A stretch of DNA of 64,000 nt from Poseidonia sp. (lineage in GTDB: Archaea > Thermoplasmatota > Poseidoniia > Poseidoniales > Poseidoniaceae): assembly GCA_965661285.1 (NCBI GenBank), contig CBFIDD010000003.1, positions 64,001 through 128,000 of the forward strand, in the 5' to 3' direction. Of the stretch, positions 1-64,000 are shown piece by piece (position 1 is the first letter of the stretch; every line of letters begins with the position of its first letter). The notes under the pieces are model-generated. The model saw nothing but the letters and a program-made list of their open reading frames with translations. It did not search any database and was not told the DNA's origin. The position numbers were made by a program, and so were the translations under genes.

Positions 1-522
1 GACAACGGCTTCAGGTGCACGCTTCTCAGACCACCCTGCTGCATCGATGCCGAGGCGTTCCGCCCCCTCTATAGAAAAGTTTGCTGCGATGTTTTCTTCA
101 GACCAACCCAAGCCGTTCAAAAGGCGCATCAATGAGGTTTCAAAATCATTGAAAGCCAAAGCCTTGGGTTGCTGATGACCCAGGTCGTTTTCTACGCCAT
201 CCGCCTCAGGCAGGTACACGACCCATGCTGTGGGTTGACCCTCTTGCAAACCGGCACGGCTGAACGCCTCCGAGATGTGGTGCGTACCTGCGACGTATCT
301 CAGGAATTCTGCATCAATGCTCCGAGCGACCATTCGCCCCCTGAGCGCATTCCTCGTGGCCTGTATCCAAGCGGTCCAAAGTTGCTCGTCGCCCATGACC
401 GCATGGCCGCCCAACAACACCCAGCGGTGAGAGGGGCGTTGCTTGAGAAAGGCATCGATATTGGATTGCGGGGAGCCGTTTTCGACACGAACGCCTCGGC
501 AGGGAAAGGCAGGAAAACCCAT
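1..522 (-). CDS. cgi121: KEOPS complex subunit Cgi121 (runs off the window edge, 3' end not seen)
   Basis: Not in the ORF track. Manual translation from ATG at 522 gives MGFPAFPCRG...ATRNALRGRMVARSIDAEFLRYVAGTHHISEAFSRAGL..., matching the Cgi121 signature; open to position 1; directly downstream of hel308, a known euryarchaeal linkage. Confidence 0.8.
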   Translation of the reverse strand, partial: MGFPAFPCRGVRVENGSPQSNIDAFLKQRPSHRWVLLGGHAVMGDEQLWTAWIQATRNALRGRMVARSIDAEFLRYVAGTHHISEAFSRAGLQEGQPTAWVVYLPEADGVENDLGHQQPKALAFNDFETSLMRLLNGLGWSEENIAANFSIEGAERLGIDAAGWSEKRAPEAVV

Positions 523-549
523 CAAATCATCCCAGAACGACCTTGGATT

Positions 550-3150
550 TCAATCATCCTCACCGCGCTCGCCCGCCAACGGTGCGTCATCGTCTCGTGG
601 AGCCGGGCTTGCTTTCTTGGCTGGAGTCCGCTTGAGTACGCGCGTGATCTCAACGTGAATCTTGTCGAGCAAAACCGGCCCCCACCCTCGTTTTGACAGC
701 AGAGCATCACGGTTCTTTCTCGACATGTTGAGGACATCGTTTGGTTCTCGCATCCCCAACGCCGCCAGTTCGCGAGCTCGCTGACGACCCACGTGTCGGA
801 TGTTCACAAGTTGAAGCAAGTCGGCTTTACAGCCGTGGCGAACTCGCTGTTGAAGGGTGCTTAATTGTTGAACCAAGGAAGCGACGACAGGGAGGTGTTC
901 CTCAGCAAAGACGTCGTCGGTCAGGAGGACATGTTGCGCGCCCGCCAACAACCATCCCATGAGGTCCACACGGTGATGCACATCGCCCGGAGAGACGTTG
1001 AGGGTGTCCTCAAGTTGGCGCAAGGTCGTCTCTTCCATCCACTCTTCGACCATCCATGCAGACTTGATGTTGCTCAACAGGGCCTCGGCATAACCCGGTT
1101 CAATGAGCAGTTCATCCTCGGTCGCATTCGCCTTGAGCCATGTGGGTGAATTGACCTCCATGTCGGCAGACTTGGCCCAGAGGGAGACGAAATCGGGCGT
1201 GGCCACGGCCAAGTGCAACAATCCGAAGTCCGTGAGCGGCGCATCTTTTCGCACTGCCCGGCGTACAGCCCGACGGAGTCCACGGCGCAGAATAGACGCC
1301 GAAAGGGGGTCGAGGTAGAGTTGTGTGACCCGTTCACCCATCGGGGTTGCTTCGTAGCGCATGTTTGGCCCGTCTTCTGCAGCGGGTTGGGCCCAACCGC
1401 CCGTGGAGGCGAGGGAGGTGGCTTTGGAGAACCCGATGGAGGGTGCGCCGTGGGCGCTTGATGGGCGCTTGGAGGGGGTCGGCTGGAGACCGCTTGGTGT
1501 CCACGATACGCCGTCGGTGGTTCGAGCGCTGGAGGCCCAGACGGGAACGGTGTCATCCCATGCTTCGTCATCGTCGACGGCGCGGTCCGCCCAATGCGAA
1601 GCGTAGTGTTCATCCAAACCGCATTTCCTGACGAAGCGCTCCTCAACCAGCCAGTCCAACATCGTGGTCAAGCGTTCTCGCAACTGAGATGGCGGCAGGG
1701 AGGCACCGAGAAATGTGGAGGAGAAGAAATGGTCAATCGTGCCCTTGTGAACCAGCCCGCCGGTGGCGATGCTGGCCAAAAGGTGCATGCGCAGGGCCGG
1801 CTCCGAGGCCAACTTTGAGGAAATGTCTTCGATGGGGCCGAAGAAATACCGGTCGGCGACAGCATCAGCAACCTCCCATCCATCGGTGCCTTTGCAGTAA
1901 ACCCATGCCTCCCCTTTGGTGTCGTATTTCGGTCGACCGGCCCGCCCGAGCATTTGTCGCACCTCCATAACCGGCAGGGGACGGCTCATGCCGTCGCCCC
2001 AGCGTTTCAAGTCCCTGACCAGCACGCGGCGAGCAGGGAGGTTCACACCAGCAGCAAGTGTTGGCGTGGCGGTGAGGGCGACCAGTAAACCCGATTTGAA
2101 CGCAGATTCGACGTCCTTTCGTTGAGCGTTGGTCAACCCTGCGTGGTGGAACCCCACGCCCGAAGAAAGACACGAAGACAATTGTTCGGCAAGGTTGGAT
2201 TGGCTCCGCCCGGTTAACTTCTCTGCCAGTGCCTTGAGTTTATCCAGCCGCTCCGGATTCTCCTTGACAAGGCGTTTTCGCACCCGCTTTGCCAAATTTT
2301 TCGCCTCGGATTGAGCACTCCGCCGAGTACCAACGAACAACAACACCTGCGCCTCTTGGTCCAACCCATCGCTGACCACGCTCCACACAGGATGGCTCTT
2401 CAGGCCCTCAAGGTCGCGCGGTGGGCTGAGAGGTTCGGTTTTGCCGTCTTCACTGGGGGATTGTATTTTTCTTGGCTCGACATGAAAGTCATGGAAGGTG
2501 GCATACTCCAACGCCACGGGTCGCCAATCCGACTGAATCAATTCAGCATCAAGCCACTGCGCCAATTTGGGGGAGTTTCCAACCGTTGCCGACAAGGCGA
2601 TGATTTGCGCATCCGGTTTGATGTGCCGAAGTCTCGTGAGGTTGATCTCGAGCGTCGGGCCGCGGGTAGCATCGTTCATCAGATGGAATTCATCCGCCAC
2701 GACACAACAGAGATCTGAAACAAGTTCGGCACGATGACGCAACAATGAATCCAATTTCTCGGACGTGCACACGAGAATGTTGCACTCATCGATGTTTTTC
2801 GCCTCGGCCGTTGCGTCACCAATGCCGAGACCAACCGAGAGCCCGCAGGCCGAAGCAATCGCTTTCAGGTCCTCGTATTTCTCCATCGCCAACGCCTTGA
2901 GGGGGACGATGTAGACGGCTTTTGAGCGGTCGTGGCCTTCCGAGAGTCGTTTCAACATTCCCATGTAAGCCAGCAAGGATTTCCCCGACGCTGTCGGTAT
3001 CGCCACCAAGGTGTTCCGTCCACTCAAAATGCTCGGTATCGCCTCGGCTTGTGGAGGGTGGAGGCGCTCAATGCCCCATTCATCGTTGAGAAACGTGAGG
3101 AACGGAGTTGGAAGGTCAAGGCTTGAAACGGCCCGATTGTCCACCTCCAT
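550..3150 (-). CDS. hel308: Hel308/Hjm Ski2-like SF2 DNA helicase
   Basis: Q motif LHPPQ, Walker A IPTASGKS, DEFH, SAT, TPTLAAGVNLPA, QMLGRAGRP, C-terminal HhH IRHVGRQRARELA. Confidence 0.93.
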   Translation of the reverse strand: MEVDNRAVSSLDLPTPFLTFLNDEWGIERLHPPQAEAIPSILSGRNTLVAIPTASGKSLLAYMGMLKRLSEGHDRSKAVYIVPLKALAMEKYEDLKAIASACGLSVGLGIGDATAEAKNIDECNILVCTSEKLDSLLRHRAELVSDLCCVVADEFHLMNDATRGPTLEINLTRLRHIKPDAQIIALSATVGNSPKLAQWLDAELIQSDWRPVALEYATFHDFHVEPRKIQSPSEDGKTEPLSPPRDLEGLKSHPVWSVVSDGLDQEAQVLLFVGTRRSAQSEAKNLAKRVRKRLVKENPERLDKLKALAEKLTGRSQSNLAEQLSSCLSSGVGFHHAGLTNAQRKDVESAFKSGLLVALTATPTLAAGVNLPARRVLVRDLKRWGDGMSRPLPVMEVRQMLGRAGRPKYDTKGEAWVYCKGTDGWEVADAVADRYFFGPIEDISSKLASEPALRMHLLASIATGGLVHKGTIDHFFSSTFLGASLPPSQLRERLTTMLDWLVEERFVRKCGLDEHYASHWADRAVDDDEAWDDTVPVWASSARTTDGVSWTPSGLQPTPSKRPSSAHGAPSIGFSKATSLASTGGWAQPAAEDGPNMRYEATPMGERVTQLYLDPLSASILRRGLRRAVRRAVRKDAPLTDFGLLHLAVATPDFVSLWAKSADMEVNSPTWLKANATEDELLIEPGYAEALLSNIKSAWMVEEWMEETTLRQLEDTLNVSPGDVHHRVDLMGWLLAGAQHVLLTDDVFAEEHLPVVASLVQQLSTLQQRVRHGCKADLLQLVNIRHVGRQRARELAALGMREPNDVLNMSRKNRDALLSKRGWGPVLLDKIHVEITRVLKRTPAKKASPAPRDDDAPLAGERGEDD

Positions 3151-3238
3151 ACCGCTTCATATTGGGCAGCGGTTCAAAAGGACAACGCCCTCGTTTGGTT
3201 GCCGACACCTACAAGTTCCACCGGTGAATGGTCGGGTC

Positions 3239-3847
3239 ATGAGCGACGAGCGAGATGCCATGGTCGAAGAACGACTTTCGGTCTTTGATGACGAGCCTGA
3301 CCTCAACGACTGGGTTGAGGTGATGTGTGGTGCAGCCATGGTTGTGCTCGGCATTTTTCATCTGGTCGAGCCAGGCAACCTCGTCGACCCCGACATCATG
3401 CGCTGGTTCGCAGCGGCCGTTGTCGCAGCAGGGGCAGTGTGGGCTGGGCACGGCCTCAAGGACATGGGTGTAAAGGAAGTTCGCCGCTCCATCGCCGTAC
3501 TGGACATGGTCAACAACGACCAAGGCGTCGACACCGGTTTGATTCGCGACGTCCTCCTCAACCAAGAGGCGTACAGAGAATTCCTCGTTCATGCTTACGA
3601 ATCGGCTTGGGAAGACGGCGTCATCACCGAAGCGGAATTGAAGGAGTTGAAATCGTTCCAAGAAGCTCTTGGTATCAGCGATGAGGAGGCAGCCGACCTC
3701 AACGTGAAGGCCGCCATCAAATCCGCCGCTGCTGACGGTAAAATCACCGATGAAGAAGCAAAATCCATCGAAAGGGCCGCCAAGGCTGCAAAGATGACCG
3801 AAGAAGAAACGGCGGAAGCTGTCAACAAAGAATTGGACAAGGCTTGA
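3239..3847 (+). CDS. Hypothetical 2-TM membrane protein with repeated TerB-like DGxIT..E helical motifs
   Basis: ATG at 3239 (MSDERD) preferred over the track start, which overlaps hel308; two hydrophobic helices, then AWEDGVITEAE and AAADGKITDEE. Confidence 0.7.
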   Translation: MSDERDAMVEERLSVFDDEPDLNDWVEVMCGAAMVVLGIFHLVEPGNLVDPDIMRWFAAAVVAAGAVWAGHGLKDMGVKEVRRSIAVLDMVNNDQGVDTGLIRDVLLNQEAYREFLVHAYESAWEDGVITEAELKELKSFQEALGISDEEAADLNVKAAIKSAAADGKITDEEAKSIERAAKAAKMTEEETAEAVNKELDKA

Positions 3848-5902
3848 TCAGTCCCATACCGTTCTGCTGTTCGTCCCGTATCCTTGGGCCATCTGCTGCG
3901 CTTTTGACTTGCGTTGAACTTCCATCCAGGTGGCGACCAGACCAAGAGCGAGACCGCCCAACATGAGCGTCCCACCGTAGGGCAAGAGGCCTGAGGCGCT
4001 CTCTAGGCCCCAAGACGATGCAGGAATGTCGCCGGCGTCAAAGCCATCGGAAGGGATGAACAGCACATCGAGCAGATCCAAATCGCAGTCACACAGCGAA
4101 ATGGAGATGCGTTCCGGGAAGAGTGAGGCCTGGAGGCGAACCCAATCATCGGCATCGATGTTCGCTGGACGCGTGGCCCAAGCAGGGGCGGCAAAAGACC
4201 CGGTTGCAGGAGCAGAGACCATTTCCGTGTTGAGGTGAATGACCGACGAGGCCGGTTGTTCATCGACCACCAACATGGCCTCAAGCATGAGTAAATCGAG
4301 CAGAAGTGAACGTCCTGCAAGCAGAATGAAGCGCACGGTTTGGCTCTCCAGCATACCCTCTTGCGTTTGTTGGGTTTGGCCTTTGGCGACTTGGCCAAAA
4401 ATCGCCTTATCGAGGCGCAGCGATTCCAATTCGGGCACCACCAGTTGCCATCGTCCGTCATCGAGGGGGATGGCTTTCTCAATGTCCAACTTCATCTTCA
4501 AACGCTCGCCTTCCAACATGCCCCACGTCGCTCCTGTGTGGGTGTAGAGGGTCTGCTCTGGAACACCTTCGGCCGAGACATCCCAAAGTTGCTGAAGTCG
4601 CATCTCCACCAGGGTCTCGAGTGTGATTTCATCTTGGTGTTGCACCTCATCGGCGATCGCCCACATCGGATGCAGTATCCCTCCGACCAACAACATCAAC
4701 ACACCGGGCACGAAGAGACCATAGCGAACAAAGTAGGCGGTCGTTGGGCGCATGGCGACGACCAAAAACAACAGCAGCATCATGACGGAGACAATGAGCA
4801 TACCGACGCCGTGGTCGTCCAGTTTTTCGTAGCGGTCCATATCACCAACAAAGGCGGCGCCTTGTGGGTAGAAACTTGCAGAAGCAAAACCGCTTGGGTC
4901 GGTGGGTCCGAGCCCCTCGTAACCGAAGACACCTGTCCAGGAGTAGGACTGAATCTTGTCGGGGGAGCCGTGCATACAGAGGGTGTAATCACCGGTGGGA
5001 AGGGCTCGCCAACGGTAGGTTATTTTCAGCGATTCACCGTCGTCGTCGACCACAACGTCTGGAGAGGGAGAAAGACGCCCTGCTGCGGTGATGAGGTCCG
5101 GTACAGGGTGCGGTTGTTCAATCTCAATGGGAACCAAATCCCACTCTACCAGGAGGCGAAGGACTTCATGAGTTTCAACCTCAAAGGCCCAACAATCATG
5201 GTCAGCACCGACCAAAGCGCCACGGTGAATGTCTTCGAAAACCGTCTCCACGGGTTGGGCGGCAGAAGAGGGTTCATCCAAGTCAGCACGTGCTGCATCG
5301 ATGGACCACGGAACATCGAGTTTGAGGAAGGAAGCGCCCCGCATGTTAAGCGACCAGGTCCCGGGTCGGTCGAGCGTGACGGAGAAGAAGAGACGAACCG
5401 GGTCATCCTCCCACAACACACGGCCTTCGTTGAGATTCAGGGGCTCGTCTTCGAGCTCGTAGTTTGAGGCGGCGAGTTCAGGAAGGCTGCTGGCCTCGAA
5501 GGACCATTCGTTGACGTTTTGGCCAAGCACCAGACGCACCTCGACCGCCGGTCGAAACAGGCTGCCTGCTTCGGTTTGGTGTTTGAAGTCCAGTTGGAAG
5601 GATTTCATGGTCTCTGGGAGCAGGGCGATGTGATTCTGAGCAGGATCCATCTCAAATTCAAAGGTCAACACCTCGGGTTGAACCACATTGGCAAAGGTCT
5701 GCCCTGAAACTTCTTCCTCACCGATTGGCGTCGGTGTGAGGACACAGTCGTTATCGGCCCGGCAAGACAGAAACATATCGCCGTTCGCTTCGGTGAGGTC
5801 GGCTGAGACGGGCACAGCGGGATGAAGCAGCAAGGCGAGAAAGGAAGCGAGCAGAACCAACGACCTGCCCTTGGACCGCGAGCCGTTCATCATCAAATCC
5901 AA
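3848..5902 (-). CDS. Large hypothetical exported/membrane protein
   Basis: 684 aa ORF; signal peptide ending AVPVSA, internal TM pair, C-terminal TM; no recognised catalytic motif. Confidence 0.75.
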   Translation of the reverse strand: MDLMMNGSRSKGRSLVLLASFLALLLHPAVPVSADLTEANGDMFLSCRADNDCVLTPTPIGEEEVSGQTFANVVQPEVLTFEFEMDPAQNHIALLPETMKSFQLDFKHQTEAGSLFRPAVEVRLVLGQNVNEWSFEASSLPELAASNYELEDEPLNLNEGRVLWEDDPVRLFFSVTLDRPGTWSLNMRGASFLKLDVPWSIDAARADLDEPSSAAQPVETVFEDIHRGALVGADHDCWAFEVETHEVLRLLVEWDLVPIEIEQPHPVPDLITAAGRLSPSPDVVVDDDGESLKITYRWRALPTGDYTLCMHGSPDKIQSYSWTGVFGYEGLGPTDPSGFASASFYPQGAAFVGDMDRYEKLDDHGVGMLIVSVMMLLLFLVVAMRPTTAYFVRYGLFVPGVLMLLVGGILHPMWAIADEVQHQDEITLETLVEMRLQQLWDVSAEGVPEQTLYTHTGATWGMLEGERLKMKLDIEKAIPLDDGRWQLVVPELESLRLDKAIFGQVAKGQTQQTQEGMLESQTVRFILLAGRSLLLDLLMLEAMLVVDEQPASSVIHLNTEMVSAPATGSFAAPAWATRPANIDADDWVRLQASLFPERISISLCDCDLDLLDVLFIPSDGFDAGDIPASSWGLESASGLLPYGGTLMLGGLALGLVATWMEVQRKSKAQQMAQGYGTNSRTVWD

Positions 5903-5920
5903 CCAACATGATGGAGTATT

Positions 5921-6457
5921 TCATTCAATGTCCTGTGCGGGCACATCCTCAAGCACCGTTCGACAGGAGCGGCAAAGGTAGCGACCTCCACCTCGCCGCT
6001 GACGAGGGAATCGAAGGTCGCAGGTCTTGCAAACCCAATGCCACTTGGCCCTCATCAGACGCTGTTCGTGCGTAAACGCCTTCCCTCGTACGGCTCCGAT
6101 GGCATCAGGCCAATGGGCCTCCATGGCTCGAAACGATGCATCGTGCGCACGGTGGCCTAAGACATGGAGAAACTCGTGGAAGAGGACAAACGCTGCGTAA
6201 TCGTGCCATGCTGCATCGAGCAAAGCAGGGTGAAGGTCGACGACGTCAACCGACAGGCTTCCGCTCGGCATGCGATTCCAACGCGTCACGCCATGACGCT
6301 GTGTAGCGTTTGAGCGGAGCACCCCCAGCGGCACATCGGCCAGTGATGAAAGGTCGACCGATTCGAGGAACGGCAAGGCTTGCATTGTTTCGAGAACCTC
6401 CTTGCGAAGGTCGCTGAGCAACGCAACTTGTTGGCTGCTGGGCTTCACCAACGCCAT
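5921..6457 (-). CDS. SprT-like zinc metalloprotease with C-terminal Zn ribbon
   Basis: HEFLH zincin motif, downstream GHRAHDASF, then CKTC...CRSC. Confidence 0.7.
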   Translation of the reverse strand: MALVKPSSQQVALLSDLRKEVLETMQALPFLESVDLSSLADVPLGVLRSNATQRHGVTRWNRMPSGSLSVDVVDLHPALLDAAWHDYAAFVLFHEFLHVLGHRAHDASFRAMEAHWPDAIGAVRGKAFTHEQRLMRAKWHWVCKTCDLRFPRQRRGGGRYLCRSCRTVLEDVPAQDIE

Positions 6458-6460
6458 CCC

Positions 6461-6925
6461 TCACGACCAGCGATGGTAGGCAGGGTGGCCCTCTTTGACG
6501 GCGACAAAGAGGCCACTGCCGGTGGCGCACACTTTCCCTTCAGCCTCAAGCGTGAGGCTGACCGAGACCCTGTCCTCAAGCACCTCAGTGCTCTGGCTGA
6601 TGACGGTAAGCGTGGCGCCAAGTGGGGTCGGGCGACGAAGTTGAACGTCGTACTTTGCGGTAACCGTGCAGGGTGGTTCGCTCAAGCCCTGCGCGTCCAT
6701 GAGCGCAACGGCTGCCGTCCAGTTTCCATGACAATCGAGCAGGGTACCGATAATGCCACCGTTCACCATCCCGGGGAAGGCTTGGTGGTGGTCTTCTGGC
6801 GTGTATTCCATACGCAGGCCACCGTCAATGCGGTAGGAATTGATGCGCAGGCCTTTTTCGTTCGCTGGCCCACAGCCAAAACAAATCGACGAGGGGGCAT
6901 ACATGCGCTGAACGCCTTCTTCCAT
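6461..6925 (-). CDS. PaaI/hotdog-fold thioesterase
   Basis: CFGCG.N..GL start and HQAFPGMVNGGIIGTLLD motif. Confidence 0.85.
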   Translation of the reverse strand: MEEGVQRMYAPSSICFGCGPANEKGLRINSYRIDGGLRMEYTPEDHHQAFPGMVNGGIIGTLLDCHGNWTAAVALMDAQGLSEPPCTVTAKYDVQLRRPTPLGATLTVISQSTEVLEDRVSVSLTLEAEGKVCATGSGLFVAVKEGHPAYHRWS

Positions 6926-7009
6926 ACCCTTCGGTGGGGGGACAGATTGATGATTCTTCCCTCATCTCTCCTGCGGAGTGTTGATGTTGGTCACCCACGT
7001 GGAAAGAAC

Positions 7010-8323
7010 ATGGCCGGGAAGAGGAAGAAAACGGTTCGCAAGGTTCGGGTTGCTCACGAACTTCCAAAACGCCGTAGAATGGCGATTGAAGAGGCCATGG
7101 AAGCCCACAAAACCGAAGATCGTCCAGAGTGGGACCGCGTCTCTCATTGGGGCGACATCCGCTTTAATCGGAAACGGATCAAACCCGGCACCCTACGAAC
7201 CGTTCACCTCCCGCTCTTGAACGTCAGTCTCGGGGACGAGTGGCCGATTCCGGTCACCATCATCCACGGTGCTCGGCCAGGGCCGTGCATCACCGTCATC
7301 GGTGGCATCCACGGGGACGAGTTGACCGGACCCTCTGCCTGCACGCATTTGCTGAGCAATGCGTTTACCGACGAAGGCAAACCGCTTGACCCAACGAGCT
7401 TGGCGGGGACGTTGCGGATTGTTCCCGTCGTGAACCTCCCCGGCTATCGCATGAAATCGAGGTATTTTCCGGATGGACGGGACCTCAACCGACAATTTCC
7501 GGGGAATCCAGGCGGGTCCACCACCCGGCGTGTCGCCAATCAGGTCTGGACCCATCTGGTCGAGGGAAGTGACGCCATCATCGACTTGCACAGCGCCGCA
7601 AAAGGGCGACGAAACATGCCCCAGGTTCGCGTCGACATGACCCATACAAGTTCGTTCTTACTTGCGAAATCCTTCGGCATCGAAATCCTCCTCGACTCCA
7701 TACCGCCAAAGGGTACATTGAGGAGAACGGCGAACAGAGCCGACATCCCTGTCATCACCTACGAAGGGGGAAGCGCCGATACACTTGGGGACCAATCGGT
7801 GAAGGTGGCCGTTCACGGTGTGATGAACGTCCTGCGTTCCATGCGCATGGTTCCCGGCAACCCACAGCGGCCGAGATTTCGTATCATGGCCAGCGGTTCA
7901 ACCTGGCTGCGTGCAGGTGAAGGCGGTCTGCTCGATATGTTTGTCCGAGCGGGGAGCATCATGCGAGAAGGCGAGGTGGTCGCGACCATCTCCGATCCGG
8001 CGACGCCGGGCATGACCGTCGACATCGTCGCTCCGGAAGACGGGCTGATCATCGGTGCAGCCACCAATCCCTTCACCGCAGCCGGCATGCCGGTGGGTCA
8101 TTTCTTACCGATCTCCAAACACTTCCGATTGCTGGAGGAGCAAATCGACGAAAAAGGCCACTTCATCGTGAACGGCAGCCTTGAGGAGCGGGTTTGGCGA
8201 GAAGAACACGAAGTCTCTGAAGTCTCCCTTGATGGCGAATGGAGCGGCGGCACCGTCGACTCGGAATGGGTCAGTTCGAAATCCCAGAGCGAGGAAAAGG
8301 ATTTCGAGGAAGAAGCAGCCTGA
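7010..8323 (+). CDS. Succinylglutamate desuccinylase/aspartoacylase family (M14-like) hydrolase
   Basis: GGIHGDE, DLNRQFPG, IIDLHS, YEGG motifs; start set at ATG 7010 (MAGKRKK) because the upstream part of the track ORF overlaps other genes. Confidence 0.85.
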   Translation: MAGKRKKTVRKVRVAHELPKRRRMAIEEAMEAHKTEDRPEWDRVSHWGDIRFNRKRIKPGTLRTVHLPLLNVSLGDEWPIPVTIIHGARPGPCITVIGGIHGDELTGPSACTHLLSNAFTDEGKPLDPTSLAGTLRIVPVVNLPGYRMKSRYFPDGRDLNRQFPGNPGGSTTRRVANQVWTHLVEGSDAIIDLHSAAKGRRNMPQVRVDMTHTSSFLLAKSFGIEILLDSIPPKGTLRRTANRADIPVITYEGGSADTLGDQSVKVAVHGVMNVLRSMRMVPGNPQRPRFRIMASGSTWLRAGEGGLLDMFVRAGSIMREGEVVATISDPATPGMTVDIVAPEDGLIIGAATNPFTAAGMPVGHFLPISKHFRLLEEQIDEKGHFIVNGSLEERVWREEHEVSEVSLDGEWSGGTVDSEWVSSKSQSEEKDFEEEAA

Positions 8324-9652
8324 TCAAGAAGCGCTGAACGAGGCCACAGCGGCATGAATTTCCTCATCGAGCATGTTTCGCTTTTGGCTCTTGGCCACCT
8401 CAAAGAGATGGGCGACGAGGTCGTCTTCGGCCTCAATGCCCTGTTGCTCCAACCACCAAATGATGTTGGAACGGCCGGACATGTGGCCGATACGAATCAC
8501 TTGCTTCAATCCGAAATCTCCGGCAGGAACGCCCGAATAAACACGGTCTGCAAGCCAATCGTCGCCTTTTCGCATGGCTTTGATGACGGCTGAGGCGTGC
8601 ACGCCTGTCCCCGTTTCGAAAGCGTCTTCTCCAAAGACCGGGTAGTTTCGGGGAAGGGGAACTTCGATGTATTCGTTCGCTTTTTGCATGTAGGTGTCGA
8701 GCAGCGTGAGGTCGTTGTCAATGACACCCATGAGTTTGAGGTTCACGAGCGTTTGGTCGAGCGGTGCGTTCCCTGCTCGCTCGCCGACGCCCAAAGCGGT
8801 GCCGTGAATGACGTCAGCACCTGCTTCAACAGCGGCGATGTTGTTGGCCACACCCAAACCACGGTCCTGATGGCCGTGCCAGTTGACCTCAATCTCTCGG
8901 CGCTGGAAACCTGAATCCTTGATGACTTCTTCGTCGATGAAGGCGAGGAGTTTCTTCACACCGTTGGGCGTCACGTGACCACAGGTGTCGCAAACACAAA
9001 GCCGGCGGACGCCAAGTTCCATGGCTCGTTGATAGATCATCTTCACATCTTCAGGGTTGGAACGGGTGGTGTCTTCGGTGACAAACATAACGGGAACATC
9101 GTTCTCCACCGCATACGAAACGGCTTTTTCCATGGTGGTCATCAATTTCTCCATCGTCCAACCTTCGGTGTACTGACGAATCGGGCTGGTGCCGAGGAAT
9201 GCCGAGGCTTGGATTTCCATTTCGTGTTTTGCTTGCATCTCCACCAGTGGTTCGATATCACCCATCAAGGTTCGAACAGCCGCCCCAGGGCGAATGGCAT
9301 AGTCGTTTTCTCGAATGTGCGAGAGCATGGCATCGATGTGCGAGCGATGGAATGGCCCGGCTCCCGGCAGACCGAGGTCAACCTTTTGGAGGCCAAGTTG
9401 CTCCATGTAGCTGAGCAGTTCGATTTTCTGTTCGATGGTAGGATTGCGAGCGCTGGGGCTTTGCAAGCCGTCCCTGAGCGTTTCGTCATCAAACCAAACC
9501 CCGTGTGGGTGGTTGGATGCATTGCGCTTGAAGTCGTACTCCACCGTGTTCCAATCGTAAATCAAAGAGCGCTCGTCCATCAATCTCACCGCTGGGAGGA
9601 AGGTCCCCAGCAAGCGGGAGAAGTTGCCTTCCCGTTTGAATGCGTCGCTCAT
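8324..9652 (-). CDS. LeuA/homocitrate synthase family DRE-TIM acyltransferase lacking the C-terminal regulatory domain
   Basis: DETLRDGLQ, CDT, HGHQDRG, GVGERAGN, GVHASA motifs; substrate not determinable. Confidence 0.85.
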   Translation of the reverse strand: MSDAFKREGNFSRLLGTFLPAVRLMDERSLIYDWNTVEYDFKRNASNHPHGVWFDDETLRDGLQSPSARNPTIEQKIELLSYMEQLGLQKVDLGLPGAGPFHRSHIDAMLSHIRENDYAIRPGAAVRTLMGDIEPLVEMQAKHEMEIQASAFLGTSPIRQYTEGWTMEKLMTTMEKAVSYAVENDVPVMFVTEDTTRSNPEDVKMIYQRAMELGVRRLCVCDTCGHVTPNGVKKLLAFIDEEVIKDSGFQRREIEVNWHGHQDRGLGVANNIAAVEAGADVIHGTALGVGERAGNAPLDQTLVNLKLMGVIDNDLTLLDTYMQKANEYIEVPLPRNYPVFGEDAFETGTGVHASAVIKAMRKGDDWLADRVYSGVPAGDFGLKQVIRIGHMSGRSNIIWWLEQQGIEAEDDLVAHLFEVAKSQKRNMLDEEIHAAVASFSAS

Positions 9653-9694
9653 CTCACCTTGGGCTGAAGAAAGCCCGTGCCGCCTTGAAAAGCA

Positions 9695-14642
<4,948 letters not shown>

Positions 14643-15440
14643 ATGGCTGACCCAAAAGTGTGCGTTTCCCTCGAAGGCACGACCGTGAAAGAGATGGCAG
14701 ATGAAGCAGCCCGAGCAAACCTCGCCGGTGCGGATTTTGTGGAGGTTCGCTTTGACCGCTTGTTCATCAAGCGACCCGAAGCCGAAGAGGTCGAAGACGA
14801 GAACGGCGAAGTCAAACACATCATGCCCCCCGAGAACGAATGGCCCGAACGCGAGATGGGAAGCATCAACGTGGAGGAATCCATTCAAGATCTCAAGGAG
14901 AGCATCCCCCTTCCCGTCATCTTCACCGTTCGACCCAAAGACGAGGGCGGATTCTATCCCGGCGAAGAAAGCGATCGCATCGCCATCCTTGAGAAAGCCA
15001 TCGCCTCAGGCGTCCATTCGGTGGACCTTGAACTCTCCATTGAGGAGGGTGCTCGAGCAACGCTTGTTGAGACAGCCACGTCCGAGAACATCAGGGTCAT
15101 TTCCTCCATCCACAACACCTCAACCACTCCAAGTGCCGAGGAATTGGTCAACATGGTGAACGAGCACGCCAAGGAAGGTGAAATTTTCAAGTTCTGCGGG
15201 ACGGTTAACGACCACCAGGACGCCCTCCAAATCGTTGAAGCCAGCTACGACTTGAAGACCTCCAAGCACGCCTTCTCCATGATGGCCCTCGGAAATGGCG
15301 GAGACTGGGCTCGACTTCACGCTCCCGTCTTGGGGCAGTCGCTGGTCTATGCGACCATGCGCTCAGAATTCAAACTCTCCAACAAAGGGCTCGTGAACAT
15401 TCGCGACCTCAAGAACGCCTGGACGCTCATGGAGTATTGA
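14643..15440 (+). CDS. aroD: Type I 3-dehydroquinate dehydratase
   Basis: DFVEVRFD, IFTVR...EGG, VDLEL, SSIHN, Schiff-base Lys in IFKF, MALG. Confidence 0.85.
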   Translation: MADPKVCVSLEGTTVKEMADEAARANLAGADFVEVRFDRLFIKRPEAEEVEDENGEVKHIMPPENEWPEREMGSINVEESIQDLKESIPLPVIFTVRPKDEGGFYPGEESDRIAILEKAIASGVHSVDLELSIEEGARATLVETATSENIRVISSIHNTSTTPSAEELVNMVNEHAKEGEIFKFCGTVNDHQDALQIVEASYDLKTSKHAFSMMALGNGGDWARLHAPVLGQSLVYATMRSEFKLSNKGLVNIRDLKNAWTLMEY

Positions 15441-15441
15441 C

Positions 15442-16476
15442 CTACTCTTCGGATGTTGCTTCCTGTTCGAGGAAGGGGACCGGCGTTTGCTTCTGCGGTG
15501 TTGATTCACCCAATCCTGCTTGCATGTATCGCTTGTTGAGCACCACCGGCACAACAACCAGAGCCGCGAGAAGAACGAAGAGAGAGAGGGGCACCGTCCA
15601 CGGTGGCAAAAGGGCGGTTCGCTCCACGGGAATCACGGTGATGTCGGCGACGAGGACGCCGTTTGTAGGTCCGGCGTCGCCGTCGTTGGTGTTGTCCCAA
15701 GCGTCGATGACCAAATAGAAATCCTGCCATTCCGTACCGCCGAAAAGTGAACTGTACACCTCGGGCCCGTCCATCGCAACCGAAAAGGTCGCTTGCTGAG
15801 TGGTTTCGTACTGGTGGACATCTCGGTAGGTTTGCCATCCGAGCGGATTAAAGCTCCTCCATTCGGGTGGGATATCGCTGAGCAGTTCGGAATCACCCCC
15901 TGCAATATCCCAATCCTGCCACCGCCACCCACCGTGCATCATGCGGTAGACCTCTACGTAGGAATTGTATTGCGATGTGGTCATGAGGTACACGTCCCCT
16001 TGAGCCGGAACCGTCTGGTTGTCAACCAGTTCGTAGAGCGACACACAGAACGTGGTTCGATGTGAACTCGAAAGATTGAACCTCAGCATCCCGGAACTGT
16101 CGTTTCCAATCTGCATCGAGGTGTATTGCCCCGTCGTCAACGGGTCAAGCGAGGGAAGGGGCCATATTGGCGAGTACATCCATGGCTCCTCGGGGTGAAG
16201 TTGCGGGTCCCAATCATCGCCGTACTCGGCTTGCGGCTTGCCCGCTCCACGATCGTCATCATCATCTTCTTCGTAATACATGTCACCGTAGAAAAAAAGA
16301 CTGCCCGAGTTCGAGAACGGTACGAGAGCGAGGCGCTGAGCCGTGGTGTTCCAGTCCGGAGAGACGACCTCCCCCTCACACGCAGACGCAGCTTGCGCCG
16401 GTTGAATTGAGCCGAGCGATGATGAAAACAAAGCAAAAATGAGCAAAAACAAGACCGTTTTGCTACCAACTCGCAT
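15442..16476 (-). CDS. Hypothetical exported protein with C-terminal membrane anchor
   Basis: Signal peptide, acidic body, single C-terminal TM helix. Confidence 0.75.
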   Translation of the reverse strand: MRVGSKTVLFLLIFALFSSSLGSIQPAQAASACEGEVVSPDWNTTAQRLALVPFSNSGSLFFYGDMYYEEDDDDDRGAGKPQAEYGDDWDPQLHPEEPWMYSPIWPLPSLDPLTTGQYTSMQIGNDSSGMLRFNLSSSHRTTFCVSLYELVDNQTVPAQGDVYLMTTSQYNSYVEVYRMMHGGWRWQDWDIAGGDSELLSDIPPEWRSFNPLGWQTYRDVHQYETTQQATFSVAMDGPEVYSSLFGGTEWQDFYLVIDAWDNTNDGDAGPTNGVLVADITVIPVERTALLPPWTVPLSLFVLLAALVVVPVVLNKRYMQAGLGESTPQKQTPVPFLEQEATSEE

Positions 16477-16522
16477 GCTATCGCCAAACAGATGTTATTG
16501 CCGTCGGTTTTAGGACATTGCC

Positions 16523-19500
16523 TCAGCGACGTCGAAGTGGACGCACATAACCACTGCCATCGCTTCGACGTTCCTCCTTGGAGAGAATCTTTGGGGCAGG
16601 CGGGGGCATGTGGTGGTCCATGCCAAGTAAACCGCCTTGTGTTTCAACATGCTCGATGTCCGTGTAGGTTTCTGCTGCCTCTTTTGCATCCTCCTCAACC
16701 GAGGATGGCTCACGCATGACCAGCCAACCCAGAACGAGGGCTACCACGATGAGTGCGATGAACGTCGCCAACTCCGAGCCTGCATCGGCGAGCCAAGACT
16801 TCCATTCTTCGGCACTGAAGTCCGATAGGGACGGCGGCCCTTCAGGCTCGGGAACGACTTCTACGTCGGCTGTGAGCGTGTCGCACTGACCCATGCCATC
16901 GCACACCTCGACAAGGACGGTGTAGAATCCTGTGACCTCCCAGGTGTTGATGGTTCGGACCGAGGAACCTGCGACCGGGTACAACCAGTCGTTCGCAGGG
17001 TTGCCGTCTTCATCAGCATCCGTTTCGATGTCAAAGTCCCAGCGGACACTGTAATCCGTTGAAATCCGCTCATCTCGCTCGGTGATGGAGCCGTCATCAA
17101 CGTCGAGGTCGCGGTAAATATCCATCTCTTTACCGGCTTCCTCATCAAAAACATCGGCATCAAATGAAATTGAAGAGCCGACGTAGATGTTCTCCGGCAC
17201 GTAAATCTCGCGGGCCTCCGGGGGGTGGTCAACGATGACCGTGAAGGTCTCTCTGGAGACATCCCCGGTACCAAAACCGTCCCGAACGGTGAGGGAGACC
17301 TCGTAGGTTCCCGGCAAGGTGTAGGCGTGCCATGGTGTTGCTTCGTGAACCAGTGGCGTTGCGTCGCCAAAGTCCCAGGTGTACTGAACCAAACCGTTCC
17401 AATCGGGAGATTCAATCTCGAAGGGGACGTACTTTCCTTCGAACTGCCGGTCGCCATCGCGGGTACCGGCCGAGTCGAAATACAGCATTCGTTGAGGCGC
17501 AGTGACCACAGCCCCATCTTCGGTGAAGGTGTGGGACCAGCCATCAGGTACAGAGCCATCGGGGAAGACCGAAGACGTGGTGATGGGTTCGCCGTCGAGA
17601 TAGCCATCAAGAATGCGCACCTGAATGATCGGGAGCGGATTTGAAATCCGAACCGTCATGGTCCGAGGGAAACTTTCCATGCCGTCCTTGTCGGTCACGA
17701 TGAGCGTGACCGTGTGAACGCCGGGCGTGGTGAAAGTGTGGGTAGCTTGGGGGCGGTCCCCGAACGTACCGTCTGAAAAGGTCCAATTCCAAACCTCGAT
17801 GTCTGTGGAATCGCCGACCGTGCCGTCGGGGTCCATGCTGTCAAGACCGTCAAAGACATAGGCGGTATCGACTTCTCCGTCTTCTTGCCTGAAATCAATT
17901 TCTCGAGAACCTGTAGCGGAGAGCGTTCGAACATCAAAGGTCGCCACTGGCATTTGGTTCAGGACCACAACGGTCAACACGGCCGTTGCTTGACTGCCAT
18001 CGTCGTCGGTGACCGTCAACGAGACCGTTTTGTTGCCAGGAACATCCCAGGCGACGATGGGGTTGACAGCGCTGCTGGTGATCGCAGAAAAATCATCGTT
18101 GCGAGTGGGTGTGCCGGTTCCGACACGAACACCGTCTGGGAAGGACCAAGCGTGGGTCAAAATTTCTCCGTCGTCGTCAACAAAAACATCGGGCAGCACC
18201 AAACTCGTATACGTCATGGTGGTCATGGTTTCGGAATACACCTGGATAGGAACGCGGTTGTTGATGGTGACCTGGATGGTTTTCACACCGGCGTTGATGC
18301 CATCCGACACCGTCAAGCTCAGGTTAAACACGGCGCTCTCACCGTTGATGTCGTTCCATTCGTGTTGTTCTGCGTACGCACCCTGGCCTCCGCTGGAGGT
18401 GCCGTCACCCCAATTCCATTGGAAATTCAGGTATTCCGTGGGAACATTGTCCACCGTACGTCCTGCGGAGAAAAGAATACGCTGACCGGTCAAGAGGGAA
18501 ATGTTGTCCTCAATCACCACGTTGTTCACGGTGATGACGGGGAGGGGTTCGGTGATGTCGCTCACGTTGATGGGGTGAATCTGCGTTTCCGACCATGTTC
18601 CGCCTCGGTCTTGGACCCGTAGCGTTGCATTGTAGGCGCCGACTTCGGTGTAGGGACGCAGGGGTGATTTGAGGTTTGAAGAGGCGTTGTCGCCAAACAC
18701 CCAAGCATACGCAGTGGGCGAGTCAAGGTAGGGCAGGCTGTTGTTGGAGAGGGAGAGGCCCCACGCGTCAAAACCAGCCCCTTGGAACTGAATGTTTTCC
18801 CACGTCTGAACATCGCTCAGCGATACGCTTCCGTTGGCCACGGGTTTCATGTTGTTGAGCATCTGCGGCGAGGTTTGCAGCGTGTCCACAATCTCACCCA
18901 GCATGTCCTTCATGACCATCTCAAAGGCGTACTGGTCGCCCAGTGGCGCCGTGAAGTAAACCTGACCATCGACCGAAACACCGCCGCCTGCTGCAACACG
19001 GTCGGTGATGGTATCAACGAGTTCGCCGCTGCTGTCACGGACCTTGATTTCAACATCCAAATCCTCGAAGAAGGCGTTTGAAAGCACGCCGTAATTGATG
19101 GCGACGGTGTCTTCCATTCCATCACCATCACGGTCCGATAACACGGTGTTGTTGAGCGAAAGCGTGGCGGGAGAGGTAATGCGGGCTGCCTCGATGTCGA
19201 CGGTTCCTTCCGGGTAAGAAGGACCGCAGGAGGTGTAGTCGCAATCCGCCACGGTCGAGGCGTACCAAGTGATGACCCAAACCTCGTCGGTCAGATTACC
19301 AAAGCCAGGAACAAGTCCCGTGGCGACGTTGTTAGCGAAATTGAGGTCGGTGACGCTCCACAGCCCATCGGAAATCGCCTTGGTGACGATGACGCCGTCA
19401 AATTGGCTCTTATCAGCGGTGAGGCGGAGGGTCAGTGGCGCCGGCGAAGCACTGCCGGGCGTGAACTTGAACGAACGCATGCCCCAGCCTTCAAGCGTAT

Positions 19501-20737
19501 TGCCCGTTGACGACCAAGGCGTTGACCAGTCACTGTTGATGTCGGTCGGCTGAGCACGACAAAAGGCGCCGCCGGTGCACACCGGATTGAGATCAAGGTT
19601 CGGATAGCCGTAAATTCCCTGGTCGGAATCAAGGGTCGCTGCGATACTGAAGTTCGCAAAGGCTTCGTTCATGGTCCTTCCAAGAAGGCCGACCTGCCCG
19701 CTTTGAGGCGAGAGAAGCAGGTTCTCAACGCCTCGACCACCCGTGGCCGAATCCTGGACGAGTTGCCGAACTGCAGGGCCTCCACCGAGATGTTCAGCGA
19801 GGTACATGGTGAACATGTAGCCTGCCCCGTAATCGGCGATGCGCTGGTTCCACCAGCGCACCGATTGTTCCGGTGCTCCGGTCCATGCATTGACGTGCCC
19901 CGTCAAGGTGGAATCTGCGCCGAAGCAGAGGTAAATGGCAACGTCAGCATTTCCCTCATCGATCCACAGATTCTCATAAGGGTCCAAGGCGTTGTGCAGA
20001 AGGTGTTCCAACTCGTGTGCCAAGATTGAGCGACCCCAAGAGAGCGTGATGTCGGCGTAGTCAACGAAGACCGCTTCTCGGGAGGACGAAAAGGAAGGGG
20101 CAAAGTAGCCACCCGTGTTGTATGCGCCGTCGATGTCGTAGATCACGATTTGAACCTGGCAGTTGTTGTCAATGTCGGGGGGAGCAAGTCCTCGTCCGTC
20201 TTGGTAGTCCTTTCCGTAGTACGTGGTCATCGTGGGGTAAATGGTGGAGTCCCACGTGCTTGCGAGGTTGTTGAGCACCGTTGAAGAGAGCGTTCGCCCG
20301 CTTTGGACGATGAAGGCAACCGTGTTGGTCGTTTTGGCGACGTAAGCCGAAATTGAACCGCCCGAAATGGGGACGGTCAAGGTGTCGCCGACCGAGTGGG
20401 GCGTGCATGCGCGCCCCGAGGAGCGAGCCAGAGACGGTTCAACCACCATGTCGTCAACACCAGGTCGGCCGGCGTCAATCCATGCTTGTCGCATGAATTG
20501 TGTGGCGGAAACAACCGGCTCTTCCTCGTGAATAAACAAATACTCACTCCCATCACCAGGGTTGAATTCATCAAGATCTCCAATGATGGTACCCCCTGCA
20601 TTGTAGGCGGGAGCGGAACCCGCTTCTTCACCCGATGTTGCTGCAACGGAAAGCAACAACGGGGCGGTGCTCGAGAAGAGCATCAAGAGCATGAAAAGAA
20701 TGGCTGGACTGGTGCGTCGTTCCGACATAAAAACCAC
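16523..20737 (-). CDS. Cell-surface zinc metallopeptidase (M30/hyicolysin-like) with multiple PKD domains
   Basis: Signal peptide; AHELEH...WIDEG; repeated PKD cores WVFGD, WNWGDG, WTFSDG, WDFGD; C-terminal TM. Confidence 0.8.
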   Translation of the reverse strand: MVFMSERRTSPAILFMLLMLFSSTAPLLLSVAATSGEEAGSAPAYNAGGTIIGDLDEFNPGDGSEYLFIHEEEPVVSATQFMRQAWIDAGRPGVDDMVVEPSLARSSGRACTPHSVGDTLTVPISGGSISAYVAKTTNTVAFIVQSGRTLSSTVLNNLASTWDSTIYPTMTTYYGKDYQDGRGLAPPDIDNNCQVQIVIYDIDGAYNTGGYFAPSFSSSREAVFVDYADITLSWGRSILAHELEHLLHNALDPYENLWIDEGNADVAIYLCFGADSTLTGHVNAWTGAPEQSVRWWNQRIADYGAGYMFTMYLAEHLGGGPAVRQLVQDSATGGRGVENLLLSPQSGQVGLLGRTMNEAFANFSIAATLDSDQGIYGYPNLDLNPVCTGGAFCRAQPTDINSDWSTPWSSTGNTLEGWGMRSFKFTPGSASPAPLTLRLTADKSQFDGVIVTKAISDGLWSVTDLNFANNVATGLVPGFGNLTDEVWVITWYASTVADCDYTSCGPSYPEGTVDIEAARITSPATLSLNNTVLSDRDGDGMEDTVAINYGVLSNAFFEDLDVEIKVRDSSGELVDTITDRVAAGGGVSVDGQVYFTAPLGDQYAFEMVMKDMLGEIVDTLQTSPQMLNNMKPVANGSVSLSDVQTWENIQFQGAGFDAWGLSLSNNSLPYLDSPTAYAWVFGDNASSNLKSPLRPYTEVGAYNATLRVQDRGGTWSETQIHPINVSDITEPLPVITVNNVVIEDNISLLTGQRILFSAGRTVDNVPTEYLNFQWNWGDGTSSGGQGAYAEQHEWNDINGESAVFNLSLTVSDGINAGVKTIQVTINNRVPIQVYSETMTTMTYTSLVLPDVFVDDDGEILTHAWSFPDGVRVGTGTPTRNDDFSAITSSAVNPIVAWDVPGNKTVSLTVTDDDGSQATAVLTVVVLNQMPVATFDVRTLSATGSREIDFRQEDGEVDTAYVFDGLDSMDPDGTVGDSTDIEVWNWTFSDGTFGDRPQATHTFTTPGVHTVTLIVTDKDGMESFPRTMTVRISNPLPIIQVRILDGYLDGEPITTSSVFPDGSVPDGWSHTFTEDGAVVTAPQRMLYFDSAGTRDGDRQFEGKYVPFEIESPDWNGLVQYTWDFGDATPLVHEATPWHAYTLPGTYEVSLTVRDGFGTGDVSRETFTVIVDHPPEAREIYVPENIYVGSSISFDADVFDEEAGKEMDIYRDLDVDDGSITERDERISTDYSVRWDFDIETDADEDGNPANDWLYPVAGSSVRTINTWEVTGFYTVLVEVCDGMGQCDTLTADVEVVPEPEGPPSLSDFSAEEWKSWLADAGSELATFIALIVVALVLGWLVMREPSSVEEDAKEAAETYTDIEHVETQGGLLGMDHHMPPPAPKILSKEERRSDGSGYVRPLRRR

Positions 20738-20815
20738 TGAACAGAATCGTAGGACTGATTCCCAAGTCTACGAGATGAAAGGAGGTATTTAAGAGTCCGT
20801 GGTTGAGGCGTCATC

Positions 20816-22009
20816 ATGCATCAAGCAATCGGGTCGAAAAGCACCCGCTTCGCAGCCGTTCTCACGGTCGTCGTGTTGATGTGCGCAACCACGGTGGTTC
20901 AAGGAACGCCCTCATCCGGAAGTGGCTATCATCAAGCCGATCGTTGCGCCGCCATCGAAAACCTGCAATTTGACGGCGACGCCGCCAACGCCTCGGTTCA
21001 ATGGCAAGTTGACCTTGGCCCTCGCCTCCCAGGAAGCGACGTTTCTGAGACGTTCCGAGACACCATCACCACCAACCTGACGGCTTTGGGATACGAAGTT
21101 ACCCAAAAAGAGCATCAACGCTACGACATGAACTTGACCAACCTGTTTGCGACCTGGAGCCCCGAGGGCGACTCCATGGGGCAACTCGTTCTCTCCGCCC
21201 ACTACGACTCAAGGAACATTGCCGACCAAGACACCAACGAAAGCAACCGTACGCTCCCTGTTCCGGGAGCAAACGACGCCGCCAGTGGCGTCGCCGTGTT
21301 GCTTGAACTTGCCAAACACATTCCTTCGATGGGTCTGAACCACGATGTGGTTCTGTTCTTCAACGATGCAGAGGACCAAGACCAAGCTTACACGCTCGGT
21401 GCTGAAGCATGGGCAGAGAATTTGACAGCAGAGGAGATTGCCTCCACACACGCCTTTGTCCTTTTGGACATGGTCGGCGACGCTGACCTGCAGCTGCACA
21501 ACGTGCTGCCTGGAAACGACTCGCTCAAAGGACGGGTGGTCGAACTCGCAGGCGACCTCGGCATGGTGAACGGAACGACCGGTTGCGATGGTGAGGCAGG
21601 ACAAGACATCCTCCAATACGACACCCTTGTCGGGGTGCTGGACGACCATGTTCACGCCCACGAGCTCGGTATCCCGAGCATCGACATCATGGACACGTCG
21701 TACGGGGAGCCCAAACCCTACACTTTCGGGAGTTACTGGCATACGATGGCAGACACGCCCGACAAAGTGAGCGCAGAATCTCTGAGCGCCGTTGGGAGAT
21801 TGGTCGAACTCGGACTGCGAACCCATGCTTTTGTTGACATCGCACAAGACAACAACAGCGAGGAGGAAACACCGAGGGATCCCACACCGGAAGAGGCCGA
21901 TGATGAGGACGAACAACAGGGGTCGAAGACCCTTGCCTTGCTTGCAGCATTGGGCCTCATTGCCATCCTCGGACTGATCTTCATGGTTGAATGGAAGGGA
22001 AAACCCTGA
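20816..22009 (+). CDS. M28 family peptidase/glutaminyl cyclase-like, membrane anchored
   Basis: SAHYDSR, GANDAASG, DAED, LLDMVG, DDH, YWHT.D motifs; signal peptide and C-terminal TM. Confidence 0.88.
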   Translation: MHQAIGSKSTRFAAVLTVVVLMCATTVVQGTPSSGSGYHQADRCAAIENLQFDGDAANASVQWQVDLGPRLPGSDVSETFRDTITTNLTALGYEVTQKEHQRYDMNLTNLFATWSPEGDSMGQLVLSAHYDSRNIADQDTNESNRTLPVPGANDAASGVAVLLELAKHIPSMGLNHDVVLFFNDAEDQDQAYTLGAEAWAENLTAEEIASTHAFVLLDMVGDADLQLHNVLPGNDSLKGRVVELAGDLGMVNGTTGCDGEAGQDILQYDTLVGVLDDHVHAHELGIPSIDIMDTSYGEPKPYTFGSYWHTMADTPDKVSAESLSAVGRLVELGLRTHAFVDIAQDNNSEEETPRDPTPEEADDEDEQQGSKTLALLAALGLIAILGLIFMVEWKGKP

Positions 22010-22078
22010 TGAGGGTACGCGGTTGTTGAGCAAAGAGGTATTATCCGCGCACGCCGTCGCCGCAACAGGAGGGCACCC

Positions 22079-22924
22079 ATGGAAACCGATCGTGAACAGC
22101 GTATGGAAGCCCTACGAGCACGGGTCAAAGCCAAAAAAGAGGCTGCGCTGGTGGGCGAGCCAGAACAAGAACTCGTGGTGAGCACCGCCGACATCGAAAA
22201 CCCGAGATCCGAGGCCGAGGACGAGTGGTACGCCATGATCGACCGGGACGCAGACCGGTGGCGAAACCTTGCAGCAGCCCTCATTTTCATCGGCAGTATT
22301 CTGGGCATGATGAGCGGCGCATTGATTCTACAAGGCAACCCGTCTGAACTGCTCAACACCTCGTTTTTCGCGGAAAGCGACACCGTGGACATCTCCGGTA
22401 CAGCGCTCGAAGATGTTGAAGGGAACGGCGTTGAAAACGTCTCGGTGGAACTGCTGGATGCCGATTCAAAAGCGGTGCTTCAGTCCACCAGCACGGACAC
22501 CTTTGGCTACTTTTCAATGACGAATGTGCAACAAGAACTTCACATCATCGTCTTCTCAAAAGAGGGCTACACAACGGTGGAGAGGACGTTTGTCCCCGAC
22601 AATGTTGGCCTTGACCCCGTGACCATGAAACCGGGCAACGGCACGCGAGAAGAGAGCGATGAACAATCCATTTCTGGCTGGACGTTGGACAACGCTGTTG
22701 GTTTGTCAACCGCCATTGGGCTGTTGACGATGATCACGGCGCTGCTCGGGGTGCAGTCCGCGGTTGAAATTCGTAGAGGAAAGCACTACCGCCGAAGCCA
22801 GTACCTTGCAACGGGAGCCCTCTTCAGTCGTGGTCTCATCATCGTTGGACCAGCGTTGATTCTCTTTGGTATGATCGTCAACCTCTTTGCCAAAGAGGAC
22901 TTTGAAGACCAGAGAGAGGATTGA
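22079..22924 (+). CDS. Membrane protein with carboxypeptidase-regulatory-like beta-sandwich domain
   Basis: TM helices flank ISGTALEDVEGNGVENVSV...TDTFGYF...SKEGY. Confidence 0.7.
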   Translation: METDREQRMEALRARVKAKKEAALVGEPEQELVVSTADIENPRSEAEDEWYAMIDRDADRWRNLAAALIFIGSILGMMSGALILQGNPSELLNTSFFAESDTVDISGTALEDVEGNGVENVSVELLDADSKAVLQSTSTDTFGYFSMTNVQQELHIIVFSKEGYTTVERTFVPDNVGLDPVTMKPGNGTREESDEQSISGWTLDNAVGLSTAIGLLTMITALLGVQSAVEIRRGKHYRRSQYLATGALFSRGLIIVGPALILFGMIVNLFAKEDFEDQRED

Positions 22925-24294
22925 GCATGTACTTGATTTCTGTCGAGGGGGGTGACGGGTCAGGAAAGGGCGAAGCAGCCCGAATCCTGGGCGAGTTGCT
23001 CGGTGAGTTTCCGTTTCCCGAGGTCATCATGACCCACGAGCCCCGGCGACACAGCGAATTGGGAAAATTGGCCCTTCAGTCTGTTAAACTCGGAAATAAA
23101 ACCCCCCTCGAAGAGGCGGGGTTGTTTGCTGCTGACAGGCTTGACCACTCCCACACGTTCATTCGGCCCCACCTCGCCAAAGGAGCCGTGGTGATTTCAG
23201 ACAGAAACATCCACTCCTCACTCATCTACCAGGGCGTTGTTGGTGATATGGGGCTGGAGAAGGTCGCCAGCATGAACGCAGCAGCCATGATTCCCGACCT
23301 CGTCTTCTGGATTGATTGCGACCCAAAAAAAGCCATGAAGCGAATCAAATCCGGCACCTTGCGGATGACCAGCCAAAAGCAAGAATATTTCGAAACACAA
23401 GAAATTCAAACCACCATTCGCCAGGGCTTCCACGACTTGTTCGGAGCGTCGGGCACGGTCCCACCGCCCTTCAACCAGTGTCACGTTGTTGGACCCATCA
23501 TGAACGAGGGCGGGCTGGATGAATTGAAGACGAAACTTCGTGCAGAACTTCGACGGTTCTTCAACAAAAAGCAGCTCCCAATTAACGTTGACAGGGACGA
23601 GGTTGACCGCAATTTACTCAACGCCTTGGTCCACGATGTCAAAAAACAACGCCGGCTTCCCGGAGCGCCACAGGAAAAGACAGCGATTCACATCGGCTGG
23701 TTGGGCGGAAAGTCCCCCGCTCAGTGGATGACGGAAGCCGAAGAAAACTGGCCGGCTTCTTCAGCACGGGACCACGATGTTCCCGCCTCACCGCTCGCTC
23801 ACTCGTGCTGGTCTGTTCTTGGAACACTCTCGCTCATGGTCGGGTCAAGCGAAGTGCCGCGCCTCCATTCAGCACTGGGGCCCGTTCGTATGGTGACCCA
23901 ACGTCATACGCAGCGCCTCATCAAGTGGCTGCTCGCTGAACACTGGGTGCATAAACAACAAAATCACACCCCGTTCAGCGATGCCCAACTCTTCAAACTC
24001 CGAGAAGAACGGGTCGGATTCGCTCGGCTCACCCTCGCCATGTGGCCACTGCGAACACAACTGGCATCCTGGCGGCGGGCCAACAAAGACAAAGCATGGA
24101 CGGAAGCCTTGGAAGACCTGTTTCACGTCGAGGAAGGGCGAAGTCTTTCAGCAGCGTTGACCAAAGCCGTTCACGATATCAACCAGCGCCTCACGATTCT
24201 CACCAGCGGCCACGAGGGTTGCCCTTTACCCGAAACTGCACGGGAACTGTGCGCATGGTGGGCGCTTCAGCCTCCAAATCATTCCGTTTCCTGA
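22921..24294 (+). CDS. tmk: Thymidylate kinase with long C-terminal extension
   Basis: EGGDGSGKG P-loop, THEP, LFAADRLDH, VISDR, SSLIYQG, PDL; about 240 extra C-terminal residues. Confidence 0.85.
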   Translation: MSMYLISVEGGDGSGKGEAARILGELLGEFPFPEVIMTHEPRRHSELGKLALQSVKLGNKTPLEEAGLFAADRLDHSHTFIRPHLAKGAVVISDRNIHSSLIYQGVVGDMGLEKVASMNAAAMIPDLVFWIDCDPKKAMKRIKSGTLRMTSQKQEYFETQEIQTTIRQGFHDLFGASGTVPPPFNQCHVVGPIMNEGGLDELKTKLRAELRRFFNKKQLPINVDRDEVDRNLLNALVHDVKKQRRLPGAPQEKTAIHIGWLGGKSPAQWMTEAEENWPASSARDHDVPASPLAHSCWSVLGTLSLMVGSSEVPRLHSALGPVRMVTQRHTQRLIKWLLAEHWVHKQQNHTPFSDAQLFKLREERVGFARLTLAMWPLRTQLASWRRANKDKAWTEALEDLFHVEEGRSLSAALTKAVHDINQRLTILTSGHEGCPLPETARELCAWWALQPPNHSVS

Positions 24295-25049
24295 TCGGTG
24301 GTGCGAACCAAGGTAAACGACGCATTTCCGGGCAAAAGAACCTGCCCAGCACCCACGAAGGCTTCGGCTCGTGCAGAGAACATGGCGCACATCAAGATAC
24401 CAAGACCAAGACCGAAGGGGATGCCCGTCAACACTCGCTTGATGTTGGTGGATTCGTAAGCGGTCAGCAGTTGGAGAAAGCCGTCGAAAATAAGCGGAAG
24501 ACACAACAGCATGCCGCATGCCAACCAGAGCAACGTCCGTCGGTTATTGGCATACACGCCATCCAACATCCTCTCAGGCAGCAACGACAGGCAGGTATCG
24601 CGAACAGTCCAACGGTTCCAACCTCGCCTCGTGAAGACCACACCGCCCAAAAAGAGACCGAAGAAAATCCCGACATCACGGGTGCAGACAGGAAGTTGGT
24701 TGTTGTTTACTTCCCAGGAACGTTCGTGTTTTTGATGACAGTTGACGTCACCGAACGCGTAGATGAAGGCGGCATAGGGATTCACCTCGTTCCAAGAAAA
24801 TACAGCGTGGGTGTGATTGCCTTCGCCATCGTGTTCATGGGGGAAGTTGTTTTGATTCCCATTCGAGCCGAAACCCTCCTCATCTCGAAAATCAACGGCG
24901 TTTGCTCGACCCTCCATCGGCCCGACGGTCCCGGCTTCGAGGGTCAATGGAGCAAGAAAAAAGGAGATGAGGAAAAAAGCAGAGACGCCCAACACCCATT
25001 TGCCAACCTTGGACTCCCGATTTCGGTCGAGAAGGCCGTTGCGCTCCAT
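24279..25049 (-). CDS. DUF2085 membrane protein
   Basis: NCHQKHERS...QLPVCTRDVGIFFG and DG..QL...YES.N..R.LTG pattern; start set at ATG 25049. Confidence 0.8.
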   Translation of the reverse strand: MERNGLLDRNRESKVGKWVLGVSAFFLISFFLAPLTLEAGTVGPMEGRANAVDFRDEEGFGSNGNQNNFPHEHDGEGNHTHAVFSWNEVNPYAAFIYAFGDVNCHQKHERSWEVNNNQLPVCTRDVGIFFGLFLGGVVFTRRGWNRWTVRDTCLSLLPERMLDGVYANNRRTLLWLACGMLLCLPLIFDGFLQLLTAYESTNIKRVLTGIPFGLGLGILMCAMFSARAEAFVGAGQVLLPGNASFTLVRTTDQETE

Positions 25050-25131
25050 GATGCAAACACTTCTCCAAACCTTTTGATTCTTTTTATGGCCAACCAAGCC
25101 TTCAATGCCTCAAGCCGTCTGAAGCACCATC

Positions 25132-25764
25132 ATGGCCGACGATGAGCGCCCTCGCATCGGCCTCAAAACCGGTTTTCAAGCCGGGGCGTTCATCGGCCTC
25201 TTCCTCGGCTTTTCACTGGCGGTCGTCTCGGCGTTAACGCAACCGGACGAATTGAGCCAGCTGGTCCAGTTGATGTGCATCACGCCCGTAGCATGCGCCA
25301 TGTTGTTGGGACCGTTTCTCGGATGGCGACGAGCACCGCATGTTTCCAACGAAGACCCGATCGAGGCCTTGCGAGCATTGCTCAAACCTTTCAACGAAGG
25401 ACAAGGGAAATGGCGCGTGCTCAGTCATGTTCGCAGCGACGGACGAACCGTGCGCATTGACTTGCACAACTCCACCCAACCGTTGACCATCGTGGCCGCC
25501 ACCCTGGACCTGACCGAGGAGCACCCCATTCGCTACATCGTCGGCAGGGGTGAGTCGAGGAGCAGAGAGCCGGAACTTCGAGGAAGCGTCCTTGCCTATA
25601 TCGAACAGCACGTCGCCCTAAACCGTCGCCGCCGAACCGCCTCGAGCATCGAGGTGCTCCCTCCTTCCATCATCGAGCATATGGAAGCCACCCATCGCAT
25701 GCACCGTCGCTTGTTCTATCTCCTGCCCATCATCCTGTTCTTCGCTTGGCTCGAGATGCGATGA
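25132..25764 (+). CDS. Membrane protein with Smr-like domain
   Basis: Two N-terminal TMs, RIDLHN...RYIVGRG.SRS..PELRGSVLAYI (Smr-like), one C-terminal TM. Confidence 0.6.
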   Translation: MADDERPRIGLKTGFQAGAFIGLFLGFSLAVVSALTQPDELSQLVQLMCITPVACAMLLGPFLGWRRAPHVSNEDPIEALRALLKPFNEGQGKWRVLSHVRSDGRTVRIDLHNSTQPLTIVAATLDLTEEHPIRYIVGRGESRSREPELRGSVLAYIEQHVALNRRRRTASSIEVLPPSIIEHMEATHRMHRRLFYLLPIILFFAWLEMR

Positions 25765-25807
25765 AGCCAACGCAACAGGCTATGAGGGAGGGAAGCGTCC
25801 CAGCATC

Positions 25808-26800
25808 ATGGCCAACGACGTCGGGCGAGCCATGGCCCGCCTCAAACACCGGGACATCCGTACGCGCCGGAGAGCCGTACGGACCCTGTTTGAACAGGAT
25901 GACCCAAGCGTTCTCGACGCCTTCAAGCCCCTGCTTGACGATGAGGACAGTTGGTTTGTGTCCAAAGCGCTTGATGCCTACAGAATGTGGGCCGTGCACG
26001 CAGGCCAGGACGCTGCAGCCACGTTGCTTGAGCATCGCTCGCTTGAGGTACGAAGAGCTGGCGCAAATCTGCTCTCACCGTTGGGCGAAGCCGGCAAATC
26101 ACTTGCCCTTGAAGCGCTCAACGACGATGATGGTGTCGTGCAAAAAAAGGCTGCTCGTGCCTTGTTGTTGTTCGATGATGGGGAGATTGCACAACGGTTG
26201 ATGACCCACACGAACGATGCTGTACGCCTGATTGGTGTCAAGCACCCCGGGCTTGGAAAGGCACAACTGAAAACGGCATTGAAGGACCCTCACGAAGGCA
26301 TCCGCTCCGCCGCTCTTGGTGTGGTGCTCCAAACCAACCTTGAGGTTGAACTGGAAACCATGGTCCCTTTTCTCAAAGCCAACCTCGAAACGGTTGCTAT
26401 CCTCGCATGGGTGGCACAGCACGCACCCAAACGCCTTGCCGAATTTACGCCTTATCTTCAACGTCAACACCTCAAATCCTTGAGCGATCATCTCCGTCAA
26501 CACGTCAAAAGCAGCGATGACGCATTTCTGTCCAGTCTCCTGGAATCGGGCATGCTTGAGCCGGTGGCTCGTTGGGTGCTTCGCCAGGGTGCATCCGAGG
26601 ACCCCCTCCGCTGGAAACTCATCAACGACGGCCGTTTGGACATCATTGAACGCTCGAAATTGCTTGAACGCCTCATTGGTCGGGCCCATGAACCACAGAT
26701 CATCGAACAGGCCAATGCCTTGCTGGCATCAACCGAGGAAGAACTCCTGAAGGTGGCGTGCGAGAACCTATCAACCGCCGCATCCGAAGTTTCATCATGA
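25808..26800 (+). CDS. HEAT repeat protein
   Basis: Repeated LDDEDSWFV, LEHRSLEVRRAGA, LNDDDGVVQKKAA, LKDPHEGIRSAAL. Confidence 0.85.
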   Translation: MANDVGRAMARLKHRDIRTRRRAVRTLFEQDDPSVLDAFKPLLDDEDSWFVSKALDAYRMWAVHAGQDAAATLLEHRSLEVRRAGANLLSPLGEAGKSLALEALNDDDGVVQKKAARALLLFDDGEIAQRLMTHTNDAVRLIGVKHPGLGKAQLKTALKDPHEGIRSAALGVVLQTNLEVELETMVPFLKANLETVAILAWVAQHAPKRLAEFTPYLQRQHLKSLSDHLRQHVKSSDDAFLSSLLESGMLEPVARWVLRQGASEDPLRWKLINDGRLDIIERSKLLERLIGRAHEPQIIEQANALLASTEEELLKVACENLSTAASEVSS

Positions 26801-28605
26801 GCGAGCAAGCCTCAGGACTCTGCTTCTTTGCCGACGCGACGTTAGGCACCAAACACCACCTACAAGCGGGCTTGCGCCTTGAAGGGCCGTTCACGTCCAA
26901 CAGGCTCGTTTTCCGCTTCCCACGGTGGGTACCCGGCTCTTACTTTCTCAGAGAACCCATCCAGCACATGTTCGACTTCGAGGCAACCGACGAGCAAGGA
27001 CGAACGCTGAATTGGAAGCGAGTGGGCGTTGACGGCATCTCCGTATCGCTTCGCAAAGGCAGCAGCACGGTGTCCATCAATTACACCTTGCTGGCCAAGG
27101 AATTGTCGGTGCGCTCCAACCACCTTGATGCCACGCACCTTCACCTGATGCCTCCCTTCACATGGTTTTGGCCAGAACGTGGCATTGAGCAGGAACGCTT
27201 GAACATGGCCCATAGCGTTGAACTTGTGGCGCCAGCATCTTGGACGCCAGCCACGCAATTGACGTTGGTGAAGGAGGCGAAGGATGGACCAAACCGAAGG
27301 TGGTCCTTTACCGCCAGCGACAGGGATATGCTGCTGGACAGCATCATGGAGGTGAACCCCAACAAAGCCATCACCCACGATATTGACGGGCGTACGCACC
27401 ACTTCAAGTGGTGGGACAGTGGAGGCCATCACCCCAACCCCGGCCGGGTTCAATCCTTTGTAGAGGACATGGAAAAAATCGCCAAAGAGCATCACGCCCT
27501 CTTTGGAGTTCCCGATTGGCCCGATTACACGACGGTCTTGCACCTCACGGACACCGGCCGGGGTGGCCTCGAACACATGAATTCGCAAACCTCGATGATG
27601 CCAAGGGCATGTTTATTCCCCGATCATGAAGACGAATACCGCGACCTTATCAGCCTGTTTTCCCACGAGTACCTTCACCAGTGGAACGTGAAGCGGTTGC
27701 GCCCGAAATGCTTCCTTGATTACGACCTTCAGAGCGAGGTTCACACCGACCTCTTGTGGTGGTTTGAAGGTGGAACGTCCTGGTTGGGTGATATGATGTG
27801 CGTGCGCTCCGGTGCATGGTCGGAAAAGGATTGGCGACTTGATTTTGAACGCAAAATGAAACGCCACACTACGGGAAACGGCATGCACCGAGAATCGCTG
27901 GCTGAATCCAGCCATGATGCGTGGATACACCTCTATAGAAGCGGACCCTACACAAGGGAAAGCCAAATCTCCTACTACCTTGAGGGCGAATTGGCCATGT
28001 TGTGCCTTGATGCTGAATTGCGCCGTCGAAACAACAACACCTTCGGGGCCTGCGATTTGATGGTCGAACTTGTTCAACGCTTTTCGATTGACGCCGAAGA
28101 GGCCGAGGAGATCGGCGTGGACTACAACGACATTCGAGCCACCCTCAAGAGCTGCCCAGGCGGTGCATCGATGGGGCCGTTCCTCGACCGCCTCGTTCGC
28201 CAACGCGCGCTTCCCAACGTGCAACGCGCCCTGTCGTCCTTCCGGCTCAAACTCGTGCCCCACGCCAGCGATAAAGAAGGAAAGGCATGGCTGGGCGTGA
28301 ATCTTCGAGAAAGCGCTGGAAGGGTGCTCATCACCACCTACCATGCTGGTTCACCCCTCCGTGAATGCACGCAAGTCGGCGATGAACTGGTGGCTGTTGA
28401 CGGGGTTCGTATCAAATCCTCCAACCACCTCAAGAAACTCATTGGCGGAAGAACCGGCGATACCGTGACCGTGGAAATCGTTCACGAAGGCATCCTTGCC
28501 AACATTGAGATCTCCTTGCCTGCATCACCCCAGCACGGCGTTACGCTCAGCGGGAAGGGGAATGCGAAGTGGCGGGCGTGGATCACAACCCGCCAGGCGA
28601 ACTGA
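26797..28605 (+). CDS. M61 glycyl aminopeptidase with C-terminal PDZ domain
   Basis: PRWVPGSY, GGLEH, SHEYLHQWNVKRLRP, WWFEGGT, ISYY.G; PDZ GDELVAVDG; ATGA overlap with the HEAT gene. Confidence 0.9.
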   Translation: MSEQASGLCFFADATLGTKHHLQAGLRLEGPFTSNRLVFRFPRWVPGSYFLREPIQHMFDFEATDEQGRTLNWKRVGVDGISVSLRKGSSTVSINYTLLAKELSVRSNHLDATHLHLMPPFTWFWPERGIEQERLNMAHSVELVAPASWTPATQLTLVKEAKDGPNRRWSFTASDRDMLLDSIMEVNPNKAITHDIDGRTHHFKWWDSGGHHPNPGRVQSFVEDMEKIAKEHHALFGVPDWPDYTTVLHLTDTGRGGLEHMNSQTSMMPRACLFPDHEDEYRDLISLFSHEYLHQWNVKRLRPKCFLDYDLQSEVHTDLLWWFEGGTSWLGDMMCVRSGAWSEKDWRLDFERKMKRHTTGNGMHRESLAESSHDAWIHLYRSGPYTRESQISYYLEGELAMLCLDAELRRRNNNTFGACDLMVELVQRFSIDAEEAEEIGVDYNDIRATLKSCPGGASMGPFLDRLVRQRALPNVQRALSSFRLKLVPHASDKEGKAWLGVNLRESAGRVLITTYHAGSPLRECTQVGDELVAVDGVRIKSSNHLKKLIGGRTGDTVTVEIVHEGILANIEISLPASPQHGVTLSGKGNAKWRAWITTRQAN

Positions 28606-29026
28606 AATCGCCCAGCGTCTGCAGGGTTTCCAAGGCCACGAAAATCGGAGGCATGTCCTCTTTGACGATATGACGGCTGGTCTTTGGCGGGAAGCAATCT
28701 CCTGAAAGTGCCATGTCGATGACCTCGCGCTTCGTGAGTGAATCACGCCCACAACCAGGCCATACGTCCAATTCAACCAGCTCGTTCTCCAAATAATCAA
28801 CGCACAGCGCAGGGACACGCTTGAGGTTGAGCAAGGCTCCAATGGAATGGCGATGGTGGCCATCAAGAATCGTGCCGGTTTGTTTGTCGACGAGCAAAGG
28901 TTTGGTGTAGCCACCCCAACGCTTCGTCATTTCGAGCAGCTTGTCGCGGTTCCTCACCTTGATCTCTTCGTGAGGCTTCAACCACGCCATAGGAACGAGG
29001 ACGACATCTTCTTCACTCCACGACAT
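28583..29026 (-). CDS. ParB/Srx-fold protein, short SerK-like (ADP-dependent serine kinase family)
   Basis: LKPHE, KPLLV, ILDGHHR, VDY, TKREV....SG..FPPKTSRH. Confidence 0.7.
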   Translation of the reverse strand: MSWSEEDVVLVPMAWLKPHEEIKVRNRDKLLEMTKRWGGYTKPLLVDKQTGTILDGHHRHSIGALLNLKRVPALCVDYLENELVELDVWPGCGRDSLTKREVIDMALSGDCFPPKTSRHIVKEDMPPIFVALETLQTLGDFSSPGGL

Positions 29027-29098
29027 TGGCCTTCGGAGCCACCCTTGTCACATAATGCTTTTTCACAGTCTGCCCAATAGAGCGGAAAGAGGGGAGGC

Positions 29099-30463
29099 AT
29101 GGTGGGAAGTCCGACGCTAACCCGAGGCTTACCTGCCGACCTCGAAGGAGAGCCGTGTCCCCCCCAACTGGTACGGTGGCTTGCAACCCTCCCCGGCGAG
29201 CTCCTTTCCATCCTCGAAACCATCGCCACACAGGGCGAGGGAGCCTGGCTGGTTGGTGGTTGTGTCCGAGATGCTTGGCTGGGGACGCCTTCAACCGACA
29301 TCGACATCTGCACAACATGTCCACCCGACAAGATGATGACCGTTTTCGGGGATCGAGCCATTCCGACAGGCATTGACTTTGGGACGGTCACCATCAAAGG
29401 TGGAGACGGGCATTTTGAAGTCACAACCTTACGTACAGAATCGCTCTACAGAGACGGACGACGACCAGAGCGCGTGGAATGGGGCCGGTCGCTCAAGGAA
29501 GATTTGAGCCGACGAGACTTCACCTTCAACAGCATGGCTGTTGATGTTGCTCGCCAGCGGCTCTATGACCCCCATGGTGGATTGAAGGACCTCCGCAACA
29601 AAACCGTACGAGCCGTTGGTGATGCGGGTCTACGATGCGAGGAAGATGCACTTCGTATCTTGCGAGCCTATCGGTTCATGCGACGAGACGACGGCCCGCT
29701 CTGGACGCTCGAACCTTCCCTCCACAGCGCCATCATCAAACACAGCGCTCGATTGAACATGGTGGCCATCGAACGCCGCTGGATGGAACTGAAGAAAATG
29801 GTGAACGCCCCACGCCCTGGCGAAGTGCTCAATCGAATGCAGGACGACGGTGTCTTGCGATTTTGCTTCACCCGGCTGGCCGTGCTGAATGCGACGTTGT
29901 TTCGTCTTGTTGACCAACACGCCCTTCAATCGCTCGCATTGCACCAACGGCTGGCCTTCTTGATGTGCGAACATGACACAAAGGAGGTCATCGCCCAACT
30001 GCGCGAGTTGCGCACATCGAATGAACTGCAGCGAGCCACGGCTTCCTTTCATGAACAATTGGGACATTTACCCGAGGCCCGAAGCGGGCCGCTTCGAGTG
30101 TTCAATTATGTGCTTGGACCCGCCGCAAAGCAGCATCTTTACGCCCACCAGGTCATGGCTGAAGAAAACATCAACCTTCACACCGGACTTCGGGCGACAA
30201 GCGAGGCTGTGAGTGAAGTGGTGAAGGCATGGTCAAAACTCGGGCCGACACCGGACAAGGCAACGTGCTTGGTTGACGGCCACTGGATCATGGCCAGAAC
30301 CGGCGCGACCGAAGGCATGCGCTTGGGGCGACTAAAACAGTGGCTTCATCGTATCCAAATCGAAGAGAACCTCACTACGGTGGGGGAAATGGAAGTCGCC
30401 TTGAGCAAACTCCCGTTTGAACACGGTGATGTAGAGGGCTGGCCAAGGCCCGTATTCCCATGA
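29099..30463 (+). CDS. cca: Class II (bacterial/eukaryotic-type) tRNA nucleotidyltransferase
   Basis: VGGCVRD...DIDI, EVTTLRTE..Y.DGRRP, EDLSRRDFTFNSMA, EEDALRILRAYRF. Confidence 0.88.
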   Translation: MVGSPTLTRGLPADLEGEPCPPQLVRWLATLPGELLSILETIATQGEGAWLVGGCVRDAWLGTPSTDIDICTTCPPDKMMTVFGDRAIPTGIDFGTVTIKGGDGHFEVTTLRTESLYRDGRRPERVEWGRSLKEDLSRRDFTFNSMAVDVARQRLYDPHGGLKDLRNKTVRAVGDAGLRCEEDALRILRAYRFMRRDDGPLWTLEPSLHSAIIKHSARLNMVAIERRWMELKKMVNAPRPGEVLNRMQDDGVLRFCFTRLAVLNATLFRLVDQHALQSLALHQRLAFLMCEHDTKEVIAQLRELRTSNELQRATASFHEQLGHLPEARSGPLRVFNYVLGPAAKQHLYAHQVMAEENINLHTGLRATSEAVSEVVKAWSKLGPTPDKATCLVDGHWIMARTGATEGMRLGRLKQWLHRIQIEENLTTVGEMEVALSKLPFEHGDVEGWPRPVFP

Positions 30464-30506
30464 AAACCGGCATCAATTTGATGACGGTGGACGGGCTGGT
30501 AGATTC

Positions 30507-31580
30507 ATGGCGGCCATCCAACTTCCCGAAGAAGCCGTGTTCAACCGACGAGTTGAAGCCATTTCAAATCGCATCGAAGGCATCACCAACAGCAACACCA
30601 TGGCTGGTTTGCTGAACTCCAATTTCAAAAAGTGGCTCTCCAATTCGGCGATGTCCCCCGTGAAACTGACCGAAGAACTCGATACCAACGCCGACCAGCG
30701 CATTTCAGGCGAAGAATTTGCGACATTGCTCGGAAAAATGACGGGAGAGCGCCCCCCTGAATGGGTGGTTGAAATCGTCTTCTCATTTGTCGAGGCCGAC
30801 CCGAACGACGGCATCCCCATCAACGACTGGATGGCGTTTCTCGCGGCGAGTGGTCTGGACATGCCCGAGGAATTGTTCGAGAAGAAAATTGAGGTCACGG
30901 GCAGCATCGCCATCCTTGACGAGGTGATCCTTGCAAGTCAGCCGTTCTCGGTGACCGTTTCCTTCAACACTGATGTTGTAGCGTATGAATTTAACGTCGT
31001 TGATGCCAACACGGGCAAGGCTCTAGACGAGATATTGACCCCAAATGCGGCCATGGACCGTCCCGATTTTGATGAATTCACGCTTGAAATCGACGAGCCT
31101 GCCGAGTATCTCGCCGAGCTCAAGCACCTTGGTGTCCGCTTGGACAGGCAAATGTTCACGATTTTACCGCTCCCTTCTCCTCAGAAGGAGGTTCATGAAG
31201 AACATCGTGAAGAGCCTGAACACGACATGCCCGAAGAAAACACCGATTCGCATGCCACGGTCGATGTTGATGACGGATTCCATGGCTTTGTCGCCACGAT
31301 TGAAACGGCAAAACTTCGCAGCGACGCCCAAGCCATCATCGCCGATGCACCGGCTTACTCCGTCAAGGCAACCATCACTGCGGTCTCGCGAACCTTGATT
31401 GGAGAAGGCGTGTATCGAAACGGCTTCACCGCGCACTGCACCGAAGACAGCGGCGCCAACTTCCGAGTCATGCTCAAGCCAACAGAAGATGCACCACAAC
31501 CCGGTGGGCGATTTGAGCAAAGCGTGGCGGTGCACGATTGGGACGTGGCCCTCAGGCAACTCATCTGTCGTGAGTTGTGA
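30507..31580 (+). CDS. Hypothetical protein with EF-hand-like loops
   Basis: DTNADQRISGEEF canonical-looking EF loop plus a second degenerate loop; acidic composition. Confidence 0.65.
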   Translation: MAAIQLPEEAVFNRRVEAISNRIEGITNSNTMAGLLNSNFKKWLSNSAMSPVKLTEELDTNADQRISGEEFATLLGKMTGERPPEWVVEIVFSFVEADPNDGIPINDWMAFLAASGLDMPEELFEKKIEVTGSIAILDEVILASQPFSVTVSFNTDVVAYEFNVVDANTGKALDEILTPNAAMDRPDFDEFTLEIDEPAEYLAELKHLGVRLDRQMFTILPLPSPQKEVHEEHREEPEHDMPEENTDSHATVDVDDGFHGFVATIETAKLRSDAQAIIADAPAYSVKATITAVSRTLIGEGVYRNGFTAHCTEDSGANFRVMLKPTEDAPQPGGRFEQSVAVHDWDVALRQLICREL

Positions 31581-31585
31581 GGCGT

Positions 31586-32755
31586 TCACTTCAGAGCTCG
31601 GGCAATAACGATGCGCTGCACTTCTTGTGTACCCTCGTAAATCTGTGTAATCTTAGCATCCCTGAAGAATCGCTCCACGGGGAATTCCTTGGTATAGCCG
31701 TAGCCACCGAGCACCTGAATGGCTCGTTCAGAGACCCACATGGCGGTATCACCGGCAAACAATTTGGCCATGCTGGCCTCTTTGGAATGACGGGGTCCGT
31801 CGGCGTGGTAGTGCTGCTCTTTGGTCCAGGCCGCTTTGTAGACCAAGAGGCGAGCTGCCTCAATTTGGGTCGCCATGTCAGCGAGGTAGGCCATAATCAT
31901 CTGATGGTAGGCGATCGGTTTCCCGAAAGCCTCGCGCTCGTGTGCGTATTGCAAAGCGGACTCGTACGCCCCCTGGGCGATGCCCAAGGCTTGGGCAGCA
32001 ATGCCAATGCGGCTGTTGTCAAGGGCGTTCATGGCAATCGGGAACCCGTTGCCGACGCCCTTGATGGCGTTTTCAATCGGCACTTTGCAGTTGTTGAGCA
32101 CCAAGGTGCAGGTGTCTGACGAGCGAATACCCAACTTGTCCTCTTTCTTTCCGACAGAGAACCCTTCGTAGGCAGCATCAACGATGAACGCCGTGGTACC
32201 GCCGTGCTTCTTCGTCCCGTAATCGGGGTGGTCGACATCTTTGGCGAACAGAACGATGATTTGCGCTTGAGCGCCGTTGGTAACCCACATCTTTTCCCCA
32301 TTGAGGATGTAATGCTTGCCGTCGTCAGAGAGTTTGGCTTTGCATGACATGGCAGCAGCGTCGGTTCCCGCCCCAGCTTCAGAAAGTGAGTAGGCGCCTA
32401 CTTCGCCTGCTGCGAGGCGCGGGAGGAAGGTTTCTTTCTGGTGGTCGTCGCCGTGAAGCGCGATGGTCATGGAACAGAGACCAACATGCACACAGTACAT
32501 GACGGCGAAAGAGGGGTCAACACGCGCCAGTTCCTCGATGATGATGGCCTCAGAAACATCGTCGATGGGTGAGCCGCCATACGCTTCGGGAATGGTGATG
32601 CCGTGAAGGCCGTATTCGAGAAAGGCCTGCCACTCTTCGGAGGGTGGAATTTGGTTCTGGTCTCGATGTTCGACCGTGGGTGCCAGCACCGTTTCAGCGA
32701 AGTCTCTTACCAGTTCTCGAATCATCTGTTGTTCGTCGGTTTCGCCGAAGTTCAT
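31586..32755 (-). CDS. Acyl-CoA dehydrogenase
   Basis: SLSEAGAGTD, NGEKMWVTNG, KLGIRSS, QVLGGYGY, IYEGTQEVQR. Confidence 0.95.
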   Translation of the reverse strand: MNFGETDEQQMIRELVRDFAETVLAPTVEHRDQNQIPPSEEWQAFLEYGLHGITIPEAYGGSPIDDVSEAIIIEELARVDPSFAVMYCVHVGLCSMTIALHGDDHQKETFLPRLAAGEVGAYSLSEAGAGTDAAAMSCKAKLSDDGKHYILNGEKMWVTNGAQAQIIVLFAKDVDHPDYGTKKHGGTTAFIVDAAYEGFSVGKKEDKLGIRSSDTCTLVLNNCKVPIENAIKGVGNGFPIAMNALDNSRIGIAAQALGIAQGAYESALQYAHEREAFGKPIAYHQMIMAYLADMATQIEAARLLVYKAAWTKEQHYHADGPRHSKEASMAKLFAGDTAMWVSERAIQVLGGYGYTKEFPVERFFRDAKITQIYEGTQEVQRIVIARALK

Positions 32756-32804
32756 GCCCTCACCACCCTTGCCAACATGAGGAGTTTCTTAACCCGTTTG
32801 ATTC

Positions 32805-32824
32805 GGAAAAATTACATTTTTTCC
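32805..32824. promoter_or_regulatory. Putative operator palindrome between the divergent acyl-CoA dehydrogenase and H-protein-like genes
   Basis: GGAAAAA-TTACAT-TTTTTCC, perfect 7-bp arms. Confidence 0.4.
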
Positions 32825-32873
32825 CTCAGTCTTCATATACCACCTGTGGAAGCCGCGTTATGAGGCAGCAAAG

Positions 32874-33299
32874 ATGGATGACGACATCATTGAATTTGTG
32901 ATTGCACAAGACCGAAAATATTCGATGGACCACCTCTGGTTTCAACAGAAAGACCAGAAGCTCATGATCGGCGTGAGTGAATTCCTCCGCGTTGAAATCG
33001 GTGATGTGCTCCGTGTGATTTTGCCGCAGGCTGAGACGGAAATTGACGAAGGAGGTAGCCTCTTCTCCATCTGGACGGCCGAGGAAAAAGTCTCCCTGAC
33101 CTCTCCCTTCTCCGGCATCATCTCCGACGTGAACGGCGAAGTGGAGATCAACCCCGACTTGGTCAACGATTCGGCATACAACGACGGCTGGATCATCCTG
33201 CTCGAACCCCACGAGTTGCAGTTGAACCCCGACGACAAGCAACTGCTCGAGAACCTGATGGAGCACAACGAGTACGTCGAGTTCCTCGCCGAGTTGTAA
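32874..33299 (+). CDS. Glycine cleavage H-protein homolog lacking the canonical lipoyl lysine
   Basis: YSMDHLW, IGVSEF...IGDV, SPFSG...VN, PDLVN.S.Y.DGWI; ESVK is replaced by WTAE. Confidence 0.8.
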   Translation: MDDDIIEFVIAQDRKYSMDHLWFQQKDQKLMIGVSEFLRVEIGDVLRVILPQAETEIDEGGSLFSIWTAEEKVSLTSPFSGIISDVNGEVEINPDLVNDSAYNDGWIILLEPHELQLNPDDKQLLENLMEHNEYVEFLAEL

Positions 33300-33363
33300 A
33301 ACGAAGCCAGCGCACGACCCCTTCGTCCCTAAGGATGATGAACTCACATCTCAACCGACGGCC

Positions 33364-33936
33364 ATGAGCGATGCCATGGACCAACTCAAGGCGAGTTTAC
33401 AGAACGCTCCAGTCATTTGGAAAGGCGATTATCCCTACTTCATTCATCCCGTGACCGATGGCGTCCCACGAATGGACCCCCGCGTTCTTCACGCCATCAC
33501 AGAACTCGCCGTCGAGCGCATTGATTGGGACAACATCGACGTGATTCTTGGTATCGAAGCGATGGGACTCCCGCTGACCGCACCGCTGAGCATGGCGACC
33601 GGCATTCCACTGGTCATCGCGCGAAAACGCTCTTACGGCCTTGATGGTGAAGTGGAAATCGATCAGTCCACCGGCTACTCAAAGGGTGCGATGTACCTCA
33701 ACGACTTGCATGAAGGTGAACGCATCGCCATCGTTGACGATGTCCTCTCAACGGGCGGCACGCTTGAAGCGGTCATCGAAGGCGTCAGCCGGTCGGGAGC
33801 AAAGGTTACTGAAATCATGGCTGTTGTCGAAAAAGGTGAGGGATTGGCGCACCTGCAAAACCTCCATCCAGACATTCGAATCCAATCCCTGGTTCGCTTG
33901 ACCATGGACGGCGATACCATCGTCTTGCTGGATTGA
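33364..33936 (+). CDS. hpt: Archaeal purine phosphoribosyltransferase (HGPRT/APRT family)
   Basis: YPYFIHPVTDG, EAMG, ARKR.Y, PRPP motif IVDDVLSTGGT. Confidence 0.88.
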   Translation: MSDAMDQLKASLQNAPVIWKGDYPYFIHPVTDGVPRMDPRVLHAITELAVERIDWDNIDVILGIEAMGLPLTAPLSMATGIPLVIARKRSYGLDGEVEIDQSTGYSKGAMYLNDLHEGERIAIVDDVLSTGGTLEAVIEGVSRSGAKVTEIMAVVEKGEGLAHLQNLHPDIRIQSLVRLTMDGDTIVLLD

Positions 33937-34052
33937 CACTCCTCGATGAGTTTCCCAACCTTTCCCCGGAGGCTGAAAGACCGATGGCAACTTCGGGAAC
34001 GTGTTAAGATGTGCAGGTCTCGTAGCCGTTGTTGGAAGATTTTGAACAATTC

Positions 34053-34080
34053 TTTATTACACAAAAGCCTAGGGTTTTGT
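34053..34080 (+). promoter_or_regulatory. TATA-like box plus 20-bp operator-like palindrome for the GAF-rhodopsin unit
   Basis: TTTATTA at 34053-34059 followed by ACAAAAGCCTAGGGTTTTGT (34061-34080; 9 of 10 arm positions pair), ending 1 bp before the ORF start. Confidence 0.55.
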
Positions 34081-34081
34081 T

Positions 34082-35092
34082 GTGAACTTTGACATCGTTA
34101 CGAACATTACCCAACAGGTGTGCCAAACCGATGTTGAAAACATCCGAGAAGTGTACCTCGAAGCCATTTGCGTTCTCGCCGAAGCCTCAACTTCCTTTAT
34201 CCTCAAACTCGACGGCGACGAAGCAAAGGTTGTCCGCTCAACCCTTCCGAGCCTGCTTCACGTGTCGCTGAAGAGCGACACCATTCGTCTGGAAAACGAA
34301 TCCTTTTGCTTGAATGAAGACGAGTTATTGGCGTGGTCAGCCCTTCCACCGGTCGGAGATGGACGCCTCAAATCGATCATCCTGCGCCGGTTCACGGTCG
34401 GCTCGGAGAGTTATGTCGCATGTGCGGCTTCATCTCAAACCGATGCCTTCACACAAGATGCATGCGAACAGTTCAACTGGACAGCGCCGCTTGGCGCCCA
34501 CACCATCCGCTTGATTCGAAATTCTGCAAAAAATGAGTTGGAGAAGCGAGCGCTCATGAAGGAAATGGATGCGCTCAAACAAGAATTGGCCGGTGCCCAA
34601 ACCGCAGCAGACCAACTTGAGGGGGCAAACGCCCAACTCTCCAATGCGCTGCTTGAGGTCTCCAGCGCCAAGGCCCAATCGAAAGCCCTTCTCCTCACGG
34701 TGGGCATCGGTATCATCCTCTTTGCCATCTCGGAATTCCGAATTGAGCCCTGGCTGGAAGCATCAGGCGCTTCTCCTTCGACCTTGGTTTACCAAAAAGT
34801 GCTCATCCTCGGGGGTTTGGTACCCATACAAGTGGTCGTGGAACGCTTCATCTCCTCAAAGGTAAATTCCAATGCTTCCGCGATTCGAATCGGTATGTAC
34901 GAAGAAGCACTCGGTGTACTTCTCGAAGACGGAGCGCTCACCGAGAAAGAAATACGGTGGCTCGAACTCTACCGTCGTCAACAAGGTATCCTGCGCGAGG
35001 AAGCACAAGCAGTTGAAGCCCGTTTACGGATGACCATGCTCAAAAAGAAGCGGGAAAACTTACAAAAAACGCCGGCCATTGCCACTGCATAG
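34082..35092 (+). CDS. GAF-like/coiled-coil/2-TM membrane protein, candidate rhodopsin partner
   Basis: N-terminal GAF-like pattern (LKSIIL...ACAASSQTDAFTQDACEQF...A....I), heptad coiled coil, TM hairpin, C-terminal EDGALTEKE helical domain; stop codon 5 bp before the opsin ORF. Confidence 0.65.
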   Translation: MNFDIVTNITQQVCQTDVENIREVYLEAICVLAEASTSFILKLDGDEAKVVRSTLPSLLHVSLKSDTIRLENESFCLNEDELLAWSALPPVGDGRLKSIILRRFTVGSESYVACAASSQTDAFTQDACEQFNWTAPLGAHTIRLIRNSAKNELEKRALMKEMDALKQELAGAQTAADQLEGANAQLSNALLEVSSAKAQSKALLLTVGIGIILFAISEFRIEPWLEASGASPSTLVYQKVLILGGLVPIQVVVERFISSKVNSNASAIRIGMYEEALGVLLEDGALTEKEIRWLELYRRQQGILREEAQAVEARLRMTMLKKKRENLQKTPAIATA

Positions 35093-35097
35093 AGGGC

Positions 35098-36120
35098 GTG
35101 AGAACGATGAAGCAACGCAAGATCAGCAATCCAGTCCTGCTATCAGCTACCCTGTTTCTCTTGACCCTCCTGCCAACCGTATCCGCCGCGGGTGGCTCAA
35201 CCTTCGAAAACGGTGATGCCATGAGCGCCCTTGAACGGGTGACGTACATCTCGTTCGTTGCCATCAGCCTGATGTTCATCGCTGCTGCGTTCTTCTTGTT
35301 CATGGAACGTAACGACGTCGCTCGGCGCCACCGCCCTGCTATCGGTATCGGCGTGATGATCGTCGGTATTGCCGGATTCCAGTATGCGCTGATGCAGGAT
35401 GTTTACATCGCTGATGGCTCCATACCCACCGACTTTCGGTACGCAGACTGGCTTACGACGGTTCCGCTGATGGCCGTCACCTTTGCTCTCCTTGCTGGTC
35501 GTGAGTCGTTCACGAACCACCGCTTGTTCAGCCTGCCCGGCATGTCGGTGCCCGGCATCATCATCGTTGGCTCGTTGTTCATGATGATCGGCGGCTACAT
35601 CGGCCAAGTAGAACTTGACCAAGCGCTCGCTGATGGCGTTGACCCCTCCGGGACACACTGGTTTTTCTTCGCTCAGGGAATGGTCGGCTACCTGACCGTC
35701 TTCCTCATCGTCGGCACCCCGTTTACGGGTTCTTACGGTATTGACGACACCAAAATCGCCGACGAATCCATTCGCCAAACCATGGGTCGGCTCCGACGTC
35801 TTGTCTTGTTTGGATGGCTCATCTATCCGGCGGGATACGTCATCGGCGCCCTCGAATTGGGGGGAGCGGGTGGAGCCGCCGCCATGATGTTGGTCTACAA
35901 CCTCGCGGACCTCGTCAACAAACTGGCCTTTGTCATCATCGTGCTCGTGGGCGCACGAGCCACCGAGGAAGCGCAAGCTGCCTACAGTTCCACCTTCACC
36001 TACGCACCAACAGCGACCAAGAGCGAGCGAGAAGAAGAAGAGGAACACCGAGACAGCCTGCGTGAACTGGCCGCTCTCGCTTCTGAGCTCGTCGATGAAG
36101 AGATCAGCGGTGAACTTTGA
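35098..36120 (+). CDS. Proteorhodopsin-family microbial rhodopsin, DTT motif, extended acidic C-tail
   Basis: Signal peptide, 7 TM; helix C RYADWLTTVPLMAVTF, helix F GWLIYPAGY, helix G YNLADLVNK with the retinal Lys (35920-35922). Start may be ATG 35107. Confidence 0.93.
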   Translation: MRTMKQRKISNPVLLSATLFLLTLLPTVSAAGGSTFENGDAMSALERVTYISFVAISLMFIAAAFFLFMERNDVARRHRPAIGIGVMIVGIAGFQYALMQDVYIADGSIPTDFRYADWLTTVPLMAVTFALLAGRESFTNHRLFSLPGMSVPGIIIVGSLFMMIGGYIGQVELDQALADGVDPSGTHWFFFAQGMVGYLTVFLIVGTPFTGSYGIDDTKIADESIRQTMGRLRRLVLFGWLIYPAGYVIGALELGGAGGAAAMMLVYNLADLVNKLAFVIIVLVGARATEEAQAAYSSTFTYAPTATKSEREEEEEHRDSLRELAALASELVDEEISGEL

Positions 36121-36204
36121 GAGGACGGGAAGCCATCGCTCTCTTCTTCTTCGGAATGGGTGGCTTCATGAGGGAGGGGCGCCGCCATCGGTTTGAGGGG
36201 AAGC

Positions 36205-37314
36205 ATGGACCTTGACCGCCACGACTTTGAATTGGACGAGTTGATGGAGCGCATCCGTGCCAACGACAACCGTCTGATTGCGCTTCAAGTGCCTGAAGGC
36301 CTCAAGATGCAGGCCCTCGAGATGATGGACACCATCGAAACCGAAACCAGCGCCCAAGTGGTTTTGGCCGCCGACCCTTGCTACGGTGCCTGCGACCTCG
36401 TTCACGACAAGATGCAACTCATGGGCGTGGAACTGGTGGCGCACATGGGCCATTCCCAGATGAACATCGATTCCGGCATGCCCACGCAATTCATCAACGT
36501 CACCTACGACGGCGACCCTGAACTCAAACCCGTCCTTCCGTGGCTAGAACAGCACCGGGCCATGGCCCAAGCACGCCTTGCTGAGCAAGGGCAGTCCACC
36601 GAGTTGAGCGAAGAAGAAGCACAGGAGAAATTCATGGATGCCGTGGGACGCATGGCACCGCTGACCAATACCAAACTTGGTCTGGTTGGCTCCATTCAAC
36701 ACCTGCATCTTCTGCCTGACTTCCACGACCGATTGGAAAAGGCCGGCTTCGACGTCACCATCCCCATCGGCGGCGCTCGACTCTCCTTCCCGGGCCAGGT
36801 GCTTGGCTGCAATTATTCCGGAGACGACGCCTCCATCGGCCACTATCTCTTCCTTGGAAGTGGGGATTTTCACCCCATCGGCCTTGTGCTGCACACCGGC
36901 AAGCCGCTGGCCATGCTCGACCCCTACACCGGCGAGGCCGAGGAAATGTCCTTGCAGCGCATTGAGCGTATCCTGCGTCAGCGCTTCGGCCTCATCATGA
37001 GCGTCCAAGATGCTAACTCCTTTGGCATTCTGATCGGCGAAAAGCCAGGACAAATGCGACGGACCCTTGCGCTGCGCATGAAGCGCATGCTCGCCAAGCA
37101 CGGCAAGAAAGGCTACCTGCTCGCCCTTGAGCATGTCGGACCCGAACTCATCGACTTCTATCCCGTTGATGCCTTCGTCAACACAGCCTGCCCCCGAATT
37201 GCCATCGATGATGCCGTCAAGTACCGCAAGCCGCTCATCACGCCGTTTGAACTTGAAGTGGCCCTCGGTGAGAAGCAGTGGGAGACCGGCTACCAGTTCG
37301 ATGAAATCCCCTGA
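36205..37314 (+). CDS. dph2: Diphthamide biosynthesis radical-SAM enzyme Dph2
   Basis: LQVPEGLK, three Fe-S Cys in CYGACD, QVLGC, TACPRI; GSGDFH. Confidence 0.93.
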   Translation: MDLDRHDFELDELMERIRANDNRLIALQVPEGLKMQALEMMDTIETETSAQVVLAADPCYGACDLVHDKMQLMGVELVAHMGHSQMNIDSGMPTQFINVTYDGDPELKPVLPWLEQHRAMAQARLAEQGQSTELSEEEAQEKFMDAVGRMAPLTNTKLGLVGSIQHLHLLPDFHDRLEKAGFDVTIPIGGARLSFPGQVLGCNYSGDDASIGHYLFLGSGDFHPIGLVLHTGKPLAMLDPYTGEAEEMSLQRIERILRQRFGLIMSVQDANSFGILIGEKPGQMRRTLALRMKRMLAKHGKKGYLLALEHVGPELIDFYPVDAFVNTACPRIAIDDAVKYRKPLITPFELEVALGEKQWETGYQFDEIP

Positions 37315-37403
37315 ATCGCAGATGCACAGGCGACAAAAAGCGAACGGCACGCCCGTTTGGAGACCACATCTTTTAGAACGGTTGACATCAGCATTCTCTT
37401 GAT

Positions 37404-38609
37404 ATGGTGGACTATCTCGACCGAATCGGCGCTGGGCTCATCATCGCCCATCCAGAACGGTTGGATTTTGACTTCGTTCCCGAAGAACTGGTGGGAAGAG
37501 AGGACGTTCAACGTGAACTGGCCTCCAAATTCTCCAACGTGGCTTCCCCCGAAGGTGCGGCCAGGGCTGTCATCACCGGCCCGGTGGGCAGTGGAAAAAC
37601 CGTGCTCGCCAAGACGTTCTGCAGGGACCTTCAGCGCCACCTTTCGGGAAAACGTGAACTGAAAGTTGCGCACATCAACTGTCGAAACGCCTCCACCAGC
37701 ATGCGGGTCGCCCAACGCATCCTCCACCAGTTTGACCCCGGCCATCCCGACCGTGGCCTTTCACTTGGTGAGATGCTCCTCAGCCTTCGCAAAATGCTTC
37801 GACGTACATCCACGCACCTCATCGTCGTGTTGGACGAAGTGGACCACATGCTGCGTCGTTCTGGTGATGAGCTGCTGTATCAACTGCTTCGGATTGACGA
37901 AGACCAGGACGGCACGGGAACGCTATCGTTGATGCTCATCAGTCAAGAACAGGTACTCGACGTGCTCGAAACGGCCGTGCTGTCAAAGTTTGGCCAGTCC
38001 AATCATCTACGCATTAAGCCCTACACCGTTGACGGATTGGAAGCCATCGCTCGCCAGCGGGCAGAAATGGCACTGGTCCCGGGAACATGGAGCGATGCCA
38101 CCGTGCGCTTGCTGGCAGAGCGAGCGGCTGCCAGCGGTGATGCGCGGCGAGTGATTGAGTACCTCAGCAGCGCAGCAGAACGTTGTGAATTCCGTCAAGA
38201 CGGGCACACCGAGCAGGTCATCACCGTTGAGGACATTCACGCCATGAGCGACACCGTAGCGGTTGACACCAAATCACGTCTCGAAGTGGTGGACGACCTC
38301 CCCGCTCAAGGCATGCTGATTTTGCTCGCCATGTGCAGGCGCCTTCGAACCGAAGAAAGCGTGACGATGGGCGACGTTGAACGCCTCTACGCCGTGGTTT
38401 GCGAGGAGTACCAACAGAAGCCAAAAAGTCACACAACGCTTTGGAAATACGTCAAACAAATCGAACGAGAGGGTGTGATCAGCACTCGCGTGGCCACCGT
38501 GCCGGGCGGACGAGGACGTACGACCCACCTGAGCATGCCCCACTTTCTTCCAGCCGACATCGCAAGCAGGTTGGAATTGCTCTTGCCCAAGCAACTTCAG
38601 CGTCGCTGA
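37404..38609 (+). CDS. cdc6: Orc1/Cdc6 family replication initiator
   Basis: FVPEELVGRE, GPVGSGKT, HINC, VVLDEVD, GDARR, C-terminal wHTH with GRGRT. Confidence 0.9.
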   Translation: MVDYLDRIGAGLIIAHPERLDFDFVPEELVGREDVQRELASKFSNVASPEGAARAVITGPVGSGKTVLAKTFCRDLQRHLSGKRELKVAHINCRNASTSMRVAQRILHQFDPGHPDRGLSLGEMLLSLRKMLRRTSTHLIVVLDEVDHMLRRSGDELLYQLLRIDEDQDGTGTLSLMLISQEQVLDVLETAVLSKFGQSNHLRIKPYTVDGLEAIARQRAEMALVPGTWSDATVRLLAERAAASGDARRVIEYLSSAAERCEFRQDGHTEQVITVEDIHAMSDTVAVDTKSRLEVVDDLPAQGMLILLAMCRRLRTEESVTMGDVERLYAVVCEEYQQKPKSHTTLWKYVKQIEREGVISTRVATVPGGRGRTTHLSMPHFLPADIASRLELLLPKQLQRR

Positions 38610-38676
38610 GGCCTGCACGTGAGACGATGGGGCTAAATACGGGTCACGAGTCGGACAAATCCCGAGAGGTGCTCCT

Positions 38677-39153
38677 ATGGCAGAATTCATTGCAGTGGTC
38701 AACGACACGGACCCAAAGAACGGCGGAAAATCCTACGCCTTGAAAATCACCGGAAACAACCACGCCCAAATGCTCGGAAAGCGAATTGGCGATGTTGTGG
38801 ACGGTCTCTTCGTTGGCGAGGGCGACAAAACCCTCTCCGGCTACAAACTCGAAATCACGGGCGGCTCCGACAAAACCGGAACCCCCATGCGCCGAGATCT
38901 CGAAGGCGGCAACCGACAGTCCATCCTCGTGACCCAGTCGACCGGGTACAAGGGCGAAGTCATCGTCAACAAGAAGAAGGGCGGCGAACAGAAGCGCTTC
39001 CGATACAAGCCAGACGGTCTGCGTAAGCGACGAAACTTCCGTGGAAACACGGTGACCCAAGACACCCGTCAAATCAACCTCCGAGTGGTTGAATCTGGAA
39101 AGAAACCGCTCGCCACCATCCTCGGCGCTGAGGGCGAGGAAGCATCGGAGTGA
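38677..39153 (+). CDS. rps6e: 30S ribosomal protein S6e
   Basis: GKRIGD, GYKLEITGGSDKTGTPMR, GLRKRRNFRGN, QINL. Confidence 0.95.
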   Translation: MAEFIAVVNDTDPKNGGKSYALKITGNNHAQMLGKRIGDVVDGLFVGEGDKTLSGYKLEITGGSDKTGTPMRRDLEGGNRQSILVTQSTGYKGEVIVNKKKGGEQKRFRYKPDGLRKRRNFRGNTVTQDTRQINLRVVESGKKPLATILGAEGEEASE

Positions 39154-39192
39154 ACCCGAGAGGGTAATCGAGGAACATAAGGAGAGGGAAGC

Positions 39193-40431
39193 ATGGCACG
39201 AAAGCTTCCCGCTCAACCCGAGGTGAACATCGGTTTGGTCGGTCACGTCGACCACGGAAAAACCACCTTGACTCAAGCCTTGTCCGGTGTTTGGACCGAT
39301 ACCCATTCCGAGGAACGAAAGCGAGGCATCTCCATCAAACTCGGCTATGCGGACACGGCCTTCTACAAGGACGACAAAGGGCAATACTACGCCACGGGCA
39401 AACGTCCTGGAGGTGGCGACGACGTCGAGGATGAACTCGAGCGCGTGGTCTCCTTTGTCGATGCTCCCGGCCACGAGACGCTGATGGCCATCATGATCAC
39501 CGGCGCGTCCATCATGGACGGCGCCATGCTGATGGTGGCAGCCAACGAAACGTGCCCGCAGCCCCAAACCCGAGAACATCTCATGGCACTGGAGATTGCA
39601 GGGATTGAAAACATCGTCATCGTCCAGAACAAAATTGACCTGGTATCAAAGGAACGAGCGATGGAGTCCCACGCTGAGATCAAAGCCTTCCTCAAAGGAA
39701 CGATTGCACAAGACGCACCCATCATTCCGGTTTCGGCACATCATGACGTGAACCTTGACGTGTTGATCGAGGCCATTGAAGCCACCATTCCTACGCCTGA
39801 CCGCTCGAAGGACAAGCGCTCCATCATGCATGTCGCACGCTCGTTTGACATCAACAGGCCGGGCACTCGACCGGCCAAACTGCGAGGCGGCGTGATCGGT
39901 GGCAGCATTGTTGAAGGCGAGTTTGCCGAAGGCGACGAGATCGTCATCGGACCCGGTCGGAAAATCGAGAAAGGAAACAAATCGACTTGGGAGCCGATTG
40001 AGGCCGTGGTGAGCAGCATGCAGGGCGGAGGCCTCAGCCTTGACAAGATGCACGCAGGCGGCCTCTGTGGAATGGCCACCTTCCTCGACCCCTCCATCAC
40101 AACCTCCGACAACCTCTCGGGCCAAGTTGTGGCTCGCAAAGGCGACCTCCCAGAGGTCCACAGCAGCGTCTCCATCAGCGTCAACCTGATGTCGCACATG
40201 GCGGCAGGTGATGGCGAAGCAGCGGAGAAGATTCAACCGCTGCGCAACAACGAGATGCTCATGCTCAACGTGGCAACCGCCACCTCCGTGGGCACGACCC
40301 GCAACGCCGAGAAGACGAGAACTGACCTTGAGTTGCGTCTTCCAATCTGTGCTGATAAAGGTCAGCGCATCTCACTCTCCCGCCGAATCGGTTCCCGTTG
40401 GCGACTGATTGGCTACGGCACCATCGAGTGA
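39193..40431 (+). CDS. eif2g: Translation initiation factor aIF2 gamma
   Basis: QPEVNIGLVGHVDHGKTT, RGISIKLGY, DAPGHE, QNKID, WRLIGYG. Confidence 0.96.
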   Translation: MARKLPAQPEVNIGLVGHVDHGKTTLTQALSGVWTDTHSEERKRGISIKLGYADTAFYKDDKGQYYATGKRPGGGDDVEDELERVVSFVDAPGHETLMAIMITGASIMDGAMLMVAANETCPQPQTREHLMALEIAGIENIVIVQNKIDLVSKERAMESHAEIKAFLKGTIAQDAPIIPVSAHHDVNLDVLIEAIEATIPTPDRSKDKRSIMHVARSFDINRPGTRPAKLRGGVIGGSIVEGEFAEGDEIVIGPGRKIEKGNKSTWEPIEAVVSSMQGGGLSLDKMHAGGLCGMATFLDPSITTSDNLSGQVVARKGDLPEVHSSVSISVNLMSHMAAGDGEAAEKIQPLRNNEMLMLNVATATSVGTTRNAEKTRTDLELRLPICADKGQRISLSRRIGSRWRLIGYGTIE

Positions 40432-40440
40432 GGGTCAACG

Positions 40441-40818
40441 ATGCAGCACGTGCTCATCGATGCGTGCGGATGGGTCGCTTGCATCGATGCGAAGATCAAC
40501 ATCCAATCCGACATGGAGGCACTGCTGGGTCCGTGCACCTGGGTCTTGCTTCCAAGCGTGGAGGCTGAACTCCAACGCCTTGCGGACCAGCGCCCACGAG
40601 CAAAACCACTCTTGCTGAACCTCCTCAACAGCAGAGCGCTGCATTACGGGGACGAGAAAAGTCAACACGCGGATGACGCCATCTTCGCCTGCGCAGCATC
40701 AAACGATTGGGTGACGCTCACGGTGGACACCGAACTCAAGCGCCGCCTGTACGAAGCCAACCTTCGTGTGCTCGAGGTTCGTCAAAACAACCACCTCCAT
40801 CTCGTAGATTCGCTATAG
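40441..40818 (+). CDS. PIN-domain protein (Fcf1/Utp24-like)
   Basis: VLIDA, V..EL, HADDAI, T.D.ELKRRL; usual position after eif2g. Confidence 0.8.
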   Translation: MQHVLIDACGWVACIDAKINIQSDMEALLGPCTWVLLPSVEAELQRLADQRPRAKPLLLNLLNSRALHYGDEKSQHADDAIFACAASNDWVTLTVDTELKRRLYEANLRVLEVRQNNHLHLVDSL

Positions 40819-40824
40819 AAACAA

Positions 40825-41124
40825 TCACGGAAGCGTGAAGAGGACATCATCACCGTGGCCGTCGAGCCAACCGATTTTGACACCGGCGTCAATCCAAGCA
40901 TGGGCGTAATTGATGGCCCCAAACGCTCGGACGAGGTCGCCAGTGGTGAGGAAATGTTGGGCATCAGATGCGTAATCGTCAGCCATTCGCATCATTGTAG
41001 CCAAGTGCTTGCCCTCCGGGCTATCGACGTCCACCAGCGTGGTCGCTTTGGCCCTTGCGCGACGGGTGATGTCAAGGTAAGACTCCACGCGGGCCACGGT
41101 AAGGGTGTGGTGCTCTTCGCTCAT
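40825..41124 (-). CDS. DUF357 protein
   Basis: MA..Y..DA.HF...GD.V.AF..INYAHAWIDAG...G. Confidence 0.85.
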   Translation of the reverse strand: MSEEHHTLTVARVESYLDITRRARAKATTLVDVDSPEGKHLATMMRMADDYASDAQHFLTTGDLVRAFGAINYAHAWIDAGVKIGWLDGHGDDVLFTLP

Positions 41125-42170
41125 TCCCCACCCTCCTTTTGGCGTCCAAGCAACCGACGTGCGTCCTCTGTTCGTCCAAGGGCTTCGTAGAGTTCAATGG
41201 CCAGTGACAACTTCCCAAGGTCTTCCGCTTCTTGAGCCCGAAGGAACATCTGTCGACGCTCCTCCCAATTACGAGCCATGGCGGCCTCCGCTGCCGCTTT
41301 GTAGCGCCCCTCTCGTTCGGCATCGGCCAAATGAGGAGCGGTCCAACGACGAACCAGACCGTCCCGAGTCGCTGTGGCCATCGCGTCAGGGGTACACAAC
41401 ACGAGCAGGTCGCCGAGGTCCATCCCTTGCGTCAGTGGTTTTTCCTCATCTTCGCCTTGTTGTTCGGTCATGGAAAGAAGATGGCCCTCGATACCCAAGA
41501 CCCACCAGCCTTCGCCTGTGCGTACCGCACTCATCGGCTCGACGCTCTCGTATTCCAATCGGTTGATGGCGTCCCAACCGAAGGGATGCGGGATGCCTTC
41601 CCACAATCCGCCATCGCTGCTTTGCAAGAGCAGACGGCCGTCGGTCAACGACGAACACCAACTCCAGGAGCGCTCTTCGAGCTGGCGCTTGCGGTCATCC
41701 CCGGTTAAGCGGCCGCACCAAAGGTGGCCCTCAGGGTCCTGCCAGAGGAGGTGTTCCCGGTCAAGCCATCCGATGAGACGGCGAACAGGTCCGCTTTCCA
41801 CGCGTCGAATCCCCCGACCGTGTTGCGAAAACAAATGGATTTCACCATGACGGCCGGCAAGGGCCCATCCCCCACCGGGACGTGGGCGCAAATCGCTGAA
41901 CCCACCCGGTGTGCTACGACCTTCGTGGACCATGGTGCCATCACCGGTGTTGATCAAATAGAATCCGTGTGCTGCCAGCACACCCACCGTGCCTTGAGAT
42001 GCTCGGGCAGCGTGAACCTTGAACGGCACATCCACGGCCCAACGGGTTGAACCGTCCGCTTCAAGCAGTTGCAGCCGCAGCCCTGAACTGACCAGCAATC
42101 CGCCTTCAACCGCCGCAAGGGCGGCAATTCGGCCTTCGGCCTGCCACGACCATGCCACGTTCCACGTCAT
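41121..42170 (-). CDS. Trp-rich beta-propeller-like protein with C-terminal TPR-like helices
   Basis: Repeated short beta strands with DG...W motifs; tail AQEAEDLGKLSLAIELYEALGRTEDARRL; ATGA overlaps with both neighbours. Confidence 0.6.
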   Translation of the reverse strand: MTWNVAWSWQAEGRIAALAAVEGGLLVSSGLRLQLLEADGSTRWAVDVPFKVHAARASQGTVGVLAAHGFYLINTGDGTMVHEGRSTPGGFSDLRPRPGGGWALAGRHGEIHLFSQHGRGIRRVESGPVRRLIGWLDREHLLWQDPEGHLWCGRLTGDDRKRQLEERSWSWCSSLTDGRLLLQSSDGGLWEGIPHPFGWDAINRLEYESVEPMSAVRTGEGWWVLGIEGHLLSMTEQQGEDEEKPLTQGMDLGDLLVLCTPDAMATATRDGLVRRWTAPHLADAEREGRYKAAAEAAMARNWEERRQMFLRAQEAEDLGKLSLAIELYEALGRTEDARRLLGRQKEGGE

Positions 42171-44011
42171 TGGACATCACCAACCTCAAGCGCGCCCCAA
42201 GCAATTAATTGCGCTCGAGCAGCCTGTGTGAGTGAAAACTTGCGACTTCTTCCAACCTGGCGTGCCTGAAGAATTCCACTCCTGAGAAGTCGATTGCTGA
42301 TCTGAGAAAGTCGTGCCCTCTTGATGCCCAAATGGTCGAGCATCGATGCGTCTGAAGGAGAATAATCCCGTTCTTGAGCGATGGCCACAACATAAGCGTC
42401 AGTGGAGTTGAGTGAATTCAAGACGGCGGGATTCAGTGGATGGACTTCCTTTGGCCCTAAGCGCTGGCGAAACCGTTCCTCAAAAAAAGCGAGAAGGCCC
42501 TCGTGTGCTTCTCCGCCCCCCGATGGTTGTACAAGCGCCAAAAGGGCTTGGAGGGTGTTGAGCGCATCGGCGTTTGACGATGGAGCAGACACCGGTTCGG
42601 GTGCAGGGAGGTCGCTTGAATCATCGATGATGTTCTCCAAGGTTACCGAAAAGGGAGGATCAACCATCCCGATTTCATCGTGGAGCATAACCGCAGATTC
42701 CTCTTCTGGCACAGGCTCATCGGGCAACGCTGGGAGCACCGATTCAGCGACATAATACTCATTCCCCTCAAAGGCAGCGATGAGTTGCTGATCGCCCTTA
42801 TCGCTTTTTGACTGCATCTCCTTCACCGCCTCATTGGTCGCCTTACCCCGGTCAGCAATCCTGCTAAACATACCAGAGGAGGGCCTGACGGCATCGGCAT
42901 CGATGATGGGTGAGGCAAGTGGACTCTCTTGGATGGGCTCGTCGCGGCCCTTCTCTTCGTCCAACCAACCGATGTTGAGCTCAAAACTTGAGGAGGGAGC
43001 CTTTTGTGAAGGCCCTGCATCTCCGCCCTTCTTGGATGGAAGAGGAGGACGTTGGTCCCAAGGCATGGAGGCGTCGATCACATCAGTGGACGGTCCAGGC
43101 TCAGGGGGCGTTTCTGATGCGATTTCGTCCGTCTCAAAAGGAAGCGGTGGGAGGCTCTCCTCCCCCACCGTTGCTTCATGGTTGTTTCCCGTCATGATTT
43201 GGTGCAGTGAATCGGGCTCGTCTCGCGGCAAAATCTTCGCCGATGTATCAGCATAATTGACTTCAAAGCCGTCTGGGTTTTGCATGCGAATCCCGTCCAC
43301 CACGTCACGAAGTTTTGTGATGACATGTGCCGGAAAACCCTCGCACTCATCGAGAATCCGGACCGCATCCTGCAGTGAAAATTCGCTGTCCATCACGCCA
43401 ACGGACGCCAAACGCTGGCGGACCAAGGCGAGCACGTCGTTGGCGGTGAACGGTGTCATGCGTTGGACTTCAAATCCCTCAATGACCGTTTGCGGGAGGT
43501 GATGCCGTTCCTTGACGTCGCAAACCAGGACCAACAGGGCGTTCAGACGTTCGAGGGAAGAATGTGCATCACGCAGAGCCACCTCAAGGACAGAAAGGTC
43601 GCTTGCGGGGACGTCGATGACGATCATGGGGAGCTTGTTGGGGTGACTGTACATCTCGTTCACAAGGTCGTTCACCAACTCCGTTCGGTTGTTTGGGGGC
43701 TCGCCACCAATCATTTGCCGATAGCACATGCTGAGAAGCGCACGCGCCGGGGACTGCGCAGGCAGGTGGTCGATGGTTGCAGAAGCCCCCGCATACGGCA
43801 TCAAGCATCGGGCCAGCGAGGTGCGTCCCGAACCAAGCGGGCCGAGCAACATGACTTTTCTGGCCGTGCCGAGTTGCAGGTAGGCCTTCAGTCGGGTAAA
43901 CATCTCCGTCCGCCCAACGAGTTTTCCGGATTCTCCGGACTCAAGCGGACGGATTGAAAACGGGTTGACATTCAAGGCCGGTAAGCCGTAAGCGTACGTT
44001 TCTCGAGACAT
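42167..44011 (-). CDS. AAA+-type P-loop protein with acidic linker and C-terminal winged HTH
   Basis: NPF..PL...LVGR, GPLGSGRTS, IVID, CEGFP; C-terminal LGIKRARLSQISNRLLRSGIL...GRSRKFSLT. ATG at 44011 (track start 44020). Confidence 0.7.
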   Translation of the reverse strand: MSRETYAYGLPALNVNPFSIRPLESGESGKLVGRTEMFTRLKAYLQLGTARKVMLLGPLGSGRTSLARCLMPYAGASATIDHLPAQSPARALLSMCYRQMIGGEPPNNRTELVNDLVNEMYSHPNKLPMIVIDVPASDLSVLEVALRDAHSSLERLNALLVLVCDVKERHHLPQTVIEGFEVQRMTPFTANDVLALVRQRLASVGVMDSEFSLQDAVRILDECEGFPAHVITKLRDVVDGIRMQNPDGFEVNYADTSAKILPRDEPDSLHQIMTGNNHEATVGEESLPPLPFETDEIASETPPEPGPSTDVIDASMPWDQRPPLPSKKGGDAGPSQKAPSSSFELNIGWLDEEKGRDEPIQESPLASPIIDADAVRPSSGMFSRIADRGKATNEAVKEMQSKSDKGDQQLIAAFEGNEYYVAESVLPALPDEPVPEEESAVMLHDEIGMVDPPFSVTLENIIDDSSDLPAPEPVSAPSSNADALNTLQALLALVQPSGGGEAHEGLLAFFEERFRQRLGPKEVHPLNPAVLNSLNSTDAYVVAIAQERDYSPSDASMLDHLGIKRARLSQISNRLLRSGILQARQVGRSRKFSLTQAARAQLIAWGALEVGDVQ

Positions 44012-44070
44012 GGATGTCAAACGATGTTCTGGTATATCATGTTTCAGCGAAGCAAGCAGGCGGAGAGACT

Positions 44071-44173
44071 CGTTACGAAGCGTTAATTCCTCTGCCAGAG
44101 CGCTTTTTTGCCCCTAAATAACGCATCATTAACGCAACATTAACGCGTTAACCAAACCGTTAATCCCGTTAAC
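44071..44173. repeat. Array of TTAACG/CGTTAA hexamers in divergent intergenic region
   Basis: A(A/T)TAACGC at 44117, 44128 and 44139 (11-bp period); CGTTAA at 44081, 44146, 44158 and 44167; CGTTAC at 44071; perfect palindrome TTAACGCGTTAA at 44140-44151. Confidence 0.75.
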
Positions 44174-44247
44174 CTGCATCGAACACCCACACCGCTGTAG
44201 CGATTGTTTGAAGGAACCCAGCCCCCACCCTTCACACGGGAAGCACC

Positions 44248-45546
44248 ATGCCGGTCGAGAACAGTCGCGTGAAAGGATTGTACAAACGCAGCGTGGAAGA
44301 GCGACGAAACCTCGTTGCTGCTGCAGCCAACCTGACCGATGAGCACATCACGGCCCTTTCGCAGCACGGCGAATTGGACGAAACCGCAGCTGACCGCATG
44401 ATTGAGAACGTCATCGGGACCATGTCGCTTCCTGTTGGCGTGGCCACCAACTTCGTCATCGACGGGAAGCACTACCTCATCCCGTTTTGCCTTGAAGAAT
44501 CCAGCGTGGTGGCCGCCGCCTCCAACATGGCGAAGCGCTGCTTAACGAACGGCGGATTCACCACGCAAAACGATGAACCCATCATGATTGGTCAAATACA
44601 ACTTCTGGGCGTTGAAGGCCTTGATGAGGCACAGCAAGCCATCCTCGGAGCGAAAGAAGACTTGATGGCCTTTTGTAACGATGTCCCTTCACGAATGATC
44701 GCCTTGGGCGGTGGGTGCAAAGATATCGAGGTTCGCCAGTTGGCGACATCTCTGGGCGAGATGCTCATCGTTCATCTTCTCGTTGACTGCAGAGACGCCA
44801 TGGGCGCCAACGCCGTGAACACCATGGCAGAACGCGTCGCACCTCGATTGGAAGCCTTGACCGGAGGACGAGCACACCTGCGCATCCTTTCCAACCTCGC
44901 TGGGCACCGACTGGCACGGGTACGCGCTACGTTCACGCCCGAAGAAATGGCGTCGGATGGAACACGGGATGACGGCCTCGCCGTGATTCAGGGCATCATC
45001 GAAGCCCACACCTTTGCCGTTGAGGACCCGTTTCGGGCCACCACCCACAACAAGGGCATCATGAACGCCATCAGCAGCGTTGCCCTTGCGTGCGGCCAGG
45101 ACTGGCGAGCCATTGAAGCGGGCTGCCATGCATGGACCACCATCGCCGATACCCGCTATACTTCGATGTCCTCTTGGGAACAAGATGAGGACGGGAACCT
45201 CATTGGGAGCATGTCGCTTCCCATGGCCGTGGGCATCGTAGGCGGGGCGTCAAAAGTTCATCCCGCTGCCCAAGCCAATCTGGCCATCTTAGGCGTGGAA
45301 TCTGCCCAGGAACTCGCAGGCATCATGCTCTGCGCAGGCCTCGCCCAAAACTTAGGGGCGCTTCGTGCACTTTCCACCAAGGGCATCCAAGCGGGTCATA
45401 TGAAATTGCACGCCAAGAACATGGCTGTTAGCGCCGGTGCAGTGGGTGATGAAGTGGAAGCGTTGGCTGCTCGGCTCCAAGCCCACGAGGGACATCGCTC
45501 GCAAAGTTTGGTCGAGCAGTGGCTGGAAGAGATGCGAAAGGCTTGA
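44248..45546 (+). CDS. mvaA: Class II HMG-CoA reductase
   Basis: ENVIG, EESSVVAAAS, DAMGANAVN, ILSNL, THNKGIMN, GQDWRAIEAG, GIQAGHMKLH. Confidence 0.93.
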   Translation: MPVENSRVKGLYKRSVEERRNLVAAAANLTDEHITALSQHGELDETAADRMIENVIGTMSLPVGVATNFVIDGKHYLIPFCLEESSVVAAASNMAKRCLTNGGFTTQNDEPIMIGQIQLLGVEGLDEAQQAILGAKEDLMAFCNDVPSRMIALGGGCKDIEVRQLATSLGEMLIVHLLVDCRDAMGANAVNTMAERVAPRLEALTGGRAHLRILSNLAGHRLARVRATFTPEEMASDGTRDDGLAVIQGIIEAHTFAVEDPFRATTHNKGIMNAISSVALACGQDWRAIEAGCHAWTTIADTRYTSMSSWEQDEDGNLIGSMSLPMAVGIVGGASKVHPAAQANLAILGVESAQELAGIMLCAGLAQNLGALRALSTKGIQAGHMKLHAKNMAVSAGAVGDEVEALAARLQAHEGHRSQSLVEQWLEEMRKA

Positions 45547-45548
45547 CC

Positions 45549-46157
45549 TCATTCTTCTTGAACGGGAAGCGATGACTGCACGGTCCCCGCATCTTCAGTT
45601 TCTTCACGCAGGATTTCATTCCGGTCTCCCAATTCGTCGAGGAGACCGCTGGACTGGACCTGTTCTCTGAACCAGGCCTTGACTTTCTTGCGGTCGGTGT
45701 GCGGACAGCCGAAGGCTTCCGAGAAACGCCGGGTCGTCGCTAAACGTCGGGTGTTCCCGTCCTTTCGACGGTCGATCATGCCGTGCTGGGCAAGTTCACG
45801 CACGTAATCGTAGGCTTTCTGACCAAGCAGCTCAACAAGACGAGATTGGGGCATGGGCTGGTGATAGGCGATGAGCGCCGCCGCTTTGAGCAGTTTTGGG
45901 GGCATGTCGGTCTTTGTCTCCTTCGGCAGATGAACGGCGATGCTCGGCTTGACTTCCAAGGCCCATCGATCTCCTACCTCTGCCAGTTGAAGCGCCCCAC
46001 CTTTTCTCCGCTTGAGCGTGGCTTGCAGCGAGCCAAGACAGTCGAGCATCTCATCTTCGTCATAGCCCAGCACCGTGGAGAGTTCCTCGACGGACATGGA
46101 TTTCCCCGAACTGAACAACGTGGCTTCGATGAGAGATTCCAAGGGTAATTCAGCCAT
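45549..46157 (-). CDS. scpB: SMC-Scp complex subunit ScpB
   Basis: IEATLF, AALIAYHQP, TT.RF.E.FG; last gene of smc-scpA-scpB. Confidence 0.9.
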   Translation of the reverse strand: MAELPLESLIEATLFSSGKSMSVEELSTVLGYDEDEMLDCLGSLQATLKRRKGGALQLAEVGDRWALEVKPSIAVHLPKETKTDMPPKLLKAAALIAYHQPMPQSRLVELLGQKAYDYVRELAQHGMIDRRKDGNTRRLATTRRFSEAFGCPHTDRKKVKAWFREQVQSSGLLDELGDRNEILREETEDAGTVQSSLPVQEE

Positions 46158-46169
46158 GTAACTCTCTCC

Positions 46170-47402
46170 TTACTCCACCAACCAATCGTGATGTTCCAGC
46201 CGATCTGACGTGGCGTCCTCTGTCTCGACTTCGACGGTTTCGTCGCCGGCAGATGCCTCTTGTCCCTTGGCCTCGTGTTCTGCCTTTGCTTCCATGCGCG
46301 CTCGGCGGCGGGCCTCGCGTTCTTCGGCCAGTCGGGCTCGTTCCGCAATGGCTTCCATCCTGTGCTCGGACCCGGTGGTCTCGCCGCCCAGAGCCTCGGC
46401 ATCTTCTGCCATAAGGGCCTCAACCGCTTCGAGAACGTCCTCGAAGACCGAGAGATTCGGCCAGAGGTCCTCGATCATGATGTTTTCAACGGCTTCGCCA
46501 TCCTGAGAGATGCTCGCCATCCGTCGGTGCGTCAAGAAGAGACCGGCGATAAATGAAGCCACGAAGGCTTCGCTTTGCGGGTCCTCGAGCGCTTCGCCGA
46601 ACGTCTCTTTGAGCACAGGTTTGAGTTTTGCAATGACGTCGACCAGAGGAACGATGGCGGAACCGGCCTCGGCACAGGTGGATTTTAGGGCCACCCAACA
46701 TCGTTGGATATCGCCTTCAAGGTCTTCGTTGTGCATTCGCCCGCCGACGTTTTCGAGGTACTCACTCAATTCACGCTCATGCTCGATACGATTGATTTCA
46801 CGCTGTTTGAGCGCTTCTGCATCGTCGGCAGCGTCTTTGAACGCAGAGAGCAATTCCGCCAGGGTCACCGGCCGGCCCTCATCGCGACGAACACGTTCAT
46901 CGAAGAGGGTTGACAGCACGTCATCTGCGTCGCCGTCCAAAACGGATTGTGTGAAGAAAAACGCCTCGTCGTCGTATTCGGATTCCCAACCAAAACCACC
47001 GTCGTCAATCCAGACCTCTTCCTCAACGGGCTGAATTTTGTCAAAAAGGACCGCCGACTGGTGATGGAGGACCTCCCAAGAGAGTCGAATGAGGCGTCCA
47101 CAAGCAGGAAGATCGAGGTTTTCACCCTCCTTCACACGCTCGGCAAAGACGTTGAGGAACGCGGAGAGGTCAACATCCCAAGGGTTGAATTCCTCATCAC
47201 GAACCAATGAGAGGACCAGCGCGACCGACCGGTCAAAGGGGTCGTGGAGGCTCTGGTGTTCCGCCTCTTCGGTTGCAGCGATGGTGGCGATACGCAAACC
47301 AAATTCCTCAGCATCCTCTCGCTCCTCACCTTGTCCGAGGAGTTGGTCGATGATTTCCTGCTGGAGGAACCACCGGTCGAGCATGCTTTGTTGTTCAGCC
47401 AT
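46170..47402 (-). CDS. scpA: Kleisin ScpA
   Basis: FNPWDVDL, RPVTLAELL, SFIAGLFL....ISQ; sits between smc and scpB. Confidence 0.85.
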   Translation of the reverse strand: MAEQQSMLDRWFLQQEIIDQLLGQGEEREDAEEFGLRIATIAATEEAEHQSLHDPFDRSVALVLSLVRDEEFNPWDVDLSAFLNVFAERVKEGENLDLPACGRLIRLSWEVLHHQSAVLFDKIQPVEEEVWIDDGGFGWESEYDDEAFFFTQSVLDGDADDVLSTLFDERVRRDEGRPVTLAELLSAFKDAADDAEALKQREINRIEHERELSEYLENVGGRMHNEDLEGDIQRCWVALKSTCAEAGSAIVPLVDVIAKLKPVLKETFGEALEDPQSEAFVASFIAGLFLTHRRMASISQDGEAVENIMIEDLWPNLSVFEDVLEAVEALMAEDAEALGGETTGSEHRMEAIAERARLAEEREARRRARMEAKAEHEAKGQEASAGDETVEVETEDATSDRLEHHDWLVE

Positions 47403-47411
47403 GAAATCACC

Positions 47412-50400
47412 TCACTGTTCACCGGATTCGATCGTTGCTTCAGATTCATCGGCTGTATCGGTTTCCAACGACTTCGCTTCGGCGACCTTCGAGGCCAGCT
47501 CGGCTCGTTCGTTGATGTCCTCGGTCAGGTCTTGCGTCCGCTCCATCAAAGCGCCCAGCGGGGCATCTTCTGCCTCGTCTTCATGCATGTGGGGCAACAA
47601 CCCCCCCAGGCTCTTGGGCACCGAAAGCTCTTCGGGAACGGTTGGCATGTCTTCGGCTGCGGCCACGGCGTCCATGATGCGGGACTCGTTCTTGGCAGCG
47701 TCTTTCTGCGCTTCTTTGAGGGCCGCCTCACCAAGCGCGATGGCACGCTCACGATCAAAGTCAAGAATGCGGCGACTGCAACCGTCTCCGCCGTGGGTAA
47801 TGCCGATGTGATGGTCGGCGAGTTTGAGAGAGACCTTGCGCAGGGTGACCATGATGAATTGCGCTCGCTTGCTGCGCTTACGACACATCTTCGCAATGCG
47901 TTCGGCATTGTAAGCATCGAGGTTTTGGTCCACTTCATCGAAGTAATAGAACGGGCTTGGGTCATAATCTTGGATAGCGAAAATGAGGGCGAGTGCCGCC
48001 ATGGATTGTTCGCCTCCGGAGAGTTGCTGACGGCTCACCTTCGAGGACTTGCCTCGGGGCTGAGCCCACAATTCCAGACCGCCCTTGAACGGTTCATCGG
48101 GGTTCTCGAGGAAGAGTTCACCTCGACCGCCGTCCGAGAGTTCGTGGTAGGATTTCTTGAAGTTCTCATTGACCTTCTCAAGCACGTTGACAAGGCGTTC
48201 CTTTCGTTGTGATTCGAGCTGTTCGGTAACATCGATCAAGTCCTTGCGTCGAGCTTGGAGGGTGGCGAATTCATCCTTCATCAAGTCAAGACGTGCTTCG
48301 CATTCATCGTATTGCTGAATGGCCATCATGTTGACATTGCCGAAGTTCTCCATCTTGCGCTGCAGGCCTCGGAGTTGTCGCTCCAACTCTCCGACATTCT
48401 TCAGGTCGTCTGGGAGGTCATCCAAGGAAAGGTCTGCTTCAATGAGTTCCTGCGCCATCAACTGAACTTCAGCCTCCTTTTCACTGATGGTTCGCATCAA
48501 TTCATCGGCCAGCCGGCGATGGTTCTGCGCTTGGTTGAGGCGCTCCTCGTTTCGCACTCGCAACGTGGCTCGCTGGTCGGTCAGTTCTTGCCGTTCTTGC
48601 TCAAGCCCTTGATTCTCTTCCAAGTACACGGCTTGCTCGTCTTTTTTGGCCTTCAGAGCCACCCTGTCGGTGGCCAATGTGGCTTCAAGTTCGTCAACCC
48701 GAACCAAACGGGCTTCTTTGTTCTCGTGAAGCACATCCAAGCGTTGCTTGGTCTCGTCCACCCTTCGTTGAAGGACGGTTTGATGGCTTGTTCCGCTGGC
48801 GATGGTCTCCTCTGCCTTTTCCTTGGCGCCGTTCGCTTTCACGCGCAGCAGGTTGGCATCGTGCATGCGTTCGCGAAGGTGCTCGGGGCTGGCGGCTTCC
48901 AATGCGGCCTTGGCGGCTTCATGTGCTTCTCGAGCCCCGGCAACGACGCGGTCAGCCGCATCGAGCGCTCGAAGAGCATCTTGGGCGCTTATACGGACCT
49001 CGTCCAGTTTTTCCTCCAAACCGGTGACGACATTTCCTGCTTTGGTATGGGCTTGGCCCACCTGCTTCTTTTCCGCCTTCAGTTCTCTGAGTTCGGTCGC
49101 GTACGTGTCGTCCACCATGGCGTTGATTTTGTTGCGGATGTGTTGCTGGGCGTTACGTGCCTCCCGGAGGGCTTCGGTGACCGTCGTCTCCATGAGTTGG
49201 TATTTCTCAACCTCTGCTGCGTGCTTTTCGACCTCAGTGGCGCCCTGAATGCGCCCGCCGAAAGCGATGCTCATCTTTCGCTTCGCACCGCCGACCATCG
49301 CCCCACCTGATTCGACAACGTCACCTCGCAGCGTCACAAATCGGGTACCTCCCATGTAGCGACGAGCGACGTTCATGCTCTCAACGATGAGCGTGTTGCG
49401 AAGCACAAATCGAACGGCCACATCGATACGAGGGTCATAATCCAACATTTCGTGGGCAAATCCAAGCACGCCATCTTTTCTCGCCGTCATGACGGTTTTT
49501 CCACCCGCACGTGAGCTAGCGAGTTTGTTCAGCGGCAGGAACGTGGCACGCCCCGCACGGTTTTCGGCCAGCCAACGAATGGCATTGGCAGCATCCTGGT
49601 CGGTCTCCACCACCACGGAGGCCATCCCAGCGCCGATGGCGGTGGCGAGGGCGGTCTCGTGGGCGTGATCTTTGGGTGCACAAAGTTCGGCCACCGTCCC
49701 GATGATGCCCTGGAGTTGTTGGTTATCTCGGGCGCCAAGGACAGCGCTTGCGCCACCGGCCAGGCCCTTTGCGCCGGATTTTCGTTCCATTTCCGATTTG
49801 GCCAGCGAAAGTGCACGCTCGGCTTCTCGAAGTTTGATTTCGATTCGCGTTCGGTCCTCAGCGAGTTGCGATTCAGAGCGCTGCGCTTCCGTCAACTGGC
49901 GTGCCAGCGATTCACGGTTGTATTCGGGGGCATTCTCGGCCATTTCTTGCAGCCGAATGTCCAACTCCCCAAGAGCGAGACGGATCTCCTCGCGCTCGGA
50001 TTGGGCTTTCGCCAGTTGCTCGCCGACCAAGTCGGCCTCGACAGCGAGTTTGTCGACCTCTGTTTGCGCTTCTTGACGCTGCTGTTCGTGATGCTCGACG
50101 ATTTCTTCTGCCGTGGTCAAGGCTTCGGTGAGGTGTTGGTTTTGTTCACCCGCCGTGGCCAACGCCTCGCGAATGCGCTGTTCTTCATCCTGCGCTTCTT
50201 GAAGTTCCAACATCGCCCCAGCAAGGGCTTCGTTTGCGGATTGGAGGTTGGTGATGAACGCGTCAAGTTCCTCGGTTGCCTCCTCCAGTTGTTCTGCGAC
50301 GGCTTGGGCTTCTTCCTCCTCTTCTTCCTCTTCACGAGCCGCTTCTAAAAGTCGGTCGTTGTTGAGTTCAATCGCCACCTGCAAGGCTTGGATAGCTTGA

Positions 50401-51311
50401 CCCAATTCCGACGTTTCGCCGCCAGTCAGGAGGTTGATCTCTTTCTGAATTTCAGCGATTTTATCGTCGAGTTCCAGCAACGTCTTCTCCGTCGCCTTGT
50501 GGTCGTCAAGAAGGTCTTGGCTCTCGTCGAGGTACTTCTGTCGTTGTTCGACATGGAACTTCAGTTCGTTCTTCATGGTCGCATAGCGAGATTGCAGGAG
50601 CATGGCGTTGGTCACGTGAATGGCATCGCTCACCTCTTTGGCTTGTTGGGCAACATGACGTTCTTTGGCCAGCGTTGAAAGGCGCTCAAGTTGTTCTTTT
50701 TCGAGCAACCCAATGCGGTCAAGATAATTCTCCACCATGTCCTTTTGCTTGTTGGCCTTTCGGATTTCGTCATCGTAGGAGGTCACCCCCGCGACGTTGT
50801 CGAGGACCTTGCGTCGCTCGTTCGCCGTCATTTTCGCAAGACTGGTGACGTCGCCCTGAAGCACGATGTTGTACCCGTCAGGGCGAGCGTTCGCCGCGCC
50901 GAGGAGGCGGTGAAACACTTTCTGAGAACTTTCCTCGCCGTTGAGTTTGTACGTCGTCACGGGGTTGTTTGAGGCAGTCAAACGAACGCTTCGCGACATA
51001 CGAATTTCTTCTTTGTCAAGGGGAAGACGACGGCGCCCGTTGCTCATCACTGGGTTGGCGAACACCAAGGTGACCGAACACTGGCGCGCTGGTTTGGAAT
51101 TCTTCCCACCGTTGAAGATGAGATCCTTTGAATTTTGAGCGCGAATCACGCGATTCGATTTCGGTCCGAGAACGAATTGAATCGCATCACCGCAGTTGGA
51201 TTTACCCGAGCCGTTTGGCCCGGTGATGGCGGTGAAACCGCGGTCCAGCGGGACGGTAACCTCGCCCTTGAACGATTTGAAATTCAGCACCTCAAGTGAT
51301 TTCAGATACAT
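47412..51311 (-). CDS. smc: Chromosome segregation ATPase SMC
   Basis: NFKSF, GPNGSGKSN, hinge GRATFLPL and GAMVGG, LSGGE, YFDEVD. Confidence 0.97.
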   Translation of the reverse strand: MYLKSLEVLNFKSFKGEVTVPLDRGFTAITGPNGSGKSNCGDAIQFVLGPKSNRVIRAQNSKDLIFNGGKNSKPARQCSVTLVFANPVMSNGRRRLPLDKEEIRMSRSVRLTASNNPVTTYKLNGEESSQKVFHRLLGAANARPDGYNIVLQGDVTSLAKMTANERRKVLDNVAGVTSYDDEIRKANKQKDMVENYLDRIGLLEKEQLERLSTLAKERHVAQQAKEVSDAIHVTNAMLLQSRYATMKNELKFHVEQRQKYLDESQDLLDDHKATEKTLLELDDKIAEIQKEINLLTGGETSELGQAIQALQVAIELNNDRLLEAAREEEEEEEEAQAVAEQLEEATEELDAFITNLQSANEALAGAMLELQEAQDEEQRIREALATAGEQNQHLTEALTTAEEIVEHHEQQRQEAQTEVDKLAVEADLVGEQLAKAQSEREEIRLALGELDIRLQEMAENAPEYNRESLARQLTEAQRSESQLAEDRTRIEIKLREAERALSLAKSEMERKSGAKGLAGGASAVLGARDNQQLQGIIGTVAELCAPKDHAHETALATAIGAGMASVVVETDQDAANAIRWLAENRAGRATFLPLNKLASSRAGGKTVMTARKDGVLGFAHEMLDYDPRIDVAVRFVLRNTLIVESMNVARRYMGGTRFVTLRGDVVESGGAMVGGAKRKMSIAFGGRIQGATEVEKHAAEVEKYQLMETTVTEALREARNAQQHIRNKINAMVDDTYATELRELKAEKKQVGQAHTKAGNVVTGLEEKLDEVRISAQDALRALDAADRVVAGAREAHEAAKAALEAASPEHLRERMHDANLLRVKANGAKEKAEETIASGTSHQTVLQRRVDETKQRLDVLHENKEARLVRVDELEATLATDRVALKAKKDEQAVYLEENQGLEQERQELTDQRATLRVRNEERLNQAQNHRRLADELMRTISEKEAEVQLMAQELIEADLSLDDLPDDLKNVGELERQLRGLQRKMENFGNVNMMAIQQYDECEARLDLMKDEFATLQARRKDLIDVTEQLESQRKERLVNVLEKVNENFKKSYHELSDGGRGELFLENPDEPFKGGLELWAQPRGKSSKVSRQQLSGGEQSMAALALIFAIQDYDPSPFYYFDEVDQNLDAYNAERIAKMCRKRSKRAQFIMVTLRKVSLKLADHHIGITHGGDGCSRRILDFDRERAIALGEAALKEAQKDAAKNESRIMDAVAAAEDMPTVPEELSVPKSLGGLLPHMHEDEAEDAPLGALMERTQDLTEDINERAELASKVAEAKSLETDTADESEATIESGEQ

Positions 51312-51390
51312 CCCTATCCCTCATGTGATGGAAGTTTCACTCCATCACTTTCTTACCACCGGTACTTTACGGGTTTTAAACAATACGAAG

Positions 51391-51413
51391 AACCGAGGCT
51401 CAGTGCCTCGGTT
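51391..51413 (-). terminator. Hairpin, probable terminator of the gene upstream of smc
   Basis: AACCGAGGC-TCAGT-GCCTCGGTT 9-bp stem about 30 bp past the stop at 51446, followed on the minus strand by T-rich sequence. Confidence 0.5.
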
Positions 51414-51445
51414 TTCAGCAGTCTTCGTTCGCCGCCGGAGCGAGG

Positions 51446-52213
51446 TCAAAACACACCGTTTTGATTGCACTTTTTACAGCCCGCGCCTTGACAATACGGG
51501 CAGGTGGCCATCACGAGCAAGTTGTTGCGTCGCCTGCTCATCGCAAGGTCCTTATCGGACTGCAAAAATCGAGAGCGCTCAACACGTTCCAGGCTGCGCT
51601 TGTTGTGCTTTTCAGAGGTGAAGAACGACGAGCGGAACGCACCGGCCTTTTCCCGGCGGCGCTCAAGCTTATCCCGGGTCTGTGCCACGGCCTCAGCCTC
51701 CCAATACTTTGGACCTCGAATCAGGATAACGCCAAACACGGCAAAGAGGATTTGCACGACCCACGGTTGTACCGGAAACGGAAACAACGTGGCCAGTCCT
51801 TCTGAACTGGCGGAGGTTGGGAGCAGCGCTAAGCGGTCCAAGACCGCCAAGGTACAGAGAACGGAGCCCATGATGAATCCGACCTTTCGTAGACGTCGAG
51901 CCCAACTTTTGTTTTGAGGAAGTTCAAAACCACAGACAAAGAGGAAAAGCCCTTCCATGAGCATCAGCACGTCGGCCCCGGACCACTGGCCTACTTCGCC
52001 AAGACAATACGATGTGCCGGTGTCCCGAAGTTCCTGTTCAACAATGTCAAACGAACAGCTTGGCTCAAACATCAACAACGCATCCAGTTTGTAGCCCTCT
52101 GCACCGTCGATGAAATAGGGAGCAACGCTGCCGAATTGAACGTTCACGAAGACAAACAACAGCATCGTCAAGCCCAGCAGCGTGAGGATTTTCCTGATTG
52201 GCAAACGGAACAC
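51446..52213 (-). CDS. Hypothetical membrane protein with C-terminal DnaJ-type zinc finger
   Basis: About four TM helices, basic cytoplasmic tail, CPYCQGAGCKKCNQNG. Confidence 0.7.
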   Translation of the reverse strand: MFRLPIRKILTLLGLTMLLFVFVNVQFGSVAPYFIDGAEGYKLDALLMFEPSCSFDIVEQELRDTGTSYCLGEVGQWSGADVLMLMEGLFLFVCGFELPQNKSWARRLRKVGFIMGSVLCTLAVLDRLALLPTSASSEGLATLFPFPVQPWVVQILFAVFGVILIRGPKYWEAEAVAQTRDKLERRREKAGAFRSSFFTSEKHNKRSLERVERSRFLQSDKDLAMSRRRNNLLVMATCPYCQGAGCKKCNQNGVF

Positions 52214-52335
52214 GCTTGGACCTCGTCTTTTCCAGACCGCCCTGCTAGATAGTGATTACGAGAACCGCATCGTCAAATCGAGCCATCACGGTCAAGAAGG
52301 GGAAGCCAGAGCATAAGGCGAGGGAGGAGCACGCA

Positions 52336-53952
52336 ATGGCCCACATCGCCATCATCGGTAGCGGCATTGCCGGCTTGTTCGCTGCCTCAAAATTGGCTGA
52401 GGCCGGCCACGAAGTTTCGGTCATCACCAAGAAACGGCCGAAGGATTCCTCGACCAACTGGGCGCAGGGCGGCATCGCCGCCATCTTGGACAAGACCAAT
52501 CACGAGGACATGGAGGCGCATGTCCAAGACACCTTGCGTTCGGGCGATGGTGCGTGCGACGAAGCGGTGGTTCGGTCCATCATCGGCGAAGCGGGCGACC
52601 GTATTCGTGATCTGATTCAAATCGGCGTTGAATTTGAAAAAACGTCAGACGGTTCGTTCTCCTTTATTCGAGAAGGCGGCCATTCAAGCAAACGAATCTT
52701 GCATGCAAAAGACGCAACGGGCAAGGAGATCGAACGCGCACTCACCGCCTTCGCACGACAACATCCCCACATCACGCTCAGACCCAACACCCTTGCCATT
52801 GACCTCATTCAACGCCAACACGGACATCCAGAATTGGGCGTAGCCGGTGCGTGGTGTCTCGACCAAGAAACACAACAAGTTGTGAACATTGAAGCGGATG
52901 CCGTGGTTCTCGCGACCGGCGGCGTTGGGCGACTATGGAAAGAAACCACCAACCCCGACGTCGCCACTGGAGACGGTTTAGCGATGGCCTATAGAACAGG
53001 AGCATGCGTTGATAATTTGGCCTATATCCAATTCCACCCCACCGCCTTGTCCACGCCAGCAACCCGCCCGTTTCTCATCTCCGAAGCTGTTCGCGGCGTG
53101 GGTGCAGTCTTGCTCGATGAGCAGGGCCTTGCGCGTTGGACCCAAGCCTGTGAGGATGCAAAAGCCCAGGGAGACCAACCTCCCGAACCGCATGGCTTCT
53201 CCTTCACACTCACGTACACACCTGAGGGGTCGATGGCCACCCGGGACATCGTTGCCCGGGCGATTGACCAGGAGATGAAGCGGCAGGGCGCCACGCATGT
53301 CTATCTCATCACGTCTCATCTGAACGGCAACCTTGAGGAAAAATTCCCAACCATCGCCCATCGCCTGGCGAAAGAGGGATTGAAACTCGGCGTGGACCCG
53401 ATACCGGTTGTCCCTGCTGCTCATTACATGGTTGGCGGCGTGCGGGTCGACGATATCGGTCGTGCCTTTGCTCGCAACGTCGATGCCGTGATGCCTCACC
53501 TCTACGCCATCGGTGAGGTGGCAAGCACCGGCATGCATGGAGCCAATCGACTGGCCTCAAACAGTTTGCTTGAAGCAGTGGTATATGCAAATCGCGTGGC
53601 GCAGCATCTCATTCAACATCCTCCGTCGTCCTATGTCGGGACGCAGCCAGCTTGGCGAGCCGACGGCCTAGCGGCGTTGAAGGAACACGGACCCGTCATT
53701 CACGACCGCACCAGTTTGGTAAGAACGATGTCCGATGAAGTGGGCATCGTCCGTTCCAATCAACGGCTCAAACGTGCGAAACGGCGCCTCGATCTGTTGA
53801 ACAGCGAGGTGGACATGATGTGGCGGTCCTCGTTACCAACACGAGATATTGTAGAGTTGAGGAACCTGTGTCTGATCGGCCAATTGGTCGTTCAGGATGC
53901 CCTTGCACAAACAGAAAACAGAGGCCTGCACTACAACGTTGATCTGATCTAA
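52336..53952 (+). CDS. nadB: L-aspartate oxidase
   Basis: IIGSGIAG, STNWAQGGIA, REGGHS..RILH, QFHPT, SEAVRG, AHYMVGG, HGANRLASNSLLE; ATG at 52336. Confidence 0.93.
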   Translation: MAHIAIIGSGIAGLFAASKLAEAGHEVSVITKKRPKDSSTNWAQGGIAAILDKTNHEDMEAHVQDTLRSGDGACDEAVVRSIIGEAGDRIRDLIQIGVEFEKTSDGSFSFIREGGHSSKRILHAKDATGKEIERALTAFARQHPHITLRPNTLAIDLIQRQHGHPELGVAGAWCLDQETQQVVNIEADAVVLATGGVGRLWKETTNPDVATGDGLAMAYRTGACVDNLAYIQFHPTALSTPATRPFLISEAVRGVGAVLLDEQGLARWTQACEDAKAQGDQPPEPHGFSFTLTYTPEGSMATRDIVARAIDQEMKRQGATHVYLITSHLNGNLEEKFPTIAHRLAKEGLKLGVDPIPVVPAAHYMVGGVRVDDIGRAFARNVDAVMPHLYAIGEVASTGMHGANRLASNSLLEAVVYANRVAQHLIQHPPSSYVGTQPAWRADGLAALKEHGPVIHDRTSLVRTMSDEVGIVRSNQRLKRAKRRLDLLNSEVDMMWRSSLPTRDIVELRNLCLIGQLVVQDALAQTENRGLHYNVDLI

Positions 53953-54878
53953 GGGTGGCATGCACGCACCAGAGAAGCCAACATCTGGTTCACGGGAGCA
54001 GCCAGACCGTGATGCTCGGCCCGCTCAACCACCGCTTGATTCAGGGACTCGATTTCGGTGAGACGGCCTGCTTTTACGTCCTGAAGCATGCTGCAGGTGT
54101 TGTCCTGTGTCTGTTCAAGAACGGTCTTGAGCCGCTGCTCAAACGCATGCTCGTCAGGAATGTGAACACGTTCCATAAGCGCCACGGCAGCGGCCTCACG
54201 GTACACCATCATGCACGCAGCGAACAGGTCAGGTTGGAGCAGTTCACCGTTTTTCAGCCCCCCTAAGGCGGCCAACGGGTTGATGGCCAAATTCAGCATC
54301 ACCTTGTTCCAAATCAAAGCGACAGGGTCCGCCTCGACCGAAGCGTTCAACGCTGCTTCATTCAGAAAGTCAACGATTTCTTCAACGCGATTGGCTGAGG
54401 GGCCGAGGGGTGTGGATGCGAGAGCGATGCCGCCAAAGCCCGCCCAGAACGTGGGACGGTTCGATTGGGTGAACGCTCCGTGCGTTGTGCTGGCAGCCAG
54501 GACACGTTCAGGGCCGAGAACACGGGACAAGCTCTCGACATGGCCCAAGCCATTTGAGAGAGTAAACACCACACCGCTTGGTTTCAGGAACGACATGGCT
54601 TGTTGTGCCAAATGGGGCATGGCATGAGATTTTCCAGCCAAAATAACGAGATCAGAATTTTGCATGAGTTCGGGTTCGCACGGGAGCTCCTCACAGGAAA
54701 ACAGAAATCGTTCCGCACCAAATTCAAGGTCGCGATGGCCTTCAACACTGAGCCCTTCGAGCATCAAACGAGCGCCTCGCTCTCCACGGACATGGAGATG
54801 AACGCTGGCAGGCGTTGTTGCGAGGCTGCTGGCGATGATACTGCCGACCGAACCAACGCCCAAAACAGAGACTCGCAT
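53949..54878 (-). CDS. panE: Ketopantoate reductase
   Basis: GVGSVG, KS, NGLG, WNKVMLNLAINPL, SMLQD....R.TEIESLN. Confidence 0.9.
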   Translation of the reverse strand: MRVSVLGVGSVGSIIASSLATTPASVHLHVRGERGARLMLEGLSVEGHRDLEFGAERFLFSCEELPCEPELMQNSDLVILAGKSHAMPHLAQQAMSFLKPSGVVFTLSNGLGHVESLSRVLGPERVLAASTTHGAFTQSNRPTFWAGFGGIALASTPLGPSANRVEEIVDFLNEAALNASVEADPVALIWNKVMLNLAINPLAALGGLKNGELLQPDLFAACMMVYREAAAVALMERVHIPDEHAFEQRLKTVLEQTQDNTCSMLQDVKAGRLTEIESLNQAVVERAEHHGLAAPVNQMLASLVRACHP

Positions 54879-54887
54879 GCCATCACC

Positions 54888-57425
54888 TCACTGATAACTC
54901 GACAGGTGCAGTACAATGGAGCCCGCTTCGTAGGTCAACCACATGGTCGCCAAGGGTGCATTTGGTGGTGTCAGTGAGAAGGTGGTGTCGCCTGGGCCCA
55001 GTGGCAGACCGTCCCAATCATGGCTCCAATCCTCACCAAAACTCCCGCCACGGTCAAGGCGGAATGGAATGGTGGTGTTGGTCGGGTTGTGAAGCGTGAA
55101 CGTCGTCATCCCGGTGTTGAGCAACGTGCCGTTGGTTGAAACAGCCCAAGGGCTGGTCCAAAACCGAGAGGTCGAATTCATCCATGAAACGAGCAATTCC
55201 GGCCCCTCCACGACGTCAAACGAAAGGTCCGGGTAGGGGTTGAACGGATCCCTGCAGAGCGAAACATTGGCACCATCCGGCATCAGCACCGTCATGTTCT
55301 GCGTTGCTTGAAGCGCGGGGAGTTTGGCTGAAGAGCGGAGGACCATGTCCCAAACCCACGGCCCGGATTCAGGCCGAACAGGTGTGCTAAGGCTGGCGTC
55401 GAGTGGACATTGCTCTGCGTCCATCAGGAGGTTCCCTTCGCCTTCAAACAGTGCGCCCCAGCCGTTCTCCCCGTCTGCGGAGATGGTCCAGCCTTCAGCT
55501 GGAACATGAGCGATGAGGGCGCGTCGTTCTGGCAACAGCGGCGTGAAGGTGTGGTTGTTGAGATGGAGCGTGGCCATGGACGGGTCAAACACCAACGGGT
55601 CCAAACCTTCCAAGCAGAACTGTGAGGGTACCTCGGAGAGGTTCACGTCCATGGTTGAAGCACCGGGAATGTTCACGAGTTGGGTTTGCATGCCCTCAAG
55701 TGGTGCTGCACCGGTGCGAATGACCAGCGAGGTTGAATTCATCAGCGATCCGTTCAAATCAACACACCGATGAATGTAGGCGCCCGAGGAGACATCGTAC
55801 CACGTTGCAGAGGGAACGACTTCCAATGAAGGGCGTACGTGAACGGGAACGGCTTCATATTCGCCGTTCATCGAGACCACATAACTGAGGTTGGCCATGG
55901 TGGGCTGGTCTTCACCTGTCCACGTGAGATTCATCCAGAAGTAAGCCGTTCGCTTGGGAAGGAGATCGGAGCCGCAGCCACGCTCGTCCACCGTGTAGGT
56001 GTCTTCCCCGTCGCAATCCCAATCAATGCTCCAACCTTGACCGGGATGCTCGAGGTACGCCGATACGGCAAACGGTTTTTCCAGTGCCGAAGGGTTGGTT
56101 ACCCTGACCTCCGTCGTTGAACGCCACGTTCCATCCTCCTGAAGAACGGCGTGTTCAGGTGAAACGAGTTGATGCTTCAAATCATCATCCCACCCCGTTT
56201 CGTGAAGCACGGGCTGGCCCGCAGGGAGAAGAAGCGTGAACACCAACAGCAAGAGCAAGCCCATTCTCCCGTGTTCTCGTTCACTCAATCGGGTGGTCTC
56301 GTCAAGAATCAGTGGAATTCTCAGGTCGTTGCCGAAGAAGAACAACAAGGGCAACAACAAAGCAAAGACGAGGTACCAGAGTGAGAATTGTTCGAAGACA
56401 CCGAACACATAGGCGGTGAACAGAGCGAGGACCAAGATCAAACTCTGCGTGCTTGAACTTCGAGCATCGAGTAGACCCATTCGGGCGATGAGGATCCGGC
56501 CACCCGGAAAGGTAGGCACAGGAAGAACCGAAATCCACGCAAAGAGCATCAACATGCCACCGACATGCACCCATGGATGAGCCCACAGGAGACGGACAAA
56601 GGCGTCGGAGTGGATGAAACTGTCCGCGATGAGGGAGATGAAGAGTGGGGGAGATGAAACGAGAGGCATCGTAGACGAAACGAGGTATTCTGGTGTCAAC
56701 CAAAGGCCTGCAAGCATGAAAACAACACCTGCACCCCCCAGCACGAGCGGCACGCTCAGCGCCGTGTAACCGAGGGATGCTCGGTCCGGCCAAGGGCGTG
56801 CATCCATTCTCGGCATGGTCGGCAACAACAAGACCCCAAACGGCCACACCAACCATGAGGAAGGGAAGAGCCCCAAGGCGTACAGTGCGATGGTAAAGTC
56901 AGGAATGGGAAGAAGGTGGCCACTGCGCACACCGAAGCGGGAGGCGACCCTGCGCTGAAGGCTGGAAGCAAGAAAAATGACGAGCATGGCTGGCAACGTG
57001 TAACCGACCAGAGCATCCAACAACGATGAGGCGTGGAACCAGCCACCTGATGGACGGGCGCCGGACATCCAAAGGTCGCCCGCCAGCGTGAGGGTGAGGA
57101 AGGAGAGGGCCCAAAACAACACGACGGTGTTCAAACGAGGGAATTGTCGTTCAGGCGCAGGAAAAACGGTGACGACCCAATCCTCATCCTTCGTCAATTT
57201 GCCCATCCAGCCCAAACGTGCCAAGTGGAGATTGCATGCTTTGAGGTCCTCATGGACATCTTCGCCTCGAGCAGCCACGGCCCATGAAGGCCAGCGCCCG
57301 CCGTTTTTTCGTAGGACGCCGAAATAGGATTCTAGCACAGTACCGAGCAATTCGTGTTGCGACCAGGCTTTCTTGTGGTGGGCAAGACCGGGAAGAGGAG
57401 CATTGGAATCATCGGACATGTTCAA
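54888..57425 (-). CDS. Site-2 protease (M50) homolog with degenerate active site and large C-terminal soluble domain
   Basis: M50 layout (multi-TM, FGV, HP...G...F, LP...GGRI) but HExxH and LDG are absent. Confidence 0.65.
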   Translation of the reverse strand: MNMSDDSNAPLPGLAHHKKAWSQHELLGTVLESYFGVLRKNGGRWPSWAVAARGEDVHEDLKACNLHLARLGWMGKLTKDEDWVVTVFPAPERQFPRLNTVVLFWALSFLTLTLAGDLWMSGARPSGGWFHASSLLDALVGYTLPAMLVIFLASSLQRRVASRFGVRSGHLLPIPDFTIALYALGLFPSSWLVWPFGVLLLPTMPRMDARPWPDRASLGYTALSVPLVLGGAGVVFMLAGLWLTPEYLVSSTMPLVSSPPLFISLIADSFIHSDAFVRLLWAHPWVHVGGMLMLFAWISVLPVPTFPGGRILIARMGLLDARSSSTQSLILVLALFTAYVFGVFEQFSLWYLVFALLLPLLFFFGNDLRIPLILDETTRLSEREHGRMGLLLLLVFTLLLPAGQPVLHETGWDDDLKHQLVSPEHAVLQEDGTWRSTTEVRVTNPSALEKPFAVSAYLEHPGQGWSIDWDCDGEDTYTVDERGCGSDLLPKRTAYFWMNLTWTGEDQPTMANLSYVVSMNGEYEAVPVHVRPSLEVVPSATWYDVSSGAYIHRCVDLNGSLMNSTSLVIRTGAAPLEGMQTQLVNIPGASTMDVNLSEVPSQFCLEGLDPLVFDPSMATLHLNNHTFTPLLPERRALIAHVPAEGWTISADGENGWGALFEGEGNLLMDAEQCPLDASLSTPVRPESGPWVWDMVLRSSAKLPALQATQNMTVLMPDGANVSLCRDPFNPYPDLSFDVVEGPELLVSWMNSTSRFWTSPWAVSTNGTLLNTGMTTFTLHNPTNTTIPFRLDRGGSFGEDWSHDWDGLPLGPGDTTFSLTPPNAPLATMWLTYEAGSIVLHLSSYQ

Positions 57426-57488
57426 CCCCCCTTATCCGGCTGTGTTGGCCCTCCTCCATGAATCCCTCGTTAGGGCGCAGAGGAAGAA

Positions 57489-58112
57489 TCACTTGTTCTT
57501 GAATCGCTTTAGACGGAAGGTTTCTTCACGTTCCATTTCTTCAAGTCGGAGTTGAATGAAGACCTTGGCCTCCTCAAGTTCTGGAATCACCTTGAACTCG
57601 AGAGCGTTGACACGTCGCTTGGTCGCTTCAATTTCGGCCAGGAGACGCTTCAAAGTGGCTTCCATTTCCGAGGCTTTGACGATCTTTTCAATGAGTTCGC
57701 TGAATGAGTCGCTCGCTTCGTCGATGTAGGGTGAAGATCCGATGAAACCGATGCCTCGCTCCGCAAAGGTGGATTTCAGGTTGCTTCCGCTCACGCTTGG
57801 AACGACCACACCCATGATGTTGCGGCGCTCAACTTCGACCTCTGGGTGCGCTGAATTGGCGATGGCTGCGGCACGAACGGCCAGACCACCTTCGATGGCG
57901 TTAGCCAAGTCAATTCGGGTCTTTGCCAGCCGATAGGCGGCGGTGAGGTCTCGCTTCGCTTCGATCATCTCAGAGAGCAAGGTGCGGAATTCGTGGAACA
58001 AGCCGTCCCGCTTCATCTTCAACAATTTGTACCCGTTCTTGGTCTGCTTGATGCGACCTTTCAATTTGATGAGTTCGCTTCGGGTTGGTTTGATGTCCAA
58101 TGCCATGCTCAC
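57489..58112 (-). CDS. atpD: A-type ATP synthase subunit D
   Basis: PTRSEL, GYKLLKMKRD, TKRRVNALE, LEEMEREE.FRLK. Confidence 0.95.
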   Translation of the reverse strand: MSMALDIKPTRSELIKLKGRIKQTKNGYKLLKMKRDGLFHEFRTLLSEMIEAKRDLTAAYRLAKTRIDLANAIEGGLAVRAAAIANSAHPEVEVERRNIMGVVVPSVSGSNLKSTFAERGIGFIGSSPYIDEASDSFSELIEKIVKASEMEATLKRLLAEIEATKRRVNALEFKVIPELEEAKVFIQLRLEEMEREETFRLKRFKNK

Positions 58113-58140
58113 TCACCTCCTTGTTTCTCGGTCGCTCTGT

Positions 58141-59526
58141 TCAAGCTCGGTTTTCTGGGTGGTACTTCTTGATGAGTTCTTCGTCAAGACGAACAAGGTA
58201 CTTGGTGTCGATGCTGGCCATCAATTCCCAGCAGAGGTCAAGTGTTTCGTCAATGGTTCGGTCCTCATCGCGGGACTGGCGAAGGAACTTGTCCTCAAAC
58301 ACACCCGAGAAATCCAGCAGTTGCTTATCACGCTCGTTGAGGGCGTCTTCACCGACGATGGCCACCAAACCACGGAGTTCACGTCCTTGGGCGTAAGCAG
58401 CGTACATTTGGTCGCTGACCTTCTTGTGGTCGTCTCGGGTCGTCTTCTCACCGATACAGGAACCCATCAGTCGAGACAGGGATGGCAAGACGTTGATGGG
58501 CGGATAGATACCTTGCTGGTGAAGTTCACGGCTGATAACGATCTGACCTTCGGTGATGTATCCGGAAAGGTCGGGAATCGGGTGCGTGATGTCATCACCG
58601 GGCATGGTCAGAATCGGGAATTGGGTGATGGAACCTTTCTTCCCTTTCACGATACCTGCACGCTCGTAGAGCATGGCCAAGTCGGTGTACATGTATCCGG
58701 GATAACCACGTCGTCCAGGGACCTCTTCACGAGCAGCACCGATTTGGCGAAGTGCATCGCAATAGTTGGTCATGTCCGTGTAAATCACGAGAACGTGGTA
58801 GTCTTTCTCAAAGGCAAGATATTCTGCAGCGGTCAGTGCCAGACGTGGCGTAATGATACGCTCGACGGCAGGGTCGTCAGCGAGGTTGACAAACAATACA
58901 GCGTTCTCAAGTGCACCCGTGCGCTCCAGGTCGGAACGGAAGAAGTTGTATTCTTCAGCGGTGATACCCATGGCGCAGAACACCACGATGAACTCTTCAT
59001 CCGAGTCCTTGAGTTTCGCCTGTCGGGCAATTTGCAGGGCGATGTCGTTGTGGGGCAGACCCGATGCGGAAAAGATCGGGAGTTTCTGTCCACGCACAAG
59101 CGTCGTACAGCAGTCGATGGCGGAGATACCCGTCTGGATAAAGTCGTGGGGCGACTGTCGGCTGTACGGGTTGATGGCCGCACCGATGATGTCGGCCTTT
59201 TCCTCGGCGACGATTTCGGGACCGCCGTCTCGGGGTCGACCAGCACCGTCGAGGATGCGTCCGACGAGGTCAGTGCTCACGGGGAGTTTGAACACGTCGC
59301 CCATGAAGGTGACACCGGTTTCTCGGTTGATTTTGGCCGTGCCTTCAAACACCTGAACGATGACGAGGTCATCAGAGGTGTCAAGCACTTGTCCGTTCTT
59401 GATTTCACCGTTTGAGAGGCGAAGGGTAACAATTTCACCAAACGCAACGGGCTCGGTTTTGTTCAAAAAGACCAGCGGGCCTTTCACGTCGGTAATGGTT
59501 CGGTATTCTTTTCCAGTCATGTTCAT
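58141..59526 (-). CDS. atpB: A-type ATP synthase subunit B
   Basis: [42 protein letters not shown]. Confidence 0.97.
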
Positions 59527-59533
59527 CCTCTCC

Positions 59534-61273
59534 TCAGTTGGCCTCCACAGCGTTGGCGATTTCTTCGTTCATCTGCTTGACCAAGTCTTCAATGCGGTCA
59601 ATGTAGCCTGTTTCGAACCGACCACGCATCAGGTTTGAGCGGGCAGGAACGTTGACGACATCGTTGAGCAAGGCTCCGTTAGCCATGGCAGTCTTGGCGG
59701 CGTCTTGGAAGGACAGGATGGCCTTGGCCATTTCGTACTGCAATTTGATGTCGCAGTAGGCATCAACGGGGTCAAAGCCGTTCTGCTGAAGGAAGAATTC
59801 TCGGATCATACGTGCGACTTCCAACGTCAACTGCTGGTCGACGGGCAGGGCGTCAGAACCGACCAGCTGGACGATTTCTTGCAGTTCGGCTTCAATTTGC
59901 AACAGACCGCTGATCTGCGTTCGAATTTCAGGGAAGTCCTGGGCGATGTTGTCTCGGAACCACTGGTCGAGGCTCTGTGGGTAGAGCGAATAGGAGTTCA
60001 GCCAGTTGATGGCAGGGAAGTGGCGTTGTCGAGCCAAACCGGCATCGAGGCCCCAGAACACCTTCACGATACGGAGGGTACCTTGGGAAACCGGTTCGGA
60101 GATGTCACCACCGGGCGGCGACACAGCACCGATAACGGTGACGGACCCGTCTTCGCCGTTGAGCGTCTCAACACGTCCGGCTCGTTCGTAGAATTCTGCG
60201 ATTCTGGACGAGAGGTAGGCTGGATAACCTTCCTCACCGGGCATTTCTTCCAAACGGGACGAAATTTCACGCATGGCTTCTGCCCAGCGAGAGGTTGAGT
60301 CGGCCATGAGGGCCACGTCGTAGCCCATGTCTCGGAAATACTCGGCGATGGTGATACCGGTGTACACCGATGCCTCACGAGCAGCCACAGGCATGTTGGA
60401 GGTGTTGGCGATCATGACCGTTCGGTTCATGAGCGGCTTTCCGGTGTTGGGGTCGATCAAGTGAGGGAACTCATCCAACACTTCGGTCATCTCGTTGCCT
60501 CGCTCCCCGCAGCCGATGTAAACGACGAGTTGAGCGTCGGAGTACTTGGCCAGAGATTGCTGCGTGACCGTCTTTCCGGACCCGAAGGGACCGGGAATAC
60601 CGGCAGCACCGCCCTTGGCGAGCGGGAACAGGAAGTCGAGGATGCGCATGCCGGTGACCAGAGGCGTGTCTGGAGCGTACTTCTGCGTGAAGGGGCGAGG
60701 GGTTCGGACCGGCCACTTCTGCATCATCTGCAACTCGCTGCCGTCCTCAAGGACACAGACGGTTTGGGTCACGTTGAAGTCACCGGATTCGATGGACTTC
60801 ACCTTGCCGCCTTTACCGGGCGGGACCATGATCTTGTGAACAATGGTCTCGGTTTCTTGGACGTGGCCGATGACTTGGCCGCTGACCACGTCATCGCCCT
60901 TGGCGACTTGTGGCTCAAACGTCCAGGTCTTCTCCATGTCAAAGGCATCAGCGTCGACACCACGGGTGATGAAGACACCCATGACTTCCTCAAGGGTGGC
61001 AAGAGGACGCTGGATACCGTCGTAAATTTGTGTCAGGAGACCGGGTCCGAGAGAAACCGAGAGGGTCTCTTCGGTGTTCAACACGGGCTCACCGGGGCGA
61101 ATACCCGAGGTGTCTTCGTACACCTGAATGACGGCTTTTTCACCGTGCAGCTCAATCACTTCGCCCATCAAACCTTCATGTCCGACACGCACAACGTCAT
61201 ACATTGCGGCGTTCATGCCTGTAGCGGTTACGACAGGTCCCGAAATTCGGTAAATCACTCCTTCATTGCTCAT
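59534..61273 (-). CDS. atpA: A-type ATP synthase subunit A
   Basis: [47 protein letters not shown]. Confidence 0.97.
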
Positions 61274-61303
61274 TTTTTCTTCCTCCTGTTTTTGGTTGGA
61301 ACA

Positions 61304-61606
61304 TCATTTCCAAAGATCGACTCCTATGGCCTTGCGAATGGTATCCCGCAAGGTGGTGTCTTCCTCCGTACCGATACCGAGAACGGTTGGGGAGACGGAT
61401 GCCGACAACTGGTCTTTCAACCGGTCGGGCAACGTGGCCATCACAGCGGAGTCGACCACCATGATACCAACGGATTTGTTGTTGAGTAGGGAGCGAAGCG
61501 TGGAATGCAATTCCTCGTCGCCATCTGGATTGTAGAGACTTGACAGCCCAGCGAGCTGGAAGCCAAGGGTGAACGCAGGAGAGCCGACAATTGCAATCTC
61601 CATCAT
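61304..61606 (-). CDS. atpF: A-type ATP synthase subunit F
   Basis: IAIVG....LGFQLAG, IRKAIGVDL. Confidence 0.93.
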   Translation of the reverse strand: MMEIAIVGSPAFTLGFQLAGLSSLYNPDGDEELHSTLRSLLNNKSVGIMVVDSAVMATLPDRLKDQLSASVSPTVLGIGTEEDTTLRDTIRKAIGVDLWK

Positions 61607-61614
61607 AAATCACC

Positions 61615-62655
61615 TCAGAGTAAGTGCGCCTCAAGCACGGCAGCGGACAAGCCTGCGAGGCGTCCGCGAACGATCAAACGAAGGTCAGAGACCTCCTGCA
61701 CCTTCATCGCGATGTAGTAGATGATGGGAAGTGCAGATACGGGATGGAGGTAGCTCATCCGTTGCATCATGCTGTGCTCACGTGCATTCATCCAGGTGAC
61801 AACCGAGTCAAGACTGCGAGAAGTTTCGGCTTCTTCCAAGACCGTTTCAAAGGATGCAAAATCGAACTTGTTGGCGCTGCGCAGCAAATCCAACATGGCG
61901 TTTCGCCCTCCGGTCGCAATCGCTGAAAAGGCACGCTTGGGAACGAGTCGCCCTCCTGGAATGAGGAGCGACACGAGCCGTTCGTTATCGATGCCCACCG
62001 CACTCGCCTCTAGGATGTTGACGATGTTTTTGTGGTCGACTTCCGCAGCAAAGAGTTGGCGAAGGAAACGAGCAGGAGCTCCTTTGGCTTGGCCAAGTGC
62101 CTTGAGTGAGGCGGCGTAGTAGTGCCGGTCAAGGGAATCCTCATAGTCGGCAAGAGAACCGTCTTCCGGGACCTTTGCGAGGGACGAACCGAACGCCTTC
62201 CGGCGCATGAGGTTCGCTGCAGTCTTCATGTCATCACTCGTCTCGACAACCTTTAGCCACGGCGTGTTCACATCGTTAATCTCTGGAAGAATGCTGTTTC
62301 CAACCTCTTCCACCGAGACCTCGTTGTGAATCGCCCGAAACACCGCTTTGGCGTTTTGATACTCAAATCGAGACGTGTAAATTTCAATCAGCGGTCGAAT
62401 GGACTTGTTGGTCATGTTGACCAGTTTCGTCAATTCGGACTCCAAGTTGTGGGTAAGGGCTGCTTCAACGAGGTCTCCACCCGTCAGTTTTCCTGCGTAG
62501 AGGTCAATCTCTGTGCGGTAGCCAAGGTCAGCGACAGCGACCGTGAGTTGGTCCACGGATTGATTGATCAGTTGACGTAGTCGCGCTCGGTCTGCCAACT
62601 TCTGTCGTCGTGCCTTGGCACGTGAGACGACATAAGGGGTGTTTCCGAGCATCAT
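61615..62655 (-). CDS. atpC: A-type ATP synthase subunit C
   Basis: Y...R..AR, N.K...R, EVDHKN, IPGG, EV.DLR.I.RG; operon position; ATG 62655 preferred. Confidence 0.9.
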   Translation of the reverse strand: MMLGNTPYVVSRAKARRQKLADRARLRQLINQSVDQLTVAVADLGYRTEIDLYAGKLTGGDLVEAALTHNLESELTKLVNMTNKSIRPLIEIYTSRFEYQNAKAVFRAIHNEVSVEEVGNSILPEINDVNTPWLKVVETSDDMKTAANLMRRKAFGSSLAKVPEDGSLADYEDSLDRHYYAASLKALGQAKGAPARFLRQLFAAEVDHKNIVNILEASAVGIDNERLVSLLIPGGRLVPKRAFSAIATGGRNAMLDLLRSANKFDFASFETVLEEAETSRSLDSVVTWMNAREHSMMQRMSYLHPVSALPIIYYIAMKVQEVSDLRLIVRGRLAGLSAAVLEAHLL

Positions 62656-62668
62656 TCTATCGCCTTCC

Positions 62669-63232
62669 TCATCCAAACAGGGTTTCGTTCACGGCAGCGA
62701 GTTGGTCAGACCAAGCACGCTCAAGCATGTTGTCAAATCGCATGTCAAAGGAAACAGAGCCGTCGGCGGCTTCCAAAACAAAGCCACCAAGACCTTCCAC
62801 ACTCTCGCCGACTTTACGCTCACCGGCCTCTTTCGAGATGGCGGCGCGGTCAACTTCGACGGGCAGAATCACAAATTTGCCTTTGCCCAGTTTCTTTGAC
62901 GCTGCAAGCATGGTCTTCAGAAGGGCGGCTCGTCCTTTCATGCCGGGGTCGGCGATGTGGTTTCGGGCCGTTTCGTAGGTCGCATCGAGCACCTTGCGGC
63001 GAGCGATCAACACGTCTTTTTGATTGGACTGTCGGGCGCTGGCCACGGTTTCTCGTGCGATTTGTGCTGCTTCTTTTTCAGCACGCTGCTGGGCCTCGTC
63101 GCGCATGGCGTTCACCTTTGCTTCGGCTTCAGCAATCAGTTGCTTGGCTTCTGCCTTGGCCTCGGCAATCAGCGCCTTGGCGTCGCTTTCAGCAGCAGCG
63201 GCAATGTCGTTGGCAAGTGTTTCTAGGGTCAT
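62669..63232 (-). CDS. atpE: A-type ATP synthase subunit E
   Basis: MTLETL, coiled coil, LGGFVLE..DG...D.RF; ATG 63232. Confidence 0.9.
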   Translation of the reverse strand: MTLETLANDIAAAAESDAKALIAEAKAEAKQLIAEAEAKVNAMRDEAQQRAEKEAAQIARETVASARQSNQKDVLIARRKVLDATYETARNHIADPGMKGRAALLKTMLAASKKLGKGKFVILPVEVDRAAISKEAGERKVGESVEGLGGFVLEAADGSVSFDMRFDNMLERAWSDQLAAVNETLFG

Positions 63233-63293
63233 GGTATCGTCTCCTTGGTTCAAATCGATGTGGGCGGGGCCCACACGGGTCAACCGTTCTTCC

Positions 63294-63608
63294 TCACTGG
63301 AGGAAAAGCGGAAGCGCACCGAGAATCACAATGGATTCTGGGAGAGCGGTAAAGATGAGACCGTATCCGAATTTGCTACCGTCTTCAGCGATCATGCCGA
63401 TGGCAGCGCTGCCGATGGCGGCTTGGGAGAAACCTGCACCGATGGCGGCAAGGCCAAGGGCAAGTCCGACACCAACGTCGCCGGTCATTCCGTCAGTGGC
63501 ACCGGAGTCCGTCGTGTCTTCTGCCGCAGCGACACCTTGGGCGACCAAGGCGACGGTGAGCAGAACGATCAGGGTGCGCAGGCTTGTTTTCAGGGTATTC
63601 TTGTTCAT
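63294..63608 (-). CDS. atpK: A-type ATP synthase subunit K (c, proteolipid)
   Basis: Signal-like N-terminus, GLAAIGAGFSQAAIG, ALPESIVI. Confidence 0.93.
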   Translation of the reverse strand: MNKNTLKTSLRTLIVLLTVALVAQGVAAAEDTTDSGATDGMTGDVGVGLALGLAAIGAGFSQAAIGSAAIGMIAEDGSKFGYGLIFTALPESIVILGALPLFLQ

Positions 63609-63638
63609 TTTTCTACCTCCAGTTTGTTGTCCGTGGGA

Positions 63639-64000
63639 CTATGCTTGCCCCTCCGTATGGAGGGTGCGACCGCCAATCGGTGTAAAAACCCGACCGGAGC
63701 CGTCGTAGAACTTGCCCATCCATTCCACGAAGTGGAGACGGGCAGCGTGGATGCTCGGCGAGAGCAATCCAAGAGCGAGAGCAAAGGCTTGAATGAAGAC
63801 GAAGAGAACCAGACCGAGGACGATGGAGACGACGCCGCCACCGGACCACATCAGGTCCCATCCCATTGAAATTGAAACTTCTGCGATTTTCACGCCGGCC
63901 ACACCGACGCCCATCACACGGAGGTAGGAGAGCGTGTTGGCGAGGAGGCCGAAGGTCTCGATGGGACCCATGATGATGCCGCCCGCCCAGCCGAACTTCT
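63639..64000 (-). CDS. atpI: A-type ATP synthase subunit I (a), C-terminal part only
   Basis: NTLSYLR, IHAARLHFVEWMGKFY.G.G..F.P; 5' end lies outside the window. Confidence 0.93.
   Translation of the reverse strand, partial: KFGWAGGIIMGPIETFGLLANTLSYLRVMGVGVAGVKIAEVSISMGWDLMWSGGGVVSIVLGLVLFVFIQAFALALGLLSPSIHAARLHFVEWMGKFYDGSGRVFTPIGGRTLHTEGQA

Follow-up and report, generated by a model that had tools for sequence, protein, structure and literature searches.

Does a rhodopsin gene of Poseidonia sp. that encodes threonine at the proton-donor position, together with the membrane-protein gene directly in front of it, constitute a light-sensing pair? Marine Group II archaea, to which this organism belongs, are among the most abundant archaea of surface oceans, and they harbor archaella and no MCP domain. 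In the accessible parts of the genome surveys (Rinke et al.; Tully), all of their rhodopsins are taken as proton pumps whose donor is Glu or Lys. The two genes lie in a window of 64,000 nucleotides (the whole stretch of contig CBFIDD010000003.1 that was analysed, positions 64,001 to 128,000), and the original prediction had described them as a candidate sensory rhodopsin and its transducer.

Organization and Distribution of the Locus

The first gene, designated gene A (336 aa), and the opsin gene (340 aa) are located on the forward strand and are separated by 5 bp (TAG agggc GTG), or by 14 bp should the ATG at 35107 be the true opsin start. As originally described, the pair is flanked by a PRTase gene upstream (hpt-like, PF00156; 33364–33936) and a Dph2 gene downstream (PF01866; 36193–37314). 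The features of the locus are as follows.

34044–34059, + strand: BRE/TATA-like promoter element, GAACAATTC TTTATTA, approximately 26 nt 5' of the gene A start codon, as read from the sequence
34082–35092, + strand: gene A, a GAF/coiled-coil/2-TM hairpin/helical C-domain/basic-tail protein, candidate transducer or regulator (ORF, AF2 model, and homologs)
34082–34474, + strand: gene A residues 1–131, predicted GAF-fold domain (GAF domains are the top Foldseek matches)
34481–34681, + strand: gene A residues 134–200, predicted long signalling helix or coiled coil continuing into TM1 (AF2 model)
34682–34846, + strand: gene A residues 201–255, TM hairpin whose short outer loop is acidic (SEFRIEPWLEASG) and which contains the small-residue motifs GIGI and ILGG (conservation and invariant columns)
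34877–35020, + strand: gene A residues 266–313, helical C-domain (MYEE..LLEDGALTEKE..WLELYRRQQG...AQAVEA; invariant columns)
35021–35089, + strand: gene A residues 314–336, basic C-terminal tail (net charge in homologs)
35098–36120, + strand: opsin, a 340-aa microbial rhodopsin of the DTT/DTC clade (PF01036, alignments, and tree)
35446–35481, + strand: opsin helix C motif with D117 (acceptor), T121, V122, M125 (tuning position), and T128 (donor position), from alignment to green proteorhodopsin (GPR)
35920–35922, + strand: opsin K275, the Schiff-base lysine (NLADLVNK), from alignment; D271 is also kept
35959–36117, + strand: opsin residues 288–340, cytoplasmic tail that combines an acidic run with a conserved amphipathic motif (SLRELAALASEL...EEISGEL), from ortholog comparison

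A promoter of its own had been proposed for the pair. The BRE/TATA-like block (AACA..TTAT, with ACA...TTAT invariant; TTTATTA at 34053–34059) was the sole conserved block 5' of gene A in 7/7 aligned loci from three genomic contexts, which agrees with this proposal at the level of sequence, and, as the block lies so close to the gene A start codon, the transcript may be leaderless.

Full-length gene A with a downstream flank was followed by a same-strand opsin of the DTT/DTC clade in all 7 genomes that carried it (401 searched) and in 6/6 metagenome contigs, some of which are near-identical to the 7 genomes and are thus not independent. Gene A was found apart from such an opsin in none of the 13 flanked loci. 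The pair occurred in at least three genomic contexts, and the PRTase gene directly adjoins dph2 in 5/5 congeners that lack the pair at this site. Within Ca. Poseidoniaceae (MGIIa), the pair forms a self-contained cassette that is present or absent as a unit. Whether the upstream gene co-occurs only with opsins of the DTT type had been posed as a check, and this held for gene A with DTC forms included. Three of the 10 genomes with the opsin (G078, G050, and G022) contained a DTT opsin and no gene A, and these opsins were all tail-less. Such short-tail forms were nested at two places in the opsin tree (starred branches), indicating at least two joint losses of gene A and the tail. The combined pattern, which comes from perhaps 8–10 related and thus not independent species in two genera, supports gene A and the opsin as a tightly linked functional unit. 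An apparent 625-aa fusion of gene A and the opsin in G190 (L043) was rejected, as the two parts are joined by a run of N, which is translated as X.

Opsin Motif, Pocket, and Ancestry

The opsin matched PF01036 (E 1.3e-31; 110 bits versus a cut-off of 24.6) and 54 PDB rhodopsin sequences, with proteorhodopsins (PRs) as the best solved relatives. Alignment to GPR equated D97, T101, L105, E108, D227, and K231 with D117, T121, M125, T128, D271, and K275, respectively, which gives the motif DTT. In the opsin clade, the acceptor D117 (GPR position 97), D271, N274, and the Schiff-base K275 (GPR K231) were invariant, and the donor position (GPR 108) was occupied by T in 10 and by C in 4 of the 14 sequences, with DTT in genus g1, DTC in genus g5, and M at the tuning position in all. 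The other rhodopsins compared had K at the donor position (21/21). Where PR has His75, the clade contained an invariant Q95, and the DTK paralog keeps H. The original description of an opsin lacking pump residues was supported for the donor (T128). His75 is likewise replaced (Q95), and D117, D271, and K275 are kept. The conserved residues comprise R114, D117, W118, M162, G166, W240, Y243, P244, D271, and K275; the pocket residues among them (W118, M162, G166, W240, Y243, and P244) are like those of retinal-binding PRs, and retinal binding is predicted. With its T or C donor, Q for His75, and a kept pocket, the opsin looks more like a sensor than like a pump or an empty shell.

The opsin clade received 100% SH-aLRT support in the tree. 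Nearest to it were the DTK rhodopsins ("Archaea clade B", with a Lys donor) of archaea from the same order, and the opsin was 37% identical to the DTK rhodopsin of its own genome and 33–41% identical to the DTK rhodopsins of the order. A derivation of the pair from proteorhodopsin had been proposed, but the nearest relatives of the opsin are archaeal DTK rhodopsins and not bacterial DTE proteorhodopsin. Among the PDB matches, true PRs were closer (E 4e-27) than FArhodopsins (9r21 and 9r23; E 1e-16 to 1e-17). Loop conservation was rejected as a marker of DTT/DTC versus DTK opsins, since the DTK clade is more conserved throughout (0.85 versus 0.73).

The acidic cytoplasmic tail noted earlier was confirmed in all 10 gene-A-linked opsins, in which it extends 52–55 aa past helix G with a net charge of -9 to -13. 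It was missing from the three DTT opsins without gene A and from the DTK paralog. A structure model of the opsin from a 10-row alignment reached a mean pLDDT of 47, at which the pocket and the tail were unreadable.

Whether the carriers also hold a separate pumping PR had been posed as a check. A separate DTK (pump-type) rhodopsin was present in 8 of the 10 carrier genomes, but none was found in the two others, both of genus g5 (G084 and G190; 90% and 82% complete), in which the DTC opsin was the only rhodopsin found. The Blh profile for retinal synthesis (PF15461) gave no match in 5/5 genomes, but the controls were equally silent, and this absence therefore carries no information.

Domain Structure and Conservation of Gene A

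The series of a GAF-like domain, a coiled coil, a TM hairpin, a helical C-domain, and a basic tail that had been proposed for gene A was corroborated by the AF2 model, Foldseek, and the tail charge. The model (pLDDT 79) consists of an alpha/beta domain (residues 1–131), a continuous helix (134–228), a further helix (232–281), and two C-terminal helices. The top Foldseek matches of the N-domain were the GAF domains 6oza, 3k2n, and 3cit (E about 1e-5, probability 1.00), with TM scores of 0.58–0.62 against isolated GAF domains (normalised to the GAF domains) and a model pLDDT of 85–90 in this region; residues 1–131 are a GAF fold in the model. Gene A itself did not match the Pfam GAF profiles. 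A relative of the same architecture, P0024, matched PF01590 (GAF) at 9.5e-5 (23.4 bits versus a cut-off of 22.4), and its residues 41–327 align with gene A orthologs; BLASTP covers gene A only from residue 85 onward. The GAF-fold domain is the most divergent portion of gene A, with K42, V51, R52, T54, P56, S57, L58, W85, and R95 invariant.

The block DQLEGANAQLSNALLEVSSAKAQSKA in the coiled-coil region was nearly invariant among homologs. The hairpin of gene A had a mean pairwise identity of 0.83 versus 0.59 across the whole protein. In the C-domain, W293, Y297, R298, R299, Q300, Q301, and G302 were invariant. This domain had no significant Pfam match, the TerB profile included. It showed weak similarity to the repeat proteins P0043 and P0052 and to own-genome repeat proteins with a DG-x-IT-xx-E...LGI motif, which match TerB (PF05099) at 1.9e-8 or DUF533 at 2.1e-5; the similarity of gene A to these own-genome proteins was weak (E 5.7e-4 within one genome). 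The C-domain is possibly a single TerB-like unit, which is a lead only given the lack of a significant Pfam match of the domain itself. The basic tail is conserved, with a net charge of +2 to +7 in 21/21 family members.

Apart from a faint coiled-coil signal, gene A had no Pfam match at E ≤ 0.1. Profile searches detected no SPFH/flotillin signature, and no HAMP, MCP, kinase, or cyclase domain was found with Pfam and NCBIfam, in accordance with the original description of the partner. PF00015 (MCP) was also absent from the 93%-complete genome and was detected in 8 control genomes. The absence of an MCP domain from both gene A and the genome suggests that any output would not be the Che pathway. 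The 21 full-length homologs (identity 47–98%) are all unnamed and without Pfam domains, and just 33 relatives were found at E ≤ 1e-3 among 1.84 billion representatives. The best match to PDB sequences (E 0.82) was not meaningful. An ESM Atlas search with residues 135–336 returned the short-paralog cluster alone, with a score of 0.81 that is under the counting level, and none of 12 pattern-matching stretches from viral contigs encodes a relative.

H-NOX-Linked Paralogs and Remote Relatives

A shorter paralog of gene A lies directly behind an H-NOX gene (PF07700, 4.7e-38) in 21 of 23 loci; the two remaining loci are incomplete, through a contig end or truncation. These paralogs showed no excess of hairpin conservation (identity 0.49 versus 0.50 overall). 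They are present in many genomes without a DTT/DTC opsin, and thus the gene A family is not dependent on this opsin as a target. Their position is the usual layout for H-NOX and the protein that it controls, as in bacteria, where H-NOX occurs with kinases or cyclases, but the archaeal paralog is a coiled-coil/hairpin/C-domain membrane protein without a kinase, cyclase, or MCP domain, and its host is an archaeon. This linkage suggests that, in archaea, proteins of the same transducer family also serve an input other than light. In remote relatives of gene A, GAF, REC and PAS, or TPR domains are located ahead of the common coiled-coil/hairpin, and several of these proteins stop right behind the hairpin.

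Comparison with Known Rhodopsin Systems

Haloarchaeal SRII/HtrII (also SRI/HtrI) shows a comparable layout: the opsin gene adjoins a gene for a 2-TM-hairpin protein whose cytoplasmic helices are long, the opsin keeps the acceptor Asp and has a non-carboxylate residue as the donor, and a pump-type paralog exists in the same genome. In contrast to these systems, gene A lacks HAMP and MCP domains, and the genome likewise lacks MCP. Its hairpin is located mid-protein, behind the GAF domain and the coiled coil, and the partner gene comes first. The opsin is of the PR/DTK lineage rather than the BR lineage, has T or C instead of F or Y at the donor position, and carries a long acidic tail. Anabaena sensory rhodopsin (ASR) likewise has a non-carboxylate donor position and a co-encoded non-Che transducer, but its transducer, ASRT, is soluble, being a small protein with a beta-sandwich fold. 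The second counter-ion is replaced by Pro in ASR, whereas the present opsin keeps D271.

Two published precedents for non-pumping PR relatives, Proteo-SRs and bacterial FArhodopsins, had been overlooked in the original prediction. Proteo-SRs, according to the portion of the source consulted, are bacterial PR-lineage sensory rhodopsins that are nearest to DTK pumps, lack the PR-type His, and have an adjacent transducer gene (Saliminasab et al., 2023; PMC10519204), and all of these traits except the bacterial origin would recur here if the pair is sensory. The same portion reports a Y(T/C)M motif, with Tyr for the acceptor Asp, and Htr-like MCP transducers with Che genes (PMC10519204). The present opsin differs in keeping the acceptor Asp (DTT/DTC, no Y(T/C)M), in having a partner that is not an MCP, and in belonging to an archaeal clade. 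The text also cites Spudich (2006) and Sharma et al. (2006) for "sensory proteorhodopsins" with other putative transducers, and an overlap with the present pair is possible (PMC10519204).

FArhodopsins of SAR11, HIMB59, and Pseudothioglobus are described, in the part of the preprint consulted, as retinal-free owing to the bulky H84 and E120 (bioRxiv 10.1101/2025.04.29.651185). They resemble the present system in that genomes with a true pump also encode a DTT-type PR paralog, whose gene is in tight linkage with one for a membrane-anchored protein. They differ in that V and G occupy the H84 and E120 positions here, the partner is a GAF/coiled-coil/hairpin protein and not a flotillin, and the host is archaeal. 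Within the order, the nearest relatives of the opsin, the Archaea clade B (DTK) pumps of Poseidoniales, share with it, as does Exiguobacterium ESR, a leader, a long E-F loop, and the Met tuning residue. In contrast to these pumps, the opsin has T or C for the Lys donor, Gln for His75, and a D-E loop lengthened by an insertion of approximately 10 residues; it also ends in a long acidic tail, and its gene is linked to that of a partner. In the literature searched, neither a Thr/Cys-donor rhodopsin clade of Poseidoniales nor a gene A-type partner nor a Poseidoniales H-NOX was described, although the supplementary figures in which Rinke et al., Olson et al., and Tully tabulate donor residues may list such sequences.

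Possible Functions of the Pair

The explanation favored here, with a probability slightly short of even, is that the cassette encodes a new sensory-rhodopsin/transducer pair. The opsin would be a retinal-binding photoreceptor that descended from the Lys-donor pumps of Poseidoniales, and a slow photocycle and poor pumping would be expected from the loss of the donor and the replacement of the PR-type His75 by Gln. It would pack in the membrane against the nearly invariant 2-TM hairpin of gene A, as SRII does against HtrII, and its acidic tail may dock on the cytoplasmic parts of gene A (basic tail, C-domain, or GAF domain). Helix movement set off by light could then be passed to the hairpin and on to the long coiled coil and the C-domain or GAF domain, and the binding by those domains would be altered. 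Gene A would belong to a small family of coiled-coil/hairpin transducers whose input is either a fused REC, PAS, GAF, or TPR domain or a separate sensor, which would be H-NOX in the case of the short paralog and the opsin in that of gene A. The complementary and conserved charges of the two tails argue for such a pair, as does a hairpin constraint that appears in gene A and not in the H-NOX-linked paralogs. Complex prediction for opsin residues 30–340 with gene A residues 135–336 (from alignments, 1:1, GAF domain left out) gave scores of 0.27 and 0.03, relative to a mark of 0.32, and is counted neither for nor against the pair. Gene A has no recognised output domain or downstream partner, an observation that weighs against a sensor.

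It is less likely, though still of appreciable probability, that the opsin is a slower ion pump without a donor, or another light-driven transporter, which is regulated by gene A: on sensing a metabolite or second messenger with its GAF domain, gene A would switch the opsin on or off through the coiled coil and hairpin, and the opsin tail would act as a docking or autoinhibitory element. This is kept alive by the two g5 genomes in which the DTC opsin is the sole rhodopsin, a situation that is unexpected if the opsin yields no energy. Conservation of D117, D271, R114, and K275 as in pumps points the same way, and the intact acceptor and counter-ion residues count against a sensor. Three genomes have lost gene A and the tail and keep an apparently useful opsin, which indicates that the opsin is useful without gene A. 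GAF domains are typically inputs, and donor-less PR-type pumps (DTG type) exist. With a GAF input, and with remote relatives whose REC, PAS, or TPR inputs lead into a C-terminal coiled-coil/hairpin, the output may lie in the hairpin itself, and a signal flow toward the membrane, with gene A regulating the opsin, fits as well as one away from it. On the other hand, the T or C donor and the Gln for His75 are clade-wide, a DTK pump is already present in 8/10 carriers, and working DTE-Q or DTE-L PRs in which two motif residues were changed to give DTT-T lost pumping, according to the part of the study consulted (Olson et al.; PMC5864233).

A retinal-free scaffold, in which an opsin-like protein and a membrane-anchored coiled-coil protein would take part in light-independent membrane organisation, is improbable. 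Its model is the FArhodopsins, which are described in the consulted parts of two sources as retinal-free PR paralogs (DTT/DTL/DNI) that coexist with a true PR and are co-transcribed with an adjacent membrane-scaffold gene (PMC10308929; bioRxiv 10.1101/2025.04.29.651185), and two of their chains (9r21 and 9r23) are among the PDB matches of the opsin. However, the retinal-blocking residues of PsFAR, H84 (in register with GPR V102) and E120 (Gly in the retinal-binding paralog), correspond to V122 and G166 here, in a register inferred from the helix-C motif, and both residues are invariant in the opsin clade. The greater similarity of the opsin to true PRs, as well as the predicted GAF fold of gene A and its lack of an SPFH/flotillin signature, also argue against a scaffold. 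That two unrelated genes are simply adjacent and inherited together is hardly credible: gene order shared by descent in only two genera could give this impression, but the pair remains intact across its different genomic contexts, is present or absent as a unit, and has a gap of only 5–14 bp, gene A never occurs without its opsin in the flanked loci, and tail and gene A were lost jointly more than once.

Implications for Marine Group II Archaea

A clade of donor-less opsins whose genes are tied to that of a membrane partner of signalling type is a candidate light sensor for Marine Group II. If this is true, the rhodopsin field would gain a transducer architecture that is unrelated to Htr/MCP, ASRT, or flotillin, and a rhodopsin with a compact non-Che partner could be of interest to builders of optogenetic tools. 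The self-contained cassette of approximately 2.2 kb is directly testable by co-expression. A broader proposal, which is speculative and rather doubtful at present, is that the coiled-coil/TM-hairpin/C-domain proteins form a previously unrecognised class of membrane signal transducers with a Che-independent output. Their inputs would come either from fused REC, PAS, GAF, or TPR domains or from sensors encoded separately, namely a membrane opsin in the case of light and a soluble H-NOX in the case of gas or redox. The opsin and gene A would then be the first photosensory system of Marine Group II, possibly steering, by a new route, motility or metabolism in response to light.

Organization and conservation of the locus

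The Poseidonia genome containing the window (1.98 Mb, 93% complete) encodes gene A and a DTT opsin (acceptor-Thr-donor motif in helix C) as adjacent ORFs:

34082-35092, + strand, gene A, ORF of 336 aa
35098-36120, + strand, opsin gene, ORF of 340 aa

The genes are separated by 5 bp, or by 14 bp should the following ATG be the true start of the opsin, and form a 2.2 kb cassette with a PRTase gene on one side and dph2 on the other. All elements of the original prediction's description of both genes and their setting (ORFs, strand, spacing, and neighbors) were borne out. Four genomes have the pair in this PRTase-dph2 interval; it adjoins an H-NOX operon in the lineage of genome G188 and is located elsewhere again in the Poseidoniaceae genus g5. 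The PRTase gene and dph2 abut in all five congeners without the pair at that site. The sole conserved upstream block across seven loci is a BRE/TATA-like sequence (AACA..TTAT) 22-30 nt before the gene A start codon, which is consistent with leaderless mRNA and with the promoter of its own that had been proposed for the pair. Within the shared PRTase-dph2 context, conservation of gene A (69-87%) and the opsin (79-88%) was below that of ACAD (95-99%) and Dph2 (93-97%), and the PRTase was about as variable as the pair (77-82%).

Two further features were recorded in the window. A Cdc6/Orc1 gene (37404-38609, + strand) lies directly 3' of dph2, and a replication origin may be located nearby. A 357-aa ORF (30507-31580, + strand) with no Pfam match contains an EF-hand-like loop (DTNADQRISGEEF), judged by eye, near residue 60.

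Linkage of gene A and the opsin

Of 401 genomes sampled across the order, 7 carried full-length gene A; one fragment lay at a contig end, and all occurrences fell within two genera of one family. Each of the seven copies was followed by a same-strand opsin that was 55-88% identical to that of the window. A scan of species-representative genomes recovered five gene A loci, all from genomes already counted, and a scan of metagenome contigs added six, several on contigs near-identical to counted genomes and thus not independent; gene order was the same in 11 of 11 scanned loci, in line with the anticipated synteny of the upstream gene with this opsin clade. The clade is sharply bounded (10 genomes at ≥58% identity, next best 41%), and gene A was present in seven of these 10 genomes. 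Full-length gene A was not found in G078, G050, and G022 (88-92% complete), whose DTT opsins end 8-19 residues past helix G. The g5 opsins carry Cys at the donor position (DTC). A separate pump was present in most carriers; in two g5 genomes the clade opsin was the only rhodopsin found. An apparent 625-aa gene A-opsin ORF on G190 contig C46 was rejected as a fusion, because it is an artefact of a run of N between the genes (L043:1404-1503).

A rapid maximum-likelihood analysis of 35 opsin cores, with DTK sequences as the root, placed the DTT/DTC opsins in a monophyletic group (100% SH-aLRT). The g5 DTC group, with long tail and gene A, was the sister of the g1 group, the second Poseidoniaceae genus, and short-tail opsins were nested at two places within g1, on branches that force at least two changes. 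With some forks weakly supported and few lineages, the simplest history would start from an opsin that had both the tail and the partner, with at least two independent losses of the two together.

Opsin motif and retinal pocket

The opsin belongs to Bac_rhodopsin (PF01036, 1.3e-31), and its closest solved structures are proteorhodopsins (E 4e-27). In the alignment to green proteorhodopsin (GPR), D97, T101, L105, and E108 correspond to D117, T121, M125, and T128 of the opsin, D227 and K231 to D271 and K275, and His75 to Q95. The second rhodopsin of the same genome (285 aa, 37% identical to the opsin) has the motif DTK and retains the His, in agreement with the Lys-donor pumps reported for the order as "SP" or "Archaea clade B" (PMC6461757, PMC6336850, PMC12137139). 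Features of the opsin not shared by this paralog are a D-E loop lengthened by a conserved insertion of ~10 residues and a tail of 53 residues that combines an acidic run with a conserved amphipathic motif.

According to a preprint on bacterial flotillin-associated rhodopsins (FArhodopsins), these proteins share the DTT motif yet bind no retinal, the block being H84 (helix C) and E120 (helix D), and binding is restored when both are mutated to the proteorhodopsin residues V and G (bioRxiv 10.1101/2025.04.29.651185). When the helix-C motif is used to set the register, the two sites would map to V122 and G166 of the opsin, both invariant in the clade. Because the other mappable pocket residues (W118, M162, W240, Y243, and P244) are also conserved, the opsin looks retinal-competent, unlike FArhodopsins. 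No match to PF15461 (Blh/Brp beta-carotene dioxygenase) was detected in five Poseidoniaceae genomes (G000, that of the window, G084, G190, G040, and G074), of which at least three (G000, G084, and G190) encode rhodopsins; control genomes were likewise silent.

Architecture and family of gene A

Gene A had no significant match in Pfam, NCBIfam, or PDB sequences and belongs to an unnamed family. Its AF2 model, built from a 21-row alignment (mean pLDDT 79, N-domain 85-90), comprises an alpha/beta domain (residues 1-131), a continuous helix (134-228), a second helix (232-281), and two C-terminal helices. Foldseek matched the N-domain to GAF domains with their signalling helix (6oza, 3k2n, and 3cit; E ~1e-5), with TM 0.58-0.62 against isolated GAF domains. 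In the family alignment the GAF domain is divergent, whereas almost no variation is seen in the coiled coil next to the membrane, in the hairpin (KALLLTVGIGIILFAISEFRIEPWLEASG...YQKVLILGGLVPIQVVVERF), or in the C-domain (…LLEDGALTEKE.RWLELYRRQQG…). All 21 members have a basic C-terminal tail. Mean pairwise identity was 0.83 for the gene A hairpin vs. 0.59 for the whole protein, compared with 0.49 vs. 0.50 in H-NOX-linked paralogs (n = 10, the loci of 23 that passed the ORF filter). Such extra conservation would be expected if the gene A hairpin is additionally constrained to match a partner in the membrane.

Only 33 relatives, fragments and paralogs included, were recovered at E ≤ 1e-3 when 1.84 billion representatives were searched with a profile. 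Within the class, the family was found only in Poseidoniaceae (23/188 genomes; 0/166 and 0/43 in the other two large families). The same coiled-coil/hairpin is preceded by a Pfam-significant GAF in P0024, REC+PAS in P0044, a PAS-like N-terminus (judged by eye) in P0035, and TPR arrays in P0041, P0047, P0050, and P0051, and several remote relatives terminate shortly past the hairpin. A 208-aa paralog of the C-terminal two-thirds of gene A (31% identity, E 7e-16) is encoded 15 bp behind an H-NOX gene, outside the window and some 86 kb downstream of the pair:

L004:790-1974 (G000 contig C3), H-NOX gene (PF07700, 4.7e-38) and 208-aa coiled-coil/hairpin/C-domain paralog

Of the 23 Poseidoniaceae loci retrieved, 21 had H-NOX directly upstream of such a paralog; of the other two, one is cut off by the locus end and one holds a truncated copy. 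In G188, the gene A-opsin pair neighbors the H-NOX operon in divergent orientation; in G078, a short-tail opsin without gene A occupies that place. A literature search on H-NOX, archaea, and Poseidoniales returned no H-NOX among the matches listed. The short paralog at L029 (G048 contig C20) is truncated, contains an in-frame TAA, and lacks an upstream H-NOX gene; it is possibly a decaying copy. The g5 paralogs (L014, L031, and L032 in G040, G190, and G084) are ~435 aa long, with an N-terminal extension of roughly 230 residues, and P0026-P0029 have similar low-complexity N-termini.

Candidate output routes

The window's genome (93% complete) contains archaellin genes and encodes three proteins with a receiver domain, and a search for the MCP signalling domain found none; a Che-type route is thus unavailable to the pair. 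The gene A C-domain motif DG-x-IT-xx-E…LGI forms tandem repeats in other proteins of this genome:

L075:1459-2652 (G000 contig C2), - strand, 397-aa protein with an HTH-like N-terminus (weak Crp-like and PadR matches) and three repeats resembling TerB (PF05099, 1.9e-8)
window 3011-3847, + strand, 278-aa predicted membrane protein with C-terminal DG-x-IT-xx-E...LGI repeats, weak DUF533 (2.1e-5) and TerB (0.0025) matches

The former could be a DNA-binding protein that shares a module with the gene A C-domain. The motif was also present in the deep-search receiver-domain proteins P0043 and P0052, and these repeat and receiver-domain proteins are leads to possible partners of gene A.

Sensor, regulated transporter, and relation to known systems

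Functional, and probably physical, coupling of the opsin and the gene A product is very likely from these comparisons, and chance adjacency is very unlikely. The best single reading, held tentatively and at somewhat under even odds, is that the opsin acts as sensor and gene A as transducer, because the donor and His of the opsin are both gone, most carriers hold a separate pump, and H-NOX, another free-standing sensor, pairs with the gene A family. The chief alternative, possible but rather unlikely, reverses the flow and makes the opsin a GAF-regulated, donor-less transporter; this would suit the two g5 genomes in which it is the sole rhodopsin found, its survival after the loss of gene A, and a hairpin that looks like an output in some relatives. 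A retinal-free role resembling that of FArhodopsins is improbable, with the pocket residues of the opsin against it.

Opsin-transducer pairs are of a known kind (SR-Htr, ASR-ASRT, and Proteo-SR with Htr-like proteins), and FArhodopsin-flotillin already provides an example of a DTT-motif proteorhodopsin paralog linked to a membrane protein; the gene A-opsin pair is set apart from each by a defining feature. The surveys of the order examined here regard every one of its rhodopsins as a pump with an E or K donor (PMC6461757, PMC6336850). No description of the pair was found in the article texts searched; two reviews from 2006 mention "sensory proteorhodopsins". The gene A-opsin pair is of great interest for work on both rhodopsins and marine archaea.
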